64,000 bases of DNA from Myxococcota bacterium (GTDB lineage Bacteria > Myxococcota_A > UBA796 > CAJQPC01). The DNA lies in contig JAKLKD010000004.1 of assembly GCA_023150845.1 (NCBI GenBank), forward strand, positions 1,283-65,282. Reading direction: 5' to 3'. Below, piece after piece: positions 1-64,000 of this stretch. Both the position numbers and the translations under genes were made by a program. Each line of letters begins with the position of its first letter. The first letter of the stretch is position 1. A model generated the notes under the pieces. The model was given only the letters and a program-made list of their open reading frames with translations. It was not told where the DNA came from and did no database searches.

Positions 1-4
1 GCTC

Positions 5-1351
5 TTGGGGAGCGAGCACGCGGTGAAGCTCCTCCAGGCGCCGAGCGCCGAGGTCGCCAGCCGCCTGCTGCGGGAGGGGCGGGTGCAGGCGCGGCTGCGC
101 CACCCGAACATCGTTCCCGTCACCGACCTCGTGCAGTCCGAGGAGCGTGTGGGCCTCGTGATGGAGTACATCGCCGGGGGCACGCTCTTGGAGCGCCTGC
201 AGCGCGGCGGGGCCATGCCCCCAGACGAGGCGCTGCGGGTCTTCGCCGGGATGCTCGCCGGGCTCAAGGTCGCCCACCAGGCCGGGGTCTTACACCGCGA
301 CCTCAAGCCCGCGAACGTGCTCATGGACGAGGGGCGACCGCGCATCGCCGACTTCGGCCTCGCCCGGGTGACCGAGACCACCCCCGACCCCAAGCTCACC
401 CGCGAGGGCTTCGCCATGGGCACCCCGGGGTACATGGCCCCGGAGCAGTGGGCCGACCCCACCCGCATCGACGAGCGCGCCGACCTCTTCGCCATGGGCG
501 TGATGCTCTACGAGCTGCTCACCTGCCGCTCCCCCTTCACCGGGGCGACCGCGGCGGAGGTGCTGCAGAACACCGTCGTCGGCCGCTACGAGGACCTGCG
601 CACGCTCAACCCCAGCCTCGACCTCAGGCTCGTGCAGGCCGTAGACGCCTGCCTGCGCCCCCACCGCGAGGAGCGTGTGGCGAGCGCCGAGGCCCTGGAG
701 CGCCTCCTCGGCCTCCACGAGTCCGGCGCGCCGAAGGGCCCGCCGACCCCGACCCCGACGCCGCAGCAGCCGACCCCATCCCCCACCCTCGCCCCGCCCG
801 TCGAGGACCACAGCCCCCGCGCGGCCTCGACCTTGGGCCTCGCGGAGCTGCGGAGCGAGGCCGAGTCGCCACAAGACGACGCGGCGACGCCTGAGGAGCG
901 TGAGCCCACGCCGAGCGAGGGCGGCCCCTGGGGCCTCATCGCGATGGTCGCCATCGGGATCTTCGGCCTGGGCCTCCTCGGCCTGTCGCGCCTGCGTGAG
1001 CCCGAGGCGCCGGAGGAGCCCCTGCCCGAGCCCGTGGTTGAGGCCCCGGCGGCCCCCGCGGCAGCCCCCGAGCCCGAGCCGCCCCCGACCGGCGAGGGCG
1101 CGCCCTGCTCCGCCGAGGCTGAAGAGCTAGGCTACTGGTACGCCGCCCGCAGCGTCGGCGGCCGCACCGGCCAGGTCGTCACCTTGCCCGCCGACGCCCG
1201 GGTGCGGAAGATGTGGCCCAAGACCCCCGACGCCCCGAAAGACATCGTCTGCACCTTGCCCGCCGGGACCTCGGTGCGCCTGCAGGCCCCCGTCGAGGAC
1301 GTGCGCGGAAACCGCTGGATCCCGCTGCGCGGCGCCGACCTCAAGCCCTGA
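5..1351 (+). CDS. Hanks-type Ser/Thr protein kinase with TM segment and extracytoplasmic C-terminal domain (5' end truncated by window edge)
   Basis: AVK, HPNIV, HRDLKPAN, DFG and GTPGYMAPE motifs; Pro-rich linker; hydrophobic segment WGLIAMVAIGIFGLGLLGL; the Gly-rich loop lies before the window start. Confidence 0.92.
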   Translation: MGSEHAVKLLQAPSAEVASRLLREGRVQARLRHPNIVPVTDLVQSEERVGLVMEYIAGGTLLERLQRGGAMPPDEALRVFAGMLAGLKVAHQAGVLHRDLKPANVLMDEGRPRIADFGLARVTETTPDPKLTREGFAMGTPGYMAPEQWADPTRIDERADLFAMGVMLYELLTCRSPFTGATAAEVLQNTVVGRYEDLRTLNPSLDLRLVQAVDACLRPHREERVASAEALERLLGLHESGAPKGPPTPTPTPQQPTPSPTLAPPVEDHSPRAASTLGLAELRSEAESPQDDAATPEEREPTPSEGGPWGLIAMVAIGIFGLGLLGLSRLREPEAPEEPLPEPVVEAPAAPAAAPEPEPPPTGEGAPCSAEAEELGYWYAARSVGGRTGQVVTLPADARVRKMWPKTPDAPKDIVCTLPAGTSVRLQAPVEDVRGNRWIPLRGADLKP

Positions 1352-1394
1352 CCTGTCGGCGCGCGCCCTCGCGGCCCGCACGCCCCGCGCCCAG

Positions 1395-1431
1395 AGACAA
1401 GAACCCCCCGGCTGTCACCAGCCGAGGGGTC
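1395..1431 (-). terminator. Probable intrinsic terminator of the OmpA gene
   Basis: Minus-strand hairpin ACCCCTCGGCTG-GTGA-CAGCCGGGGGGT followed by TCTTGTCT, between convergent genes. Confidence 0.55.
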
Positions 1432-1453
1432 CATCGTCAGGCGCCAGACGACC

Positions 1454-3232
1454 TCAGGGGGTCGCGGGCTTCTCCTGAATCACCGTGTCGCTGCCCGGGG
1501 CGCGCTCCTTGATGACGAACTCGACGCGGCGGTTCTTGGCCTTGTTCGCGTCGCTGTTGTTCTCCACCACGGGCTTCTCTTCGCCGTAGCCGACGCCCTT
1601 GAGCGTGCCGGCCTTGACGCCGCCGATGGTCTCGAGGTGCTTGACCACGGACTCCGCGCGGGCCTGGGAGAGCTTGATGTTGGCGGCGTTGGAGCCGTCG
1701 GAGTCAGTGTGGCCACCGACCTCGATGAGGGTCAGGTCGGGGTTCTCGTTGATGACCTTCGCGATGTCCGCGAGCAGGGGGTACGAGACCTTCTTGATCG
1801 TGGCCTTGTTGTAGTCGAAGTAGATGACGTCGAGGATCTCGATCTTCTCCTTCGTCACGATCACGCGAGAGGGGCAGCCGTCGGAGCGGGCGGCCTCGGC
1901 GCGCACGTCGATGGCCTGATCCGGGCACTTGTCGCGCTTGTCGGGCACGCGGTCGCTGTCGCGGTCGGGGCAGCCCTTGGTCTCCTTGGGACCGGGCTCA
2001 TCCGGGCACTCGTCGTCCTGGTTGGCGAGGCCGTCGGAGTCGTTGTCCGGGCAGCCTTGGGTCTCCTTGGGACCGGGCTTGATCGGGCAGCGGTCGTCGG
2101 CGTCCAAGAGGCCGTCACCGTCGTTGTCGGGATCGGGGCAGCCGTTGTCGTCCTCGAAGTTGTCCTTGTCCTCGGGCTCCATCGGGCAGGAGTCGGAGGT
2201 GTCCACGATGCCGTCGGCGTCGTTGTCGAGCTCGGGGCAGCCGTCGGCGTCCTCGAAGTTGTCCTTGTCCTCGGCCTCCATCGGGCAGGAGTCGATGTCG
2301 TCGGTCAGGCCGTCGAGGTCGGAGTCAGGCGGGCCGCCGGGCTGGCGGTAGTTCACGCCGAGCACGAGGCGGAAGTCGGGAGCGCCGACGCCCGCGATGA
2401 GGCCGGTGCCCAAGCCCAGGGTGGCGAGGATGCCCTCGTCACCGCCGTAGGTGCCGTAGACGTGGGCCTCCATCGGGTTCGCGTTCCAGGGGCCGAGGCC
2501 CTGGGCGGCGTCGATGACCGAGGTGAGCTCAGCGCCGACCCGGATGTCCTCAGCGACGGTGTAGTTGGCGCCCGCGCCCCAGAAGAGGTTCGTGCCGACG
2601 GGCAGCTCCTCGATGGTGGCCTCGGTGCTCTCGACGTTGATCGTCTGCGCGCCGGAGAACTCCATGCCGAGGTTCGCGCGCCAGCCCAAGGCCCCCGTCT
2701 CACCGCCGACGGTGCCGAGCAAGCCCGCGCCGAAGCCGTTGGAGAGGTAGGAGTCCTTCGCGGCCTGGCCCGTGGGGATGTTGAAGTAGGGCTTCACGGC
2801 GACGCCCACGCCCTCATCCTCGTACTGGAGGAGGGGCACGAGGGCGCCGAGGCGGAGGTCGCCCAGGCGGAAGCCACCGACGCCCTCTTGGGGGCTGCCG
2901 ACGACGTAGAAGGGGATCTCGAGGTCAGCGCGGAACCAGTTGTTCAGGTTGTAGCCGCCGTGGAGGCGGGTGCCGAACTGGTGCTGCACGACGGTGGTGT
3001 CGGACTCCGCGCCCTCGTAACGGATGACGAGGGGATCGTTCGCGTAGGAGAGCCCGAGACCCGCGTAGTAGGAGCCCGCGTCGTCGAGCTTGGGGTGCGC
3101 GAGCTGCAGGGTTCCTTGGCTGTCGAAGGTGTCGCCGGAGAAGTTGAAGGTGTCAGAGTCCTGGGCGAGGGCGACCGGGGACCAGACCGCAGCCCCCATC
3201 AGCAGGGCAGCGACTACAGCGGGGGATCTCAT
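1454..3232 (-). CDS. OmpA-family outer membrane protein: N-terminal beta-barrel, thrombospondin type-3 Ca-binding repeats, OmpA domain (TraB-like architecture)
   Basis: Signal peptide; repeated DxDxDGxxDxxDxCP units; C-terminal GHTD...NxxLSQARA...GYGE...NRRVEF. Confidence 0.92.
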   Translation of the reverse strand: MRSPAVVAALLMGAAVWSPVALAQDSDTFNFSGDTFDSQGTLQLAHPKLDDAGSYYAGLGLSYANDPLVIRYEGAESDTTVVQHQFGTRLHGGYNLNNWFRADLEIPFYVVGSPQEGVGGFRLGDLRLGALVPLLQYEDEGVGVAVKPYFNIPTGQAAKDSYLSNGFGAGLLGTVGGETGALGWRANLGMEFSGAQTINVESTEATIEELPVGTNLFWGAGANYTVAEDIRVGAELTSVIDAAQGLGPWNANPMEAHVYGTYGGDEGILATLGLGTGLIAGVGAPDFRLVLGVNYRQPGGPPDSDLDGLTDDIDSCPMEAEDKDNFEDADGCPELDNDADGIVDTSDSCPMEPEDKDNFEDDNGCPDPDNDGDGLLDADDRCPIKPGPKETQGCPDNDSDGLANQDDECPDEPGPKETKGCPDRDSDRVPDKRDKCPDQAIDVRAEAARSDGCPSRVIVTKEKIEILDVIYFDYNKATIKKVSYPLLADIAKVINENPDLTLIEVGGHTDSDGSNAANIKLSQARAESVVKHLETIGGVKAGTLKGVGYGEEKPVVENNSDANKAKNRRVEFVIKERAPGSDTVIQEKPATP

Positions 3233-3433
3233 CAGGGGGCCTCCGTGAACTTCTACATCTTGGAGTGGGGCGGCGCGAACAGGCTCGATCGCGAGTCAGG
3301 CGCAATCTTATGCCATGACGATGGCGGTGCAAATGACAAATTGCTTACCAGGACACCCCAAGATTGCAGGACCGGCCGTGTCGGGGCATAGAGCGGCGCA
3401 CCTGGACCCAACATTCAAAGATGGAGTGAGCCA

Positions 3434-4687
3434 ATGTCTCTCGTCCCCGTACATGGTGGCCTCGCAGATCTGATCGACCGTACGCTGCCTTGGAGCGCGC
3501 GTAAGTCCCTGATTGAGAAGAGCTCTTCTCTCCCGAGCGTCACGCTGAACGAGGGTGATCTCGCCACCCTGCACCGCATCGCCGACGGCACGCTCTCCCC
3601 GCTGGAGGGCTTCATGGACGAGGCGGAGCACAACCAGGTGCTCGATCATCAGCACATCGTCCGCGGCGGCGCGCCGTACGCTTGGACGATCCCCCTCTCG
3701 CTTCCCGTGACGGACGAGGAGCGCGCGGCGCTGTCGATCGGCGGTGAGGCGATCCTCCGTGATCCCAGCGGCGCGATCGTCGGCGTGATCGAGGTGAGCT
3801 CGATCTTCGCCTGGAACAAGGCGCGCTTCGTGGAGAAGGTCTACGGCACGCCCCGCATGGACCACCCCGGCGCCGACATCGTCACCCGCGACGCCCGCAC
3901 CACGCTCATCGGCGGCAAGATCCGCGCCCTGCCCCCCGCCGTGAACGCGGCCTTCGGCGAGTACGTCCTGCCGCCGCGCGTCACCCGGGCGATCATCGCC
4001 GCCCGCGGCTACGAGGCCGCCCTGGCCTTCCAGACCCGCAACCCCCTGCACCGCGCGCACGAGTACGCCCTCGTCTACGGGGTCGAGACCCTCACCCGCC
4101 AGGGCCTCTACGCCGGCGTGTTCCTGAACCCCCTCGTCGGCCAGCTCAAGGGCGACGACGTGGACGCCGCCACCCGGATGCGCACCTACCGCGCGCTCCA
4201 GGTGAGCCGCTCCTTGGGTGAGGGCGACAGCGACAAGGATCTCTGGGAGTCCAAGGGCTACGAGCTCAACGACGTGTTCCACCTCGTCGGCCTCGACATG
4301 CGCATGTTCTACGGCGGCCCCGCCGAGGCCGTGATGCACGCGATCTACCGCCAGAACCACGGCTTCTCGCACATCGTCATCGGCCGCAAACACGCGGATG
4401 CCCCCTACCACGACAAGACCGCGATCTGGGGCGACTTCGACGCCCAGGAGATCTTCGGCAAGCTCCAGGGCGCCCTGGCCACCAAGCCGGTGAACGTCGG
4501 CTTCGCGGCCTACTACGAGAGCATCGGCCGGGTGGACCTCACCGAGAACCACCCCAACGAGAAGCCCCTGAACATCGCCGGGACGAAGGTGCGTGAGGCC
4601 CTCGTGGGCGGCGAGCGCCCCGACCCGCGCATCATGCGCCCCAGCACCGCCGACATCCTCATCGACGCGTACCGCGCCCAGGGCTGA
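3434..4687 (+). CDS. sat: Sulfate adenylyltransferase (ATP sulfurylase)
   Basis: SPLEGFM, AFQTRNPLHRAHEY, YGGPAEAVMHAIYRQNHGFSHIVIGRKHA; GGAG RBS upstream. Confidence 0.95.
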   Translation: MSLVPVHGGLADLIDRTLPWSARKSLIEKSSSLPSVTLNEGDLATLHRIADGTLSPLEGFMDEAEHNQVLDHQHIVRGGAPYAWTIPLSLPVTDEERAALSIGGEAILRDPSGAIVGVIEVSSIFAWNKARFVEKVYGTPRMDHPGADIVTRDARTTLIGGKIRALPPAVNAAFGEYVLPPRVTRAIIAARGYEAALAFQTRNPLHRAHEYALVYGVETLTRQGLYAGVFLNPLVGQLKGDDVDAATRMRTYRALQVSRSLGEGDSDKDLWESKGYELNDVFHLVGLDMRMFYGGPAEAVMHAIYRQNHGFSHIVIGRKHADAPYHDKTAIWGDFDAQEIFGKLQGALATKPVNVGFAAYYESIGRVDLTENHPNEKPLNIAGTKVREALVGGERPDPRIMRPSTADILIDAYRAQG

Positions 4688-4763
4688 TCCAGGCGGGCTG
4701 GCCCCGGCGGCGTGAGCGGTGGACGATCCGCGGCTCACGCCCTAGCGCGGCGCCTCTGTCTAC

Positions 4764-4805
4764 TTGACGAGAGCCGAGTCATTGTTGATAATGACTTTCA
4801 CTTTC
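4764..4805 (+). promoter_or_regulatory. Sigma70-type promoter overlapped by a Fur-box-like site
   Basis: TTGACG (4764-4769), 17 bp spacer, GATAAT (4787-4792); 4787-4805 GATAATGACTTTCACTTTC matches the Fur consensus GATAATGATAATCATTATC at 14/19. Confidence 0.7.
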
Positions 4806-4825
4806 ATCAAGTCCTCGGAGGCGCC

Positions 4826-5050
4826 GTGCGAGTCCCGTCCCACGATCACTGTCACCCCATCCCCCTCGCGCAGGGCCCCGTCGGCCTGGTCGAGGCCTGC
4901 ACCTGCGGCGCCGTGCGCCTGAGCGTCGGCCCGGTGACCCTACGTTTTGAGGCGACCTCGTTCTTGGCGCTCGTGGACCTCATGGAGCGCGCCCGAGAGC
5001 GCCTGCTCTGCGGCGGTGTGCGGCCGCTCACCCCTGGACAGGTGGCCTGA
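4826..5050 (+). CDS. Small Cys/His-containing hypothetical protein (74 aa), probably iron-regulated
   Basis: GTG at 4826 after GGAGG; HDHCH and CTCG motifs; directly downstream of the Fur-box promoter. Confidence 0.65.
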   Translation: MRVPSHDHCHPIPLAQGPVGLVEACTCGAVRLSVGPVTLRFEATSFLALVDLMERARERLLCGGVRPLTPGQVA

Positions 5051-5056
5051 GCGGCC

Positions 5057-5932
5057 TCAGCCCGGCGAGCCCAGCAGGTCGAGGACGGCGTCGGTGATGG
5101 CGCCGCCGCAGGCCGTGTCGTAGGCGGTGTACATCGGCTGGGCGTTCATCTCCAAGAGCACCAAGGCGCCGCGGGCGTCACGTTTGAGGTCCGCGGCGCA
5201 GAGCTCCAGGCCCAGCGCCCCGGCGAGGGCGCGCAGCGGCGACAAGACCGCCTCTGGGGGGTCCTCCGCGCGGTCGAAGGGCGCATCCGGCGTGGCCCGG
5301 TGGTCGAGGGCGTCGGTGTGGAGCTCGAAGGTGAAGGCCCGGGCGCCCACGAGGGTCACCCGAAGCTCAGGGCCAAAGAGGCGCTCCTGCACGAAGGCGG
5401 GCGACGGCGCGGCGGCGTCCTCGTCGGCTTGTTCGGCCAGGGCGTCGGCGAGCGGCACGCAGAGCCCACCGCCGCGCAGGGGCTTGGCGACGAGGGCCTC
5501 ATTCTCCCGCGCCCGGCAGGCCTGGAGGTCGTTGGTGACGACACCTTGGGGCACCCGCAGGCCGAGGCGCGCGGCGAGGCCCAAGGCGGCGAGCTTGTTC
5601 ACCCGGCGCCCGAGGGCCTCCCGGTTGAGCACCCGCAGGCCGGGGTTCAGCGCGACGTAGCCCAGAAGCGTGTCGTACCAGTCCAGGGCCCGGGCGGCGA
5701 CAGCGGCGCGCGGGTCGGCCAAGGCGGCGAAGACGTCGTGACGGACCCAGAGCGCCGTGGGGCGCAGCGCCTCACCGTCGAGGCTCAAGGCGCCGTCGGG
5801 CACGCTCAGGGTGAGCGTGGGCCAGGTCTCGGGGCCGACGAGCAGGCCCCGGGCGGGGATCCCCCGGGCCTCGGCGCGGCCTAGGGCCCGGGTGAGGTGG
5901 GGGTCGAGGGCCCCGCCCGCGAGCAGGATCAC
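5057..5932 (-). CDS. ATP-grasp ligase, RimK-like/graspetide maturase
   Basis: NKLAAL, PQGVVTND, VAKP, PAFVQE, ELRVTLVG, DHR, ADLK, LLEMNAQP motifs typical of RiPP ATP-grasp enzymes. Confidence 0.85.
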   Translation of the reverse strand: MILLAGGALDPHLTRALGRAEARGIPARGLLVGPETWPTLTLSVPDGALSLDGEALRPTALWVRHDVFAALADPRAAVAARALDWYDTLLGYVALNPGLRVLNREALGRRVNKLAALGLAARLGLRVPQGVVTNDLQACRARENEALVAKPLRGGGLCVPLADALAEQADEDAAAPSPAFVQERLFGPELRVTLVGARAFTFELHTDALDHRATPDAPFDRAEDPPEAVLSPLRALAGALGLELCAADLKRDARGALVLLEMNAQPMYTAYDTACGGAITDAVLDLLGSPG

Positions 5933-5938
5933 CGGGCG

Positions 5939-6100
5939 CTACTTCTCGCCAAAGGCCTTCTTGCTGGCCTGCTTCTGGCGCTCGTCGCCGGGCTCCTCGG
6001 GGATCGCCATGGTCTTGTACTCGTCATCGCCAGGCTCCTCGGGGATCGCCATGGTCTTGTACTCTTTGGGCGCCTGGGACTTCTTCGTGGTCTCGGCCAT
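5939..6100 (-). CDS. Putative graspetide precursor peptide (53 aa) with two EYKTMAIPEEPGD cores
   Basis: ATG at 6100 with GGAG RBS; MAETTKKSQAPK-EYKTMAIPEEPGD-D-EYKTMAIPEEPGD-ERQKQASKKAFGEK; ends 6 bp before the ATP-grasp gene. Confidence 0.78.
   Translation of the reverse strand: MAETTKKSQAPKEYKTMAIPEEPGDDEYKTMAIPEEPGDERQKQASKKAFGEK
5991..6064. repeat. Exact 32-bp direct repeat, 42-bp period, encoding the duplicated core peptide
   Basis: GGCTCCTCGGGGATCGCCATGGTCTTGTACTC at 5991-6022 and 6033-6064. Confidence 0.95.
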
Positions 6101-6148
6101 GGGGGCTCCGGGGTGGGTGGACGTGGAGGAGGATAGCACTGGGGAGGC

Positions 6149-6625
6149 TCAGCGGGTGGGCGCGTCTTGGTCCGCGCTGGGTGGGGCTTGAACGGCCCCG
6201 GGAACCCGAAACAGCGGGATCGGCGGCAAGGACAGGTCCATTCGCCCAAAGAGCGAGTGGGTCAGCTCGCGCCAATACGGCCACACGTTGAGCACGCCGT
6301 TACGCTCGGCGAAGTCCTCAAGGTCATCCTGCTCGATGACGAAGGAGGCCGGGCGGCCGTAGATCGCCTCATAGCGCGCGGTGATGAACAGCGGCGCAGA
6401 CTCTGGCGCGACGTCTGCTTGGCCAAGGTGAAGGCTGAGCTTCACCGTCACGAAGACGCTCGACGCCTGGGGATCGTCAGCGCCAGTGGCCTCGTAGTGT
6501 AGGTGAATGGTCTCGGAGCCTTTGAGCACGCCGTCGGTGATGACTCCGTTGCGGGCGTGGAGGTCACGCAAGTGAACACCTTGAAGGGTGACGACCTGCC
6601 AAAGCGACGTAGTGAGTGAGGTCAT
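6149..6625 (-). CDS. SecB-like chaperone (TAC chaperone)
   Basis: ITARYEAIY...DFAERNGVLNVWPYWRE...RMDLSLPPIP, the SecB-like C-terminal signature; third gene of a TA operon. Confidence 0.8.
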   Translation of the reverse strand: MTSLTTSLWQVVTLQGVHLRDLHARNGVITDGVLKGSETIHLHYEATGADDPQASSVFVTVKLSLHLGQADVAPESAPLFITARYEAIYGRPASFVIEQDDLEDFAERNGVLNVWPYWRELTHSLFGRMDLSLPPIPLFRVPGAVQAPPSADQDAPTR

Positions 6626-6628
6626 TGC

Positions 6629-7054
6629 TCACCCAGCGCATACAGCGCGAGCATGCTGGTCGCCAAGCGCAGAGGCCCGGCGACCAGGCCGCGCCTGGGG
6701 ATGAAGATGGTATAGGTTCTTAGGCGAGGCTAACGTGCCTGCGTCTCGCGCATCCTGAGCGCGCTCACCCGCAGCAGGCTGGATCGTAAAGTCCACTGCA
6801 CCACCCATGACATGAACCGCTGCCGCGAGGGTGCGAAGGCTCACGTTCCGCCCGCGAAGCATCTGGGTGACGTTGGCCGGGGAGGTGCCGAGGCGCCTCG
6901 CAAGCTCCGCACGGGTGATGTTGTGGTCCGTCATCCAGCCCGCGAGGCGGTCCATGACGTCAACAACGAGAGACTCTTCTGCGAAGATCCTTTCCTTGAC
7001 AGGATCGTTGCGCATAAACTCTGGGAAGATCGGCTGAATTCTTGCACTTGACAT
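6629..7054 (-). CDS. Xre/HTH antitoxin (HigA-like) with C-terminal extension (putative chaperone-addiction tail)
   Basis: ITRAELARRLGTSPANVTQMLRGRNVSLRTL HTH followed by a ~50-aa tail that looks disordered. Confidence 0.8.
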   Translation of the reverse strand: MSSARIQPIFPEFMRNDPVKERIFAEESLVVDVMDRLAGWMTDHNITRAELARRLGTSPANVTQMLRGRNVSLRTLAAAVHVMGGAVDFTIQPAAGERAQDARDAGTLASPKNLYHLHPQARPGRRASALGDQHARAVCAG

Positions 7055-7066
7055 GGTGCCCTCTTG

Positions 7067-7477
7067 CTACCCAGATTCTTCCGGGTCCGCTTGCGCACGA
7101 TGTTGGATGAACTCGGCTCTCATCGTCTCGATGCGCTCCAACAATCCGTTAGGGAAGGTCTGGCGCTTCTTGAGAAAGCCGTCGATCAGGAACCAAGTGT
7201 TCCTGGCGGGATCGAAGAACATGAAGATTCGGGCTTCTTTGCCCTTCACCTCATAGATGTCGCCCTTGATGTGTTTAAATTTCTGCTCGTTGCGCACCAA
7301 TCCCTCATTAGCAAGGAGCCACAGGTTGCTCTCAACGACCGCCCATTCGCGATAGTGACGAGCATCGAGCTCCTCAATAAAGCTAGTGGCAGGGGAACGA
7401 CCTGATGCGAACTCGCAGCACACAATGGCAAAGCGCTTACCCGTAATGGGAGGTCGCGCTTCTCGTTGATTGGACAT
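7067..7477 (-). CDS. RelE/HigB-superfamily toxin (Gp49/DUF891-like)
   Basis: GRSPATSFI, KFKHIKGDIYEVK, RIFMFF, GFLKKRQTFP motifs; toxin precedes antitoxin as in higBA. Confidence 0.8.
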   Translation of the reverse strand: MSNQREARPPITGKRFAIVCCEFASGRSPATSFIEELDARHYREWAVVESNLWLLANEGLVRNEQKFKHIKGDIYEVKGKEARIFMFFDPARNTWFLIDGFLKKRQTFPNGLLERIETMRAEFIQHRAQADPEESG

Positions 7478-7539
7478 GGTAAAGTAGCCTCGGCGAAGAA
7501 CTTGTTGGAGTCATGGTCACCTCGTGGTTGGGTCTACTT

Positions 7540-7568
7540 ATTATTAACTTATAAATTAATCGTGTCAA
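7540..7568 (-). promoter_or_regulatory. Promoter and palindromic operator of the TAC operon
   Basis: Minus strand TTGACA (7563-7568), 17 bp spacer, AATAAT; near-palindrome ATTAACTTATAAATTAAT (7543-7560, 16/18 symmetric) overlapping the spacer and -10. Confidence 0.7.
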
Positions 7569-7594
7569 GCAAGTTACCCGTCCACCAAAACCCC

Positions 7595-8722
7595 TCAGCT
7601 CACCTCTTCCGCCGCCCGCGCCCTCACCCACTCCACGAGCGCCTTGTCTTGGGGCGCGTTGAGCACGTTGAGCTCGGGCGCCGGGGGCAGGCCGAGGAGC
7701 GCCTGCTCGCGCAGGCGGTGGGTGCGGCGCTCGCTGTCCTCGCCGAGGCGCTCGTAGCGGATGTCCTCCTCTTCGAGGCGGATGAGGGCCTCGTACAAGG
7801 CGAGCTGGCGAGGAAGCTCTTTGCAGGCCAAGAACACGTCGACGGTGGCGGCGCAGGCCCGCGCGGCGGCCTGCTCGATGGGGAAGCGGTCGGCGACGGC
7901 CTTCATGTCCATGTCGTCAGAGAAGATGACACCCTGGAAGCCCAGCTCCCCGCGCAGGAGCTCGGCGAGCAGGCGGCGGCTCAGGGTGGCGGGGGCGTCC
8001 TCGTCGTAGGCCGGGAAGACGACATGGGCGCTCATCACGCCGGGCACCCCGGCGCGCACGGCCTCGCGGAAGGGGCGCAGCTCCATCGCCTCAAGCTGGG
8101 GGCGCTCCTTCTCGACGATGGGCAGGGTGAGGTGGCTGTCTTGGTGGGTGTCGCCGTGGCCGGGGAAGTGTTTGACGCAGGAGGTGATGCCTTCGCTCGA
8201 CGCGCCCCTCATCCAGGCCAAGAGGTGCCGGGTGACCTTCGCCGCGTCGTCGCCGAAGCTGCGGTCGCCGATCACGGGGTTCTTGGGGTTGGAGTTCACG
8301 TCGGCGCAAGGGGCCCAGTTGATGTGGAAGCCCATGGCGCGCAGCTCACGGCTGAGCCCGGCGGCGAGCTGCGCGGTGATCTTGGGGTCGTCGAGGTTGC
8401 CCAGCCAGCGCGCCGGAGGCCACAAGGTCGCCCCGCTGCGCACCCGCTGCACCCGGCCGCCCTCCTGGTCGATGGTGTGCAGGGGCGGGTGGCTCGTGGG
8501 CAGGAGGCTCGTCAGCTCGCGGTTCAGCTCCCGCACCTGGGCGGGCTCCTCGACGTTGCGGGCGAAGAGGATGAAGCCGAAGGGGCGGATCTCCCGGATG
8601 AGCTGGCGGGTGTCGTGGTCGAGCCCCGGGCCGGGCAGGCCCAAGATGAGGCGCTGACCGGCGCGGCGCTTGCGGTCGGCCAGAGACGTAGACTCCCCGA
8701 CGGCCTCGACCTTGACCCTCAT
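7595..8722 (-). CDS. nagZ: Beta-N-acetylhexosaminidase (GH3)
   Basis: ILFARN, DQEGGRV, IGDRSF, KHFPGHG...DSH, SDDMDM. Confidence 0.92.
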   Translation of the reverse strand: MRVKVEAVGESTSLADRKRRAGQRLILGLPGPGLDHDTRQLIREIRPFGFILFARNVEEPAQVRELNRELTSLLPTSHPPLHTIDQEGGRVQRVRSGATLWPPARWLGNLDDPKITAQLAAGLSRELRAMGFHINWAPCADVNSNPKNPVIGDRSFGDDAAKVTRHLLAWMRGASSEGITSCVKHFPGHGDTHQDSHLTLPIVEKERPQLEAMELRPFREAVRAGVPGVMSAHVVFPAYDEDAPATLSRRLLAELLRGELGFQGVIFSDDMDMKAVADRFPIEQAAARACAATVDVFLACKELPRQLALYEALIRLEEEDIRYERLGEDSERRTHRLREQALLGLPPAPELNVLNAPQDKALVEWVRARAAEEVS

Positions 8723-9171
8723 AAGGTCTCCTCGGCGACATCGGCGCTGGGGTCGTGGTGGGGCGCGTCGCCGTCGTGCTGGGAGAGCTCGATGAGCACG
8801 CCGCCGACGCTCTTGGGGTGGATGAACACCACCTTGGCGCCGTGGGCCCCGGGCTTGGGGGCGTCGGACAAGAAGCGGTAGCCTTTGGCCTGGAGCCGGG
8901 CCATGTCGCCGACGATGTCGTCGGTGCGGAAGCAGAGGTGGTGTACACCCTCGCCCCGGGTGCTGAGCGCCTTCGCGATGGGGCCCTCGCCGTTGAGCGG
9001 CGCGACGAGCTCGATGCGGGTGCCTTGGAGCGGGAAAAACGCCGTAGACGTCAGCTCGGTGAGCACGTCCTCGGTGCCGGTGAGGGTGAGCCCGAAGTCC
9101 TCGACGAAGCGGCGCACCGCGGCGTTGAGATCGGCGGTGGCGATCGCGACGTGATCTAGCCCGATGATCAT
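8719..9171 (-). CDS. mce: Methylmalonyl-CoA epimerase (VOC family)
   Basis: LDHVAIA, IELVAP, GEGVHHLCF, GAHG..VVFIHPKSVGGVLIEL; ATG 9171 after GGAGG. Confidence 0.9.
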   Translation of the reverse strand: MIIGLDHVAIATADLNAAVRRFVEDFGLTLTGTEDVLTELTSTAFFPLQGTRIELVAPLNGEGPIAKALSTRGEGVHHLCFRTDDIVGDMARLQAKGYRFLSDAPKPGAHGAKVVFIHPKSVGGVLIELSQHDGDAPHHDPSADVAEETL

Positions 9172-9372
9172 GCTGTGCCTCCAGAAGACGCCTTGATCCC
9201 TATCCGTTTCCCCCCTCAGAGGCCGCTCACCGACGCGCACGGGGCGTGGTAGACGCCCGCCAGCGCAGATCGCGTTAACGCGGTGTCAGGTCTTCACCTC
9301 TTTGCACGCGCGCCGGAAATGTCGGGCGCGCTTCGCCGTACTCGGGCATCGTTCGACCCTAAGGACGCCTCA

Positions 9373-10701
9373 ATGCTCCGCTCTGCTCGCCTCGTCGTCG
9401 TCTTCGCGCTCCTCTCTTTGGCTTGTTCCGGCGGCCCCGGCGGCCCCGGCGGCCCCGGCGGCGCGGGCGGAGAGGAGCAGGCCAAACGAAAGGTGGACCC
9501 TCGCACCCTGGTCACCGTCGCCCCCGTCGGGCCCGGCGAGGTCGCGGCGACCATCCAGTCCACGGGCGTCGTCGAGAGCGAGGCCCAGGCCGACCTCACC
9601 CCCGAGGCCAGCGGCACGGTGATCTCGATCTCCGTGGAGGAGGGCGACACGGTGAAGCGTGGCCAGGCGCTCGCGGTCATCGAGAACGCCAGCCTCGACG
9701 CGGCCTATGAGCGGGCGAAGGCCGAGCTGGCCCGAGCCGAGCGTGAGCTGGCCCAGGTCGAGTCCTTACACAAGCGCGGCGCGGTCTCCGACGCCGACCT
9801 CAACACCGCCCGCGACGCCCTGAACACCGCGAAGACCACCCTGGCCGAGGCCCGCAGCTCCGCCGGGCACCTCCGCCTCGTGAGCCCCATCGACGGCACC
9901 GTCGCCCTGCGGGACCTGCGCTACGGTGAGGTCGCCGGGGGCAAACGGGCGTTCCAGGTGGTGGACCTCGACCGCCTGCGCGTCGTCGTGAAGCTCCCCG
10001 AGCGTGACCTGAGCCGCCTGGAGGTCGGCCAGATCGCGACGCTCACCCCGGTGTACGACGGCGAGGTCCACGTCTCCGCCGAGCTGATCCGCCTCTCGCC
10101 GACCGTAGACGCCACCACGGGCACCGTGCGCGCTACCTTGGCCTTGCCCAAAGGGGAGCGCACCTTACGCCCGGGTCAGTTCGTGTCAGCGTCCTTAGAG
10201 ACGGAGCGCCGCCAGGCCGCCCTCGTGGTCCCCCGTGAGGCCATCGTCTACGACGACGGCCAGGCGATGGTCTATCGGGTCGCCATCGAGGAGCCCCCCA
10301 AAGAGGAGGAGGCGAAGAAGGAGGAGGGCGAAGAGGCCAAGCCCGAGGAGGCCAAGGGCTTCAGCTTCTCGTTCGGCGGCGCCCAGGGCATGCCCGAGGC
10401 CGAGGAGGAGATCGAGCTGCCCGGCCCCTACCGCATCGCCCGCAAGGTGCCCGTCGAGGTCGGGCTCAGCGATGAGGACACCACGGAGATCCTGAGCGGC
10501 CTCAAGCCCGGCGACGAGGTGGTCATCGTCGGCCAGGCGAACCTGCGCGACGGCGCCCGGGTGCGCCTTGAGGCCGACCCTCGGCTGGAGGACGTGATCG
10601 CTGAAGCGGAGGCCAAGAAGAAGGCCGAGGCCGAGAAGGCTGAAGGCGCTGACAAAGACGGCGCCAAGGAGGCCGACAAGGCCGAAGGTGAGGAGGGATG
10701 A
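9373..10701 (+). CDS. RND efflux periplasmic adaptor (membrane fusion lipoprotein)
   Basis: Lipobox LSLAC; V.EGD.VK.GQ.L, SPIDG, LRPGQF, GLKPGD.VV motifs. Confidence 0.92.
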   Translation: MLRSARLVVVFALLSLACSGGPGGPGGPGGAGGEEQAKRKVDPRTLVTVAPVGPGEVAATIQSTGVVESEAQADLTPEASGTVISISVEEGDTVKRGQALAVIENASLDAAYERAKAELARAERELAQVESLHKRGAVSDADLNTARDALNTAKTTLAEARSSAGHLRLVSPIDGTVALRDLRYGEVAGGKRAFQVVDLDRLRVVVKLPERDLSRLEVGQIATLTPVYDGEVHVSAELIRLSPTVDATTGTVRATLALPKGERTLRPGQFVSASLETERRQAALVVPREAIVYDDGQAMVYRVAIEEPPKEEEAKKEEGEEAKPEEAKGFSFSFGGAQGMPEAEEEIELPGPYRIARKVPVEVGLSDEDTTEILSGLKPGDEVVIVGQANLRDGARVRLEADPRLEDVIAEAEAKKKAEAEKAEGADKDGAKEADKAEGEEG

Positions 10702-13700
10702 GCCTCCCACCGCCCCCCGAGCGGCCCCAGGAGGGCTTCTACGGGTTTCTTGTGGACCGGCCGCTGGCCGTGCTCATGGTCTTCGTGGCCGTGGCGGTCT
10801 TCGGCTGGGTGTCCTACGGCCAGCTCCCGCTGAACCTGATGCCCGACCTGAGCTACCCGACGCTCACCGTGCGCACGGAGTACCCTGGCGCGGCCCCGGA
10901 GGAGGTCGAGAGCCAGGTCTCCCGACGGGTGGAGGAGGCGCTCTCGACGGCGGACGGCCTCTTGAGCATCGAGTCCCGCAGCCGGGCGGAGCGCAGCGAC
11001 GTGATCCTGGAGTTCAACTGGGGCACGGACATGAGCGCCGCCGCCCAGTCCGTGCGGGAGCAGCTCCAGACGAGCACCTTCGGCGACGACGTGGGCCGCC
11101 CGCTCATCCTGCGCTACGACCCCACGCTGGACCCCATCCTGCGCATCGCGCTCTCGGTGAAGCCCGACGCCGCCGAGCAGGTCTCGCTCTTCGCCCTGCG
11201 TGAGCTGGCCGAGGACGAGGTCAAGCGCGCCATCGAGACCCTCGACGGCGTGGCCGCGGTGCGGGTGCGCGGCGGCTTAGAGCGCCAGGTGCTCATCGAG
11301 GCCCGGGAGGACTGGCTCGTCGCCCGGGGCGTCACCTTGGCCCAGCTCCAGTCCACGCTCACCGCCGAGAACGTGAACATCGCCGGGGGCTCGATCCGGG
11401 AGGGCGAGACGGAGTACCTGCTCCGCACGCTCAACGAGATCGACGACCTCGACGAGCTCCGCCGCCTGCGGGTGCGCCGCGCCGACGGCCAGTCCGTGCC
11501 GCTCTCCGAGCTCGCCATCGTGCGGGAGACCTACAAGGACCGCCAGGTCATCTCCCACCTCGACGGCCAAGAGGCGGTCGAGCTGGAGGTCTTTAAGGAG
11601 GCCGACGCGAACATCGTCTCCGTGGCCCGGCGGGTGAAGGCCTGGCTCGGGGAGGAGGGCGGCGCCGAGCCGATGCCCGGCATGGAGGGCATGGACATCC
11701 CCGGCCTCACCGCCGAGACCTTCGCCGATCGCCTGCCTGAAGGGGTGACCTTCGCCGTGCTCGACGACCAGGCGGCCTTCATCGAGGACGCGATCAACAA
11801 CCTCGGCGACACCGCCGTGCAGGGCGGCCTGCTCGCTATCCTCATCCTGTTCTTGTTCCTCCGCGACTTCTCGGCCACCCGCATCATCGCCATCGCCATC
11901 CCCATCTCCATCGTGAGCGCCTTCGCGCCGATGTACCTGGGCGGCGTGTCCTTGAACCTCATGTCGCTCGGCGGCCTGGCCCTGGGCGTCGGCATGTTGG
12001 TGGACAACTCCGTCGTCGTGCTGGAGGCGATCACGGTGTACCGCGAGGCCGGGTGGAGCCGCCGCGAGGCCGCCATCGCCGGGAGCGCCGAGGTCGCCGC
12101 CGCCGTGGTGGCCTCGACGCTCACCACCGTCGCCGTGTTCTTGCCCATCGTCTTCGTCGATGGTGTCGCCGGGCAGATCTTCGGGGATCTCGCGCTGACC
12201 GTCGTCTACTCCTTGCTGGCGTCCTTGGCTGTGGCGCTCTTTCTGGTGCCCGTGCTCGCCGCCCGGGACTTCGGCCTCGACGGGGAGGCCGAGAGCTTCC
12301 AGAGCCTCGTGCGGGCGCCGCTCTCCGGGCCCAAGACGCTCCGCGAGAACCTCGCCTGGATGTGGGAGAAGAAGGCGCGGCTGCTCCTGGCGCCGGTGAT
12401 CTTGGGCCGCGATCTGGCCTGGATCGTCGTCGAGCTGTGCGCGCGGCTCATCTTGGCAGTTACTGCCATTGGGGTGTGGATCGGCGCGCGGATCTGGGGC
12501 CTCGTCGTGCCGCGCCTCGCCGCGCTGAGCCTCCGGGTCGCCACCTGGTTTGGCCGGGCCTGGGATCGGTTCGCCGAGGCCTACCCGCCTCTGCTCACCC
12601 GCCTCGTCGCCCAGCCGACGGCGGCGCTCTCCGTGGGCCTCTTCGCCTTCGTCGTGGCGATGTTGGCCTGGGGCCGCCTCGGCCGGGAGCTCATCCCCGA
12701 GGTCCACCAGGGGCGCTTCACCTTAGAGATGAGCCTGCCCGTCGGCACGCCCCTGGACCGCACCGAGGAGGTGATCTCGTCGGTGGAGGCCCTGGTGCTC
12801 AACCACCCCGAGGTGGCGCGGGTGTACTCGGCCATCGGCAGCGACGGCCGCAGCGACGCCCGGCCCGACGAGGGTGAGCACACCGCGCGTATCCTCGTGC
12901 AGCTCACCCCCGGCGGTGACCTCGCCGCCCGGGAGGCCGCCACCCTGGAGGACCTCCGCGCCCAGCTCAAGCAGGCCAGCTCGGCGAGCGTGAAGGCCAG
13001 CGCCCCGGCCCTGTTCTCGTTCAGCACGCCCGTCGAGGTGCTGGTCTTCGGGCCGGAGCTCGACGAGCTGCGCCGCGCCTCCGCCGAGGTCGTGTCTCGC
13101 CTGGAGGGCGTCGAGGGCCTGCGTGACGTGCGCTCGTCCCTCGTCGCGGGCTTCCCCGAGGTGCGCCTGCGTTATGACCGCGCGCTCATGGACCGCTTCG
13201 GGCTCTCGACCTCCTCCGTCGCCGCCGCCCTGCGGGACAAGATCCAGGGCGTCGAGGCCACCCGCATGAGCCGGGGTGAGAAGCGCGTGGACATGGTCGT
13301 GCGGCTGGTGGAGGCCGACCGCGCCTCTTTGGCCGACCTGGAGCGGGTCAACGTGAACCCGAACCTCGACCCGCCGATCCCCCTGAGCGCCGTCGCGATC
13401 TTGGAGTCCGCCGAGGGCCCGAGCGAGGTGCGCCGGGTGGACCAGCGCCGGGCCGCGGTGATCACCGCGAACCTGGAGGGCTTCGACCTCAACGCCGCCC
13501 GCGAGGGCATCGCCCAGGCCTTGGTGGGCCTCGACCTGGAGCCCGGCTACTCGTACACCCTGGCCGGTCAGGCCGAAGAGATGGACCGCAGCCTCGACGC
13601 CATGGTCTTCGCGCTCTTGCTCGCGGTGTTCTTGGTCTACGTCATCATGGCGAGCACCTTCGAGAGCCTGGTGCACCCCTTCATCATCCTGTTCACCGTG

Positions 13701-14132
13701 CCTATGGCCGCGGTGGGGGTGCTCCCGGCCTTGCTGCTCACGGGCACGCCGCTCTCGGTAGTGGCCTTCATCGGCGTCATCGTGCTCGCGGGCGTGGTGG
13801 TGAACAACGCCATCGTGCTCGTGGACCGCATCAACCGCGGCCGGGAGCTGGGCGAGTCCTTGGAGGAGGCCGTCGTGGCCTCGGGCCGGGCGCGGCTGCG
13901 GCCCATCTTCATCACCACGGCGACGACGGTGATCGGCCTCTTGCCGCTCTCCTTGGGCTTCGGCGCCGGGGCGGAGCTGCAGCAGCCCCTCGCTGTGACG
14001 GTCATCGCGGGCCTCTCGGCCTCGACCCTGCTCACCTTGCTCGTGATCCCGGCGATCTACCTGCTCATCGAGCGGCTGCGGACCCCGGCGACGGCGACGG
14101 CCCCCGCCGAGCCGATCGAGAGCGCCCCATGA
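10698..14132 (+). CDS. RND efflux permease 1 (AcrB/MdtB-like)
   Basis: YPGAAPEEVE, GMLVDNSVVVLE, GVVVNNAIVL, RLRPI; ATGA overlap with the adaptor gene. Confidence 0.95.
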   Translation: MSLPPPPERPQEGFYGFLVDRPLAVLMVFVAVAVFGWVSYGQLPLNLMPDLSYPTLTVRTEYPGAAPEEVESQVSRRVEEALSTADGLLSIESRSRAERSDVILEFNWGTDMSAAAQSVREQLQTSTFGDDVGRPLILRYDPTLDPILRIALSVKPDAAEQVSLFALRELAEDEVKRAIETLDGVAAVRVRGGLERQVLIEAREDWLVARGVTLAQLQSTLTAENVNIAGGSIREGETEYLLRTLNEIDDLDELRRLRVRRADGQSVPLSELAIVRETYKDRQVISHLDGQEAVELEVFKEADANIVSVARRVKAWLGEEGGAEPMPGMEGMDIPGLTAETFADRLPEGVTFAVLDDQAAFIEDAINNLGDTAVQGGLLAILILFLFLRDFSATRIIAIAIPISIVSAFAPMYLGGVSLNLMSLGGLALGVGMLVDNSVVVLEAITVYREAGWSRREAAIAGSAEVAAAVVASTLTTVAVFLPIVFVDGVAGQIFGDLALTVVYSLLASLAVALFLVPVLAARDFGLDGEAESFQSLVRAPLSGPKTLRENLAWMWEKKARLLLAPVILGRDLAWIVVELCARLILAVTAIGVWIGARIWGLVVPRLAALSLRVATWFGRAWDRFAEAYPPLLTRLVAQPTAALSVGLFAFVVAMLAWGRLGRELIPEVHQGRFTLEMSLPVGTPLDRTEEVISSVEALVLNHPEVARVYSAIGSDGRSDARPDEGEHTARILVQLTPGGDLAAREAATLEDLRAQLKQASSASVKASAPALFSFSTPVEVLVFGPELDELRRASAEVVSRLEGVEGLRDVRSSLVAGFPEVRLRYDRALMDRFGLSTSSVAAALRDKIQGVEATRMSRGEKRVDMVVRLVEADRASLADLERVNVNPNLDPPIPLSAVAILESAEGPSEVRRVDQRRAAVITANLEGFDLNAAREGIAQALVGLDLEPGYSYTLAGQAEEMDRSLDAMVFALLLAVFLVYVIMASTFESLVHPFIILFTVPMAAVGVLPALLLTGTPLSVVAFIGVIVLAGVVVNNAIVLVDRINRGRELGESLEEAVVASGRARLRPIFITTATTVIGLLPLSLGFGAGAELQQPLAVTVIAGLSASTLLTLLVIPAIYLLIERLRTPATATAPAEPIESAP

Positions 14133-17100
14133 GGAACTGGCTCCCCGCCTTGGCCGTGCGCCACCCGGTCACGGTGCTGATGACCTTCTTGGCCACGCTG
14201 GTGCTCGGGGCCCTGGCCTACGCCCGGATCCCGCTCCAGATGATGCCCTCGGGCTTCACCGCGCCTTACATCTGGGTGCAGGTGCCCTGGGTGAACGCCA
14301 CACCTTCGGAGATCGACACCCAGCTCGTGGACCCCGTCGAGGGCCAGCTCTCCACCGTGCCAGGCATCAAGACGCTCGGCTCCGACGCCCGGGCGGGCTC
14401 GGCGAGCTTCTCGATGGAGTTCCACCAGTCCGTTGACCTGGACGAGGCCTACAACTCCGTCGCCGACCGCCTGGAGCGCGTGCTCCCCGAGCTGCCCGAA
14501 GGCGTCGATCAGTACGGCATCTTCCGGTTCAACCCCAGCGACGAGCCCGTGCTCTGGGCCGGGGTGACCTTCTCCAAGGACGTCGAGGACAAGTACCGCC
14601 TGCTCCACGAGAAGGTGCTGCCCCGCCTGGAGCGGGTGCCCGGCGTGGCCCGCATCGACGTGTGGGGCATCGACGAGAAGCAGGTCTTCATCGACTTCGA
14701 CCGTGAGGCGCTGGCCGCCTACAAGCTCGACCTCGGCGCCGTGGTCGCGGCCTTAGGCGCCGACAACTTCCAGCTCGCCTCGGGGCGCATCGAGGACGCC
14801 GGGCAGGTGCGTTTTGTGCGGTCCTTGGCCCGCTACGAGGCGATCTCCGACCTCGCCGCCCGGCCCGTGGCCCCGAACGTCACCCTGGACGACGTGGCCG
14901 AGATCAACTACCGCGTCGAGCGTGAGGCGAGCATCAACCGCGTGAACGGCGACGACGCCGTGGCTTTGGGCATCAGCAAGGAGTCCAACGCCAACACCGT
15001 CGAGGTCTGCCGGGAGGTGCTCAAGGTCGTCGAAGAGATGAAGGCCGACCCCGAGTTCGCCGGGTTCGACTTCTTCGCCTTCTTCAACCAAGGTGAGCTG
15101 ATTCAGGGCAGCGTCGACACGCTCCTGGAGAGCGCGGGCTACGGCGGGCTGTTCGCCGTGCTCGTGCTCATCGTGTTCTTGCGGGAGCTCAAGGTCACCA
15201 CGCTCATCGCCACGGCGATCCCGCTGTCCTTGTTGATGACGGTGACGGTGCTCTACTTTGTGGGCGACTCCTTGAACCTCCTGTCGCTCATGGGCCTGAT
15301 GATCGCGACGGGCATGGTGGTGGACAACTCCATCGTGGTCGTGGAGACGATCTACCGGCGGCGGCAGCTCGGCGAGGCCCGGGACGTGGCGGCCATCGAG
15401 GGCACCGGCGAGGTCAACCTCGCCATCGTGCTCTCGACAGCGACGACGATGGTCGTGTTTCTGCCGATCATCCTGATGAGCGAGGACGCGATGTTCTCGT
15501 TCTTCATGGGCTCCTTGGGCTTCCCCATCGTGTTCGCTTTGGCCGCGAGCCTCGTCGTGGCGCTGATCTTCACCCCCGTCGCCACCGCCGTGCTCCAGGG
15601 CGGCGAGGTCAGCGACGACCCGCCTTGGGTGGGCCGGATGAGCGCCTGGCACCAGCGGGGGATGCGCTGGGTGCTCACGAGGCGCTTTGACGCGGCCTTG
15701 GGCGTGCTGGGCGTGATCTTCTTGACCATCGTCCTGCCCTTCCAGAAGGTCGGCTGCACGGACCAGGCCAAGGGCGGGATGAACGACTTCTCGATCCGCT
15801 ACGACCTGCCCAACACCTTCAGCTTCGCCGACAAGGTGGCCACGGTGGACGCCATCGAGGCCGTCTTGGAGGAGCACCGGGAGGAGTGGGGCCTGCGGGT
15901 GTACCGCAGCCGGGTGAGCGCGGGCTCGATCCGGGGCAGCACCTACGTCTACATCCTCGAAGACTACGAGGACATGACCCCGGAGGAGGTCCAAGAGGCC
16001 GCCCTGGCCAAGATGCCCGACCTGCCCGGCGTGCAGATCTACTCGGGCTACGGCAGCCAAGGCGAAGAGAGCACCAACACCCTCAACCTCTCCATCACCG
16101 GCCAAGACAGCGACACGCTCCTGCGGCTCGCCGAGGAGGTCGTGCGGCGCCTGCGCCTGACCCCCGGGGTGAAGGGCGCCGAGGTGCCGCTGGAGGAGGA
16201 GGGCAGCGACGAGCTGCGGCTCAGCGTGGATCGGGACGTGGCGGCGCGCTACGGCCTCGACGCCCAGGCCATCGGGCGCACCCTGGCCTTCGCGATGCGC
16301 GGGACGTCATTGCCCGCCCTGCACTTGGGCGCCAAGGAGGTCTCGGTGTACGCGCGCTTCTCGGCGGACGACCGGGACAGCGTCGACACCTTGCGCGACT
16401 TCTCCGTGGCGAGCCCGCTCACCGGGGAGTCCGTGCCCCTGCGCGCGCTGACCGACGTGGTGCCCGCCCGGGGCTTCCGCTCCATCCACCGCGAGGACCG
16501 CCAGACGAGCGTGCCGATCTCCGTCGAGCTCCCCGAGGACATGCGCCTCGACGAGGGCTTCGCCCTGGTGAACGCGGCGACGGCGGACATGGAGTTCCCC
16601 CGGGGCTACGGCATCGACAAGGGCGACCGCTGGATGGACCAGATGGAGAGCGACAGCGCGCGCAACATGGCGCTCCTGCTCTCGGTGGTGTTCGTCTTCT
16701 TGTTGATGGGCTTCCTCTTCGAGAGCCTGCTCTTGCCGATGGCGATCCTCTCCACCATCCCGATGGCGCTCATCGGCGTGTACTGGACGCTCTACCTCAC
16801 GGGCACCCCGCTCGACGTGATGGGCGGCGTGGGCCTCGTCGTGCTCATCGGCGTGGTCGTCAACAACGGCATCGTGCTCATCGACCTCGTCACCCAGCTC
16901 CGCGCCGAGGGCCTCACCCGGGAGGAGGCCTTGCTCCAGGCCGGGGAGCGCCGCCTGCGCCCGGTGCTCATGACCGCCTTGACCACCATCGTCGGCCTCA
17001 TGCCGATGTGCCTCGGCTCCGACACCTTCATCGGCATCCCCTACGCGCCGCTCGGCCGGGTGATCGCCGGGGGCATGGCGGCCTCGACGGTCTTGACCCT

Positions 17101-17206
17101 GTTCTTTGTGCCTTACTGCTACACCCTCCTCGACGACCTTCGTGAGACGGCCACACGAATCCTGCGATTCGGAACCCAGGGCCGCCCCGCGTCGGAGACC
17201 CCATGA
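14129..17206 (+). CDS. RND efflux permease 2 (heteromeric MdtBC-like partner)
   Basis: GMVVDNSIVVVE, GVVVNNGIVL, RLRPVLMT; ATGA overlap. Confidence 0.95.
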   Translation: MRNWLPALAVRHPVTVLMTFLATLVLGALAYARIPLQMMPSGFTAPYIWVQVPWVNATPSEIDTQLVDPVEGQLSTVPGIKTLGSDARAGSASFSMEFHQSVDLDEAYNSVADRLERVLPELPEGVDQYGIFRFNPSDEPVLWAGVTFSKDVEDKYRLLHEKVLPRLERVPGVARIDVWGIDEKQVFIDFDREALAAYKLDLGAVVAALGADNFQLASGRIEDAGQVRFVRSLARYEAISDLAARPVAPNVTLDDVAEINYRVEREASINRVNGDDAVALGISKESNANTVEVCREVLKVVEEMKADPEFAGFDFFAFFNQGELIQGSVDTLLESAGYGGLFAVLVLIVFLRELKVTTLIATAIPLSLLMTVTVLYFVGDSLNLLSLMGLMIATGMVVDNSIVVVETIYRRRQLGEARDVAAIEGTGEVNLAIVLSTATTMVVFLPIILMSEDAMFSFFMGSLGFPIVFALAASLVVALIFTPVATAVLQGGEVSDDPPWVGRMSAWHQRGMRWVLTRRFDAALGVLGVIFLTIVLPFQKVGCTDQAKGGMNDFSIRYDLPNTFSFADKVATVDAIEAVLEEHREEWGLRVYRSRVSAGSIRGSTYVYILEDYEDMTPEEVQEAALAKMPDLPGVQIYSGYGSQGEESTNTLNLSITGQDSDTLLRLAEEVVRRLRLTPGVKGAEVPLEEEGSDELRLSVDRDVAARYGLDAQAIGRTLAFAMRGTSLPALHLGAKEVSVYARFSADDRDSVDTLRDFSVASPLTGESVPLRALTDVVPARGFRSIHREDRQTSVPISVELPEDMRLDEGFALVNAATADMEFPRGYGIDKGDRWMDQMESDSARNMALLLSVVFVFLLMGFLFESLLLPMAILSTIPMALIGVYWTLYLTGTPLDVMGGVGLVVLIGVVVNNGIVLIDLVTQLRAEGLTREEALLQAGERRLRPVLMTALTTIVGLMPMCLGSDTFIGIPYAPLGRVIAGGMAASTVLTLFFVPYCYTLLDDLRETATRILRFGTQGRPASETP

Positions 17207-18642
17207 CCCTCCTCGCCCTGCTCCTCCTCCCCAGCGTCGCCCAGGCGATGACCTACGACGAGGCCCTGCGCCTCGCCGAGCAGAACAACCCCGACCTGCG
17301 GATCGCCGCCGCCCAGCGCGACGCGGCGAAGGGCGGCTACCTCGCCTCCCAGGCGAGCTGGGACCCGCAGCTCAACGCCGGGGTCAACCGCCCGGTGAGC
17401 ACGGACCAGAACTTCGCCAACGGCTTCACCTACAAGCTCAGCTCGTCCACCTTGGCCTGGAACGTCGGCCTCGGCCAGAACCTGCCGACGGGCACGAGCT
17501 GGGACCTCGCGGTCTCCGGCTCGGAGACCTCCATCGACGACCTGGAGATCTTCGGCACGAGCGCCGAGGGCTTCAACAACCTGCGCATGTCGTCGAACCT
17601 CAGCGTCAGCCAGCAGCTCCTCAAGGGCTGGCGGATGTCGTACAACATGCGCTCGGTGATCAGCGCCGAGTCGAACCTCAGCCAGGCCGAGGCGAACCTG
17701 CTCCAGCAGCGGCAGACGACCCTGGCGAACGTCGCGACGCTCTACTGGGACCTCTACGCCGCCGGGGCCACCCTCACCGTGTCCGAGGAGGCCGTGCGGG
17801 TGGCGACGGAGGAGCAGCGCATCGTGCAGGCGATGCTCGACGTCGGCAAGGTCGCCCCGGTGGAGCGCACCCGGGTAGACGCCGCCTTGGCCCAGGCCGA
17901 GATCAACCTCATCGACGCCCAGTCGGCCTACGCCTTGGCCTCGGATCAGCTCGCCCTGGCGCTGAACCTGCCCCTGGGCCAGCCCCTCACCGCGGACAGC
18001 GAGCCCAGCGACGCCCCGGACGGGGTGCGGGTGCCCGTAGACGAGGCCATCGAGGCTGCCATGGCGGCGAACCCCGGGCTCTACGCCGCGCGTATCACCG
18101 CCGAGAACGCCGAGCGCGCCTACCAGAACGCCCGCCACGGCCTCTTGCCTACACTCTCCGTGAGCGCGAGCTACGGCCTGCAGTCGTTCAAGGACTCGTC
18201 CCAAGGCGACGACGTGACCTACTCCGCCTCGTTTAAGGACCTCGCCGCCCGGGAGCTTCCCAGCCAGAGCGTCGGGGTGAACCTCTCGATGCCCCTGGCG
18301 AACCGCGCCGCCCGCGGCGACGTGATGAGCCAGTCCGCGGCCTTGACCCAGGCGAAGATCAACCTCGAGACGAGCGAGCGCAACATCGCCCAGCAGGTCG
18401 CGATGAACGTGCGCACCGTCGAGAGCGCCGCACGAAAGGTCGATCTCGCCGCCTTAAACCTCCAGCTCGCTGAAGAGACCCTCGCCGCCGAGAAGGCCAA
18501 ACAAGAGGCCGGCCGCGCCATCGAGAAGGACGTGCTCACCGCCATCTCGTCCCGGGATCAGGCCGCGGTGAACCTCGCCCGCACGAAGGCCGACTACCAG
18601 AAGGCCGTGGTCGCCCTGGAGGCGCTGCAAGGGAAGCTGTGA
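17203..18642 (+). CDS. TolC-family outer membrane efflux protein
   Basis: Signal peptide; ALRLAEQNNPDL and AAMAANPGL repeats, LPTLSVSASY; last gene of the RND operon. Confidence 0.92.
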   Translation: MTLLALLLLPSVAQAMTYDEALRLAEQNNPDLRIAAAQRDAAKGGYLASQASWDPQLNAGVNRPVSTDQNFANGFTYKLSSSTLAWNVGLGQNLPTGTSWDLAVSGSETSIDDLEIFGTSAEGFNNLRMSSNLSVSQQLLKGWRMSYNMRSVISAESNLSQAEANLLQQRQTTLANVATLYWDLYAAGATLTVSEEAVRVATEEQRIVQAMLDVGKVAPVERTRVDAALAQAEINLIDAQSAYALASDQLALALNLPLGQPLTADSEPSDAPDGVRVPVDEAIEAAMAANPGLYAARITAENAERAYQNARHGLLPTLSVSASYGLQSFKDSSQGDDVTYSASFKDLAARELPSQSVGVNLSMPLANRAARGDVMSQSAALTQAKINLETSERNIAQQVAMNVRTVESAARKVDLAALNLQLAEETLAAEKAKQEAGRAIEKDVLTAISSRDQAAVNLARTKADYQKAVVALEALQGKL

Positions 18643-18823
18643 GGGGGCCCCCGACGAGGGCCAAGCGCCGCCACACCCTCCTGTTGAGGGTCCACAACAT
18701 GGGGTGGCCGCGGTCTCCGGGCGGGCGCCGCGAGGGGGAGGCCCTAGGGACGAAGATCGGGCCCTGACGGCGACTCCGGCGGGATATGAGGAGGAGGAAC
18801 CTCTCTGCCTCAGGAGCCCTCCG

Positions 18824-19810
18824 ATGTCTGTCCCGACCACGATGCGCGCTGTCCACGTCGCCTCCCTCACCGGCCCCGACGCCGTCTCCATCGTCGAGCG
18901 CCCTGTCCCCGAGCCGGGCCCCGGCGAGGTGCTGGTGAAGGTGGGCGCGGGCGGGCTCAACTACGCCGACCTCATGCAGACGATGGGCCTCTACGTCGGC
19001 GGCCCGAAGGCCCCGTACTGGGCGGGCTTTGAGATCGCCGGAGAGGTCGTCGCCGCGGGCGAGGGCGCGTCTTGGCCCGTCGGGGCCCGGGTCATGGGCT
19101 TCGGCCAAGAGAGCTTCGCCGAGTACTCCATCGCCCACAGCGCCGCCCTGTTCCCCACCCCTGAAGGCTGGAGCGACGGCCAGGCCGTGAGCTTCCCCGT
19201 GCAGTGGCTCACCGCGCACGGCTGCTTACGCACCGTGGGCCGCCTCAAGGCCGGGGAGACCGTGCTCATCCACGCCGTCGCCGGGGGCGTCGGCCTCGCC
19301 GCGCTGCGCCTGGCCAAACGCTTCGGCGCCATCACCATCGGCACGGCGTCGAGCCCGGAGAAGCTCGCCATGGCCGCCGAGCGTGGCCTCGACCACGGCA
19401 TCGACTACACCAAGGTGAGCCTCGTGGACGAGGTGAAGCGCATCACCGGCGGCAAAGGCGTGGACCTCGTGCTGGAGATGGTCGGCGGCGAGACCTTACA
19501 CCAGAGCTGGGACGTCACCCGGCGCTACGGCCGCATCGTCGTCTACGGCGCCGCCAGCGGCGAGGCCGCGAAGATCGACAACGTGCGCCTCATCTTCAAC
19601 CCCGTCGAGTTCATCGGCTACCACATCACCCAGCTCATCGCCGGGCGCCCGGACCTCTTCGCCGAGGAGATGGCCGAGGTCACCGAGCTCCTCAAGGCCG
19701 GGGTGATGACCCCCGAGTCGCCGACCTCCTGGCCCGTGGACCTCATCCAAGACGCCCTGCGCGCCTTGGGCGAGCGCAAGACCACGGGCAAGCAGGTGGT
19801 GGTGTTCTGA
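18824..19810 (+). CDS. NADPH:quinone oxidoreductase (MDR/zeta-crystallin family)
   Basis: PEPGPGEVLVKV, LNYAD, IHAVAGGVG, GKGVDLVLE, GKQVV; ATG after AGGAG. Confidence 0.9.
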   Translation: MSVPTTMRAVHVASLTGPDAVSIVERPVPEPGPGEVLVKVGAGGLNYADLMQTMGLYVGGPKAPYWAGFEIAGEVVAAGEGASWPVGARVMGFGQESFAEYSIAHSAALFPTPEGWSDGQAVSFPVQWLTAHGCLRTVGRLKAGETVLIHAVAGGVGLAALRLAKRFGAITIGTASSPEKLAMAAERGLDHGIDYTKVSLVDEVKRITGGKGVDLVLEMVGGETLHQSWDVTRRYGRIVVYGAASGEAAKIDNVRLIFNPVEFIGYHITQLIAGRPDLFAEEMAEVTELLKAGVMTPESPTSWPVDLIQDALRALGERKTTGKQVVVF

Positions 19811-19811
19811 C

Positions 19812-21023
19812 CTAGACCCACGAGGGCAGACGCTGGAGGTGGCGCTCGATCATGGCCACCTCCCGCGCGTCGAACCCCAGCGCGCCGCGCTCCTGGGACC
19901 AGACCGCCTCGGCTCGCTCACGCGCCTCTCGGGCAAGGCGGGCGAGCTCCGCGTGGCTCATCTCCAACGCGCGGGCGAGCTTGTCCCAGCGGGCGGGCTT
20001 GGCGTCCTCAAAGCGTCTTGATCCGCCCAAGGTCAACGCCATCTCGTCATCCCCGAACACCACGCAGCTCACCAGATCATAGGCGGGCGACAGTCTCGGA
20101 TGGCGTCGGTCCGCGTAGATCACTCCCCAGTTCTTCCAGTGAGCGTCGGCGTTGCCGCACACGAGCATGAATATCAGGCGCCGGATCCATTGAGTGACAT
20201 CCTCTGGACACAACCTCGCGACTAGCCGCGCCATCTCCTCGTAGGAGCCGTACCCTAATCCAAGTTCGTAATCCAAACTACAGCCGATGATCTGGCCGAA
20301 GTCTTCCACATGCACTCGACCACCACCATCAGACCGATCGAAGCGCTCGGCGAGGAGGACGACGCCATTTCGAGGCTTGACACCTTCGGGCAGCACAATC
20401 CCCTCATCACGAATTGACGAGATACGAACCCGATGAGTCTCAACCCCAGATCGACGCGCCCATAGCGTCGTCGCATGCTCGACCTCGGGCATTCTATCGA
20501 ACTTAGAATCCTCAAACTTAGCGATGAAGTCGCCCGCCTCACCGTAGACGGGGCAGACGAATGCGCCCGCGTCGCGCCGATACGACACCTTCATCTGCAT
20601 TCCATGCAACCCGAAGGCGAAGGTTCCCGGCGGAACCTCGGGACGTCGCGCTGCGACCATCCCGCCGTCCACGCTCATGGCGCGCTGAACCGTGACCGCA
20701 CCCGGCAGGTCATTGCCGATCGCCACCAAGAGATCAAGATCAGACGATTCATCATCCAAGACAACCGACCCCGCCACGATCCGTCTCACCGTCCGTGTTG
20801 GAAGGATGTGCGCGAACCAGTTGGGAACCCCAGAGGCGCGGATCGGCCTGGGGCGAGAATCCTCAAACTGCTGCCCTAAAATGGGGCGCTGCCCATCCTT
20901 CAGCCACGCACCATCAAACACGAACAGATGGTCATAGCCGCTGCTCGCGTTGGCGTCGAATCCCAAGAACTCCAGGTGACCGACCAGGACCTCGTGAACA
21001 TACACGAAGGCCACCTGAATCAA
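19812..21023 (-). CDS. HipA-family kinase (N-terminal coupling domain plus kinase domain)
   Basis: VPNWFAHILP, DLPGAV, GLHGMQMK, IAKF, ERFDR, EDFGQ, GNADAHWKNW, LSPAYDL; TTG start overlaps the upstream TGA. Confidence 0.9.
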   Translation of the reverse strand: MIQVAFVYVHEVLVGHLEFLGFDANASSGYDHLFVFDGAWLKDGQRPILGQQFEDSRPRPIRASGVPNWFAHILPTRTVRRIVAGSVVLDDESSDLDLLVAIGNDLPGAVTVQRAMSVDGGMVAARRPEVPPGTFAFGLHGMQMKVSYRRDAGAFVCPVYGEAGDFIAKFEDSKFDRMPEVEHATTLWARRSGVETHRVRISSIRDEGIVLPEGVKPRNGVVLLAERFDRSDGGGRVHVEDFGQIIGCSLDYELGLGYGSYEEMARLVARLCPEDVTQWIRRLIFMLVCGNADAHWKNWGVIYADRRHPRLSPAYDLVSCVVFGDDEMALTLGGSRRFEDAKPARWDKLARALEMSHAELARLAREARERAEAVWSQERGALGFDAREVAMIERHLQRLPSWV

Positions 21024-22597
21024 GCCGCACCACCCATCAAGTACGCGATCGCGGGACGGTCGTTCTCACCCGGCGCAGCGAGACGCAAGATCAGCTCGTC
21101 AAGCTCGACGCTCAGCGCGAGCCCGCGCAGACGAATAAACTCGGTCTCATCGCCCGACTCAAGGGCAGAGAGCATCGTGTCGTCGAGCAGGAGGCTATAG
21201 GGGTCGGGCGCGCCAAAGGGCGTCGCGGACTCGTGATCCTCGGAAGCTCTGAGTTTTTTGGCTCTCCACACACGGGAGGCGATGGTTTTTTCATGGGCTG
21301 GGCAGACCGACCGGAAGAGCTCGCTGAGGTTATGAGCCTCAAGCTCGCACTGGAGCGCGCTCAGCGTGAGCATGTCCGTGCTTAGCAGACGACTGGACAG
21401 CGTGAGCGCACAGAACCGAGTGTTCGCACCGCCGCCGTTCCACACGGCCAACGGATCCGGCGCACGAAGCTCACGCGGCACCCGGGTCAAGAGCCGCTGA
21501 ACCGAGTCCGTCGGATCCTGGCCGATGTCCATCAACTGGCGGTGAATCACCTCGTTGGAGGTGTTCGCGTGGACACCAGAGAGCGCGCCGCGCCATAGCC
21601 AGCGCACGAGCAAGGTGCGGTCACGCGGGTTGAGCTGGGGGTGGAGGTCAAAGAGCCGCGCAAGTACGATGAGCGTCCCACGATACGGGAGCAGGGCGCT
21701 GTGCGGGATCTCAGCCTCTGTGATGATGAAGTCGCAGGCCCGCGTGAGCGCCTGGATCACGCGGTTGATGAGCGCGCTGTCGGGCCGGTCTTGCTCAGAG
21801 AACTCCCGGCGGGGGTTCGGGTCGCGAACGGCGCGAACGCAGCGTAAGAGCCAGTCCTCGGAGAGCTTACCAAAGCCCGTGCTCCGATGAAGCTCCTCCG
21901 CGAGCCGCGCCAAGGGCTGGTCCTCATCAGCACCAAAAAGCGCGTTAAAGACTTCGGAGTCCTTGAGCGCAATGCCCGCGTTGTTTACCCGAGAGAAGAT
22001 GAGCTTAAGTACCTCCGCGGTGGCATCTACGACGATGTACGCGGGCACCGCGTAGTTCATAATCGTCGCCTCGAGATCAAAGGCACGTTCCACCAATTCT
22101 TCCGTCTCACTCCCCGCTTGAAAGGACCGTGACCATTGATGGAGCTTCTTCCGATCTCCGATGACGTTGAGCGGGAGCCAAGCCAGCTCAGTTGGTGCTG
22201 TCCGCATGACCTTGAACGTGTAGTCCCTAAGGTTCACCCAAACCGAATGGATACCCCCAGTTGGACTCTTGGTCGGGTGACGCAGCGTTCCGATGAGCGC
22301 CGTGACCCGTTGCTGGCCATCCACGAGCAACAGCCCCTCACGCTGCTCGGGCGCCTTAACCTCCACGGGCCCGAACCGCTCGACGCCCGCAGGAAGCTCT
22401 TTGCTCCAGAGCAGCAGGCTGCCGATGGGGAAGCCACGCACGATGCTGTCGAAGAGCTCGACGACGTTCTCCGAGCTCCAGCGCAGCGGCCGCTGAAACT
22501 TAGGCACCCTCAGCCTCCCCTCCTGAGCCGCAGAGAGGATGTCTTCGACCTTAAGAGACTCTGCGCGAGGACGCTTGGGAAGAGAAGGGAGACTCAT
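21020..22597 (-). CDS. DUF262 (ParB-like NTPase, GmrSD/SspE-related) protein with degenerate C-terminal region
   Basis: VPKFQR..W, DSIVRGFPIGSLLLW, VDGQQRVT, FSRVNNAG; no intact (D/E)HxxP HNH motif seen. Confidence 0.88.
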   Translation of the reverse strand: MSLPSLPKRPRAESLKVEDILSAAQEGRLRVPKFQRPLRWSSENVVELFDSIVRGFPIGSLLLWSKELPAGVERFGPVEVKAPEQREGLLLVDGQQRVTALIGTLRHPTKSPTGGIHSVWVNLRDYTFKVMRTAPTELAWLPLNVIGDRKKLHQWSRSFQAGSETEELVERAFDLEATIMNYAVPAYIVVDATAEVLKLIFSRVNNAGIALKDSEVFNALFGADEDQPLARLAEELHRSTGFGKLSEDWLLRCVRAVRDPNPRREFSEQDRPDSALINRVIQALTRACDFIITEAEIPHSALLPYRGTLIVLARLFDLHPQLNPRDRTLLVRWLWRGALSGVHANTSNEVIHRQLMDIGQDPTDSVQRLLTRVPRELRAPDPLAVWNGGGANTRFCALTLSSRLLSTDMLTLSALQCELEAHNLSELFRSVCPAHEKTIASRVWRAKKLRASEDHESATPFGAPDPYSLLLDDTMLSALESGDETEFIRLRGLALSVELDELILRLAAPGENDRPAIAYLMGGAA

Positions 22598-22677
22598 AGC
22601 CCACCTTTTACCTCGACAGGAGCGGCCACACAACTGCGCCGCCGCACAACCGCACCACGGCCTCGATGGGTCCGCCC

Positions 22678-23706
22678 TCACACCGCCTGGGGCACGCCGC
22701 CCAGCGCGTCCTCGGCCTCGTAGTCCTCCTCACGCTTCGGCGCGCCGGGCTCGGGGCCCTCGCCCATGAGGGCGCGCAGGCCCGCCGGGGGGAGCGGCTT
22801 CTGGCCGGCGAGCTGGCTGAGGTACTCGTGGTGGAAGTAGTAGGGCCGCAGGGGCTCGGGGACGATCTCCCGGGCCTTCTTGTGGTACGCGGGGAGGCTG
22901 TACCAGGGCACCGAGAAGTTGGCGTGGTGCTCAAAGTGGTAGTTGATGTTGAAGGGCGAGAAGACCACGGCCACGGGGTAGAAGTAGGTGCGGGAGCGGA
23001 GCAGCCGGTCGGGCTCCTGGGCGAGGCCGCCGCCGTGCTCTTGGGCCTTCTTCAGGTAGTTGAGGATCGAGACCACCTGGAAGCCCACGACGAGGGCCGC
23101 GGGCACCACCCAGCCGAAGACGGCCCAGCTCGCGGCGATGATCGGCGCCCAGACGGCCACGCCGATGGCCGCGCGCTTGAGCTGGCCAGGGTACTGCTTC
23201 GAGGGGTTGTAGGCCACGAACGAGAGCGGGATGAGCGCCAGGATGAGCAGGCGCTTGTAGAGCTCCCAGCCGGTGATGGGGAAGCGGTCCTGGGGGTCGT
23301 CCTCCTCGCAGGGGCGCAGGTGGTGGATGGTGTGGCCCTTCTCCCAGTGGCGGATGTAGTCGGTGAAGAACAGCCAGCCCGCGAACACCCCGACGGCGCG
23401 GTTGAGGCGCTTGCCGCGCTCCCGGTCGGCGCTGAGCACGAACATGTTGTGGCTACATTCATGGATGATGAGCACGTTCACGCCGAAGTAGACGACGCCG
23501 AAGATCACCCCCGCGACGGGGATGTACAGCGCCGCGGGCAGGGCGGCGGAGAGCATCATCGCCAACAAGGAGACGAGCACGAGCACGAGGGTGCCGAAGC
23601 CGTTGATGAGGTTGTGCCGAAGGGGATCCTTCTTCATCGCGTGAAGGTCGTTTCCGGCCGTGACCACCTCGCGCATCCAGGCCGGGCGCTTCTGTGGCTT
23701 CTCCAT
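22678..23706 (-). CDS. Membrane-bound fatty acid desaturase
   Basis: Three His boxes HECSH, HTIHH and HFEHH; TM segments. Confidence 0.9.
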   Translation of the reverse strand: MEKPQKRPAWMREVVTAGNDLHAMKKDPLRHNLINGFGTLVLVLVSLLAMMLSAALPAALYIPVAGVIFGVVYFGVNVLIIHECSHNMFVLSADRERGKRLNRAVGVFAGWLFFTDYIRHWEKGHTIHHLRPCEEDDPQDRFPITGWELYKRLLILALIPLSFVAYNPSKQYPGQLKRAAIGVAVWAPIIAASWAVFGWVVPAALVVGFQVVSILNYLKKAQEHGGGLAQEPDRLLRSRTYFYPVAVVFSPFNINYHFEHHANFSVPWYSLPAYHKKAREIVPEPLRPYYFHHEYLSQLAGQKPLPPAGLRALMGEGPEPGAPKREEDYEAEDALGGVPQAV

Positions 23707-23853
23707 GATCCTTGTCTCCTGATGGCGTTGGAGGCAGGGGGTGTCGCCTCCGGGACAACCAATCTATCCCGGCGGGCGCGGCGCGGGCGGACGGATGTGT
23801 GATAAGCCACACGGCCCTGCCGATCCCCTGATCTTGGCCAGCCCTGGAGCCCC

Positions 23854-24945
23854 ATGCGAGTTCTCTCCGTCGGACGGGCCTTCCCGCCGAACTACTACGA
23901 CCAGGAGACGCTCATCGCCGCCTTCACCCAGCACTGGGCGAGCGCGATGCACAACCAGCGGCGCCTGGAGCAGCTTCACCGGCACGTGCTCGTCGGCGGC
24001 CGCCACCTCGCCCTGCCGATGGAGGAGTACCTCGGCCTCAACGGCTTCACCGACGCCAACAACCGCTGGATCACCGTGGCCCAAGAGGTCGGCGGCGCCG
24101 CGGTGCTCGACGCCTTGGCCCGTGCTGGGCTGCGCCCGGAGCAGCTCGGCGCCTTCTTCTTCACGACGGTGACCGGCCTCGCGACGCCCTCCATCGACGC
24201 CCGGCTCATCAACCGCCTCGGCCTGCCCGACCACCTCAAGCGGGTGCCGATCTTCGGCCTGGGCTGCGTCGCCGGGGCCGCCGGGGTCGCCCGGGCCGCG
24301 GACTATGTGCGCGCCTTCCCCGACGAGGCCGCCCTCTTGCTGTCCGTCGAGCTCTGCTCCCTCACCATGCAGCGCCAGGACGTGTCGATCCCGAACCTCA
24401 TCAGCTCCGGGCTCTTTGGGGACGGGGCGGCCTGCGCCGTCGTCGCCGGGGAGCGCCTCGCCGCGCGGCTCGCCGAGGAGGGCGGGGTCGGGGCCCAGGC
24501 CGCGGCGGACGGCCCGCAGGTGCTCGCCACCCGCTCGGTGTTCTACCCGAACAGCGAGGACGTCATGGGCTTGGACATCTCCGAGCGCGGCTTCCGCATC
24601 GTGCTCTCCGCCGGGGTGCCCGAGGTCGTGAAGGCCCACCTGCGCGGCGACGTGGACCGCTTCTTGGCCAGCCAGGGCCTCAGCCTCCAGGACATCTCCT
24701 CCTGGGTCTGCCACCCCGGCGGGCCCAAGGTGCTCGAGTCCTTTGAGGAGGTCCTGGAGCTCGGCCCCGAGGCCCTGGAGCTCACCTGGCGCTCCTTGCG
24801 GGAGGTGGGCAACCTCTCGTCCTCGTCGGTGCTCATGGTCCTGCGGGACACCATGGAGACGCGGCGCCCCGCCCGGGGGTCCTTGGGCCTGATGATCGCG
24901 ATGGGGCCGGGCTTCTGCTCCGAGCTCGTGCTCTTGAGGTGGTGA
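23854..24945 (+). CDS. Type III polyketide synthase (FtpA/SrsA-like)
   Basis: GLGCVAG, VELCS, LFGDG, CHPGGPK, GNLSS, MGPGF: intact Cys-His-Asn triad. Confidence 0.95.
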   Translation: MRVLSVGRAFPPNYYDQETLIAAFTQHWASAMHNQRRLEQLHRHVLVGGRHLALPMEEYLGLNGFTDANNRWITVAQEVGGAAVLDALARAGLRPEQLGAFFFTTVTGLATPSIDARLINRLGLPDHLKRVPIFGLGCVAGAAGVARAADYVRAFPDEAALLLSVELCSLTMQRQDVSIPNLISSGLFGDGAACAVVAGERLAARLAEEGGVGAQAAADGPQVLATRSVFYPNSEDVMGLDISERGFRIVLSAGVPEVVKAHLRGDVDRFLASQGLSLQDISSWVCHPGGPKVLESFEEVLELGPEALELTWRSLREVGNLSSSSVLMVLRDTMETRRPARGSLGLMIAMGPGFCSELVLLRW

Positions 24946-25514
24946 TGGACAGCCGCCTGCTCTACACCCTGCTCGTCGGGCTCATCGCCCTGGAGCGGCT
25001 CTATGAGCTGCGCCTGAGCGCCAAGAACGCCGCCTGGGCCATGGCCCGAGGGGGCGTCGAGCGCGGTCAGGGGCACTACCCGGCGATGGCGGCCTTACAC
25101 ACCGGGGGCCTCATCGCCGCGCCCGCGGAGGTCTGGCTCCTTGACCGCGCCTTCTCCCCGGCCTTGGGCGCGCTCTGCGGCGTGATCCTCGTGGGCACCA
25201 TGGCGCTGCGGTACTGGGCGGTGAGCACCCTAGGCCCACGCTGGAACACCCGGGTCATCGTGGTGCCCGGCCTGGGCCCGGTGACCGAGGGGCCCTACCG
25301 GCACCTGCGCCACCCGAACTACCTCGCCGTGATCCTTGAGCTAGGCGCTCTGCCGCTCCTGCACGGCGCTTGGATCACCGCCCTGGTCAGCTCGACGCTG
25401 AACGCCTGGCTCTTGACGGTGCGTATCCGGACCGAGGAGGCCGCGCTCAACGAGCTGTGCAATTATGGGGAGCATATGGGCACTAAGCCGAGGCTTGTGC
25501 CGGGCAAGGACTAG
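24945..25514 (+). CDS. Isoprenylcysteine carboxyl methyltransferase family (FtpB/SrsB-like O-methyltransferase)
   Basis: ERLYEL, LG.RWNTRV, GPYRHLRHPNY, RIRTEE. Confidence 0.9.
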   Translation: MDSRLLYTLLVGLIALERLYELRLSAKNAAWAMARGGVERGQGHYPAMAALHTGGLIAAPAEVWLLDRAFSPALGALCGVILVGTMALRYWAVSTLGPRWNTRVIVVPGLGPVTEGPYRHLRHPNYLAVILELGALPLLHGAWITALVSSTLNAWLLTVRIRTEEAALNELCNYGEHMGTKPRLVPGKD

Positions 25515-25517
25515 GCG

Positions 25518-25796
25518 ATGGACGACGCGGAGAAGGCCCTCGGGCCGGAGATGACGGAGGAGGCGCTCTTGGCGCTCATCGGCGAGATCGCCCAGACGAG
25601 GCTGGGATACGCGGGGTCGCTCACCAACGACACCCGGCTCGTCGAGGCCCTGGCCTTGGACTCGGTCCGCCTGCTCACCCTCGTCGTCGAGCTCGAGAAC
25701 CGCCTGGAGCTGTGCCTGGACGAGGGTGACGAGCAAGGCGTCGAGACCGTCGGCGAGCTCATCGCGCTCTTGAGGAGGCGTCGTGCTGAGGCTTGA
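25518..25796 (+). CDS. Acyl carrier protein (FtpC-like)
   Basis: LALDSV phosphopantetheine site; acidic; TVGEL. Confidence 0.88.
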   Translation: MDDAEKALGPEMTEEALLALIGEIAQTRLGYAGSLTNDTRLVEALALDSVRLLTLVVELENRLELCLDEGDEQGVETVGELIALLRRRRAEA

Positions 25797-27567
25797 GGGC
25801 GGGCGTGTGGTGGGCATGCACCCGACGCTGACCGCGACCTTACGCGCGGCGGCGGAGGCGAGCCCTAAAGGGGGGCTGCGGTTCCTCGACCGAAAGGAGC
25901 AGGTCACCGCGGTGTCTTGGGCCGCCGTCCTGGACGGGGCGAGCCGGGTGGCCGCCGGGCTGCACGCCCTGGGGCTCAACCCCGGCGAGCGCGTCGGGCT
26001 CATCTTCCCGACGAACCTCGGCTTCTTTGAGGGCTTCTTCGGGGCGCTCCTCGCGGGCGGGGTGCCGACGCCGCTCTACCCCCCGGCGCGCCTCGGGCGA
26101 ATGGAGGACTACCACGACCGCACGGCGCGGATGCTGCGGGCGGCGGGGGTCAAGTTGGCGCTTCTCGACCCCATGGTGCGACGGGTGATCGGCCCGACCA
26201 TTCAGCAGGCGCGACCGGCGCTCGGCGCCTTCACCTTGGACGCGCTGCCCCGGGGCGGCCCGCCCGCGCCGACCCCCAAGGACGACCCCAACGCCTTGGC
26301 GATGGTGCAGTTCAGCTCGGGCACCACCGTCGACCCCAAGCCCGTCGCGCTGACCCACCGGGCGGTGCTCGCCCAGACCGAGGCCATCGGAATTCAGGTG
26401 CTCCGCCTCGACCCCACCGCCCGGGCCGGGGTGAGCTGGCTGCCGCTCTACCACGACATGGGGCTCATCGGCTGCGTCTTCCCGGCCTTGGCCCAGGCCG
26501 GGGAGCTGACCCTCATCGGCCCGGAGCAGTTCTTGGCCCGGCCGGCGCTCTGGCTGCGCGCGCTCTCCCGCGCCCGCGCCGTGGCGTCCCCGGCGCCGAA
26601 CTTCGCCTACGCCTACTGCCTCCAGCGCATCACCGACGAGGAGCTCGACGGCGTAGACCTCAGCGCCTGGCGCCTCGCGCTCAACGGCGCCGAGCCCGTC
26701 TCCCCGGACACCCTGCGGGGCTTCTCGACACGCTTCGCCCGCTGGGGCCTGCGCCCCGAGGCGCTCACGCCGGTCTATGGGCTCTCCGAGGCGAGCCTCG
26801 CGGTGACCTTCGCCGAGGTAGACGCCCCCTTCCGGACCCTGCACGTCGACCGGGTGCGGCTCGCCGAGGGCGTGGCCGAGCCCTCCCCCGACGGCGTCGA
26901 GCTCGTGAGCGTCGGCCGCCCCGTCTTCGGCTTTGAGGTGGAGCTGCGCGGCCCCGACGGCCTCGACCCCCTGCCTGAAGGCCGGGTGGGCCGCCTCTTC
27001 GTGAGCGGGCCGAGCCTCATGCGCGGCTACCTCGACCAGCCTGAGGCCACGGCGCGGGCCCTGGTCGGCGGCTGGTTGGACACCGGGGACCTCGGCTTCT
27101 TGTGGGAGGGGGAGCTCTACCTCGTCGGCCGGGCGAAGGACGTGCTCATCCTCCGGGGCCGAAACCACCCGCCGCACCCCGTCGAGCAGGCCGTCGACGC
27201 GCTGCCGGGGGTGCGGGCGGGCTGCGCGGCGGCGGTGAGCTTCCGCCCCGAGGGCGCCGACCACGAGCTGCTCCTGCTGTTCATCGAGCGCCGGGCCGAC
27301 GCCAGCGCTGAAGACCTCGCCGCCTTGCCCGAGGCCGCGGCCCAGGCGGTGCTCCTCCAGACGAGCCTGCGCCCCGACGAGGTGATCGTGCTCGCCCCCG
27401 GCACCCTGCCGCGCACCTCCTCGGGCAAGATCCGCCGGGCGGAGACCCTGCGCCTGTTCACGGCGGGCCAGCTCTTGCCCCCGGAGGAGGTCGGCGCGCT
27501 CAAGATCGCGGGGATGATGGCGCGCTCCTGGCTCGCCTTCGCCCGGCTCCGGCTCGAGGGCTCGTGA
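25783..27567 (+). CDS. Fatty acyl-AMP ligase (FtpD-like)
   Basis: QFSSGTT.DPK, SWLPLYHDMGLIG, PNFAY, YGLSE, DTGDLG, LPRTSSGK. Confidence 0.92.
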   Translation: MLRLEGGRVVGMHPTLTATLRAAAEASPKGGLRFLDRKEQVTAVSWAAVLDGASRVAAGLHALGLNPGERVGLIFPTNLGFFEGFFGALLAGGVPTPLYPPARLGRMEDYHDRTARMLRAAGVKLALLDPMVRRVIGPTIQQARPALGAFTLDALPRGGPPAPTPKDDPNALAMVQFSSGTTVDPKPVALTHRAVLAQTEAIGIQVLRLDPTARAGVSWLPLYHDMGLIGCVFPALAQAGELTLIGPEQFLARPALWLRALSRARAVASPAPNFAYAYCLQRITDEELDGVDLSAWRLALNGAEPVSPDTLRGFSTRFARWGLRPEALTPVYGLSEASLAVTFAEVDAPFRTLHVDRVRLAEGVAEPSPDGVELVSVGRPVFGFEVELRGPDGLDPLPEGRVGRLFVSGPSLMRGYLDQPEATARALVGGWLDTGDLGFLWEGELYLVGRAKDVLILRGRNHPPHPVEQAVDALPGVRAGCAAAVSFRPEGADHELLLLFIERRADASAEDLAALPEAAAQAVLLQTSLRPDEVIVLAPGTLPRTSSGKIRRAETLRLFTAGQLLPPEEVGALKIAGMMARSWLAFARLRLEGS

Positions 27568-28688
27568 GCGCGTCCCGATCGCTGCTCGTCGTCGGCGGCG
27601 GCCCGGTGGGCCTCGCGGCGGCGATCCTGGGCCGGATGGACGGGCACGAGGTCACGCTCATCGAGCGCGGCCGGCCCCCGGTGGACAAGCCCTGCGGCGA
27701 GGGCCTCATGCCCAGCGGCGTGCTGCGCCTCCAGGCGATGGGCGTGACCCTCGACCCCGAGGGCCTGCACCCGTTCATGGGGGTGCGCTACATCGACGGG
27801 GAGCGGGAGGCCGGGGCGCGCTTCACCTTCGGCGAGGGCTACGGCTGCCGCCGCACCTACCTCCAGGCGGCGATGGCGCGGCGGGCGGAGGAGCTCGGCG
27901 TGGCGCTGCACTTCGGCCAAGAGGTCGTCGCCGTCGACGCCGATCAGGGGGAGGTCCGCACCGCCGATGGGCAGACCTTCCGGGCGGAGCTCGTGCTCGC
28001 CGCCGACGGCCTGCGCTCGACGGTACGAAAGCTCCTCCAGCTCGACGGGCCGCCGCCGTCCCGGCCACGGTTCGGGATGCGCCAGCACTACACGATCAAG
28101 CCCTGGACCGACGAGGTGGAGGTGTACTGGTCCGACACCGCCGAGGCCTACGTCACCCCCGTCGGCCCCAACCGTGTAGGCGTGGCGTTTTTGTGGTCCG
28201 GCGACGGCGAACGATTCCCGGGCCTGCTCAGCCGGTTCCCCGCGCTCCAAGAGAGGCTCGGGGACGCGCCGATCGAGAGCCAGGTGCGGGGCACGGGGCC
28301 GCTGCAGGTGCGGCCCAAGGCCGTGCTCAAGGGCAAGGTCGCGCTCATCGGCGACGCGGCGGGCTACTTCGACGCCATCACCGGGGAGGGCCTCACCTTA
28401 GGCTTCGCCCAGGCGGCGACTGTGCTCAAACACGTCGAGGAGGGCAGGCTCCAAGACTGGCCCAAGAGCCACAGAGGCCTCGTCATTGAGCCTTACCTCA
28501 TGATTCATCTGCTCTTGTTCATCGAGCGATACCCGCCCCTGCGCCGCCGGGTGATCGCCGCGCTGTCCAAAGACCCCGAGCTCTTTGAGCAGCTCTTGCA
28601 GATCAACGACGGCCTCCTGCGGCCCCACGAGCTGCCGCCGAAGGCGATCTTACGCCTCGTGTGGCGGGTGCTCTGGGGCGTGGGCTAA
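27564..28688 (+). CDS. FAD-dependent oxidoreductase/monooxygenase (SrsC-like)
   Basis: GGGPVG, DKPCGEG, AADG, GDAAG..DAITGEG. Confidence 0.88.
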   Translation: MSASRSLLVVGGGPVGLAAAILGRMDGHEVTLIERGRPPVDKPCGEGLMPSGVLRLQAMGVTLDPEGLHPFMGVRYIDGEREAGARFTFGEGYGCRRTYLQAAMARRAEELGVALHFGQEVVAVDADQGEVRTADGQTFRAELVLAADGLRSTVRKLLQLDGPPPSRPRFGMRQHYTIKPWTDEVEVYWSDTAEAYVTPVGPNRVGVAFLWSGDGERFPGLLSRFPALQERLGDAPIESQVRGTGPLQVRPKAVLKGKVALIGDAAGYFDAITGEGLTLGFAQAATVLKHVEEGRLQDWPKSHRGLVIEPYLMIHLLLFIERYPPLRRRVIAALSKDPELFEQLLQINDGLLRPHELPPKAILRLVWRVLWGVG

Positions 28689-28742
28689 ACTCCCCGGCGC
28701 CGCGCTCATCCTGAGCGGTGGTCCAAGGTTGGAGCGTTCGGT

Positions 28743-29060
28743 ATGTCGATCTCAGGTTTAGAGGGTCTGTCCAACGAGGACGTTCATGCACAGCTGAACA
28801 AGGGCGCGAAGTTTGTGCGTTATGGCTACTGCGTCTCCCTGCTCCTCGTCACCTTCCGGCGGGAGTCGGACATCCAGTTTATCCGATACGATCAGAGCGC
28901 CTTCCTGCGAGGTCTCCCCTACACCGGGCTCAGCCTGCTCGTGGGCTGGTGGGGCATCCCATGGGGCCTGATCTACACCCCCTGGGTGATCGGCGTGAAC
29001 TGCCTCGGCGGCCGCGACGTCACCGACGAGGTGCTGGCCGCGGCGCGGGGCGAGGGGTGA
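28743..29060 (+). CDS. Small conserved membrane hypothetical protein
   Basis: 105 aa; GWWGIPWG motif and C-terminal GGRDVT; hydrophobic segments. Confidence 0.65.
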   Translation: MSISGLEGLSNEDVHAQLNKGAKFVRYGYCVSLLLVTFRRESDIQFIRYDQSAFLRGLPYTGLSLLVGWWGIPWGLIYTPWVIGVNCLGGRDVTDEVLAAARGEG

Positions 29061-29078
29061 GGGGGTGAGGGGCTACGC

Positions 29079-29540
29079 TCAGCCAGCGCGGGTGAACCCA
29101 TGCTGGCTGAGCGGCGGCCTGAGGAGACACGGGCCCCAGGGGACGCCAGCGTCGCCCTCGGCGAGCATGAGGTGAAACTTCTTGAGAATCTCTAAGCCGA
29201 TGATGATGTCAGGGGCGTCCTTCGCGACGTATACCTCTACCTGGTGCTCTTCTCCCGCTAACACAACAGTACCTAAGAACACGTCGCAGCTTAGCGCACC
29301 GCCGTTTATTCCTCGAATCGGTCGGTTCATCTTGTGATAACCGGGATACGATTGATCAATCATCAAACCTGACGGGATGAGCAGAGCAAACTCCAGGCCT
29401 GTATCGACCACCACTTGGTTCAACGTGAGCGGTTCAGGCTGCTGATCCCAATGAAGCGTGACCTCGTTGAGAAACGCGACCAACCCAGACGCCTTGTAAT
29501 GTACCGGATGCCTGCCCCGAGGTGCTCCTCGCCTGCTCAA
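29079..29540 (-). CDS. Retropepsin-like (clan AA) aspartic protease
   Basis: VVVDTG catalytic motif, flap-like RGINGG, C-terminal IIIGLEIL; probable TTG start at 29540 immediately after the upstream TAA (start uncertain). Confidence 0.75.
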   Translation of the reverse strand: MSRRGAPRGRHPVHYKASGLVAFLNEVTLHWDQQPEPLTLNQVVVDTGLEFALLIPSGLMIDQSYPGYHKMNRPIRGINGGALSCDVFLGTVVLAGEEHQVEVYVAKDAPDIIIGLEILKKFHLMLAEGDAGVPWGPCLLRPPLSQHGFTRAG

Positions 29541-29541
29541 A

Positions 29542-30141
29542 TTACTCAAACCCCACCTCTTCGGACAGCCGCGTGATGTAGACGATCCCCTCATCAAGCT
29601 CCTCACGGGCCGCCTGAAGTGGATGTACGCCACCTTCACCAAGAAACAGTCGATCCGAGCCGATCACAACGCCGAGTGGGGCGCGGGGGTGCGTCTGACG
29701 CAGCGCCGGTCGCGCATGAAGCTGACGCCGAAGCGCCGCGCGGCCCAGAGCCACTTCTTGTTCACTGAGCGCCGGGGAGACAAGCTGCTCCTCCGGGAGC
29801 TGCACCCCACCCGCCCACGAGCTGAGGTGGGGCGCGGCGGCGAGCAGGGCCTTGCCGCTGTGTACGTCGAGGAGCACCACCAAGGGAGAGCGCAGGTCAC
29901 CGAACTGAGCGCGGCCTTCGTCCCATCGCTGGAAGGTGTCAGCGCGCAGAGGCCGAGCGTCGATGACCCGCACGGCGTCGGGCCTCGCGGCGAAGGCGTC
30001 GGTGACCACCTCGACGGGGCGTTCCAGCCGCTCGGCGAGCGCATGGGCGGCGGATTGTGCGTCGAGCTGGCGCGGCACCCGCTGAAGGACCAGCGGCAGG
30101 CCCGACCGAACCTGCATCACGACGAGGTCGAGGCTGTCCAC
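29542..30141 (-). CDS. Degenerate P-loop partner domain fused to a DUF5678-like C-terminal domain
   Basis: WDEGR...PLVVLL...AAAPHLSSW resembles the LN.xR..PLVxW..APDFWSW inactive-ATPase module; the tail LRQTHPRAPLGVVIGSDRLFLG...LQAAREE..GIVYITRL resembles DUF5678; GTG start overlaps the upstream TAG. Confidence 0.55.
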   Translation of the reverse strand: MDSLDLVVMQVRSGLPLVLQRVPRQLDAQSAAHALAERLERPVEVVTDAFAARPDAVRVIDARPLRADTFQRWDEGRAQFGDLRSPLVVLLDVHSGKALLAAAPHLSSWAGGVQLPEEQLVSPALSEQEVALGRAALRRQLHARPALRQTHPRAPLGVVIGSDRLFLGEGGVHPLQAAREELDEGIVYITRLSEEVGFE

Positions 30142-31223
30142 TAAAACACCTTCGGCGCGCCGATGAGGTTCCGGAGGACGGGATGCGGGAGCCAATAACG
30201 ACGATCGGGGAGGTCATACGGCAGAATGGCGTTCTTGCTGATGAGCGAGAGATCCCCCTCGTGGTTCAAGCTCTTCCCCACCAAGGCGACCTTCTTAAGC
30301 TCATCGGAAGAGAGCGACTGCGCGATGTCTTGGCGAAGCTCATTCAGCCCTTGATTTAGGTTCGCGGCGTTCACTTTGCCCGACTTGGCGGCGGAGAGCA
30401 CGGCGCTGTGCAGAATCCGGATCGCGTCTCTTGGTACACCGCCCGATGTGTAAGCGGCCACCTCGCAGCAGCGCGGGAGATCCCAGAAGGCGCCCTCAGC
30501 ACCCGCCAGGCGCTTCTGGAGTCCGGCGGCGAGGGTGCCAATGGCGGGCTCGTTGGGTGTCCCGTCGGATTGCTGCACTCCGAAGCAGGGCAGCTCCCAT
30601 ACGTACTCTAGGCGCGGGTCACGCCGCTCTCGGGGCGTGAGCGTGAACCAAGGATGAGCGCCGACAAAGACGACGGAAGGGAGTTCATCAAGGGGGAGGT
30701 TCTGTGCGGCGCCGAAGAAGGTGGCTTGATCATTTGAGAGGAGGTCAAGGCCATCGATCAGAAGGAGGCCTGGTAGATTGTTACCGCCGCTGAAAAAGTC
30801 ACGCTCAAACAGAAGGGTTGAGAGAACACCCTCACCTGTTTGATGTGAAACCGCTGCGGCATTTTCCCGCTCTTCCTCTGACGCGCCGAGCGCAAGCTTG
30901 ACGGCATCGAGGAGTTGACCAACCACATCCTTCGCCGTCCTCAGCTGCTGCGACGGCCTCCCCACCGACACCACCAAGACCTTCGCCACCCCCGACAACC
31001 CTTTTGCCCAACGCCGCAGCTCCGTCGTCTTCCCGACCCCGATCGGCCCATGCAGCACCGCGCGAACCGTCTGTCCTGCGGAGAGCATTAGCTCCATCTG
31101 CTCCAGCTTGTCCCACCCCCGAGCCATACCTTCCCACTCACGATCGACGTACTCTCCGTCATTCGCAGGCAGGGTCGGGTTCAGCCTCTTCAGAGCGTCG
31201 ATGATTAGCGGGTTGATGGCCAT
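30141..31223 (-). CDS. P-loop ATPase (AAA+/STAND-like)
   Basis: NP..P....YVDR, Walker A GPIGVGKTT, Walker B LLLIDGLD, SGGVPRDAIRIL, terminal WLPHP. Confidence 0.85.
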   Translation of the reverse strand: MAINPLIIDALKRLNPTLPANDGEYVDREWEGMARGWDKLEQMELMLSAGQTVRAVLHGPIGVGKTTELRRWAKGLSGVAKVLVVSVGRPSQQLRTAKDVVGQLLDAVKLALGASEEERENAAAVSHQTGEGVLSTLLFERDFFSGGNNLPGLLLIDGLDLLSNDQATFFGAAQNLPLDELPSVVFVGAHPWFTLTPRERRDPRLEYVWELPCFGVQQSDGTPNEPAIGTLAAGLQKRLAGAEGAFWDLPRCCEVAAYTSGGVPRDAIRILHSAVLSAAKSGKVNAANLNQGLNELRQDIAQSLSSDELKKVALVGKSLNHEGDLSLISKNAILPYDLPDRRYWLPHPVLRNLIGAPKVF

Positions 31224-31229
31224 TGGGGG

Positions 31230-31259
31230 AGTATAAAGCCCGCCCTCCCCCCTGGTCAA
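31230..31259 (-). promoter_or_regulatory. Sigma70-type promoter predicting a leaderless ATPase transcript
   Basis: Minus strand TTGACC (31254-31259), 18 bp spacer, TATACT (31230-31235), then CCCCCA-ATG (31223); no SD sequence. Confidence 0.6.
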
Positions 31260-31309
31260 CTCAGGCCCTCCCGCTTGTGCGAATCGCCAAGGGGGTGTAC
31301 CCTCCGGGC

Positions 31310-31735
31310 ATGGACCCAACCCTCGAAGACACGCTCCTCAAGCTCCTCCGCGCGCCTGACCGCCGACCGCTCGTGCTCGCCATGTGCGCCTGCGCTCGGC
31401 GGCAGCTCGCCGTCGCCGCCAAGGTGGACGCCCGCAACACCCGGCTCATCGAGACCGCTGAAGGGTGGGCCGCGGGGCGCGTCACGACCGTCGAGGCCCG
31501 GGAGGTCGCCTGGTGGGGTAAACAGGTGCCGGGGAGCCTCTTCCCGATGGCCTGCCTGCGGGTCATCGTCGCCCCCTCGGATGACCGCGAGGCCGCCGTC
31601 CGTATGCTCGCGACGCAGCTCCCGACGGTCGTCGCGATGGCGAAGCGCCCCCAGCCGCACGAGGCCCCGGCCCTCATCGCCGGGACGGTGCAGACCCTCC
31701 GCGCCCTCGCCGAGAGCGCCGCAGCGGCGGTTTAG
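31310..31735 (+). CDS. Hypothetical helical protein, possibly Imm5-like immunity protein
   Basis: AMCACARRQL...LIETAEGWAAG resembles the CAERVL..AIE.A..W..G pattern of Imm5-like proteins. Confidence 0.5.
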   Translation: MDPTLEDTLLKLLRAPDRRPLVLAMCACARRQLAVAAKVDARNTRLIETAEGWAAGRVTTVEAREVAWWGKQVPGSLFPMACLRVIVAPSDDREAAVRMLATQLPTVVAMAKRPQPHEAPALIAGTVQTLRALAESAAAAV

Positions 31736-32688
31736 GTCAGCGCGCCGCCGCAGCTCGAACCCGCCCCGGCCGTACACCCGAAGCAGTGACGCCCTACGGT
31801 GATGGGCGCGCCGTCGAGCTCGGACACCCGACCGAGCTCCCGCACATGGCGCCGCGGCCCTGGCGAGGGCAGCCCGAGCATCTGATTGAAGTCACAGTCG
31901 TACAGCCCGCCGTCCCATGAGACGCTCACGAGGTGACGACACATGAGCCCCGGGACCGTCGCGGCGTTGAAGCTCGACTCCAAGAGGGCCTCGTACTGTG
32001 TGGTCTTGCCTTGGCGAGAGAGGTCCGCGGCGAAGCGCGCGATGGGCAGGTTGGTCAAGGTGAGCAGGTTCGTGAACACGAGGCCGTGGTCATCGCGCAA
32101 GCGACGGCGGTAATCGGCCTCCAAGGCGGCCTGGCTCGGGGGCAGGTGGGCGCCGCCGGGGTTGTACACGAGGCTCAGGGTGAGGCCCGCGCCGGGCTGG
32201 CCATACCCCAAGGCGTTCAGCCGCCGCAGCGCCTCGACGCTGGCGTCGTACACCCCGCGGCCGCGCTGGCGCTCGACGTTGTCCCGGAGGTAACAGGGCA
32301 TCGACGCGACAATCTCGACGCCCTCGGCGGCCAAGAACGCGGCGGTGTCCTCCTGGCCGGGCTCCAAGAGCACGGTGAGGTTGCAGCGGTCCATCACCCG
32401 GCGCCCCAAGGACCGCCCGCCGCGCACGAGGTCGCGGAAGCGTGGGTGCAGCTCAGGGGCGCCCCCGGTGATGTCGAGCAGGCCGAGGCTCGGGTTCGCC
32501 GCGAGGGCGCGGAGCACGTCCTCGACGACCTCGTCGGGCATCTGCTCCTTCCGGTGGGGCCCGGCGTCGACGTGGCAGTGGGCGCAGGTCTGGTTGCAGC
32601 GTTTGCCCAGGTTGACCTGGAGCCAGGACGGCGACTCCCGGCGCAGCGGGCCCAGCCCGGCCTGGTGGAGCGCGTCCTCAAAGGTCAT
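31732..32688 (-). CDS. arsS: Radical SAM protein, ArsS/DUF3641 family
   Basis: LQVNLGKRCNQTCAHCH, DITGGAPE, MC...SV.WDG.LYDCDFNQM, HCFGCTAGAGSSCGGAL. Confidence 0.88.
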   Translation of the reverse strand: MTFEDALHQAGLGPLRRESPSWLQVNLGKRCNQTCAHCHVDAGPHRKEQMPDEVVEDVLRALAANPSLGLLDITGGAPELHPRFRDLVRGGRSLGRRVMDRCNLTVLLEPGQEDTAAFLAAEGVEIVASMPCYLRDNVERQRGRGVYDASVEALRRLNALGYGQPGAGLTLSLVYNPGGAHLPPSQAALEADYRRRLRDDHGLVFTNLLTLTNLPIARFAADLSRQGKTTQYEALLESSFNAATVPGLMCRHLVSVSWDGGLYDCDFNQMLGLPSPGPRRHVRELGRVSELDGAPITVGRHCFGCTAGAGSSCGGALT

Positions 32689-33119
32689 GGGGTGAGCCCC
32701 AAGCTCGCCGCGCGGCAGGTGTTGTACACGCGGACCACCCGACCCGTCGGCACCGTGGTGAGGATCACGCCGACCCCCGCCAAGGTGACGGACCCCGCGG
32801 CGACGTAGCCCGCGCCGCCCGTCGAGAAGAAGATCCCGGCGACGAGGATCGAGCCCGCCCCGCCGAAGGCCATCGCCGCGCCCACCTTCCGCCGGGCGTC
32901 TCGGCGGCGCTGAATCGGCGCGCTCCCCTCACACTCCCGCATCAAGGCGTCCACGAGCTCACGCTTCTGGTGGCGGTCGGCGTCGATGGGCACCCCGTCG
33001 AGGACGAGCTCCCCGCGGAGGGGCTTGTACTCGACACGAAGGGGCAGCTCCGGCGGAGGCTCCTCGGCCCGCGCCGCGCCGCTGAGGGTAAACGACAAGA
33101 GCAAGGCGAAGAGGCTCAT
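32685..33119 (-). CDS. Hypothetical exported/membrane protein
   Basis: Signal peptide, two hydrophobic segments; overlaps both neighbours by 4 nt. Confidence 0.6.
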   Translation of the reverse strand: MSLFALLLSFTLSGAARAEEPPPELPLRVEYKPLRGELVLDGVPIDADRHQKRELVDALMRECEGSAPIQRRRDARRKVGAAMAFGGAGSILVAGIFFSTGGAGYVAAGSVTLAGVGVILTTVPTGRVVRVYNTCRAASLGLTP

Positions 33120-33385
33120 AAACCCTCGACGGAGAGGTGGATGGACCGGACCAAGGTCGCGCGGCCGTCGATGAGCTGGATCGAGACGGCGAGTCCCGCC
33201 CCCTCCTGGCGCACGTTCACTTGGCTCTTGCCGAAGCCCCGGCGCAGGAGCACCCCCCGAGCCGCCGTCGCGACGACGCCGGGCAGGCCGGGGCGCATGT
33301 TCTGGCCGACGGCCACGGCCTCCACGGCGTCCTGCAGCTCCTCCTCCAAGGAGCGCGGGGCCGCAGGGGGAGGCTTCGGCCTCAA
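33116..33385 (-). CDS. Hypothetical protein (89 aa)
   Basis: 4-nt overlaps with both neighbours in a co-directional operon. Confidence 0.55.
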   Translation of the reverse strand: MRPKPPPAAPRSLEEELQDAVEAVAVGQNMRPGLPGVVATAARGVLLRRGFGKSQVNVRQEGAGLAVSIQLIDGRATLVRSIHLSVEGL

Positions 33386-33816
33386 GGGCGGGCCGCGGGC
33401 AGGCTCAGCCCACCCAAGGCCAAGAGCGTCTCACGCTCGGCGTCGGTCACCGGGCTCACCGAGAGCCGCCCCTGGCGCACGAAGGCCATGCCCATGAGCG
33501 TGGGGTGGGCCTTAATCTCTTTGAGGGTGACCGGCCGGGGCAAGGCGGCGACGGGGGCGAGGTCGACGCCGACCCAGCGGTCGTCGCCCTCGTCCGCGCT
33601 GGGGTCGCGCCGCGCGGCGCCGACCACCCGGGCGAGGCCCACCACGGCGAGGCCCTCGTTCGAGTGGTAGAGGAAGAACTCGTCGCCGACGGCCATGGCC
33701 TGGAGGTTGTTGCGGGCCTGGGCGTTGCGCACCCCGTCCCAGAACGTGCTCCCTTGGCGCACGAGGTCGTCCCACGAGAACTTGAACGGCTCGGTCTTGC
33801 CTAACCAGGCGGCCAT
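33382..33816 (-). CDS. EVE domain protein
   Basis: WLGKTEP..FSWDDL, WDGVRNAQARNNL, GD..FLYHS, RLSVSPV. Confidence 0.92.
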   Translation of the reverse strand: MAAWLGKTEPFKFSWDDLVRQGSTFWDGVRNAQARNNLQAMAVGDEFFLYHSNEGLAVVGLARVVGAARRDPSADEGDDRWVGVDLAPVAALPRPVTLKEIKAHPTLMGMAFVRQGRLSVSPVTDAERETLLALGGLSLPAARP

Positions 33817-33835
33817 CTGTGGTGCTCCCCGGCGG

Positions 33836-34912
33836 TCAGCCGCCGAGCTCCTTGTCGATCACAGCCTTAAAGACCTCTTTAGGCACGGCGCCGTTCAAGA
33901 ACACGCCGTTGATGAAGAAGGCCGGGGTGCCGCTGATGCCCGCGGCCTGACCCGCCTCGAAGTCGGCGGTGATCTCGGCGACCTGGGACGTGGGCTCCGC
34001 CACGCAGGCTTTGTACGCCTCGACGTCCAAGCCCAGCTTGCCCGCGGTGGCCTCCATGCCCGAGGCGGAGAAGTCGCCGGTGCGCATGAGCACGTCGTGC
34101 ATCTCCCAGTACTTGCCCTGGCTGCCCGCGCAGTTCGCGGCGATGGACGGCCCCATGCCCGCGGGGTTCGGGCCGCCGAGGGGGTAGTCGCGGTAGACGA
34201 CCTTCACCTTGCCCTTGTACTCGTCGAGCAGCTCGACGAGGGTGGGGTAGACCTTACGGCAGTACCCGCACTGGTAGTCGGCGAACTCGACGATGGTGAC
34301 CGTCGCGGCGGCGTCGCCGAGGGCCGGGTCGTCGTCGGGGGAGACCTCAATCTTGGGCAGGTTGGGGTACGGGAGCTGAATCTTGAGGCCGTGCTTGGCC
34401 TTGAGCTCCTCGAGGTAGGCGCCCATGCGCTCGTTCTCGGCGTTGCGGGTCCAGGCCTGGGTGACCTGCTCCAGGATGGCCTCCAGGGGCGCGTCGGTGC
34501 GCATCTGGCGGCGGACGTAGGGGTAGACCTCCTCAAGCTGGGCCTGGGTGGGCTTGGCGATCTTGTCCTGGACCTCGGCCTTGAGCAGCGCCTCGGTGCT
34601 GAGCCCGCGGGCCTTGGCCTCGGCGTCGATGAGCGCGCGCAGGGCGAGCTCCTCGGCGGTCTGGCGCTCGGCGTTGTAGCGGTTCTGGAGGTACTCGACC
34701 TCCATCATCACGAGCTGCTTGCCGAGGCGGGTCTGCACCTCGGAGTAGTTGAGCTGGCCGCCGCTCCACACGGCGACGACGCCCGAAGGATCCTGGGTTG
34801 ACGCGGGCGCAGAGGCCGCAGGGGGGCCCGCCGGGGCGGGGCCAGCGGTGGTGCCGGAGGGCGCGGCGTCTTGCGCGCCGCCGCAGGCCAGGATCACGAG
34901 GAGCGAGAGCAT
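33836..34912 (-). CDS. DsbA/thioredoxin-fold lipoprotein
   Basis: Lipobox ILAC; EFADYQCGYC, RDYPL, GISGTPAFFING. Confidence 0.88.
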   Translation of the reverse strand: MLSLLVILACGGAQDAAPSGTTAGPAPAGPPAASAPASTQDPSGVVAVWSGGQLNYSEVQTRLGKQLVMMEVEYLQNRYNAERQTAEELALRALIDAEAKARGLSTEALLKAEVQDKIAKPTQAQLEEVYPYVRRQMRTDAPLEAILEQVTQAWTRNAENERMGAYLEELKAKHGLKIQLPYPNLPKIEVSPDDDPALGDAAATVTIVEFADYQCGYCRKVYPTLVELLDEYKGKVKVVYRDYPLGGPNPAGMGPSIAANCAGSQGKYWEMHDVLMRTGDFSASGMEATAGKLGLDVEAYKACVAEPTSQVAEITADFEAGQAAGISGTPAFFINGVFLNGAVPKEVFKAVIDKELGG

Positions 34913-35009
34913 GACGTTCACCAGTTTCGTAGAGGTGGCTGAGCCCACCCCTAACACAGCCCGGGGCGAGACGGGGTATGTTCATCGGCTTCGGAGTGGA
35001 GCGGCCTCG

Positions 35010-38000
35010 GTGAAGGATGTCTCGATCCCGATCCCGACTCAGATCGGACCTTACCGCGTCGTGCGTCCCCTGGCCCAAGGGGGGATGGCCGCCGTGTTTG
35101 AGGTGGAGGACCCCCACACCCGCGAGCGCCAGGCGCTCAAGCTGCTCACCCACCGCGGCGTCGCCTCCCCACGCCTGAGCCGGGAGTACCGGGCCCTCAC
35201 CCGCCTCGACCACCCGAACATCGTGCGGGTCTACCGCTACGGCGCCCACGAGGGCACGCCCTACCTCACGATGGAGCTCCTCGACGGCGTGCCGGTGCAG
35301 GTCTGGGCGAAGGCCCTCGGCAAGCCCGGCGAGCCCCAGCGCACGAAGGAGGTGCTGCGGGTGGTCGCGTCGGTGGCCGACGCCTTGGACTACCTGCACG
35401 GCCGCGGCATCGTCCACCGCGACCTCAAGTCGGCGAACATCCTCGTGCTCCGGGACGGCCACGCGAAGCTGCTCGACTTCGGCACGGCCCGGCTCTTGGC
35501 CGACGAGTCCATCACCCGGGCCGGGGAGTTTGTCGGCACCTTCGCCTACGCCTCGCCGGAGCAGATCACCGGGGGCGTGGTGGACGCCCGCTCGGACCTC
35601 TACTCCTTGGGCGCGCTGTTTTACCGGCTGTGCACGGGCAAGCGGGTGTTTGAGGCCGACACCCCCCACGAGCTCGCCCGGATGCACGTCGAGCGCCGCC
35701 CGGTCCCGCCCCGGGCTCTGGTGCCGAGCCTCCCCGAGGAGGTCGAGCGCCTCATCCTGGAGCTGCTCCAGAAGGACCCCGGCCAGCGCCCCCAGCGCGC
35801 CCGTGACCTCGCCGACCGCATCCGGGGCCGCGAGCCGAGCCCCAGCCAGGCCCTCGTCGTCTCCAAGCCGACCCGCCTCGTCGGGCGCCAGGCCGAGCTG
35901 GAGTCGATCCGGGCGACCTTACTCAAGGCCCGGCCCGGGCGGATGGTGCTCATCGTCGGGGCGCCGGGCTCCGGGCGGGGTCGGCTGCTCAAGGCGGCCT
36001 GCGCCGAGGCCCGGGGGCTCGGCTGGCGGGTGTTCATGTCGTCGTTCGGTGGGGCGCCGGGCCTCGCCGCCCTCATGGAGCTCGCGGACGCGGCCTGGTC
36101 GTCTCTGCCCCGGGCCCAGGCCATCGACCTCGCCCAGGCGATGCTCACCCTGCGCCGCTGGGACCGCAGCGCCGCCGAGGCCGAGCCCGGCCCCGAGGGC
36201 CTCGCCGAGACGATCGACGCCCTCACCCGGGTCATCCAGGCCCGGGCGAGCCTCGACGAGCACCCCCTGGCCCTGGGCCTCTCCGCGCTCCAGCGCTGCT
36301 CCCCCTTCGCCCTGGACGTCATCGCGGGCCTGCGCCAGCAGCTCCGGGAGCAGAAGGTCGCCGTGGTGCTGCTCGCGGCGAGCTCGGATGAGTCCGACGC
36401 CCCCGGCGCCGCCTTACGCCAGCGCCTCCCCGACGCCTGGCGGGTGAACCTCCAGCCCTTGACCGTCGAGGAGGTCGGCGAGCTCATCCAGGGGATGCTC
36501 GGCGGGCGTGTGCCCTCCACGGAGCTCTCCCGGAACATCCACCAGGTCACCGGGGGCCTGCCCGGCTACGTCGAGGAGATCCTCCGGGCGATGGTGCAGT
36601 CCGGCGCCCTCGAGGCCCGCCGCGCCGGGGCGAGCATCACCTGGGTGGACCGCAGCGAGGGCCGCATCGCGATCCCCGGCTCGGCCCGTGAGGCGATCAC
36701 GCTGCGCTTGGACGCCTTGCCCCGGCCCGGGCGCCGTCTGGTCGAGGCCCTGGCCGTCGCCGGGGGTGAGGCGCCCTCGTCGATGCTCGCCTTCGCCCTG
36801 GATCTGGAGCAAGACGCCGCCGTCGAGGGCCTGGAGGAGCTCGCCGGGCGCCGCATCGTCGAGTGCCGGGAGGAGGCCGGGGTCGAGCGCTGGACCTTCC
36901 GCCTGGGCATGACCCGTGAGCTGGTCATGGAGCGGCTGCGGGCGAGCCGCCGCTACGTCCTGCGCAAACGCCTCGCCCAGGCCGTCGTCGAGGAGCCGCC
37001 GGGTCCCCGCCGGGCGGAGCTCCTCGCCGCCGCCCAGCAGGTGGACGAGGCCCTGAACGACATCGTCTCGTGGGCCGAGCCGATGATCGAGTCCGGCCGC
37101 GCCGGGGAGGTCTTGCCGAGCCTGGAGCAGGTCAGCGCCGCCTGCCAGCGCACGAGCCCCCAGGACCGCGCGGCCTGGGCCCGGCTGCACCTGCTCTTGG
37201 GCCGGGCGCTCTCCGAGGCCCGCCCTGGCGACGGCTCGGCGGAGGCGGCGTTCCGTGAGGTCCACGCCCTCACCGACAACCCGCGGCTGCGCGCCGAGGC
37301 CGACCTCTACAACGCCCGGCTCTGCGTGCAGCGCGGCGAGCTCGACCGGGCCCAGGCGCTCCTGAGCCGGGCCTATGAGCTGAACAGCCGCAGCAGCTCC
37401 CCGCGGCTGGAGGCCCGGGTGTGCCGGGACATCGGCTCGGTGCAGTGGCTCATCGCCCGCTTTGAGGACGCCGGGCGCTGGTTCGACGCCGCCCTCGACG
37501 CCGCCCGGCGCGACGGCCACCCCCGGGAGATCGCCCGGTCCTTGGTGTCTTTCGGCGTGTTCTGTGAGGTGCGCGGGCGGCTCACCGAGGGTGAGCGGGT
37601 GCTGCGGGAGGCCGTGGGGCTCTACGACTCCGTCGGTGATCGGTACGGCCAGTGGTACGCCCAGGCGAACCTCGCCGAGGTGCTGCGCCAGCGCGGCGCG
37701 TTCTCCGAGGCCGTCGCCGCCCTGGAGCCCCAGCTCCGCGCCGCCCGGGACGGCGGCCCCCGCGGGCGCTGGGCGATGATGAACCTCAACCTCGCCGAGC
37801 TGGAGATCGAGCTCTACCACCTCGGCCGCGCCCGGGAGCGCCTCGCGACGCTCACCGCCGAGCTCGATCCCCGGGAGCACCTCCACCTCTGCGTCGGCGT
37901 CGCCTTGGCCCAGGCCCGGGTCGCCTTGCTCTCCCAAGAGCAGCGGAAGGCCGTCGAGATCCTGGAGCCCGCCCTGCGCTCCGCCGAGGCCGCCGGGCTC

Positions 38001-38426
38001 AAGGTGATCGCGCCCCGGCTGCGGGCCACACTCGGCGAGGCGCTCGTGGCCTGCGGCGCCGTCGCCGAGGGGGAGGCCCAGCTCCGCCGCGCCTTGGGGG
38101 AGGTCGAGGGCCTCGGCAACATGCCCACCGTGGGCGAGATCTGCGCCGCCCAGGCCCGCACCTCAGGAGGCCGCGAGGACCCCGACCGCCTCTTCGCCCC
38201 CGTGCTCAAGTGGATGAGCGAGGAGCCCGCGATGCTGCTGCGCCTGGAGCACATGCTCTGCTCAGCGCGCTGGGCCGAGGCCCGGGGCTGGCCCGACCGG
38301 GCGCGGGCGTTCTACGAGGCGGCCCAGGCGCTCCTCAAGCGCATCCGGGAGGACCTCGGCCCCGCCGACCAAGAGGCGTTGTCTGTACACCCTTGGACCC
38401 TCGAGATCCGCCGCGGCCTCGGCTGA
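35010..38426 (+). CDS. Ser/Thr kinase fused to a degenerate STAND/AAA domain and TPR-like helical repeats
   Basis: GGMAAVF, HRDLKSAN, DFG, YASPE; LVGRQAEL then altered Walker A GAPGSGRGR; TGGLPGYVEE; C-terminal helical repeats. Confidence 0.88.
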   Translation: MKDVSIPIPTQIGPYRVVRPLAQGGMAAVFEVEDPHTRERQALKLLTHRGVASPRLSREYRALTRLDHPNIVRVYRYGAHEGTPYLTMELLDGVPVQVWAKALGKPGEPQRTKEVLRVVASVADALDYLHGRGIVHRDLKSANILVLRDGHAKLLDFGTARLLADESITRAGEFVGTFAYASPEQITGGVVDARSDLYSLGALFYRLCTGKRVFEADTPHELARMHVERRPVPPRALVPSLPEEVERLILELLQKDPGQRPQRARDLADRIRGREPSPSQALVVSKPTRLVGRQAELESIRATLLKARPGRMVLIVGAPGSGRGRLLKAACAEARGLGWRVFMSSFGGAPGLAALMELADAAWSSLPRAQAIDLAQAMLTLRRWDRSAAEAEPGPEGLAETIDALTRVIQARASLDEHPLALGLSALQRCSPFALDVIAGLRQQLREQKVAVVLLAASSDESDAPGAALRQRLPDAWRVNLQPLTVEEVGELIQGMLGGRVPSTELSRNIHQVTGGLPGYVEEILRAMVQSGALEARRAGASITWVDRSEGRIAIPGSAREAITLRLDALPRPGRRLVEALAVAGGEAPSSMLAFALDLEQDAAVEGLEELAGRRIVECREEAGVERWTFRLGMTRELVMERLRASRRYVLRKRLAQAVVEEPPGPRRAELLAAAQQVDEALNDIVSWAEPMIESGRAGEVLPSLEQVSAACQRTSPQDRAAWARLHLLLGRALSEARPGDGSAEAAFREVHALTDNPRLRAEADLYNARLCVQRGELDRAQALLSRAYELNSRSSSPRLEARVCRDIGSVQWLIARFEDAGRWFDAALDAARRDGHPREIARSLVSFGVFCEVRGRLTEGERVLREAVGLYDSVGDRYGQWYAQANLAEVLRQRGAFSEAVAALEPQLRAARDGGPRGRWAMMNLNLAELEIELYHLGRARERLATLTAELDPREHLHLCVGVALAQARVALLSQEQRKAVEILEPALRSAEAAGLKVIAPRLRATLGEALVACGAVAEGEAQLRRALGEVEGLGNMPTVGEICAAQARTSGGREDPDRLFAPVLKWMSEEPAMLLRLEHMLCSARWAEARGWPDRARAFYEAAQALLKRIREDLGPADQEALSVHPWTLEIRRGLG

Positions 38427-38829
38427 GCCCCGGCGCCGGATCCCCCTGATCGACCGGATGCACGCCCTCTCTGCTCATGTAAGCTTGATGTAAGAGCTTG
38501 GGAGGCGCGCCGCGTCAGGGGTCATTCACCCGGACGCCCCCGGAGAAGTTCCGGTAAGTCGCAAGCAAGACTTGAACTTTACGAGGCTTTTTTACGCGAG
38601 TCTCGGGAGAGGGGGTCAACTTGGGCGTCTATCACACGCTATCACGTTCAGGACGCGGTTTCTGGCGCATCGTCGCTGAAATTTTAGGCCCGCGCGCTGA
38701 AATTATGAATGCTGTTTGAACATCGTTTGTGTATCTTCTGCACATCGATAAACCCCTTCCCAAAAGGGCTTTGGAGATTTATCGATTTCTGTACTATAGT
38801 GATTCTGCACCCCGGACAGGACGGCTCCG
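38427..38829. promoter_or_regulatory. Long, relatively AT-rich regulatory region upstream of the MglA-like gene
   Basis: Direct repeats ATGTAAG (38477, 38488), CTATCAC (38629, 38639), CGCTGAAATT (38674, 38695); inverted repeat ATCGATAAA/TTTATCGAT (38744-38752/38778-38786). Confidence 0.5.
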
Positions 38830-39444
38830 ATGCCCACGTTTCACCCCACCAAGCAGCTCATTCGAGTCAAGGTCGTCTACTATGGCGCTGGCCAGTGCGG
38901 CAAGACGACGAACCTCAAGATGCTGCACCAGGTGTTCCCCGCGGGCTCCCGCGGGGCGATGGTGACCTTGGACACGGAGTCGGAGCGCACCCTGTTCTTC
39001 GACTACTTCCCGGCGCACCTGGGCAACCTGCGCGGGTACAAGGTGCAGGTCGACTTCTTCTCTGTCCCTGGACAGTCCTTCTACAACTCCACCCGCCGGG
39101 AGCTGCTGCGGAACGTGGACGGCCTCGTCTTCGTCGCCGACTCCAGCGAGCGCCGGGAGAACGCGAACCTGCTCGCCCTGGAGAACCTCGAGCAGAACCT
39201 CGCCATGTACGGCCGCTCCCTCAAGGACACCCCCCACGTCCTCCAGTGGAACAAGCGCGACGTGCAAGACGCGGTGCCCGTCAACGTCATGGAGACCCTG
39301 TACAACCGCTACGGCGCCTCGTCGGAGTCGGCGATCGCGTCGGAGATGGTGGGTGTGTGGGAGACCCAGACCGCGGTGCTGCGCACGGTGCTCGAGCGCC
39401 TCAGCCAGCAGTACGGCCAGCAGCCCGCGGCGATGGCGGGCTGA
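38830..39444 (+). CDS. MglA-family small Ras-like GTPase (orphan paralogue)
   Basis: KVVYYGAGQCGKTTNL, ERTLFFD, VPGQ, VDGLVFVADS, NKRD. Confidence 0.9.
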   Translation: MPTFHPTKQLIRVKVVYYGAGQCGKTTNLKMLHQVFPAGSRGAMVTLDTESERTLFFDYFPAHLGNLRGYKVQVDFFSVPGQSFYNSTRRELLRNVDGLVFVADSSERRENANLLALENLEQNLAMYGRSLKDTPHVLQWNKRDVQDAVPVNVMETLYNRYGASSESAIASEMVGVWETQTAVLRTVLERLSQQYGQQPAAMAG

Positions 39445-39475
39445 GGGACGTCGGGCGCGGCGCCGGGCGCGGCGC

Positions 39476-40579
39476 CTACATCTCCAAACGAGAGTCCTCC
39501 ATCACCGAGAAGGTCGGCGGGACTCTCCAACGTTCGCCGTCGAGGGTGAGGGTGCCCTCGACCTCGCCGTAGTACTGGTTGAAGTCGGCGTCGATGAGCC
39601 AGGCCGTCTTCGTCTCCCGGCGGTGAAAGCGGGGGGTGAAGGTCAGCTCGACGCCGTCGCCATGGCCGCTGGGGTTGATGATCCGCCAGGGGCCGCTCTC
39701 TCGGGTCTCCTCGTTGAGCACGCCGGGCTCAAAGTTGAGGTTGGGCAGCTTCCGCAGCGCGCCGTCGAACCACACGGCGTACTTCATCGAGCGCACGGCG
39801 GGGCGGGCGCGGTCGGGGTGGTCGCGGTGGAGCTGCAGGCCCAAGGTCACCTTGCGGCCGCTGGCCTCGTGGACGGCCTCCCCGGCGGACGCGAGCCAGT
39901 ACCAGCCCTGGAGCCCACGCTGGTGGCCGACGGTGCGGTCCGTGGTGCCCAGGCTGCCGGGCGGCAACGAGATGACCTCGTTGCCGACGGTGAGCGCGCC
40001 GAACTTGAGCCGGGCGACGCCGTACCACTGCAGGCTGCCCCGACCCCGGTGAAACCGTGTGCACTGCACGAGCTGGGGCCCGACGGTTCGCTCCATGACC
40101 CCGGTGAGGTGCAGCCGCTCGGTGTGCATCGAGAAGCGCAGCTCCCCCCGGGCCTCGTCCTCCTCGATGAACGAGCGGGTGCTCGGGTCGACGAAGGTGC
40201 GCTGGTCCTCGCTGATCGTCACCTGGTTCTGCCGCAGGAGCCGGGTGAGCGAGGCCATCTCAAACCGGCCCGTGGCCTTCTCGACCACCTGGAGCGCGAC
40301 GTTCCCCGCCCGGCCAAAGTCGGCGATGTTCCAGACGAGGTAGTGGTCGGGGGTGTCCAGGGTGACATGAAAGAAGCGGTTGAGCGCCATGGTGAAGGCG
40401 CTGGAGTCGGCGAAGTTGTAGACCCCGTCAAACCGCTCGAACCACCCGGCGTTGTAGGTGCCCTCCGGGGAGATGAGCGCGGCGGGGCTCGGCACCTGCC
40501 GGGTGTAGTCGATGTGGAGGTCGAGCTCCGCGGGCGTGCGCCCGACGGCGGCGTCTAGGCGGTCGATGATGCGAGGCAT
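39476..40579 (-). CDS. DUF2804-like protein
   Basis: WYWLAS, PWRI, LTFTP, QYYGEVEG..L, EDSRLE pattern. Confidence 0.6.
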   Translation of the reverse strand: MPRIIDRLDAAVGRTPAELDLHIDYTRQVPSPAALISPEGTYNAGWFERFDGVYNFADSSAFTMALNRFFHVTLDTPDHYLVWNIADFGRAGNVALQVVEKATGRFEMASLTRLLRQNQVTISEDQRTFVDPSTRSFIEEDEARGELRFSMHTERLHLTGVMERTVGPQLVQCTRFHRGRGSLQWYGVARLKFGALTVGNEVISLPPGSLGTTDRTVGHQRGLQGWYWLASAGEAVHEASGRKVTLGLQLHRDHPDRARPAVRSMKYAVWFDGALRKLPNLNFEPGVLNEETRESGPWRIINPSGHGDGVELTFTPRFHRRETKTAWLIDADFNQYYGEVEGTLTLDGERWRVPPTFSVMEDSRLEM

Positions 40580-40652
40580 GGCGGCGCTCCGTAGGTGAAG
40601 GAGAGTGTACGCACGCCATGGGCCCTGTGTTGCGGCTCAGGCGTGACGGCGC

Positions 40653-41222
40653 TCAGCCACGCCCCAGCACACGCACCGCATCCCCGGGCCGCACGGCGCC
40701 GCCGCTCACCACCCGGGCGTGGATGCCGCGCAGCCGCAGGGGCTTGAGGTCGTCCAGCGCCGTGAGCGCCCGGGCGTCGGCCCCGAAGCGGCGCTCAAAC
40801 TTGAGGCAGCCGGTGTGGGGCTTCGCCGTGATCTCCAGCAGGACCTCACCCACCTGGAGCTTGCTGCCCGCGGGCAGGTTCTCGGCGCTGAGGTCGAGCT
40901 CGACGAGCAGGTTGTCGCCAGGGAGGCTGAGGTCCTGGCCGTTACACACGAGCCGCGCCACGTCGGCGCGCATCAGCGTGACCTCGGCCTCGGGGTGCCG
41001 CCGCTCGGAGAGGGACCAGCGGTCGCCGCGCAGGCCCTCCCCCGGGGCGAAGACGCCGACCGCCGGGGTGCGGCGGGCGTCGTCGGGGTGGCGCTCCACG
41101 ACGAGCGCCACGGTCCCGAGGTCTCGCGGGGGCGCGGGCAGCGCCGCGAGCGCGGCGCGTAGGCGCTCAAGGGGCAGGTGCAGCCGGGGGTCGGAGGGAG
41201 GGAAGACCATCAAGTCGCTCAT
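40653..41222 (-). CDS. MOSC domain protein
   Basis: GLRGDRW, GDNL, HTGC.KF..RFG, RGIHARV..GG.V..GD. Confidence 0.85.
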   Translation of the reverse strand: MSDLMVFPPSDPRLHLPLERLRAALAALPAPPRDLGTVALVVERHPDDARRTPAVGVFAPGEGLRGDRWSLSERRHPEAEVTLMRADVARLVCNGQDLSLPGDNLLVELDLSAENLPAGSKLQVGEVLLEITAKPHTGCLKFERRFGADARALTALDDLKPLRLRGIHARVVSGGAVRPGDAVRVLGRG

Positions 41223-41252
41223 CGTGCCTCCATCCCCCTCACACCCTTTGGG

Positions 41253-41759
41253 CTACCAGTCGTCGTCGCGACCGCCCTTCTTGCCGCCGCCCTCGTCGTC
41301 GTCGCCGTCGAAGTCCTCCTCGTCGCCCTCCTCGAAGTCTTCGTCCTCGTCGAAGTCCTCGTCGTCCAGGTCGCCGTCGAAGTCATCGTCGTCGTCGTCG
41401 AGGTCGTCGTCCTCGTCGAACTCGCTGTCGAGACGATCATCGTCGTCATCGTCGTCGTCGTCGTCGTTCTCGTCGAGGTAGTCCTCGTCCTCAAGGAGCT
41501 CCTCGAAGACCTCCTCGATCATACGCGCGGACTTGGGACGGGCGACGCTGAGGCGCTGGGCGAGGTCCTCAGCGATGAGGCCCTTCTGGCCCCAGGCCTT
41601 CACGACGTAGTAGGCGACGTCGTAGTCGCTCTGGGCCTTCTTGGGGAGCTTCTGAAGGATGACCTTGCCGTGGCGATAATGCGCCACGAACTTACGAAGC
41701 TCTTCTTTGGTGAAGAGCTCCATCAGGAGCTCAACGAGGGAGTCGGAGGAGGATGACAT
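41253..41759 (-). CDS. Small helical domain (death-fold/EAD-like) with a long Asp/Glu tail
   Basis: LVELLMELFTKEELRKFV...LP...G.I...L...RP....I; C-terminal ~70 aa mostly D/E with periodic F/L. Confidence 0.65.
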   Translation of the reverse strand: MSSSSDSLVELLMELFTKEELRKFVAHYRHGKVILQKLPKKAQSDYDVAYYVVKAWGQKGLIAEDLAQRLSVARPKSARMIEEVFEELLEDEDYLDENDDDDDDDDDDRLDSEFDEDDDLDDDDDDFDGDLDDEDFDEDEDFEEGDEEDFDGDDDEGGGKKGGRDDDW

Positions 41760-42014
41760 GAAGAGTTCCGGGGCCTCCGTCGGGGTCGTGCCGGGGTGGC
41801 GGGGGGTGAAGGAAGCAGGGCGGGAGCGGTTTATAGGGCCGCGAGCGAGCCTATAGGGCCGTCCCAGCCGGATCGATTGCCCCTATGCTCTGCCTCGCAA
41901 AAGCCGACAAGTCTTTTTTGGTGCTTCGGCGGCCAGCCTCATGCCTTCCTCGTCTGCGAGCGCCCTCGGCCCGCGTTAAGCGTGCTCACCCCCTCGACCC
42001 CGCCGGAGTCCCTG

Positions 42015-45000
42015 ATGAACAGCGAGAAGGTCACCACCACCCACCGCGTGCGGGTCGTCACCGCGGCCTCCCTCTTTGATGGGCACGACGCGGCGATCAA
42101 CGTCATGCGCCGCCTCATCCAGTCCATGGGCTGTGAGGTCATCCACCTCGGCCACAACCGCTCCGTCGCCGACGTGGTCCAGGCCGCCATCGAGGAGGAC
42201 GCCCAGGCCGTGGCGATCTCGTCCTACCAGGGCGGGCACATGGAGTACTTCCGCTACATGGTCCAGCTCCTCCGGGAGCAGGGGGCCGGCCACATCAAGG
42301 TCTACGGCGGCGGCGGCGGGGTGATCGTGCCCGAGGAGATCCGCCAGCTGCACGCTGATGGGGTCACCCGCATCTACCACCCTGAAGACGGCCGCCGCCT
42401 CGGCCTCGTCGGCATGATCGCCGACCTCGTGCGCGGCGCGGACTACGACGTCACCGACCATGGCCAACAGGACCCCGACGCGCTCCTCGCCGGGGTGAAG
42501 GCCGGGGACAAGGGCGCCCTCGCCCGGCTCATCACCTTGGCCGAGCGGGAGGTCGAGGCCCCCGGGGCCTTGGCGCCGTCTCTGCGCGCGGCGCTCAGCG
42601 GCGCCCGGGGCGCGGCGGTCATCGGCATCACCGGGACCGGCGGCGCGGGCAAGTCCTCGTTCACCGACGAGCTCGTGCGCCGCGCCCGGCGGGATCACCC
42701 CGAGCGCGCGGTCGCCGTGCTCTCCATCGACCCCACCCGCAAACGCACCGGCGGCGCGCTCTTGGGCGACCGCATCCGGATGAACGCCATCTCCGGCGGC
42801 GGCTGCTTCATGCGCTCCTTGGCCACCCGGGACTCCGGCGGGGAGCTCTCCCGGGCCACGGCGGACGCCATCGCGGCCTGCCGCCTCGCGGGCTTTGAGC
42901 TCATCTTCGTCGAGACCTCGGGCATCGGCCAGGGCGACTCGGCGGTGATGGAGGTCGCCGACATCGGGGTCTACGTCATGACCCCGGAGTACGGCGCCAG
43001 CTCTCAGCTTGAGAAGATCGACATGCTCGACTTCGCTGATGTCGTCGTGCTCAACAAGTTTGAGCGCCGCGGGGCCCAGGACGCCCTGCGCGACGTGCGG
43101 AAGCAGGTGCGCCGCAACCGCGAGCTGTTCTCGGCCCCGGACGACAGCTTGCCCGTGTTCGGCACCATCGCGTCCCAGTTCAACGACATCGGGGTGAACG
43201 CGGTCTACCTGCACCTCATGGGCCTCGTCTCCGCGCGCACTGGGCGGCCTTGGTCGTCGAAGCTTAAGGATCCCGGCGTGAAGGCGAGCCCGCCCCGCCG
43301 GGCGATCCTCTCCCCGGAGCGCCACCAGCACCTCGCCGAGATCGCCCGGGCCTGCCGGGACCACCACCGCTTCGTCGCCGAGCAGGCCACCTTGGCCCGG
43401 GACGCCTGGCACCTCCAGGAGGCCGCGCGCCTCGTCGGCGAGGCCCCCACCGCCGCGGCGCTCATCACCCAGGCCGAGGCCCGGCGCGGGGCCTTACACG
43501 CCGACACCCGGGCGGTGATCGAGGGCTGGGCCGAGAAGTCCGCCCGTTACCGCCAGGACGAGCTCGTCTACGCCGTGCGTGGCCAAGAGATCCGCCAGCC
43601 CCTCGTCACCACCTCACTCTCGGGCACCCGGATCCCCCGCGTCGCCGTGCCGCGCTTCGTCGATCACGGCGAGATCGTGCGCTGGTCGATGCTGGAGAAC
43701 GTGCCCGGCGAGTTCCCCTACACCGCCGGGGTCTTCCCCCTCAAGCGCGCCCAGGAGGACCCGAAGCGTATGTTCGCGGGTGAGGGCGGCCCGGCGAAGA
43801 CCAACGCGCGCTTCCACCTGCTCTGTGAGGGTGAGCCCGCGGCGCGGCTCTCGACGGCCTTTGACTCGGTGACGCTCTACGGCGAGGACCCCGCCACCCG
43901 CCCGGACATCTACGGGAAGATCGGCGAGTCCGGCGTGAGCGTGCCGACGCTCGACGACATGAAGATCCTCTACGGGGGCTTCGACCTCTGCGCGCCGACG
44001 ACGAGCGTGTCGATGACCATCAACGGCCCGGCGCCGATCTTGCTGGCGATGTTCTTGAACACCGCCATCGACCAGCAGCTCGCCGCCGCCGAGGCCAAGA
44101 AGGGCGCGGCGCTCACGGACGAGGAGGCCAAGGCCGTCCGGGCGCGCACGCTCCAGCAGGTGCGCGGCACCGTGCAGGCCGACATTTTGAAGGAGGATCA
44201 GGCCCAGAACACCTGCATCTTCTCCACGGAGTTCGCCCTGCGCATGATGGGCGACATCCAGGAGTACTTCATCCAGCACAAGGTGCGGAACTACTACAGC
44301 GTCTCGATCTCGGGCTACCACATCGCTGAAGCCGGGGCGAACCCCATCAGCCAGCTCGCGTTCACGCTCTCGAACGGCTTCACCTTCGTCGAGGTCTACC
44401 TCGCACGGGGCATGAAGATCGACGACTTCGCGCCGAACCTGTCGTTCTTCTTCTCGAACGGCATGGACCCCGAGTACACCGTGCTCGGCCGCGTGGCCCG
44501 GCGCATCTGGGCCGTGGCGATGCAGCGGCGCTACGGCGCCTCCCCGCGCAGCCAGATGTTGAAGTACCACATCCAGACCTCGGGCCGGTCCCTGCACGCC
44601 CAAGAGATTCAGTTCAACGACGTGCGCACCACCCTGCAGGCGCTCTTGGCGTTCTACGACAACTGCAACAGCCTGCACACGAACGCGTACGACGAGGCGA
44701 TCACCACGCCCACCGAAGACTCCGTGCGCCGGGCGATGGCGATTCAGCTCATCCTCACCAAAGAGTTCGGCCTGCTCAAGAACGAGAACGCGCTCCAGGG
44801 CAGCTTTATCGTCGAGGAGCTCACCGATCTCGTCGAGGAGGCCGTGCTCGCCGAGTTTGAGCGCCTCAACGAGCGCGGCGGCGTGCTCGGCGCCATGGAG
44901 ACGCAGTACCAGCGGGGCAAGATTCAGGACGAGTCGCTCTACTACGAGCAGCTCAAGCACGACGGGGCCCTGCCCATCGTCGGCGTGAACACCTTCTTGG

Positions 45001-45272
45001 ACCCGAAGGTGCTCGCCGAGGGCTACGAGCCGCCGCCCATCGAGCTTCGCCGGGCGAGCCCCGAAGAGAAGGCCGGGCAGATCGAGTCGGTGCGGCGCTT
45101 CCAGGCCGCCCACGCCCAAGAGGCCCCTGCGGCCTTGGAGCGGCTCCGTGAGGCGGCGCTCCACGGGGAGAACCTCTTCGCCGCGCTCATGGACGCCGTG
45201 CGCGTCGCGAGCCTCGGGCAGATCAGCCGGGCGCTCTACGAGGTCGGCGGAGAGTATCGCCGGAACCTCTAA
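42015..45272 (+). CDS. icmF: Fused isobutyryl-CoA mutase/MeaI GTPase
   Basis: B12-binding SLFDGHDAAINVMRR; GTGGAGKSS, ETSGIGQ, NKFE; mutase RMFAGEG, LSTAFD, SISGYH, YHIQTSGRSL. Confidence 0.95.
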   Translation: MNSEKVTTTHRVRVVTAASLFDGHDAAINVMRRLIQSMGCEVIHLGHNRSVADVVQAAIEEDAQAVAISSYQGGHMEYFRYMVQLLREQGAGHIKVYGGGGGVIVPEEIRQLHADGVTRIYHPEDGRRLGLVGMIADLVRGADYDVTDHGQQDPDALLAGVKAGDKGALARLITLAEREVEAPGALAPSLRAALSGARGAAVIGITGTGGAGKSSFTDELVRRARRDHPERAVAVLSIDPTRKRTGGALLGDRIRMNAISGGGCFMRSLATRDSGGELSRATADAIAACRLAGFELIFVETSGIGQGDSAVMEVADIGVYVMTPEYGASSQLEKIDMLDFADVVVLNKFERRGAQDALRDVRKQVRRNRELFSAPDDSLPVFGTIASQFNDIGVNAVYLHLMGLVSARTGRPWSSKLKDPGVKASPPRRAILSPERHQHLAEIARACRDHHRFVAEQATLARDAWHLQEAARLVGEAPTAAALITQAEARRGALHADTRAVIEGWAEKSARYRQDELVYAVRGQEIRQPLVTTSLSGTRIPRVAVPRFVDHGEIVRWSMLENVPGEFPYTAGVFPLKRAQEDPKRMFAGEGGPAKTNARFHLLCEGEPAARLSTAFDSVTLYGEDPATRPDIYGKIGESGVSVPTLDDMKILYGGFDLCAPTTSVSMTINGPAPILLAMFLNTAIDQQLAAAEAKKGAALTDEEAKAVRARTLQQVRGTVQADILKEDQAQNTCIFSTEFALRMMGDIQEYFIQHKVRNYYSVSISGYHIAEAGANPISQLAFTLSNGFTFVEVYLARGMKIDDFAPNLSFFFSNGMDPEYTVLGRVARRIWAVAMQRRYGASPRSQMLKYHIQTSGRSLHAQEIQFNDVRTTLQALLAFYDNCNSLHTNAYDEAITTPTEDSVRRAMAIQLILTKEFGLLKNENALQGSFIVEELTDLVEEAVLAEFERLNERGGVLGAMETQYQRGKIQDESLYYEQLKHDGALPIVGVNTFLDPKVLAEGYEPPPIELRRASPEEKAGQIESVRRFQAAHAQEAPAALERLREAALHGENLFAALMDAVRVASLGQISRALYEVGGEYRRNL

Positions 45273-46915
45273 TGCAGGGCGATCGCGGCGGGACGCCGGA
45301 TGAGCCTCGGGTGACCCGCGCGGCCTGGATGGCGGCGCTGGCGCTCTTGGCTGGGCTGACGGCCTGGGACCACGTCCAGTGGGCCGCCGCGGACCGCTGG
45401 CCCCTGGCCTGGGGGGACAGCGGCCTGCACACGCTCTCGTCGGTGCGCGCGGCGGACCTGGCGACGCGACGGCCGGCGCCCCTGGCGCTCAACCTGCTCT
45501 ACGCCCCGAGCTACTACCCCCACCTCGCCGACTGGCAGTCGATCCTCTGGCAGCGCTGGCTTGGGCCGTCCCCTGAGCTCGCCCGGGCGAGCCAGGCGAG
45601 CTTCGCCGCCGCCTTGACCGTCGGGGTCGGGCTGACGACGGCGCGGCTCTGGGGGCGGGCCTTGGGCCTCGCCGCGGCGGCGATGGTGATGATGAGCCCG
45701 CTCTTGTGGGCCCAGCGCGCCGAGGCCATGCTCGACGGGCCCCTCGCCGGGATGCTCGCCTTGAGCCTCGGGGTCTTGCCCCTGCCCGGCGCGGGCCCGG
45801 TCGCCGTCGCGCTCGGGGGACTGGTGATGGGGCTCACCCTGCTCACCAAACAGACCGCGCTGTTCTTCATCCCGCCCTTCGCCCTCTGGCTCGTGGTCCT
45901 CTGGGGGCGCCTCGGGGTCCGGTCGCTGTGGGCCCCGGCGCTGTGGCTCGCCGTCGTCGCCGCCGTCGCCGCGCCTTGGCTGGTGCCGAGCCTCGGTTAC
46001 CTCCGGGACGTGCTCCAGAACGTCAACGCCCAGCACCAGCTCCCCACCGGGGAGGCCCTGTGGGGCTGGCGGCTCTCGTGGGCGGCCTTCGTCAAGGAGG
46101 GCCTCACCCCGGCGCCCCTGGCCTGGGGGCTCGGCGCCGGGCTCCTCGTCGCGCCCCTGCTCCGCCGGGAGGCGCCGCTCTTGGGCGCGCTGCTCTTGGG
46201 CTTCGCCGCTGGGCTCATCGGCCTCGTGAGCTTCCCCGACGCCCACGAGCGCCACTTCGCCGCGCTCTGGCCCTTCGTGCTGCCCTTGGCCTTGGCGCCG
46301 CTGGCGGCGCTGCGGCGCTGGCCTCGTGCGCTTGGCGGGCTGTGCGCCGCCCTGGTGGTCCTGGGCCTCGTCGGCCAGCTCGGCTGGCGGGCGCCAGGGC
46401 TGGCGCTGAGCCGGGCTCAGATCAACCGCGACCCGGTGATGCGGGACCGGCGCCCGGAGACGACGCTGCGTGGGGGCCTCACCCGGCTCACCTACGCCCC
46501 GAGCCGCTGGGCCTGGGCGGCGCCGCTCCCCCGGGCGGCGGAGTGGCCGAGCCGGGCCCTCGTGGCGCGGGTTCTCAGCCTCGCCCGCCCGGCGGGGCCC
46601 CGGGGCCCGACCGTGCTCACCTTTGAGGCCGGGCTCTCCCCGGACCTGCTCGCGGCCGAGGCCCAGGCCTTGGGCCGGGTCGATCTCAAGGCCCAGCACG
46701 TCGAGGCCCACCAGCTCGCCGACCGCCTTCAGTCCCAGCGGGATCAGCTCAGCCGCCCGGTCTGGGCCGCCGAGGTGCAGCACCCCCAAGATCCCCTCGG
46801 GGTCACCGCGGCCTTGGACAAGCTCGGCTTTGAGGTGGTCGAGACCTGGCCCGCGCGCCTCGGCCCCAACGCCGAGCCCGTCACCCTCGTCCTGCGGCGG
46901 AGCGACCTCAACTGA
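45272..46915 (+). CDS. Polytopic membrane glycosyltransferase (GT-C, ArnT/GT39-like)
   Basis: Many TM helices; WGD..H, MLDGP, LLTKQT, APW, RHF motifs. Confidence 0.6.
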   Translation: MQGDRGGTPDEPRVTRAAWMAALALLAGLTAWDHVQWAAADRWPLAWGDSGLHTLSSVRAADLATRRPAPLALNLLYAPSYYPHLADWQSILWQRWLGPSPELARASQASFAAALTVGVGLTTARLWGRALGLAAAAMVMMSPLLWAQRAEAMLDGPLAGMLALSLGVLPLPGAGPVAVALGGLVMGLTLLTKQTALFFIPPFALWLVVLWGRLGVRSLWAPALWLAVVAAVAAPWLVPSLGYLRDVLQNVNAQHQLPTGEALWGWRLSWAAFVKEGLTPAPLAWGLGAGLLVAPLLRREAPLLGALLLGFAAGLIGLVSFPDAHERHFAALWPFVLPLALAPLAALRRWPRALGGLCAALVVLGLVGQLGWRAPGLALSRAQINRDPVMRDRRPETTLRGGLTRLTYAPSRWAWAAPLPRAAEWPSRALVARVLSLARPAGPRGPTVLTFEAGLSPDLLAAEAQALGRVDLKAQHVEAHQLADRLQSQRDQLSRPVWAAEVQHPQDPLGVTAALDKLGFEVVETWPARLGPNAEPVTLVLRRSDLN

Positions 46916-46918
46916 GCC

Positions 46919-47572
46919 CTAAAGCCGCGCCACCGCCCGTGGCAGCTCATCCAGGTGGCTCACGACGGCGTCCGCGCCCATGGTGGCCACGTCGGCGACG
47001 CTGTATCCGTGGCGGATGAGCACGCAGGGCACCCCGGCCGCCTTCGCCGCGCCGAGGTCCGTCGCCGAGTCGCCGATCATCACCGCCTGCCCGCCGCCCA
47101 AGGCCAAGATCACGTCCTGGAGGTGGCGGGGGTCGGGCTTTCGGTAGGGCCGGGCGTCCCCGCCGAGCACCGCGCGGAAGAGGCCCGTCCAGCCCAGGTG
47201 GTCGAGCACCTGAAAGGTCGGGGCGTCGGGCTTGTTTGTGCAGAGGCCGAGCGGCGTCCCCTTGGCGTGTAAGGCGCGCAGGAGCGCGTCGGCGCCGGGG
47301 AACGCCGTCGTGCCCTCGGCCTCCAGCGCCCGGTAGATGTCCAAGAAGCTGCGGCAGACCGCCGAGACGTCCAGCCGGTCCTCGGCGCCGGAGGCCACGA
47401 GCGCCCGCAGCACCAAGGTGAAGGCGCCCTCGCCGATCATGCCCTGCACGGCGTGCAGGCTCAGCGGCGGCAGGTCCACCGTCGCGAGGGTCTTGTTTAA
47501 GGCGAGGGCGATGGACGGGGCGCTGTCCACGAGCGTCCCGTCCAGGTCAAACACCCAGACGTCCGGGCGCAT
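46919..47572 (-). CDS. gph: HAD hydrolase, phosphoglycolate phosphatase-like
   Basis: FDLDGTLVDS, CTNK, KPDP, MIGDS..D. Confidence 0.85.
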   Translation of the reverse strand: MRPDVWVFDLDGTLVDSAPSIALALNKTLATVDLPPLSLHAVQGMIGEGAFTLVLRALVASGAEDRLDVSAVCRSFLDIYRALEAEGTTAFPGADALLRALHAKGTPLGLCTNKPDAPTFQVLDHLGWTGLFRAVLGGDARPYRKPDPRHLQDVILALGGGQAVMIGDSATDLGAAKAAGVPCVLIRHGYSVADVATMGADAVVSHLDELPRAVARL

Positions 47573-47575
47573 CGT

Positions 47576-48325
47576 TCAGCGCGTGGAGCGGAGCGTCGCC
47601 GAGAGCAGGTCGCGGTTCATCCGGGCGATGAAGTTCACGCTGATGCCCTTGGGACAGACGGCCTCACACTCGCCGTGGTTCGTGCAGTGGCCGAAGCCCT
47701 CTTTGTCCATCTGCGCGACCATGTCGAGGGCGCGCTTGTCACGCTCGGGCTGGCCCTGGGGCAAGAGCCCGAGGTGGGACACCTTCGCCGAGGTGAACAG
47801 CATCGCCGCCGCGTTGGGGCAGGCCGCCACGCAGGCGCCGCAGCCGATGCAGGCCGCGGCCTCAAACGCGAGGTCGGCGTTGTCCTTGATGACCGGCGTC
47901 GCGTTCGCCTCGGGCGCCGAGCCCGTGCGCACGGAGACGTAGCCGCCCGCCTGGATGATGCGGTCGAAGGCCGAGCGGTCCACCATGAGGTCGCGCATCA
48001 CCGGGAAGGCCATGGCCCGCCAGGGCTCCAAGGTCAGCTCGTCGCCGTCCTTGAAGGAGCGCATGTGGGTCTGGCAGACGGTGATCTCTTTCTCCGGGCC
48101 GTGGGCCACGCCGTTGATCATGAAGCCGCAGGCGCCGCAGATGCCCTCACGACAGTCGTGGTCGAAGGCGATGGGCTGCTCACCTTTGGACTCCAGACGA
48201 TCGTTGAGCACGTCGAGCATCTCCAGCATCGACATGTCGGCGTTGACCCCATCGACCTCGTATTTGACGAAGGAGCCCGCCGCATCGGGGCCGCTCTGAC
48301 GCCATACGTTGAGGGTGATCTTCAT
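47576..48325 (-). CDS. sdhB: Succinate dehydrogenase/fumarate reductase Fe-S subunit
   Basis: [34 protein letters not shown]. Confidence 0.95.
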
Positions 48326-50253
48326 TTGTAGCTCCGCTGGGTCAGCTTGACGTACTCGAAGTTGAGGGCCTCTTTGTGGAGCGTCGGCGTAGTGTCTACG
48401 CCCTTAAACTCCCAGGCCGCCGTGTGGCAGTAGTTGTCGTCGTCACGAAGGGCCTCGCCGTCCTCGGTCTGGGACTCCTCGCGGAAGTGACCGCCGCAGG
48501 ACTCGGCGCGCTCCAAGGCGTCGAGGCACATGAGCTCGCCGAACTCCAAGAAGTCGGCGACACGACCGGCGCGCTCAAGGGACTGGTTGACGCCCTTGTT
48601 GTCGCCGGGGACGTTCACGTTCTCCCAGAACTCAGCGCGGATCTGGGGGATACGCTTGAGCGCCTCCTCCAGGCCCTCCTTGGTGCGGGACATGCCGCAC
48701 TTGTCCCACATCACGTTGCCCAGCTCGCGGTGGAAGCTGTCCACGGCGCGCTTGCCCTTGATGTTGAGGAGCTTCTGGATGCGGTCGTTCGCCTCACCCT
48801 TCGCGACCTTAAAGGCCTCGTGCTCGGCGTTGATCTGGGAGCCCCAGCCCACCCGGGCGAGGTAGTCAGAGATCGTCGGCGGGGCGACGAAGTAGCCGTC
48901 CGCGAGGCCCTGCATGAGCGCGCTGGCGCCGAGGCGGTTCGCGCCGTGGTCGGAGAAGTTGGCCTCTCCGAGCACAAACAGGCCCTCGATGTTGCTCATG
49001 AGGTTGTAGTCCACCCACAGCCCGCCCATCGTGTAGTGGATGGCGGGGTAGATCCGCATCGGCGTCTCGTAGGGGTTCTCGCCGGTGATCTTGGTGTACA
49101 TGTGGAAGAGGTTGCCGTAGCGCGCCTCGATCGTGGACTTGCCGACGCGTTTGATGGCGTCGCGGAAGTCGAGGTACACCGCCCGGCGCTGCCCATCGAC
49201 CTCATGCCCAACGCCGCGGCCCTCGTCGCAGACGTTCTTCGCGTTGCGGGAGGCGACGTCGCGGGGGACGAGGTTGCCGAAGGACGGGTAGCGGCGCTCC
49301 AGGTAGTAGTCGCGCTGGTCCTCGGAGAGCGAGTTCGGGTCCCGGGTGGCGTCGGCGGCGGACTTGGGCACCCAGACCCGGCCGTCGTTGCGTAAGGACT
49401 CGCTCATCAGGGTGAGCTTCGACTGGTAGCCGCCGGAGACGGGGATGCAGGTCGGGTGAATCTGCGTGTAGCAGGGGTTCGCGAACAGCGCGCCCTTCTT
49501 GTAGGCCTTGTAGGTCGCGGTGACGTTGCAGCCCATGGCGTTCGTGCTCAAGAAGAACACGTTGCCGTAGCCGCCCGTGGCCAAGACGACGGCGTCGCCC
49601 ACCCAGCTCTCCAGCTCCCCCGTGGCGAGGTTGCGGGTGATGATGCCCCGGGCGCGGCCGTCGATGACGACGAGGTCGAGCATCTCGGTGCGGGTGTGGA
49701 GCTTCACCGTGCCCGCCTGGACCTGGCGAGAGAGCGCGGAGTACGCGCCGAGGAGGAGCTGCTGCCCGGTCTGACCGCGGGCGTAGAAGGTGCGGGCCAC
49801 CTGGGCGCCGCCGAAGGAGCGGTTGTCGAGGAGGCCGCCGTACTCACGGGCGAAAGGAACGCCCTGGGCCACGGCCTGGTCGATGATGTTGACGCTGATC
49901 TCGGCGAGGCGGTGGACGTTACGCTCACGGGAGCGGTAGTCGCCGCCCTTCACCGTGTCGTAGAACAGGCGGTGGATGCTGTCGCCGTCGTTCTGGTAGT
50001 TCTTCGCCGCGTTGATGCCGCCCTGGGCGGCGATGGAGTGGGCCCGCCGCGCGCTGTCCTGGTAACAGAAGGCGTGCACGTTGAAGCCGAGCTCACCCAT
50101 GGTGGCCGCGCAGGCCGCCCCGGCGAGGCCCGTGCCGACGACGAGCACGTTGTACTTGCGGCGGTTCGCCGGGTTCACCAGCTTCATGTTGAAGCGATGG
50201 CGATCCCAGGCGGTCTCGATGGGCCCGGAGGGGCATTTTCCGTCAAGGGTCAT
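48322..50253 (-). CDS. sdhA: Succinate dehydrogenase/fumarate reductase flavoprotein
   Basis: [49 protein letters not shown]. Confidence 0.96.
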
Positions 50254-50271
50254 GGTTGCATCCTCCAGGGA

Positions 50272-50952
50272 TCAGCGGTGAATGACGCCGGAGAGCACGG
50301 CGATGGGCACGGACGAGAAGCCAACGGTGAGCACGATGGCCAAGGTCCAGGCCGCGCGCTCACGGAGCTGGTTGTACTTGGGATGGTTCAAGCCCATGGA
50401 CTGAAACATCGACCAGGCGCCGTGGGAGAGGTGGAAGACCAGGGACAACATCGCCACCAGGTAGACGACGACGTTCACCGGGTTGGAGAAGCCCTCGACC
50501 ACCATCCGGAAGGCGTCATGGCGCCCTTGGGCGTCGTGATAGCCGCTGAACTCAGGGTTCGTGAGGTGGAGGGTGTAGTGGGCCAGGTGGTACACGATGA
50601 AGCCCAAGAGGTAGATCCCGCCGAAGCGGATGGTCCGCGAGGCGTAGGTGCTGCGCTGGGGCTGCCACTTGGAGTACGCCGCGGGGCGCGCGTCGTTGCT
50701 GCGCTTGATGAGCTGGAAGGCCGTCAAGAAGTGCAGCGGGATCACCGTCAGCAGCAAGAGCCGGGTGCCCCAGAGGAGCGGCGGGTTGCCCTTGAGGGTG
50801 GCCGCGTAGTTGTTGAAGGTGTCCTCACCAAAGAAGGCGAGGAGGTTCCCCGCCATGTGGCCGAGGGTGAACCCGAAGATGATGAGGCCCGTGATCGCCA
50901 TGACGGCTTTTTTGCCGATGGTGGAGGCGTAGAGGCTCTGCAACCAGCTCAT
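50272..50952 (-). CDS. sdhC: Succinate dehydrogenase cytochrome b subunit (5-TM type)
   Basis: STIGKK.VMAITG, HMAGNL, HLAHY, HLSHG..S.FQS.G; heme-ligand His residues. Confidence 0.92.
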   Translation of the reverse strand: MSWLQSLYASTIGKKAVMAITGLIIFGFTLGHMAGNLLAFFGEDTFNNYAATLKGNPPLLWGTRLLLLTVIPLHFLTAFQLIKRSNDARPAAYSKWQPQRSTYASRTIRFGGIYLLGFIVYHLAHYTLHLTNPEFSGYHDAQGRHDAFRMVVEGFSNPVNVVVYLVAMLSLVFHLSHGAWSMFQSMGLNHPKYNQLRERAAWTLAIVLTVGFSSVPIAVLSGVIHR

Positions 50953-51030
50953 CTGAACTCCGAAGAGTGCGGTGCATGGAACAGCTAACGGATGAAGGGG
51001 GGGTCGGACAACACGCCCGAACCCAGAAGC

Positions 51031-53160
51031 TCAGAAGCCCAGCTCCTTGACCAGCGCCGCGGCGCCCTCGACCTCCTCGAGGGTCCACAGCAGATAGCGC
51101 ACATCCACATGGATGGTGCGGGTGAGGGCGGGGTTGAAGATCCAGTCGGCGCTCATCGACTCGTAGTTGCCGTCGAAGACCAGGCCGACGAGCTCACCTT
51201 TGTGGTTCAGCGTCGCCGAGCCGGAGTTGCCGCCGGTGGTGTCGAGGTCGGAGAGGAAGTCCACGGGGACGTGGCCGAGGGCGGGATCAACCCAGCGGGA
51301 GGAGGACTCCCGGGCCGCGGCGGCGATGAGGCGCTCCGGGGCGTTGAAGGGCGCCGGGCCCGCCTTGGCGACCACGCCGGGCACCGTCGTCTGGGGGGTG
51401 TAGAGCACGCCGTCAGCGGGGCTGTAGCCCTTCACCGCGCCGAAGGTCCAGCGCAGGGTGTTGTTCGCGTCGGGGTAGAAGGCGCTCGCGCGGACGGCCC
51501 GGGCGGCCTCCATGTACAGCGGCTCCAGGCGCAGCCGGGCCCCGGCGATGGCGTCGTCGCGGTCGCGGCGCGGGGCGAGCCAGCCCTCCAAGGCCAGGGC
51601 GAGCTGCACCCAGGGGTCCGTCGAGGCCTGGACCTGCTTGAGTGGCGCGTTGAACAGGGCCTTGCGGGCGGCGGCGTCCACCAAGGCGGGGCTCGTGTAG
51701 AGCAGGGCGAGGGTCTTGTCGATCCCGCCGTGGGCCTCGACGAAGGCCTGCAGGGGGACGATGCGCTCGGCCTCGGGCAAGGCCGCGTTCTTGCGCAGGC
51801 CCAGCTCGACGAGGCGGCGCTCAGCGGGGATCCAGAGGCTGTCGTCTACCCCGTAGAGGCCGTCGAGGAGGTCGTCCTGGTCACGCTCCTGGAAGCCCTG
51901 GTCCCGCTTGAGGTCTGGCTTGGTGCGCTCGGTCACCGCGCGCAGCGCCGTGTGGGCCGAGGTGAGCAGGTCGGAGCTGAACATCAGCCAGAGCACCTCC
52001 CCGGCGGCGCGCTCGGCCCGCTCCTCGGCGCTGATGCGCTCCAGCTCGGCCAAGGCGGCGACGTGGGCGGCCCGGGACGGGTCGGCGGCGGCCCAGGCGG
52101 CGATGGCCTTGGCCTCGGCCTCCCGCTGGGCGAGGATGGGGCTCGCCTCTAAGTTGTCGAGGAGCCCGGTGACGTACTTCTGGTAGTTCGCCAGGCTGTC
52201 GATGGGCGCGGCGAGGCGAGCGGCGCCTTCGGGGTCCCGGGCGGACTCCTCCCGGAGCACGGTGAGCATCTCCTCCAGGAGCGCGGCGCTCGCGGGGAGC
52301 TCCACCTCGGCCTTATGACGCTGATCCGCGTAGCGCCCGTAACGCTCCGTCGAGCCCGGGTAGCCCGCGGCCATCACGAAGTCGCCGGGCTTCACGCCCT
52401 CGGCGCTCACCTTGAGGTGGTGGGGCGGGCGATAGGGCACGTTGTTCGGCCCGGCGTCGAGCTGGCCCTCGGGGCCGACGTAGACCCGGATCAGGGCGAA
52501 GTCCCCGGCGTGGCGGGGCCACATCCAGTTGTCGATCTCCCCGCCGTAGGAGCCCACGGACTCCGGCGGGGCGTAGACCACCCGGACGTCCTTGTGCTCG
52601 CGGTAGGTGATGAGGCGGAAGGCGCGGCCGTGGTCGTCGGCGACGACCTCACAGCGGCGCCCGGCGGTGGCCTCACAGGCGGCGATGAGCTGCTTCTGGG
52701 CCTTGTCGGCGGCCTCAAAGCGGGCGAGGTCGGTCTTGGCCTTCTTCGCCGGGCCGTGGACCTTGGCGGTGACGTCCACGATGCCCTCGACGACGTACAC
52801 CCGAGCCCCGGGGCCGCCGGGGAGCTCCTCGGCGCGGGTCTTGGCGACGTGGCCGTCCCGGGCGCGGTTCTGCTCGGCGGTGGAGTTCGCCTGGAGCAGC
52901 GCCGAGACGCAGTGGTGGTTCGTGACCACGAGGCCGTCGGCGGAGACGAAGGCGCCCGAGCAGTACCCGCCGACGGAGACGATCGCCCCCAAAGGCGCCG
53001 CCCCGGGGTCGGCGAGCTGGGCGGGCGAGAGGCTGAGGCCCATCTCTTTGAGCGTCTCCGCCGGGGGGAGGGCCTCCGGGGGCCACATGCCTTCAGCGGC
53101 GAGGCCCAAGGCCGGGATAGCGGCGCAGAGGAGCATCCCAAAGGCGCGGGGACGGTTCAT
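51031..53160 (-). CDS. S46 family dipeptidyl peptidase
   Basis: EGMW, CSGAFVS..GLV.TNHHC, DNWMWPRHAGDF, GYPGST, DANNTLR, DTTGGNSGS, FDGNYE. Confidence 0.93.
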   Translation of the reverse strand: MNRPRAFGMLLCAAIPALGLAAEGMWPPEALPPAETLKEMGLSLSPAQLADPGAAPLGAIVSVGGYCSGAFVSADGLVVTNHHCVSALLQANSTAEQNRARDGHVAKTRAEELPGGPGARVYVVEGIVDVTAKVHGPAKKAKTDLARFEAADKAQKQLIAACEATAGRRCEVVADDHGRAFRLITYREHKDVRVVYAPPESVGSYGGEIDNWMWPRHAGDFALIRVYVGPEGQLDAGPNNVPYRPPHHLKVSAEGVKPGDFVMAAGYPGSTERYGRYADQRHKAEVELPASAALLEEMLTVLREESARDPEGAARLAAPIDSLANYQKYVTGLLDNLEASPILAQREAEAKAIAAWAAADPSRAAHVAALAELERISAEERAERAAGEVLWLMFSSDLLTSAHTALRAVTERTKPDLKRDQGFQERDQDDLLDGLYGVDDSLWIPAERRLVELGLRKNAALPEAERIVPLQAFVEAHGGIDKTLALLYTSPALVDAAARKALFNAPLKQVQASTDPWVQLALALEGWLAPRRDRDDAIAGARLRLEPLYMEAARAVRASAFYPDANNTLRWTFGAVKGYSPADGVLYTPQTTVPGVVAKAGPAPFNAPERLIAAAARESSSRWVDPALGHVPVDFLSDLDTTGGNSGSATLNHKGELVGLVFDGNYESMSADWIFNPALTRTIHVDVRYLLWTLEEVEGAAALVKELGF

Positions 53161-53318
53161 CGACGGCAGCTCCAGGGGGGTTGCTGCGCAGCAATAACCT
53201 CCCGGCGGCCGAGGTGAGGGCCGAGATTCCGCGCCGCGACGCCGAAGCGTGGCCGCGCGCCGGTGAGGATCCCGTGGCGGCCGTCGTCCTCAGCGGGCGG
53301 CGACCTCCAGGCGCCCGC

Positions 53319-54473
53319 TTAAAACCGAACGGTGACCACGCCGCCGTTGTGGGTCGGGGTGATCATCACGTCGCTGTCTTTCGCGGGGATCACGAGGAAG
53401 CTGATCACCGCGGCGCCCGCGGCCACGCCGCCCAAGGCGTAGCCGGTCATCATCGACTTACGCAGGGGGTCCACCACGTCGTTCTTCCAGCCCTGGGCCT
53501 TGTTGGAGCCCGCGGCGAGGAGCGCCTCGTAGTTCGCCTGCTCGGCCCGGTAGGCCGGGGCGACGGACGCGCCGTAGATGATGCCGCCCACGGCGCCAGC
53601 GCCGAAGCCGGTCACGACCAGGGCCCGCACCGGGGCGCCGCCGCCCTCACGCTCGTCGTCCCGGGCGTTGCTGTTCGAGCCGCCGCGGGGGTAGTCGATG
53701 TCCTCGTCCTCGTCGAGCTCGTCGGGGTCGCGCTCGTAGTCCTCGTCCTCCTCGTAGTCGTCGAAGTCGGGCTCCTCGTCGATGGGCTCCTCGTCCTCGT
53801 CGATGGGCTCCTCGTCCTCTTCGTCCTCCTCGGGCTCCTCCTCGTAGTCGTCGCGGCCGCCGCGGGAGGGGGGCTCGTCGGGCTCGTCCAAGGAGTCGAG
53901 CTCATCGTCGCCAGCGTCGGGCTCCGACATCGGCTCGTCGTCCTCGTCCTCCTCCACCGGGCGGGGCGGCGGCTTGGGGGCGGGGGTCGAGATGTCGGCG
54001 GCGGTCATGGCCACGTCGAGGTTCACACGTTTGGCCGAGGTGACGATGACCTTCGTGGTGAAGGGCTCGTAGCCCGGGGCCTCGATCTCGACGGTGCGGG
54101 CGCCGCAGCGCAGAGAGACGCCCTCATCGACCCGGGCGACCTCGGCGCCGTCGATGACGACCTCGGCGCCGTTCGGGAGGTTCTTGAAGCGCAGCATGCC
54201 GGTGCCGCCAACGTTCTGGAGCGGCAGCTCAACCACCGTGGTCTGGCCGTCGGTGACGTCTACCGTGGCCGAGCCGACCATACAGCCGTACTCCAGCTCC
54301 AGCTGGTGGCTGCCGACGGGCACATCGCTGAGCACGGCCGGGGCCTTGACGCCCGTGGGGATGCCGTCGAGGATGATCTCGCCCGGGGCGTTCGACACCT
54401 TGACGTCTACGGAGCCCGAAGCAGCCCAAGCCGCCGAGGGGAAGAGAGCGAGTCCCAGAATCAGCGCGCGCAC
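53319..54473 (-). CDS. PEGA-domain exported protein with acidic linker and C-terminal membrane/beta segment
   Basis: Signal peptide after GGAGG-GTG; two PEGA-like units (GEIILDG..G.H.L; GAEVVIDG..APGY); D/E-rich linker. Confidence 0.75.
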   Translation of the reverse strand: MRALILGLALFPSAAWAASGSVDVKVSNAPGEIILDGIPTGVKAPAVLSDVPVGSHQLELEYGCMVGSATVDVTDGQTTVVELPLQNVGGTGMLRFKNLPNGAEVVIDGAEVARVDEGVSLRCGARTVEIEAPGYEPFTTKVIVTSAKRVNLDVAMTAADISTPAPKPPPRPVEEDEDDEPMSEPDAGDDELDSLDEPDEPPSRGGRDDYEEEPEEDEEDEEPIDEDEEPIDEEPDFDDYEEDEDYERDPDELDEDEDIDYPRGGSNSNARDDEREGGGAPVRALVVTGFGAGAVGGIIYGASVAPAYRAEQANYEALLAAGSNKAQGWKNDVVDPLRKSMMTGYALGGVAAGAAVISFLVIPAKDSDVMITPTHNGGVVTVRF

Positions 54474-54666
54474 GGCAGCGACCTCCACGATCGCCCTCCA
54501 GTCCAAGGGAAGGCGGCGAGAGCTTATAGCACCTCTGGGCCTAGGTCTGTCACTCTGGGCGTGTGATCACGATCGCCCGATCCCCCGGGCGACGACGCGG
54601 TCAGTTCGCGCTTGCGCCGAGACGATCCCTCGTTCACAATGGTCCATTCAACGAGAGGCCGTCCCT

Positions 54667-55899
54667 ATGCTCCTCTTCGCCCTCTTGCCCGCCGCGCTCG
54701 CCTACGAGTCAGACACCCACACGCTCCTCTACGACGACCTCCTCGCGGTGTTTGACCCCGTCGAGTACGACAGCGGCTGGGTGCCGTCGGGCTCCCCCGT
54801 CGCCGTGGCGTTCCGGATCAACGCTGAAGGCGGCGCCTACACCCAGATGGACGGCGAGACGGGCCTCACCTGGCCCACGGCGCTCACCCAGAACTTCGTC
54901 GCCTACGAAGAGGGCGGGCTCTTCGCCCTGGACGCCTCGATCGTCGCGTCCGTCGATATGAAGATCGACCTCTGGGGCATCTACTGGGAGGACGCCCTGG
55001 CCGAGGCCGGGGACAGCTTCTACGGCGAGGCCGTCTTCACGCCGTGGCTCTTGCCCGGCGGGGAGCTGGAGGCCGTCGAGGCCGCCGCCGAGGGCACCGA
55101 CCGCGAGCTGTTCAACCTCGAGTACGACATCTTCTCCGGCGTCGGCATCTACCTCAACGGCGCCTTGCGCCCCGACGCCCGGGCGAGCTTGCGCGGCGTA
55201 CGCTTCAGCGCCGGGGACGGCGTGGCTGAAGAGGACGGCGCGACGATCCTCCACGAGATCCCCGACACCAGCAGCCTCAACCTCTACACGACGCTCACCA
55301 CGGCCTTCACCGCCGGGCTCGACCTCGTCATCGTGCCGACCTTCGGAGTCTGCGCCTCGGTGTTCGGCTGCTACGACGTCGCGAGCTTCGACATCCCTGT
55401 GTCGCTCATCGACGCCGAGGGGGAGCACGACCTGCCCTCGGCGCTGACGACCTTCCCCTTGCCCCGGCTCACCATCGCCGAGACGACCCACAGCTTCGGC
55501 GAGGTCGAGATCGGCCAGATCGCCACCTGGGAGCTCGCCCTCGGGAACGAGGGGGATCAAGTGCTGGAGGGCATCGTCGGCACCTACGGCCCCGGCGAGT
55601 TCACGGTCTTCCCCGGCCAGATCTACATCGCCCCCGGCGGCATGGACGGTGTGGTGATCACCTTCGCCCCGACCGTCGAGGGGGTGCAGGAGATCGAGCT
55701 CGTGCTCGTGAGCTCGGATCCGTCCCAGCCGGAGCTGCGCCTGACCGTGTCGGGCGCCGGGGTCGCGCCGCCGATGCCCGTGATCTCCGCCGAGGTCGGC
55801 ACCTGCGGCTGCGCCGCGTCGGACCCCGAGAGCCTCGGGACCGTGGGCCTGCTCGCGGCCTTGGGCGCCCTGCTCGCCCGTCGCCGCCGCGCCCCTTGA
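54667..55899 (+). CDS. Exported protein with Ig-like (choice-of-anchor D-like) domain and MYXO-CTERM tail
   Basis: Signal peptide; FGEVEIG..N.G..L..FAPT..G..SSDP..P; C-terminal GTCGCA...LLAALGALLARRRR. Confidence 0.75.
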   Translation: MLLFALLPAALAYESDTHTLLYDDLLAVFDPVEYDSGWVPSGSPVAVAFRINAEGGAYTQMDGETGLTWPTALTQNFVAYEEGGLFALDASIVASVDMKIDLWGIYWEDALAEAGDSFYGEAVFTPWLLPGGELEAVEAAAEGTDRELFNLEYDIFSGVGIYLNGALRPDARASLRGVRFSAGDGVAEEDGATILHEIPDTSSLNLYTTLTTAFTAGLDLVIVPTFGVCASVFGCYDVASFDIPVSLIDAEGEHDLPSALTTFPLPRLTIAETTHSFGEVEIGQIATWELALGNEGDQVLEGIVGTYGPGEFTVFPGQIYIAPGGMDGVVITFAPTVEGVQEIELVLVSSDPSQPELRLTVSGAGVAPPMPVISAEVGTCGCAASDPESLGTVGLLAALGALLARRRRAP

Positions 55900-55983
55900 A
55901 TAGCCGAGGCGCCCTCGGTGTCCCAGGGTGGGCCGACCTCGGCTATGCTGCCAAGACCTGACCCACCGACCGGAGAGCCGACC

Positions 55984-56352
55984 ATGACCCGCGCCGCCTC
56001 GCTGTTCTTCGCCGCCGTGGCCCTCGCCGCCGCCGTCACGGTCGCTGGGCTCTCCGAGGCCCAGGCCCAAGACCCCGCCGTGCAAGGGAAGAAGGTCTAC
56101 GACGCGAACTGTATGGCCTGCCACGGCGCGAAGGGCGACGGCAAGGGCCCCGCCGCCGTGGCCTTGAACCCCAAGCCCACGAGCTTCACCGCGCCGGAGT
56201 TCTGGAAGGGCAAGACGGACGAGGCGCTCAAGACCTCGATCAAGGCGGGCAAGCCGGGCACCCCGATGGCGCCGTTCCCCCAGCTCAAGGACGCTGACCT
56301 GAGCGCGCTCATCGTCTACCTGCGGTCCTTCGGCGGCGCCGCAGCCCAGTGA
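55984..56352 (+). CDS. Monoheme c-type cytochrome
   Basis: Signal peptide, CMACHG, GKPGTPM distal Met. Confidence 0.9.
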   Translation: MTRAASLFFAAVALAAAVTVAGLSEAQAQDPAVQGKKVYDANCMACHGAKGDGKGPAAVALNPKPTSFTAPEFWKGKTDEALKTSIKAGKPGTPMAPFPQLKDADLSALIVYLRSFGGAAAQ

Positions 56353-57716
56353 GCGCCGCGCCGAGCCCGCCCATCTCCCGTGACGAGGCGCTCCGCTGCT
56401 GGGCCCACATCGCCACGCACAGCTTCGGCGGCCCGGCGGGGCAGATCGCGGTGATGCACCGGGCGATCGTCGTCGAGCGGCGCTGGCTCTCCGAGTCGCG
56501 CTTCATGCACGCCTTGAGCTACTGCACGCTCTTGCCCGGCCCCGAGGCGATGCAGCTCGTGACCTACCTCGGCTGGCTCCTGCACGGCGTGCGCGGCGGG
56601 CTCGTCGCCGGGGGCCTCTTTGTGCTGCCGGGCTTCCTCTCCATCTTCGCGCTCAGCGTGCTCTACGTCTCGTTGGGGAGCGTGCCCGCCGTGGCGGGGC
56701 TCTTCTTCGGGCTCAAGGCCGCCGTGCTCGCCCTGGTCGTCGAGGCCATGATCCGCATCGGCCGCCGGGTGCTCAAGACGCCGACCTTGGTGGGCCTCGC
56801 CGCCGTCGCCGCCGTCGGCATGTGGGCCTGGCAGGCGCCCTTCGTCGGGGTCGTGGTCTGCGCCGGGCTCCTCGGGCTCGCGCTGGGCCGCCTGGCGCCG
56901 GGGCAGGTGCTCGTCGAGCCCACCAAAGAGGCCGCCGCGGCCGAGGGGCCGACGCCGCCCATCGACGCCTGGATTCAGTCCGGCGGGGCGCCACACACCC
57001 GCCCCGACCTCCGCCGGGCGGCCCTCACCGCCGCGGTGTGGCTCGTCATCTGGCTCGCGCCCCTCGCCGTCGTGGGGTTCAGCCTGGGCTGGGACCACAC
57101 CCTCGCCGAGGTCGGGGTGATGTTCTCCAAGGCGGCGACGGTGACCTTCGGCGGGGCCTACGCCGTGCTCGCCCTCGTCGCCCAAGAGGCCGTCGAGGTG
57201 AAGGGCTGGCTCACGGCGGGGCAGATGCTCGACGGCCTGGGCCTCGCGGAGACCACGCCGGGGCCCCTCATCCAGGTGGTGCAGCACGTCGGCTTCATGG
57301 CAGGCTATGGCCACCCCGAGGGCCTGAGCCCCTGGGTCGCCGGGTCGCTGGGGGCCCTGCTCACCACACACGTCACCTTCGCGCCCTGCTTCTTGTGGAT
57401 CTTCACCGGGGCGCCCTGGGTCGAGGCGGCCCGGGGGGTCGTCGCGCTGCGGGCGGCGCTCACCGCGGTGACGGCGGCGGTCTGCGGCGGCGTGCTGCAG
57501 CTCGCGGTGTGGCTCGCCACCCACACGCTCTTCGCCGAGGTGCGCCGGGTGGAGGGGCCATTTGGGCTGAGCGCCGAGCTGCCGAGCCTCGGGAGCGTCG
57601 ATGGGATCGCCCTCGGACTCGCCTTGGGCTCGGGCCTCGCCTTGGCCTCCCACCGCCTCAGCCTGACCACGGTGCTCGCCTTGGCCGCCATCGGTGGTCT
57701 TGTCAGCCGTTTGTGA
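56349..57716 (+). CDS. chrA: Chromate efflux transporter
   Basis: SFGGPAGQIAVMH, LPGPEAMQL..Y.GW, TFGGAYAVL, GLGLAETTPGPLI. Confidence 0.93.
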   Translation: MSAAPSPPISRDEALRCWAHIATHSFGGPAGQIAVMHRAIVVERRWLSESRFMHALSYCTLLPGPEAMQLVTYLGWLLHGVRGGLVAGGLFVLPGFLSIFALSVLYVSLGSVPAVAGLFFGLKAAVLALVVEAMIRIGRRVLKTPTLVGLAAVAAVGMWAWQAPFVGVVVCAGLLGLALGRLAPGQVLVEPTKEAAAAEGPTPPIDAWIQSGGAPHTRPDLRRAALTAAVWLVIWLAPLAVVGFSLGWDHTLAEVGVMFSKAATVTFGGAYAVLALVAQEAVEVKGWLTAGQMLDGLGLAETTPGPLIQVVQHVGFMAGYGHPEGLSPWVAGSLGALLTTHVTFAPCFLWIFTGAPWVEAARGVVALRAALTAVTAAVCGGVLQLAVWLATHTLFAEVRRVEGPFGLSAELPSLGSVDGIALGLALGSGLALASHRLSLTTVLALAAIGGLVSRL

Positions 57717-57758
57717 GATCGTTGACACCCCACCCGGCGGGCATCTAAAGCCCAAAGG

Positions 57759-58745
57759 GTGACACACAGCCCCCCCATCGCGCGCATCAAGATCGTCGGC
57801 ACTGGGCTCTACGCGCCTGAGCGGGTGGTGACCGCCGAGGAGCTGGCGCCCCGGCTGGGGCGGAGCGCGGGGTGGATCCTCAGCCGAACCGGCGTCGCCC
57901 GGCGGCGTTACGCCGAGGGGGAGGCCCAGGAGGACATGGGCGCGGCGGCGGCGCGGCAGGCCCTTGGCGGTCGGCCCCCGGAGCTCGTGCTCAGCGCGTC
58001 GGGCTCGGCGGTGCAGGCCCTGCCGGACACGGCGACCTTCATCGCCGGGGCCCTGGGCCTGGAGGGGGTGCCGGCCTTCTCGGTGCACGCCTCGTGCCTC
58101 AGCTTCGTGGTCGGCGTGCAGGTGGCCGCGGGGCTCATCCAGGCCGGGCCCTGGCGGCGGGTGCTCCTCGTCTCGGCGGAGAAGGGCTCGCCCTCTCTCG
58201 ACCCGGACGCTCCAGAGAGCGCGGCGCTCATCGGTGACGGCGCCGCGGCGGTGGTCCTGGAGCCGACGCCGGAGGGCGAGCCGAGCGCGCTCCTCGCGTT
58301 CCAGATGACGACCTTCCCCTCGGGGGCCGCGCTCACCGAGGTCGCCGGGGGCGGCACCCGGCATCACCCCTTCGACCCCACGACGACCGACGCCCACCAG
58401 CGCTTCTTTATGGACGGCCCCCGGGTGTACCGCATGGGGCGGCAGCGTGTGGCCGAGCTCCTCGACGGGCTCTGGGGGCGCCTCGGCCACGGCCCGGAGG
58501 GGATCGACGTGGTGGTGCCGCACCAGGCCTCGGGCCCGGCCTTGGAGGCGCTGCGGCGCTTCTACGGGCTCCGGCCCGATCGTGTCGTGGACGTGATCAG
58601 CGAGTACGGGAACTGCATCGCGGCCTCGGTGCCGATGGCCTTACACGTCGCCGCCGCCGAGGGCCGCATCCGGCGTGGGGACCGCGTGCTGCTCATCGGG
58701 ACGGGCGCGGGGCTCTCCGTCGCGGGCGCCGTGTTGATCTGGTGA
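57759..58745 (+). CDS. 3-oxoacyl-ACP synthase III (FabH-like) family protein
   Basis: HASCLSF, GDGAAA, PHQAS, GNCIAAS, GTGAG. Confidence 0.88.
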   Translation: MTHSPPIARIKIVGTGLYAPERVVTAEELAPRLGRSAGWILSRTGVARRRYAEGEAQEDMGAAAARQALGGRPPELVLSASGSAVQALPDTATFIAGALGLEGVPAFSVHASCLSFVVGVQVAAGLIQAGPWRRVLLVSAEKGSPSLDPDAPESAALIGDGAAAVVLEPTPEGEPSALLAFQMTTFPSGAALTEVAGGGTRHHPFDPTTTDAHQRFFMDGPRVYRMGRQRVAELLDGLWGRLGHGPEGIDVVVPHQASGPALEALRRFYGLRPDRVVDVISEYGNCIAASVPMALHVAAAEGRIRRGDRVLLIGTGAGLSVAGAVLIW

Positions 58746-58816
58746 CAGTTCGGGGTTGCTGAGCGCCATTCGCGGGGCTATCTGACGCCCCGCTCCTCCA
58801 GCCCCGACCCCGCCCC

Positions 58817-59656
58817 ATGCCTTCGCCTGAGCTGAACCCCGGTACCCGCGGCTACATCATCCCCATCGGCGGCGCCGAAGACAAGGTGAGCGACCGCGCC
58901 ATCTTGCGCCGCTTCGTGGACCTGTGCGGCGGCAGCGCCGCGCGCATCGCCGTCATCCCGACCGCGTCGACCCTCGACACGACGGGCGGCCGGTATCGGG
59001 AGGTCTTCGGCTCCTTGGGCGTGGCCGAGGTCAACGTGCTCGACTTCCGCGAGCGCGGCGACGTCGAGCGGCTGGCCTGGGAAGACGCCATGGACAACGC
59101 CACGGGCGTCTTCTTGACCGGCGGCAACCAGCTCCGCCTCTCTACCATCTTGGGCGGCACCGCCGTCGCCACCCGCCTGCGCCGGGTGAACGCCAAGGGG
59201 GTGCACGTCGCGGGCACCTCGGCGGGCGCGGCCTTCGTCTCCGAGCACATGATCGCCTTTGGCCGTGAGGGCTCCACCCCCATTGCTGGGCAGGTCACGC
59301 TCACCCCGGGCCTCGGGCTCACCAACCGCGTCATCGTCGACCAGCACTTCCGCGAGCGGGACCGCCTCGGCCGCCTGCTCACGGCCCTGGCCTACAACCC
59401 CTTCGCCATCGGCCTCGGCCTGGACGAGGACACCGCGGCCTTCATCAACGGCGACAACCGCATCGAGGTCATCGGCACCGGCGGCATCACCGTCGTGGAC
59501 GTCTCGGCCCTGGAGCACTCCGGCATGGCGACGGCCCAGGAGGGCAAGCCCGTGCAGCTCATCGGCATCCGCCTGCACGTGCTCACCCACGGCGGCCTCT
59601 TCGACCTGCACAGCCGCCGCGCGAGCCCGGGCCCGGAGCCGGAGGATCGGCCCTGA
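58817..59656 (+). CDS. cphB: Cyanophycinase (peptidase S51)
   Basis: IGGAEDK, IPTAS, TGGNQ, GTSAGA, DQHF..RDR.GRL, GLDEDT. Confidence 0.9.
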   Translation: MPSPELNPGTRGYIIPIGGAEDKVSDRAILRRFVDLCGGSAARIAVIPTASTLDTTGGRYREVFGSLGVAEVNVLDFRERGDVERLAWEDAMDNATGVFLTGGNQLRLSTILGGTAVATRLRRVNAKGVHVAGTSAGAAFVSEHMIAFGREGSTPIAGQVTLTPGLGLTNRVIVDQHFRERDRLGRLLTALAYNPFAIGLGLDEDTAAFINGDNRIEVIGTGGITVVDVSALEHSGMATAQEGKPVQLIGIRLHVLTHGGLFDLHSRRASPGPEPEDRP

Positions 59657-59720
59657 GCCCCGGCTGACGCCCTTGGCGACGGCCTAGGCGCCCGTGTTAT
59701 GTTGAGGGTGGAGGTGCTTG

Positions 59721-59882
59721 ATGGCCCAGCCTGCCCGAAAGACCCCGCCCGCTGAGCCAGCGCCCGCTGAGCCAGCGCCCCGCGCCGACGATTCTGCGCT
59801 CTTGCGCACCTACGACGAACGAAAGGCCCACCCCGAGCCCACCGTCTCCCATGAAGAGGTAAAGCGACTGCTCGGGCTCTAA
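59721..59882 (+). CDS. Small RelB-like antitoxin (53 aa; absent from the ORF track)
   Basis: GGAGG RBS; MAQPARKTPPAEPAPAEPAPRADDSALLRTYDERKAHPEPTVSHEEVKRLLGL; the SHEEVKRLLGL terminus is typical of RelE-partner antitoxins. Confidence 0.7.
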   Translation: MAQPARKTPPAEPAPAEPAPRADDSALLRTYDERKAHPEPTVSHEEVKRLLGL

Positions 59883-59888
59883 GCGCAG

Positions 59889-60134
59889 ATTGAATGGGAT
59901 CCTCGCGCGGTGCGGGATCTGCGCAAGCTGGAGCGGGACGTTCAACGTCTCATCGTGGAGGCGGTCGAGCGCCTCGCCGTGAACCCGCGCCCGCCGGGCA
60001 GTAAGCGGCTCGTGGGCCGCGACGGCTGGCGCGTTCGTGTTCGGGACTACCGCGTGCTCTACGACATTGATGACGATCGGCTCGTCATCTGCGTCGTTCA
60101 CGTCGGGCACCGCCGCGACGTCTACGACCGCTGA
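59889..60134 (+). CDS. RelE/ParE-family toxin (start uncertain: ATT 59889 or GTG 59910)
   Basis: IEWDPRAVRDLRKL, NPRPPG.KRL.G, WRVRVRDYRVLY.I, VGHRRDVY. Confidence 0.85.
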   Translation: MEWDPRAVRDLRKLERDVQRLIVEAVERLAVNPRPPGSKRLVGRDGWRVRVRDYRVLYDIDDDRLVICVVHVGHRRDVYDR

Positions 60135-60209
60135 CCGTGGGGGCCCGCCCCCGCAACACCCGGTCATTCTTGTGCTACCTTGGGCGTAACTCTCTTCTGA
60201 GTCACGCCC

Positions 60210-62699
60210 ATGCTGAGCCTCACCCCCCTCGCCCTGCACGCCCTCCTTGGGGTCGCACAGGCCGCCTTCCCGTGTGACGGCGCGGCGGCGGACGGCGACA
60301 TCTTCTGGACCGGGGTGCTGCACGACAGCTTCGACAAGTCCTACCGCGAGCCCTTCGGCGCGGCGCCCGCCGGGGGCGGCGTCGTCGAGCTGCGCCTCCG
60401 GGCCTGCCGCCGCGACCTCAGCGTCGTCCGGGTGCGGGTCTGGGACGCCAAGGCGCGCAAAGAGAGCTGGGTTGACCTGCGCATCGCCGCGGGCTCCATC
60501 GACCCCGACCTCGGCGCCGTCGAGTACTGGATCGGCGAGCTGCCCCTGCCGTCGAGCCCGACGATCCTCTACTACTTCTTTGAGCTCCAGGACGGCGCCG
60601 ACACGGACTACTACGTCGATGACGAGCCCCTGTTCTACGGCGGCGGCCCCGGCGAGATGTCCGACACCTACGACGACACCCGCTCGTTCCAGGTGAGCGT
60701 CTACGACCCCGCCTTCGACGTGCCCGACTGGCTCGGCGAGGCCGTCGTCTACCAGATCTTCCCCGACCGTTTCCGCGACGGCGACCCCACGAACAACCCC
60801 GCCGACGGCGCGGGCTGGGCCTATGGCGGCGTGCCCAACACCACCCTGGCCTGGGGTGAGACGCCCACCGGGGACTGCGCCGGGGCCGACCAGCTCCGCG
60901 CCCAGTGCTTCGCCGGGGGTGACCTCCAGGGCGTCATCGACGAGCTCGACGGCCTCGCCGCCTTGGGCGTCACCGCGCTCTACCTGAACCCCATCTTCTC
61001 GGCCCACACGAACCACCGCTACGACACCGTGGACTGGTTCCAGATCGACGAGGAGCTCGGCGACCTCAGCACCTTCACCACGCTCCTCACCGAGGCCGAG
61101 GCCCGGGGCGTGCGGGTGATCCTCGACGGCGTGTTCAACCACGGCTCCGCCGACGCCCCGAGCTTCGACCTCTACTCCCGCTGGGACGCCTCAGGTGCGC
61201 TCACCAGCGCCGCGGGCCCTGGCGCCAACGACGGCTCCGGCGCCTGCGAGTCCCCGAGCGCCGCCACCCGCGACTGGTACTTCTTCCCCGCCACAGACAA
61301 GGCCGCCGTAGACGCCTCTGGGGCCAAGGTGCGCTGCGACGGCGTGACGTACGAGGCCTGGGGCACCTACTTTCACATCCCCAAGCTCAACCCCGAGGCC
61401 GCTGGGGTCCAGGACCTGTTCTACAACAAGGGCACGGCGTCCGTGGCGCCGTACTGGGTGAGCCTCGGCGCGGCGGGCTGGCGCCTGGACGTGGGCAGCG
61501 AGATCGACCCCGGCCTCACCGACCCCGACAACAACTCCTTCTGGGAGGACACCCGCGCCGCCGTGCGCGCGGTGAGCCCCGACGCCGTGCTCATCGGAGA
61601 GGAGTGGGACGACGACAGCCAGCTCCTCCTGGGCGGCGAGTACGACAGCCTCATGAACTACCGCTTCCGGGCGGCGGCGCTCGACTGGGCCTTTGACGCC
61701 TGCACTGGCGACGGCTGCACCGGAGGGTCGAGCTTCGCCGACGACGACAGCCAGGCCTGGCGAGAGAGCGGTGAGATCGACGCCATCAGCGAGTCCCAGC
61801 TCTGGCTGCGGCTCACGTCGATCCGCGAGGACTACCCCCGGGAGGCCCACGACGCGATGCTGAACCTCCTGGGGAGCCACGACACCGCCCGGGCGCTGTG
61901 GCTGCTGCAGAAGATCTCCGGCGATGACGCCGCCGTCGCGACCCAGAAGCTGCGGCTCTTGAGCCTCCTGCAGTACACCTGGCCCGGCGCGCCGATGACC
62001 TTCTACGGCGACGAGGTCGGGGTAGACGCCGCGAGCGTCTGGGACGGCGCCGTCTGGCGTGACGACCCCACGACCCGGGCGACCTACCCCTGGGCCGACC
62101 TCGGCTTTAGCCCCGACACCTCGCTCCGGGACCACTTCGCCGTCCTCGGCGCCGCCCGGGGCCGCTCCGAGGCCCTGCGCCGGGGCGAGGTCAGCCTCGT
62201 GCTCACCGACGACGCCGCCCGCGTCTTCGCCTTCTCCCGGCACACCGCCGACGAGACGGCCCTCATCGTGCTCAACCGCGCCGCGGCGGACCAGACCCTC
62301 ACCCTCGACGTCGCCGACCTCTTCAGCGACGGGGAGCTCGTCGTGGACGCCCTCACTGGGACGGCCTACACCGTCGTCGGCCGCGACCTCACCGTCACCG
62401 TCAGCGCCCTGAGCGGCCTCGTGCTCTTGCCCCCCGAAGGCGAAGACACCGAGCACGACACCGAGTCTCCCGATGACACGGACCCCGCCGGGGACTCCGG
62501 CCGCCCCGACGACAGCGCCTCGGACAGCGCGCCCGACGACGACACCGCCATCGACGACACGGGCGACGGGAAGGTCACCTACCCCCTGGGCTGCTCCTGC
62601 GGCGCCCGCGGCGGCGACGGCGCGGTCGGCTGGCTTGGGCTCACCCTCGCCTTGTTCTTGGCGCGTCGCCGGGGCAAACTCTCTGCAGCGTGTGACTGA
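60210..62699 (+). CDS. GH13 alpha-amylase/neopullulanase-like enzyme with MYXO-CTERM anchor
   Basis: YQIFPDRF, GGDLQG, YLNPIF, NHRYDT, DGVFNH, GWRLDV, GEEW, SHD, YGDE; C-terminal GCSCG..TM..RRR. Confidence 0.92.
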   Translation: MLSLTPLALHALLGVAQAAFPCDGAAADGDIFWTGVLHDSFDKSYREPFGAAPAGGGVVELRLRACRRDLSVVRVRVWDAKARKESWVDLRIAAGSIDPDLGAVEYWIGELPLPSSPTILYYFFELQDGADTDYYVDDEPLFYGGGPGEMSDTYDDTRSFQVSVYDPAFDVPDWLGEAVVYQIFPDRFRDGDPTNNPADGAGWAYGGVPNTTLAWGETPTGDCAGADQLRAQCFAGGDLQGVIDELDGLAALGVTALYLNPIFSAHTNHRYDTVDWFQIDEELGDLSTFTTLLTEAEARGVRVILDGVFNHGSADAPSFDLYSRWDASGALTSAAGPGANDGSGACESPSAATRDWYFFPATDKAAVDASGAKVRCDGVTYEAWGTYFHIPKLNPEAAGVQDLFYNKGTASVAPYWVSLGAAGWRLDVGSEIDPGLTDPDNNSFWEDTRAAVRAVSPDAVLIGEEWDDDSQLLLGGEYDSLMNYRFRAAALDWAFDACTGDGCTGGSSFADDDSQAWRESGEIDAISESQLWLRLTSIREDYPREAHDAMLNLLGSHDTARALWLLQKISGDDAAVATQKLRLLSLLQYTWPGAPMTFYGDEVGVDAASVWDGAVWRDDPTTRATYPWADLGFSPDTSLRDHFAVLGAARGRSEALRRGEVSLVLTDDAARVFAFSRHTADETALIVLNRAAADQTLTLDVADLFSDGELVVDALTGTAYTVVGRDLTVTVSALSGLVLLPPEGEDTEHDTESPDDTDPAGDSGRPDDSASDSAPDDDTAIDDTGDGKVTYPLGCSCGARGGDGAVGWLGLTLALFLARRRGKLSAACD

Positions 62700-62726
62700 G
62701 ACGACCCTCACCTCTGGAGAGCCCCG

Positions 62727-63110
62727 ATGAAGCGCACCGCACGAAACGTGCTCGGTGGACCCTTGGCGAGCTGCTCGACGAGCCCGATGACCGGCTTCTG
62801 GCGCGACGGCTGCTGCCAGACCGGCGAGGAGGACCTGGGGAGCCACACGATCTGCGCGAGGGTGACCGCGGACTTCTTACGCTTCTCTCGGCAGCGCGGG
62901 AACGACCTCAGCACCCCCGCGCCGCAGCACGGCTTCCCCGGCCTCAAGCCTGGCGACCAGTGGTGCCTCTGCGCCGCCCGCTGGCGGGAGGCCTACGAGG
63001 CGGGCTGCGCCCCCGACGTCGTGCTGGAGGCCACCCACGAGGCCGCCATCGAGGTCGTGCCCATCGAGGCGCTCCTCCGCCACGCCACCCAGGTCGAGGC
63101 CCTGGCCTAA
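62727..63110 (+). CDS. DUF2237 family protein
   Basis: NVLG.PL..CS..PMTGF.RDGCC, H.IC, GNDLSTP, PGD.WCLCA.RW, ATH. Confidence 0.9.
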   Translation: MKRTARNVLGGPLASCSTSPMTGFWRDGCCQTGEEDLGSHTICARVTADFLRFSRQRGNDLSTPAPQHGFPGLKPGDQWCLCAARWREAYEAGCAPDVVLEATHEAAIEVVPIEALLRHATQVEALA

Positions 63111-63580
63111 GGCGCGGTGTCGTCCCCGGTGATCGCCCGCACCGGGGTGAAGGACCAGGGCACGGTGAGCGCGGTCTCGCCGTCTGCCCCGAAGGTGAGG
63201 CTGCCGCTCACCTCGGTGTCGCGCTCCCCGGCCGCGTAGCCGCAGACGGACACGGTGACCCGGTAGGTGGAGCCCGGCGCGAGGTCGCCGAAGCTCAGGG
63301 CCCCGTCGGCCTCGAAGCCGTCGATGCAGAGGCGCTCGCCGTCGTACCCCTGGGGCGCGGAGAGGTTGATCGTGGACTCGCTCACGTTCGTGAGGTCCAG
63401 GGCCGTCGGCGCGCAGCCGCCCTCGTCGGGGTCACAGTTCAGCGGCGGGCCCTGGAAGTCCACGACGCCGAAGTCCAACGACGCCGGGCTCGCCTCGATG
63501 GGGCCCCCACCGCCGCCGCCTTTGCAGGCCGACGAGCTCAGGAGGGCGACGAGAAGGAGGGCGTAGGGAGACCGAGGCAT
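63107..63580 (-). CDS. Lipoprotein with Ig-like domain
   Basis: Lipobox SSAC; SPASLDFGVV, LTN, LAPG. Confidence 0.65.
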   Translation of the reverse strand: MPRSPYALLLVALLSSSACKGGGGGGPIEASPASLDFGVVDFQGPPLNCDPDEGGCAPTALDLTNVSESTINLSAPQGYDGERLCIDGFEADGALSFGDLAPGSTYRVTVSVCGYAAGERDTEVSGSLTFGADGETALTVPWSFTPVRAITGDDTAP

Positions 63581-64000
63581 GGACGCTCCGTGCGCTGGCG
63601 CCACGCGGCGCTGGCGCAGAGACGGTACACCAGGTCGGCCCGGCGCCGTAGCATGTCGTCCCAGGTCGTGCGCCGCTCGACCCGGCGGACCCGCCAGAGC
63701 TCCAGGGTGAGCCGCCGCCGCAGGGCGTCCACCGAGGGCGCGACGGGCAGCACGATCGGGGCGAAGGCGCGCCAGGTCTCATCGGCGAGGCGGTAGACCC
63801 GGGCGACGACGAAGCGCGCCGGGCAAGGCGTGAGATAGACGAGCTCGGCCTTCACCGGGCCCGTGGGCACCCGGCGCGGGGCGATCTCCAAGAGCGGCGT
63901 CCAGTGGTCCCCCTCGACGGACCACAAGGTCGGCGGGGCGAGCTGGATGTTGCGTAAGGCGGCGCGGTCGTCCACGGACGGCGGGGGCTCCAGGTTCGAC
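63538..64000 (-). CDS. Hypothetical protein, probably truncated at the window edge
   Basis: Open frame with host-like codon usage running to the edge; no motif recognised. Confidence 0.35.
   Translation of the reverse strand, partial: SNLEPPPSVDDRAALRNIQLAPPTLWSVEGDHWTPLLEIAPRRVPTGPVKAELVYLTPCPARFVVARVYRLADETWRAFAPIVLPVAPSVDALRRRLTLELWRVRRVERRTTWDDMLRRRADLVYRLCASAAWRQRTERPCLGLPTPSFSSPS

Follow-up and report, generated by a model that had tools for sequence, protein, structure and literature searches.

A HipA-family kinase gene coupled to a GmrSD/BrxU-related DUF262 gene: a candidate sensor-antitoxin module lacking HipB

Hip kinases serve as a model for toxin-antitoxin biology and persistence, and the DUF262 proteins SspE and DndI are precedents for the sensing of DNA modification by this family. 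The accessible sections of the Hip classification of Gerdes et al. (2021; PMC8262856) recognise ten gene organisations. The Hip kinases of hipIN and hipL are described there with HIRAN DNA-binding partners or domains, HIRAN being proposed to sense phage DNA and to trigger abortive infection. The organisations listed in those sections do not include a DUF262-HipA arrangement, and DUF262, GmrSD and ParB had no match in the six supplementary files of the same article. PADLOC lists a candidate system, PDC-M55, made up of an AAA_15/21 ATPase (A), a protein of no assigned function (B) and a DUF262 protein (C); we found no paper containing the term PDC-M55. We likewise found no published description of a DUF262-HipA pairing, and PADLOC does not hold the two proteins as a pair. 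An earlier entry of the pair as a named system, which the first-pass annotation of the locus studied here would have counted against its proposal, was found neither in PADLOC nor in the accessible part of the Hip classification.

The window, i.e., the whole stretch of 64,000 nucleotides analysed, comes from a Myxococcota bacterium (GenBank assembly GCA_023150845.1, contig JAKLKD010000004.1) and carries a two-gene cassette on its minus strand. The first gene (21020..22597) encodes a 525-aa protein recognised from its translation, Pfam, PADLOC, an AF2 model and hhalign as a putatively nuclease-dead GmrSD/BrxU-homologous DUF262 protein, hereafter called DUF262*. The second gene (19812..21023) starts with TTG and encodes a 403-aa HipA-family Ser/Thr kinase, recognised by Pfam, its match to HipT and its conserved motifs. 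The overlap of the two genes reported in the first-pass annotation was found at 21020..21023 (TTGA, minus strand), the TGA stop of DUF262* and the TTG start of HipA sharing three bases (junction gcggcTTGAttc). The complete DUF262* open reading frame (21020..22681, minus strand) would give 553 aa from a GTG, or 525 aa from the ATG at 22597 that follows the ribosome-binding site AAGGTGG in the 80-bp spacer 5' of the cassette (22598..22677, minus strand); 525 aa is also the length of close homologues. A scan of 19600-22900 for the sigma-70 consensus returned no site. Metabolic genes flank the cassette in the window: on the 5' side a fatty-acid desaturase gene (FA_desaturase) ends 80 bp from the DUF262* ATG, and on the 3' side the stop of a convergent Zn-dehydrogenase gene lies 1 nt from the HipA stop. 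Neither of these two neighbours is an HTH (HipB-type) gene, as previously noted, and among the open reading frames listed there is no small gene between the two or next to them. The lower GC content that had been remarked upon was also recovered (0.60-0.645 over 19.5-23 kb vs 0.69-0.72 in both flanks). The segment 19811..22671 (minus strand) is absent from another genome of the same genus, in which the dehydrogenase and desaturase stops are 13 bp apart, and in a contig from an unrelated sample position 19810 is fused to 22668, skipping 2857 bases. The cassette (~2.86 kb) is a presence/absence polymorphism.

With a DUF262* profile we fetched 79 loci, among them 38 with a DUF262 open reading frame of at least 97 bits and 40 with a generic DUF262 protein of at most 81 bits. 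A HipA gene lay directly 3' on the same strand at 32 of the 79 loci, corresponding to 32 of the 38 high-scoring ones; the 40 generic loci had none. The paired loci span Myxococcota, Planctomycetota, Actinomycetota, Pseudomonadota and Acidobacteriota, and adjacency, order and strand are kept over these five phyla at 30-40% identity; the DUF262* stop has the earliest possible HipA start within -4 to +3 nt at 15 of the 32 related loci. Within Myxococcota, 37 of 401 sampled genomes carry the DUF262* family, with HipA adjacent in 27 of the 29 loci fetched, so that the neighbourhood survey proposed in the first-pass annotation recovered a conserved pair. The family as a whole comprises 2319 cluster representatives (50% identity) at E<=1e-30. 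The pair was found in Azospirillum sp. B510, Myxococcus, Corallococcus, several actinomycetes and plasmids of A. argentinense. It occurs on two Azospirillum plasmids, where PGAP names the proteins "DUF262 domain-containing protein" and "type II toxin-antitoxin system HipA family toxin"; one of these plasmids is conjugative and has the pair next to recombinase and T4SS genes. No flanking family of open reading frames was common to more than 2 of 33 loci, so that the loci have no third gene in common. The pair is a conserved two-gene unit without HipB.

A reciprocal test was performed on the best 41 HipA matches (at least 266 bits) in the 401 Myxococcota genomes, adjacency being taken from a cross-check of coordinates. 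Thirty-four of them adjoin DUF262*, four have an HTH_3 HipB-type gene upstream instead, and three are either truncated or interrupted at the end of a contig. Among the next-tier kinases (182-224 bits, 12 fetched), DUF262* was present at 0 of 12 and an upstream HTH_3 gene at 11 of 12. A quick ML tree placed 30 DUF262-linked kinases and 4 HipB-linked ones in a single group, which a support of 100 set apart from the 12 next-tier kinases and one AbiJ-linked kinase. Since the closest kinases not linked to DUF262 carry an upstream HipB, DUF262* occupies the position of HipB.

The association is not without exceptions. DUF262* stands without HipA at six loci; in one genome it contains a stop and HipA is deleted, in another only HipA remnants are left, and at a further locus HipA is spread over three frames. 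From this repeated decay, loss of either gene is evidently not lethal through the other. The independent loss or decay of each gene in some genomes could suggest that an orphan HipA and the degenerate relic of a restriction enzyme merely travel together, with no functional link. We find this hardly credible given that adjacency, order and strand persist over five phyla, where the stop and start codons overlap or abut, and that 34 of 41 best HipA matches adjoin DUF262*. The two proteins also diverge together: their pairwise distances correlate with r 0.82, a value to which shared ancestry contributes and which 0 of 2000 permutations reached, and the two proteins have the same nearest neighbour in 20 of 30 cases. 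A complex prediction that beats its controls and the partner-specific covariation of a HipA loop, both described below, further argue against mere co-travelling.

DUF262* retains the full-length GmrSD/BrxU architecture, i.e., an N-domain, a helical linker and a C-terminal DUF1524-type domain. The ParB/Srx-fold NTPase domain (residues 17-221; 21935..22549, minus strand) matches Pfam GmrSD_N/DUF262 at 1.4e-25. Its QR, DGQQR and FxRxN motifs, described earlier as intact, are indeed read in the translation as FQRPLRW, DGQQR and FSRVN. R30, W40, D50, S51, P57, G59, D93, G94, R97 and N205 are invariant in 31 family members, and these N-domain invariants are also invariant in 16 BrxU-like proteins. 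The AF2 model (pLDDT 87) aligned with BrxU 7p9k over 453 residues (10-512 vs chain 1-583; VIA Z 15.5, rmsd 13.0), and its N-domain with ParB and sulfiredoxin structures at Z 4-6.4. Alignment of the family with BrxU-like proteins by hhalign gave a probability of 100 and an E of 2.9e-43 over 487 columns (11-512 vs 22-600). In the C-terminal DUF1524/HNH-homologous region (approximately residues 380-512; 21062..21460, minus strand), the BrxU-like invariant columns H494, H495, P498, N513, N516 and N525 fall on non-conserved columns of the DUF262* family, the residues of the window protein at the first five of these being H, N, S, K and S. No H, D or N is invariant in the C-terminal half across the 31 family members. 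Pfam DUF1524 was not detected in DUF262*, which is uninformative as it was also undetected in 18 generic DUF262 proteins, including the 16 BrxU-like ones. The lack of an HNH motif, first seen by eye, is thus backed by profile alignment, and as judged from sequence DUF262* is a full-length GmrSD/BrxU homologue without the conserved HNH residues, hence presumably nuclease-dead.

The kinase matches Pfam HipA_C (2.8e-40) and, in its N-subdomain, Couple_hipA (2e-11, residues 7-112); the closest solved structure is HipT 7ab3 (6.2e-12), E. coli HipA scoring 6.6e-5. The core (residues 139-375; 19899..20609, minus strand) contains the Gly-rich loop FGLHGMQMK, HVEDFGQ, GNADAHWKN and SPAYD. Conservation of the catalytic motifs extends to 33 paired kinases, and an alignment of 23 kinases shows no variation at G141, K145, D293, H295, K297, N298 and D316, which upholds the earlier description of GNADAHWKN and SPAYD as intact. 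The family consensus of the Gly-rich loop is FSLAGVQLK; in the window kinase, as in its nearest relative, the autophosphorylation Ser, which we take to be S150 of E. coli HipA, is replaced by Gly. Regulation of the window HipA, and possibly its activity, may for this reason differ from the family norm.

The suggested modelling of the complex gave a median ipSAE of 0.82 (runs 0.83, 0.82 and 0.75), compared with a best value of 0.00 in three controls. As a rough guide for this case, in which our own alignments were used, 116 solved complexes out of 157 attained this level, as did 2 of 215 mismatched pairs. The runs share at least 77% of contacts, with partner pLDDT of at least 79. We know of no solved DUF262-HipA complex, so it is unlikely that the predictor merely reproduced a known structure. 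DUF262* is predicted to bind HipA through its C-terminal tail (residues 501-523, core E-N-D-R-P-A-I; 21029..21097, minus strand), with the least error at P517 and R516. On HipA the predicted contacts involve residues 42-45, 51-52 and 54-59, in an N-subdomain loop (residues 42-59, ..RPILGQQFED..; 20847..20900, minus strand). The tail motif is conserved in the DUF262* family, and among 141 further representatives 85 have D[RT]P within their last 40 aa; the motif is absent from both PDC-M55C-type proteins without HipA, and the tail is missing in 3 of the 5 members from Myxococcota that have no intact HipA. DUF262-linked kinases have LG(Q/L)xFE in the facing loop (27 of 30 exactly), where the 4 HipB-linked sister kinases have LSLSFKG and 12 more distant hipBA kinases S..LPL. 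The loop thus appears to covary with partner type, a thin signal that few independent evolutionary events make up.

The predicted interface leaves the Gly-rich and catalytic loops uncovered, so that inhibition of HipA by simple occlusion is not indicated. A contact predicted to lie away from the active site would also suit reversed roles, with DUF262* as the effector, acting as an NTP-driven DNA clamp or roadblock or as a ParB-like N-domain nuclease, and HipA regulating it by phosphorylation. The full conservation of the DUF262* N-domain, the occurrence of DUF262* without HipA in several genomes and the proposal, in the accessible part of a phylogenomic study of GmrSD (PMC4619093), that the ParB/Srx NTPase is coupled to nuclease activity fit such an arrangement. 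We nevertheless regard it as distinctly improbable: the HNH residues are gone from DUF262*, the sister kinases belong to classical hipBA modules, and all characterised HipA-family kinases are toxins acting on translation factors, as far as the accessible sections of Gerdes et al. (2021; PMC8262856) go.

We thus favour, with an even chance of being right, a Hip-family toxin-partner module in which DUF262* would be an NTP/DNA-responsive sensor-antitoxin. DUF262* would have descended from a GmrSD/BrxU-type restriction enzyme, keeping the NTPase and the scaffold, losing the HNH and gaining the DRP tail. It would replace HipB and be co-produced with HipA by translational coupling, its tail holding HipA by docking on the N-subdomain loop and the adjoining core. 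The NTPase/DNA-binding body may act as a switch, a nucleotide- or DNA-dependent change, caused for example by foreign or modified DNA, freeing or activating HipA. By analogy with known Hip kinases, freed HipA would phosphorylate an aminoacyl-tRNA synthetase and so halt translation, leading to growth arrest or abortive infection. The first-pass proposal of a nuclease-dead DUF262 protein as HipA partner without HipB stands with respect to the loss of the HNH residues, the conserved HipB-less pair, the position of HipB and the predicted binding; the toxicity of HipA, its neutralisation, the trigger and the defence role are what we infer. The more specific version, in which a GmrSD/BrxU body would read nucleotides and foreign, possibly modified, DNA and release the tethered HipA without cutting, is in our view a tentative possibility; it would amount to abortive infection resembling type IV restriction with a kinase effector, and the DRP peptide would then serve as a transferable inhibitor module for HipA.

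A defence role is plausible by analogy, the solved relatives of DUF262* (BrxU, SspE and DndI) being anti-phage proteins by their PDB titles. The defence-island context of the pair is weak: 6 of 116 nearest-neighbour open reading frames, in 6 of 32 loci, matched PADLOC models (E<=1e-10), a count that comes with no baseline. HipA was found at 0 of 79 viral loci on viral contigs, and phages gave no match. We count this context, the lack of phage or viral copies, the occurrence of DUF262* alone and the decay of the pair against the sensor module. The weak context would suit a plain addiction or stabilisation module, in which DUF262* would be an antitoxin of large size that may also bind DNA as an autorepressor, fulfilling both functions of HipB without sensing foreign DNA and serving plasmid or islet stabilisation or persistence. 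The place of DUF262* in HipB's position, the translational coupling (TTGA overlap; 15 of 32 loci at -4 to +3 nt), the predicted binding, the DNA binding of ParB-fold proteins and the location on a conjugative Azospirillum plasmid by recombinase and T4SS genes all point the same way. This explanation seems somewhat unlikely to us, as 525 aa with strictly conserved NTPase motifs go far beyond the needs of a tether, the same subfamily has other partners in a candidate defence system (PDC-M55), and the solved relatives are all anti-phage.

If the sensor-antitoxin module is real, the pair would extend the ten organisations given in the accessible part of the Hip classification by a large enzyme-derived protein in the antitoxin position. 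The consequence for phage defence would be a demonstration that the sensing body of GmrSD is separable from the nuclease and can be wired to another effector; PDC-M55 also has this type of body, there together with an ATPase pair. The presence of the pair in cultivable bacteria that are not pathogens makes it testable, the predicted interface gives precise mutants, and the natural hipBA sister modules are built-in controls.

Among known systems, the kinase resembles those of hipBA (E. coli K-12 HipA/HipB and relatives): it has the N-subdomain and all catalytic motifs, is encoded in a bicistronic operon with an overlapping upstream partner gene, and has genuine hipBA kinases as its nearest relatives outside the DUF262-linked set. 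It differs in that the partner is a 525-aa GmrSD-derived NTPase instead of an HTH protein of ~100 aa and that the window kinase lacks the autophosphorylation Ser of the Gly-rich loop. HipT of hipBST is the nearest solved kinase core (6.2e-12), but the window kinase has Couple_hipA and a separate HipS protein is absent. As in hipIN/hipL, a Hip kinase is coupled to a nucleic-acid-related domain; according to the accessible description of those systems, the domains there are HipS-like and HIRAN, as opposed to a ParB/Srx NTPase with a dead HNH, their kinases are devoid of the N-subdomain 1 that the window HipA has, and where they have a HipS-like domain, the tether predicted here is a peptide at the C-terminus.

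On the DUF262 side, the type IV restriction enzymes BrxU/GmrSD (7p9k; PADLOC HEC-05/06) share full-length homology and the QR, DGQQR and FxRxN motifs with DUF262*. They stand alone, whereas DUF262* is paired with a kinase gene, has an added DRP tail and shows no conservation at the HNH positions (HH..P, N, N, N) that are invariant in 16 BrxU-like proteins. The phosphorothioate-sensing SspE and DndI have the DUF262 N-domain and a multi-domain layout in common with DUF262*, but the similarity is far weaker than to BrxU (Foldseek E 3e-4 to 6e-4; VIA Z 8.3-8.9, rmsd 10.5-16.2, 262-414 aligned) and they keep their nuclease effector. Component C of PDC-M55, which follows the AAA_15 ATPase and B, belongs to the same subfamily: the window protein matches its profile at 4.9e-53, only over residues 13-359 of 525 (profile 13-386 of 554), and a Bacteroidota locus at 1.2e-132, with A (1.2e-74) and B (2.5e-36) upstream. 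At the cassette, however, A and B are absent, DUF262* is followed by a HipA that matches no PDC-M55 model, and the DRP tail distinguishes it from PDC-M55C-type proteins. Finally, the ptuXYZ system, from what is accessible of its description (Gerdes, 2025; PMC11980606), also places a DUF262 protein without DUF1524 beside a toxin-type effector and is proposed to act in defence; PtuX is shorter, with the C-terminal domain wholly absent, and instead of a kinase it is accompanied by a PtuA-like ATPase and a PIN-BECR RNase.

The cassette lies on the minus strand of the window and consists of two overlapping genes. The upstream gene, at 22597..21020, starts with an ATG after AAGGTGG and encodes a 525-aa protein with a GmrSD_N/DUF262 domain (Pfam, 1.4e-25, residues 17-221), which we call DUF262*, together with its family, and whose closest homologues are also 525 aa long. 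The downstream gene, at 21023..19812, starts with a TTG and encodes a 403-aa HipA kinase (HipA_C, 2.8e-40; Couple_hipA, 2e-11), so that 3 bases are common to the TGA stop of DUF262* and the TTG start of HipA. The GC content was 0.60-0.645 across the pair versus ~0.70 in both flanks. On the 5' side, a fatty-acid desaturase gene on the same strand ends 80 bp before the DUF262* start and, on the 3' side, a convergent Zn-dehydrogenase gene ends 1 nt from the HipA stop; no HTH gene was found beside the window pair, the spacers being too small to hold one. The first-pass annotation had described two overlapping minus-strand genes for a 525-aa DUF262 protein and a HipA kinase, located in lower-GC DNA with no HTH antitoxin gene on either side. 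All of this was confirmed by the ORFs, Pfam matches, GC content and flanking genes, and every DUF262 and HipA motif that it named was found in the translations.

The cassette is a discrete unit. In a genome of the same genus (G317), the stops of the dehydrogenase and desaturase genes are 13 bp apart and exactly the window segment 19811-22671 is absent; a contig from an unrelated sample, in which position 19810 is joined to 22668, corresponds to the same empty-site form. Two same-genus genomes besides the window carry the pair at the identical site, one of them (G050) in a decayed state. A scan around the cassette retrieved no promoter-like sites and two terminator-like sites, both on the wrong strand and within the number expected by chance. 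A single RNA-library contig, ~91% identical, covered only 19781-20147, which read-through out of the dehydrogenase gene that converges on HipA, or DNA carry-over, could explain.

Beside the cassette, the window region 22678-28688 encodes a desaturase, a type III polyketide synthase (Chal_sti_synt), an ICMT-family methyltransferase, a putative carrier protein (a 92-aa ORF), an acyl-AMP ligase and an FAD-dependent oxidoreductase, a cluster that we take to resemble phenolic-lipid (srs-type) clusters. A second lower-GC stretch (0.61-0.66) is present at 28500-31500, with an ORF at 30141-31319 on the minus strand giving weak AAA_22/AAA_16 matches, several ORFs without Pfam match and, next to the stretch, a radical-SAM/DUF3641 gene at 31732-32688 on the minus strand.

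The AlphaFold2 model of DUF262* (mean pLDDT 87, from a 31-sequence alignment) matched the GmrSD-family enzyme BrxU along its entire length (Foldseek E 3.3e-11; VIA Z 15.5, rmsd 13.0 over 453 aligned residues, model 10-512 and chain 1-583), followed by SspE and DndI, and its N-domain alone matched ParB and sulfiredoxin folds. For comparison, we used 16 BrxU-like proteins of ~600 aa from the fetched loci, whose alignment has the HNH signature HH..P, N, N, N among its invariant positions. The profile-profile alignment of the two sets also covered the entire length (probability 100, E 2.9e-43, 487 columns). The motifs QR, DGQQR and FxRxN were N-domain invariants common to both sets, the HNH columns of the BrxU-like proteins aligned to columns that the DUF262* family does not conserve, and the C-terminal half of the 31-member family alignment had no invariant H, D or N. 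The absence of an HNH motif from the C-terminus, noticed earlier in the single protein, was thus borne out by the profile-profile alignment. Pfam detected DUF1524 in 0 of 31 family members, a negative result that is uninformative because it was equally obtained for 0 of 18 generic (lower-scoring) DUF262 ORFs, among them the 16 BrxU-like proteins. The shared N-domain invariants and the non-conserved HNH columns indicate that DUF262* derives from GmrSD and, as judged from its sequence, has kept its NTPase domain intact while its nuclease domain has been inactivated. At a clustering of 50% identity, 2319 representatives of this large family reached E<=1e-30 with its profile, and each of the best 150 was matched along its full length (481-682 aa).

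We scanned one genome per species by profile and obtained 79 loci, 32 of which had HipA directly downstream on the same strand. All 32 were among the 38 loci with a DUF262 ORF that matched the window protein at 97 bits or more, and HipA was found at 0 of 40 generic DUF262 loci. Surveyed by gene neighbourhood, the pair is therefore conserved, in 32 of 38 top-scoring loci and in five phyla (Myxococcota, Planctomycetota, Actinomycetota, Pseudomonadota and Acidobacteriota). The six other loci at this score comprised one cut by a contig end (L023), one with a partial DUF262 ORF (L036), two from Bacteroidota (L034 and L037) and two without HipA (L010 and L022). The first possible HipA start was located -4 to +3 nt from the DUF262* stop in 15 of the 32 loci, as well as in the window, and all-against-all BLAST of the ORFs within 3 kb of the pairs revealed no third conserved gene, no ORF cluster occurring in more than 2 of 33 loci. 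Among 401 sampled Myxococcota genomes, 37 encoded the DUF262* family at E<=1e-30; HipA was adjacent in 27 of the 29 fetched Myxococcota loci, the other two being cut by a contig end and without HipA, respectively.

Two loci, from Corallococcus praedator (L004:1899-3899) and a Myxococcaceae MAG (L005:1844-3844), encode a 666-aa HipA partner fused to a C-terminal SAM-dependent methyltransferase domain (Methyltransf_25, 2.8e-12; PADLOC mad2, 3e-14, residues 448-565). The genome of the window itself contains a further DUF262 gene (G000:C432:18747-19670; 27% identity over residues 11-295) and a weak HipA-like match (G000:C106:20021-20368; E 1.8e-7), both on other contigs and not adjacent to each other.

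In the reciprocal search, a profile built from 23 paired kinases was run against the 401 Myxococcota genomes, and the resulting scores formed two tiers. In the top tier (41 matches of at least 266 bits), DUF262* was adjacent in 34 cases (by coordinate cross-check and, in one case, by HMM), 3 kinases were truncated or cut by contig ends, and 4, with scores among the highest (424-447 bits), were preceded by a small HTH_3 gene, forming classical hipBA modules. In the next tier (12 kinases fetched, 182-224 bits), DUF262* was upstream of none and an HTH_3 gene was upstream of 11. In a quick ML phylogeny (IQ-TREE), the 30 DUF262-linked and 4 HipB-linked kinases formed one group, and the branch dividing it from the next tier (12 kinases) and one AbiJ-linked kinase had an SH-aLRT support of 100. 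The 4 HipB-linked kinases were monophyletic (100), and their nesting inside the DUF262-linked kinases was weak (87-89 SH-aLRT in the midpoint-rooted tree). A single kinase lineage thus takes either DUF262* or HipB as its upstream partner, and the swap may have gone in either direction. The Gly-rich loop of the window HipA (20588-20614, minus strand) reads FGLHGMQMK, and 29 of 31 related kinases aligning there have (F/H/Y/P)S(L/V)(A/G)G.(Q/G/A).K. The nearest relative, G202, has the same Ser-to-Gly change (FGLAGAQIK), which suggests a trait of the lineage and not damage. In another Myxococcota genome (G158; L122:1253-6585), a hipBA module of the DUF262-linked kinase lineage has, ~2.3 kb upstream of it, a further HipA-like gene that is divergent (123 bits) and has an AbiJ gene (AbiJ_NTD3, 5e-62; Abi_C, 9e-26) immediately behind it; this stretch may be a small defence islet.

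Prediction of the DUF262*-HipA complex gave a median ipSAE of 0.82 (0.83, 0.82 and 0.75 in the individual runs) versus 0.00 for the best of 3 controls. Among solved complexes, 116 of 157 reach the ipSAE mark that we used, as do 2 of 215 mismatched pairs, although the mark is a rough guide here, custom alignments having been used. At least 77% of the contacts agreed between runs, with partner pLDDT values of at least 79. On the DUF262* side, the predicted interface comprises the C-terminal tail 501-523 (core D515-R516-P517, hence "DRP tail"), plus 323-328 and 406; on the HipA side, it comprises the N-subdomain 42-59, plus 245-247, 263-271 and 307-309, with both the Gly-rich and catalytic loops outside. 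The model thus predicts that DUF262* uses a conserved C-terminal peptide to hold the kinase. The DRP tail is conserved in the family, both in the alignment and among the listed tails, and 85 of 141 further representatives had D[RT]P within 40 residues of the C-terminus; the tail was absent from both proteins of the PDC-M55C type (component C of a PADLOC candidate system) and from 3 of 5 Myxococcota family members without intact HipA. In DUF262-linked kinases, the contacted HipA loop has the sequence LG(Q/L)xFE, with an exact match in 27 of 30; it is LSLSFKG in the 4 HipB-linked sisters and S..LPL in more distant hipBA kinases. In one actinobacterial/gammaproteobacterial clade, the tail has T for R, and at position 55 of HipA, E, Q or N mostly take the place of D. 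These patterns fit the predicted interface, with few independent events behind them. The four sister HipB proteins (L121-L124, small HTH_3 ORFs) have acidic C-termini (..E-R-P-L-Y-A-x-D.. or ..T-S-L-Y-A-D-D..) that are reminiscent of the DRP tail in sequence, although the contacted HipA loop differs.

Solitary DUF262* copies exist in some genomes. Other copies are decayed: the HipA match of Streptomyces venezuelae ATCC 10712 strain L12 (L008) is in three pieces in different frames; the same-genus G050 (L085/L113) has a TGA inside DUF262* and an internal deletion in HipA; and G285 (L128) kept DUF262* with only N- and C-terminal remnants of HipA. Decay of this kind, recurring in HipA or in the pair as a whole, is what costly accessory modules typically show, whether for defence or addiction. 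A defence role of the cassette is plausible, considering the homology of DUF262* to BrxU, SspE and DndI, the membership of its subfamily in PDC-M55, and the patchy distribution, indel polymorphism and foreign GC content of the cassette. However, PADLOC models matched only 6 of 116 neighbouring ORFs (PDC-M28C, PDC-S07, HEC-01B, mad8/HerA, PDC-S48 and PDC-S09), with no background rate for comparison, and metabolic genes flank the window cassette. No copy was found on viral contigs (HipA at 0 of 79 DUF262 loci, tblastn) or in a phage collection (no match at 1e-20). The main rival is a plain addiction module, which the carriage of the pair on a conjugative plasmid fits equally well: the pair is present on two Azospirillum plasmids, of which one is conjugative, and its annotation there goes no further than a DUF262 protein and a HipA-family toxin; the other 4 plasmid matches were partial. 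The mechanism that we favour is that DUF262* would act as a sensor-antitoxin and would release HipA, which would then block translation; this is consistent with all observations and is a proposal that could equally turn out right or wrong.

A full-text search of openly accessible papers retrieved no description of the DUF262-HipA pair and no paper with the term PDC-M55, and the pair was found as an already named system neither in this literature nor in the PADLOC release used. The paper naming both DUF262 and HipA/GmrSD describes ptuXYZ, which is unrelated to the pair (PMC11980606), and HipA is not mentioned in the text passages or five supplements of a GmrSD phylogenomics paper (PMC4619093). 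Among the Hip gene organisations listed in Gerdes et al. (PMC8262856), none has a DUF262 partner. We consider the cassette a real and not ordinary case, a widespread Hip-kinase module without a name whose partner, apparently a nuclease-dead GmrSD protein, occupies the position of HipB. It differs from PDC-M55, in which component C comes from the DUF262* subfamily and the ATPase A and component B lie upstream. A complete PDC-M55 system is present in a Bacteroidota MAG (L037:494-4377), in the order PDC-M55A (an AAA_15/21 ATPase with DUF3696, 1.2e-74), PDC-M55B (321 aa, 2.5e-36), the DUF262* protein (PDC-M55C, 1.2e-132) and a TPR protein. The DUF262* sensing body therefore combines with different partners, a HipA kinase in the cassette and PDC-M55A and B in the Bacteroidota locus.
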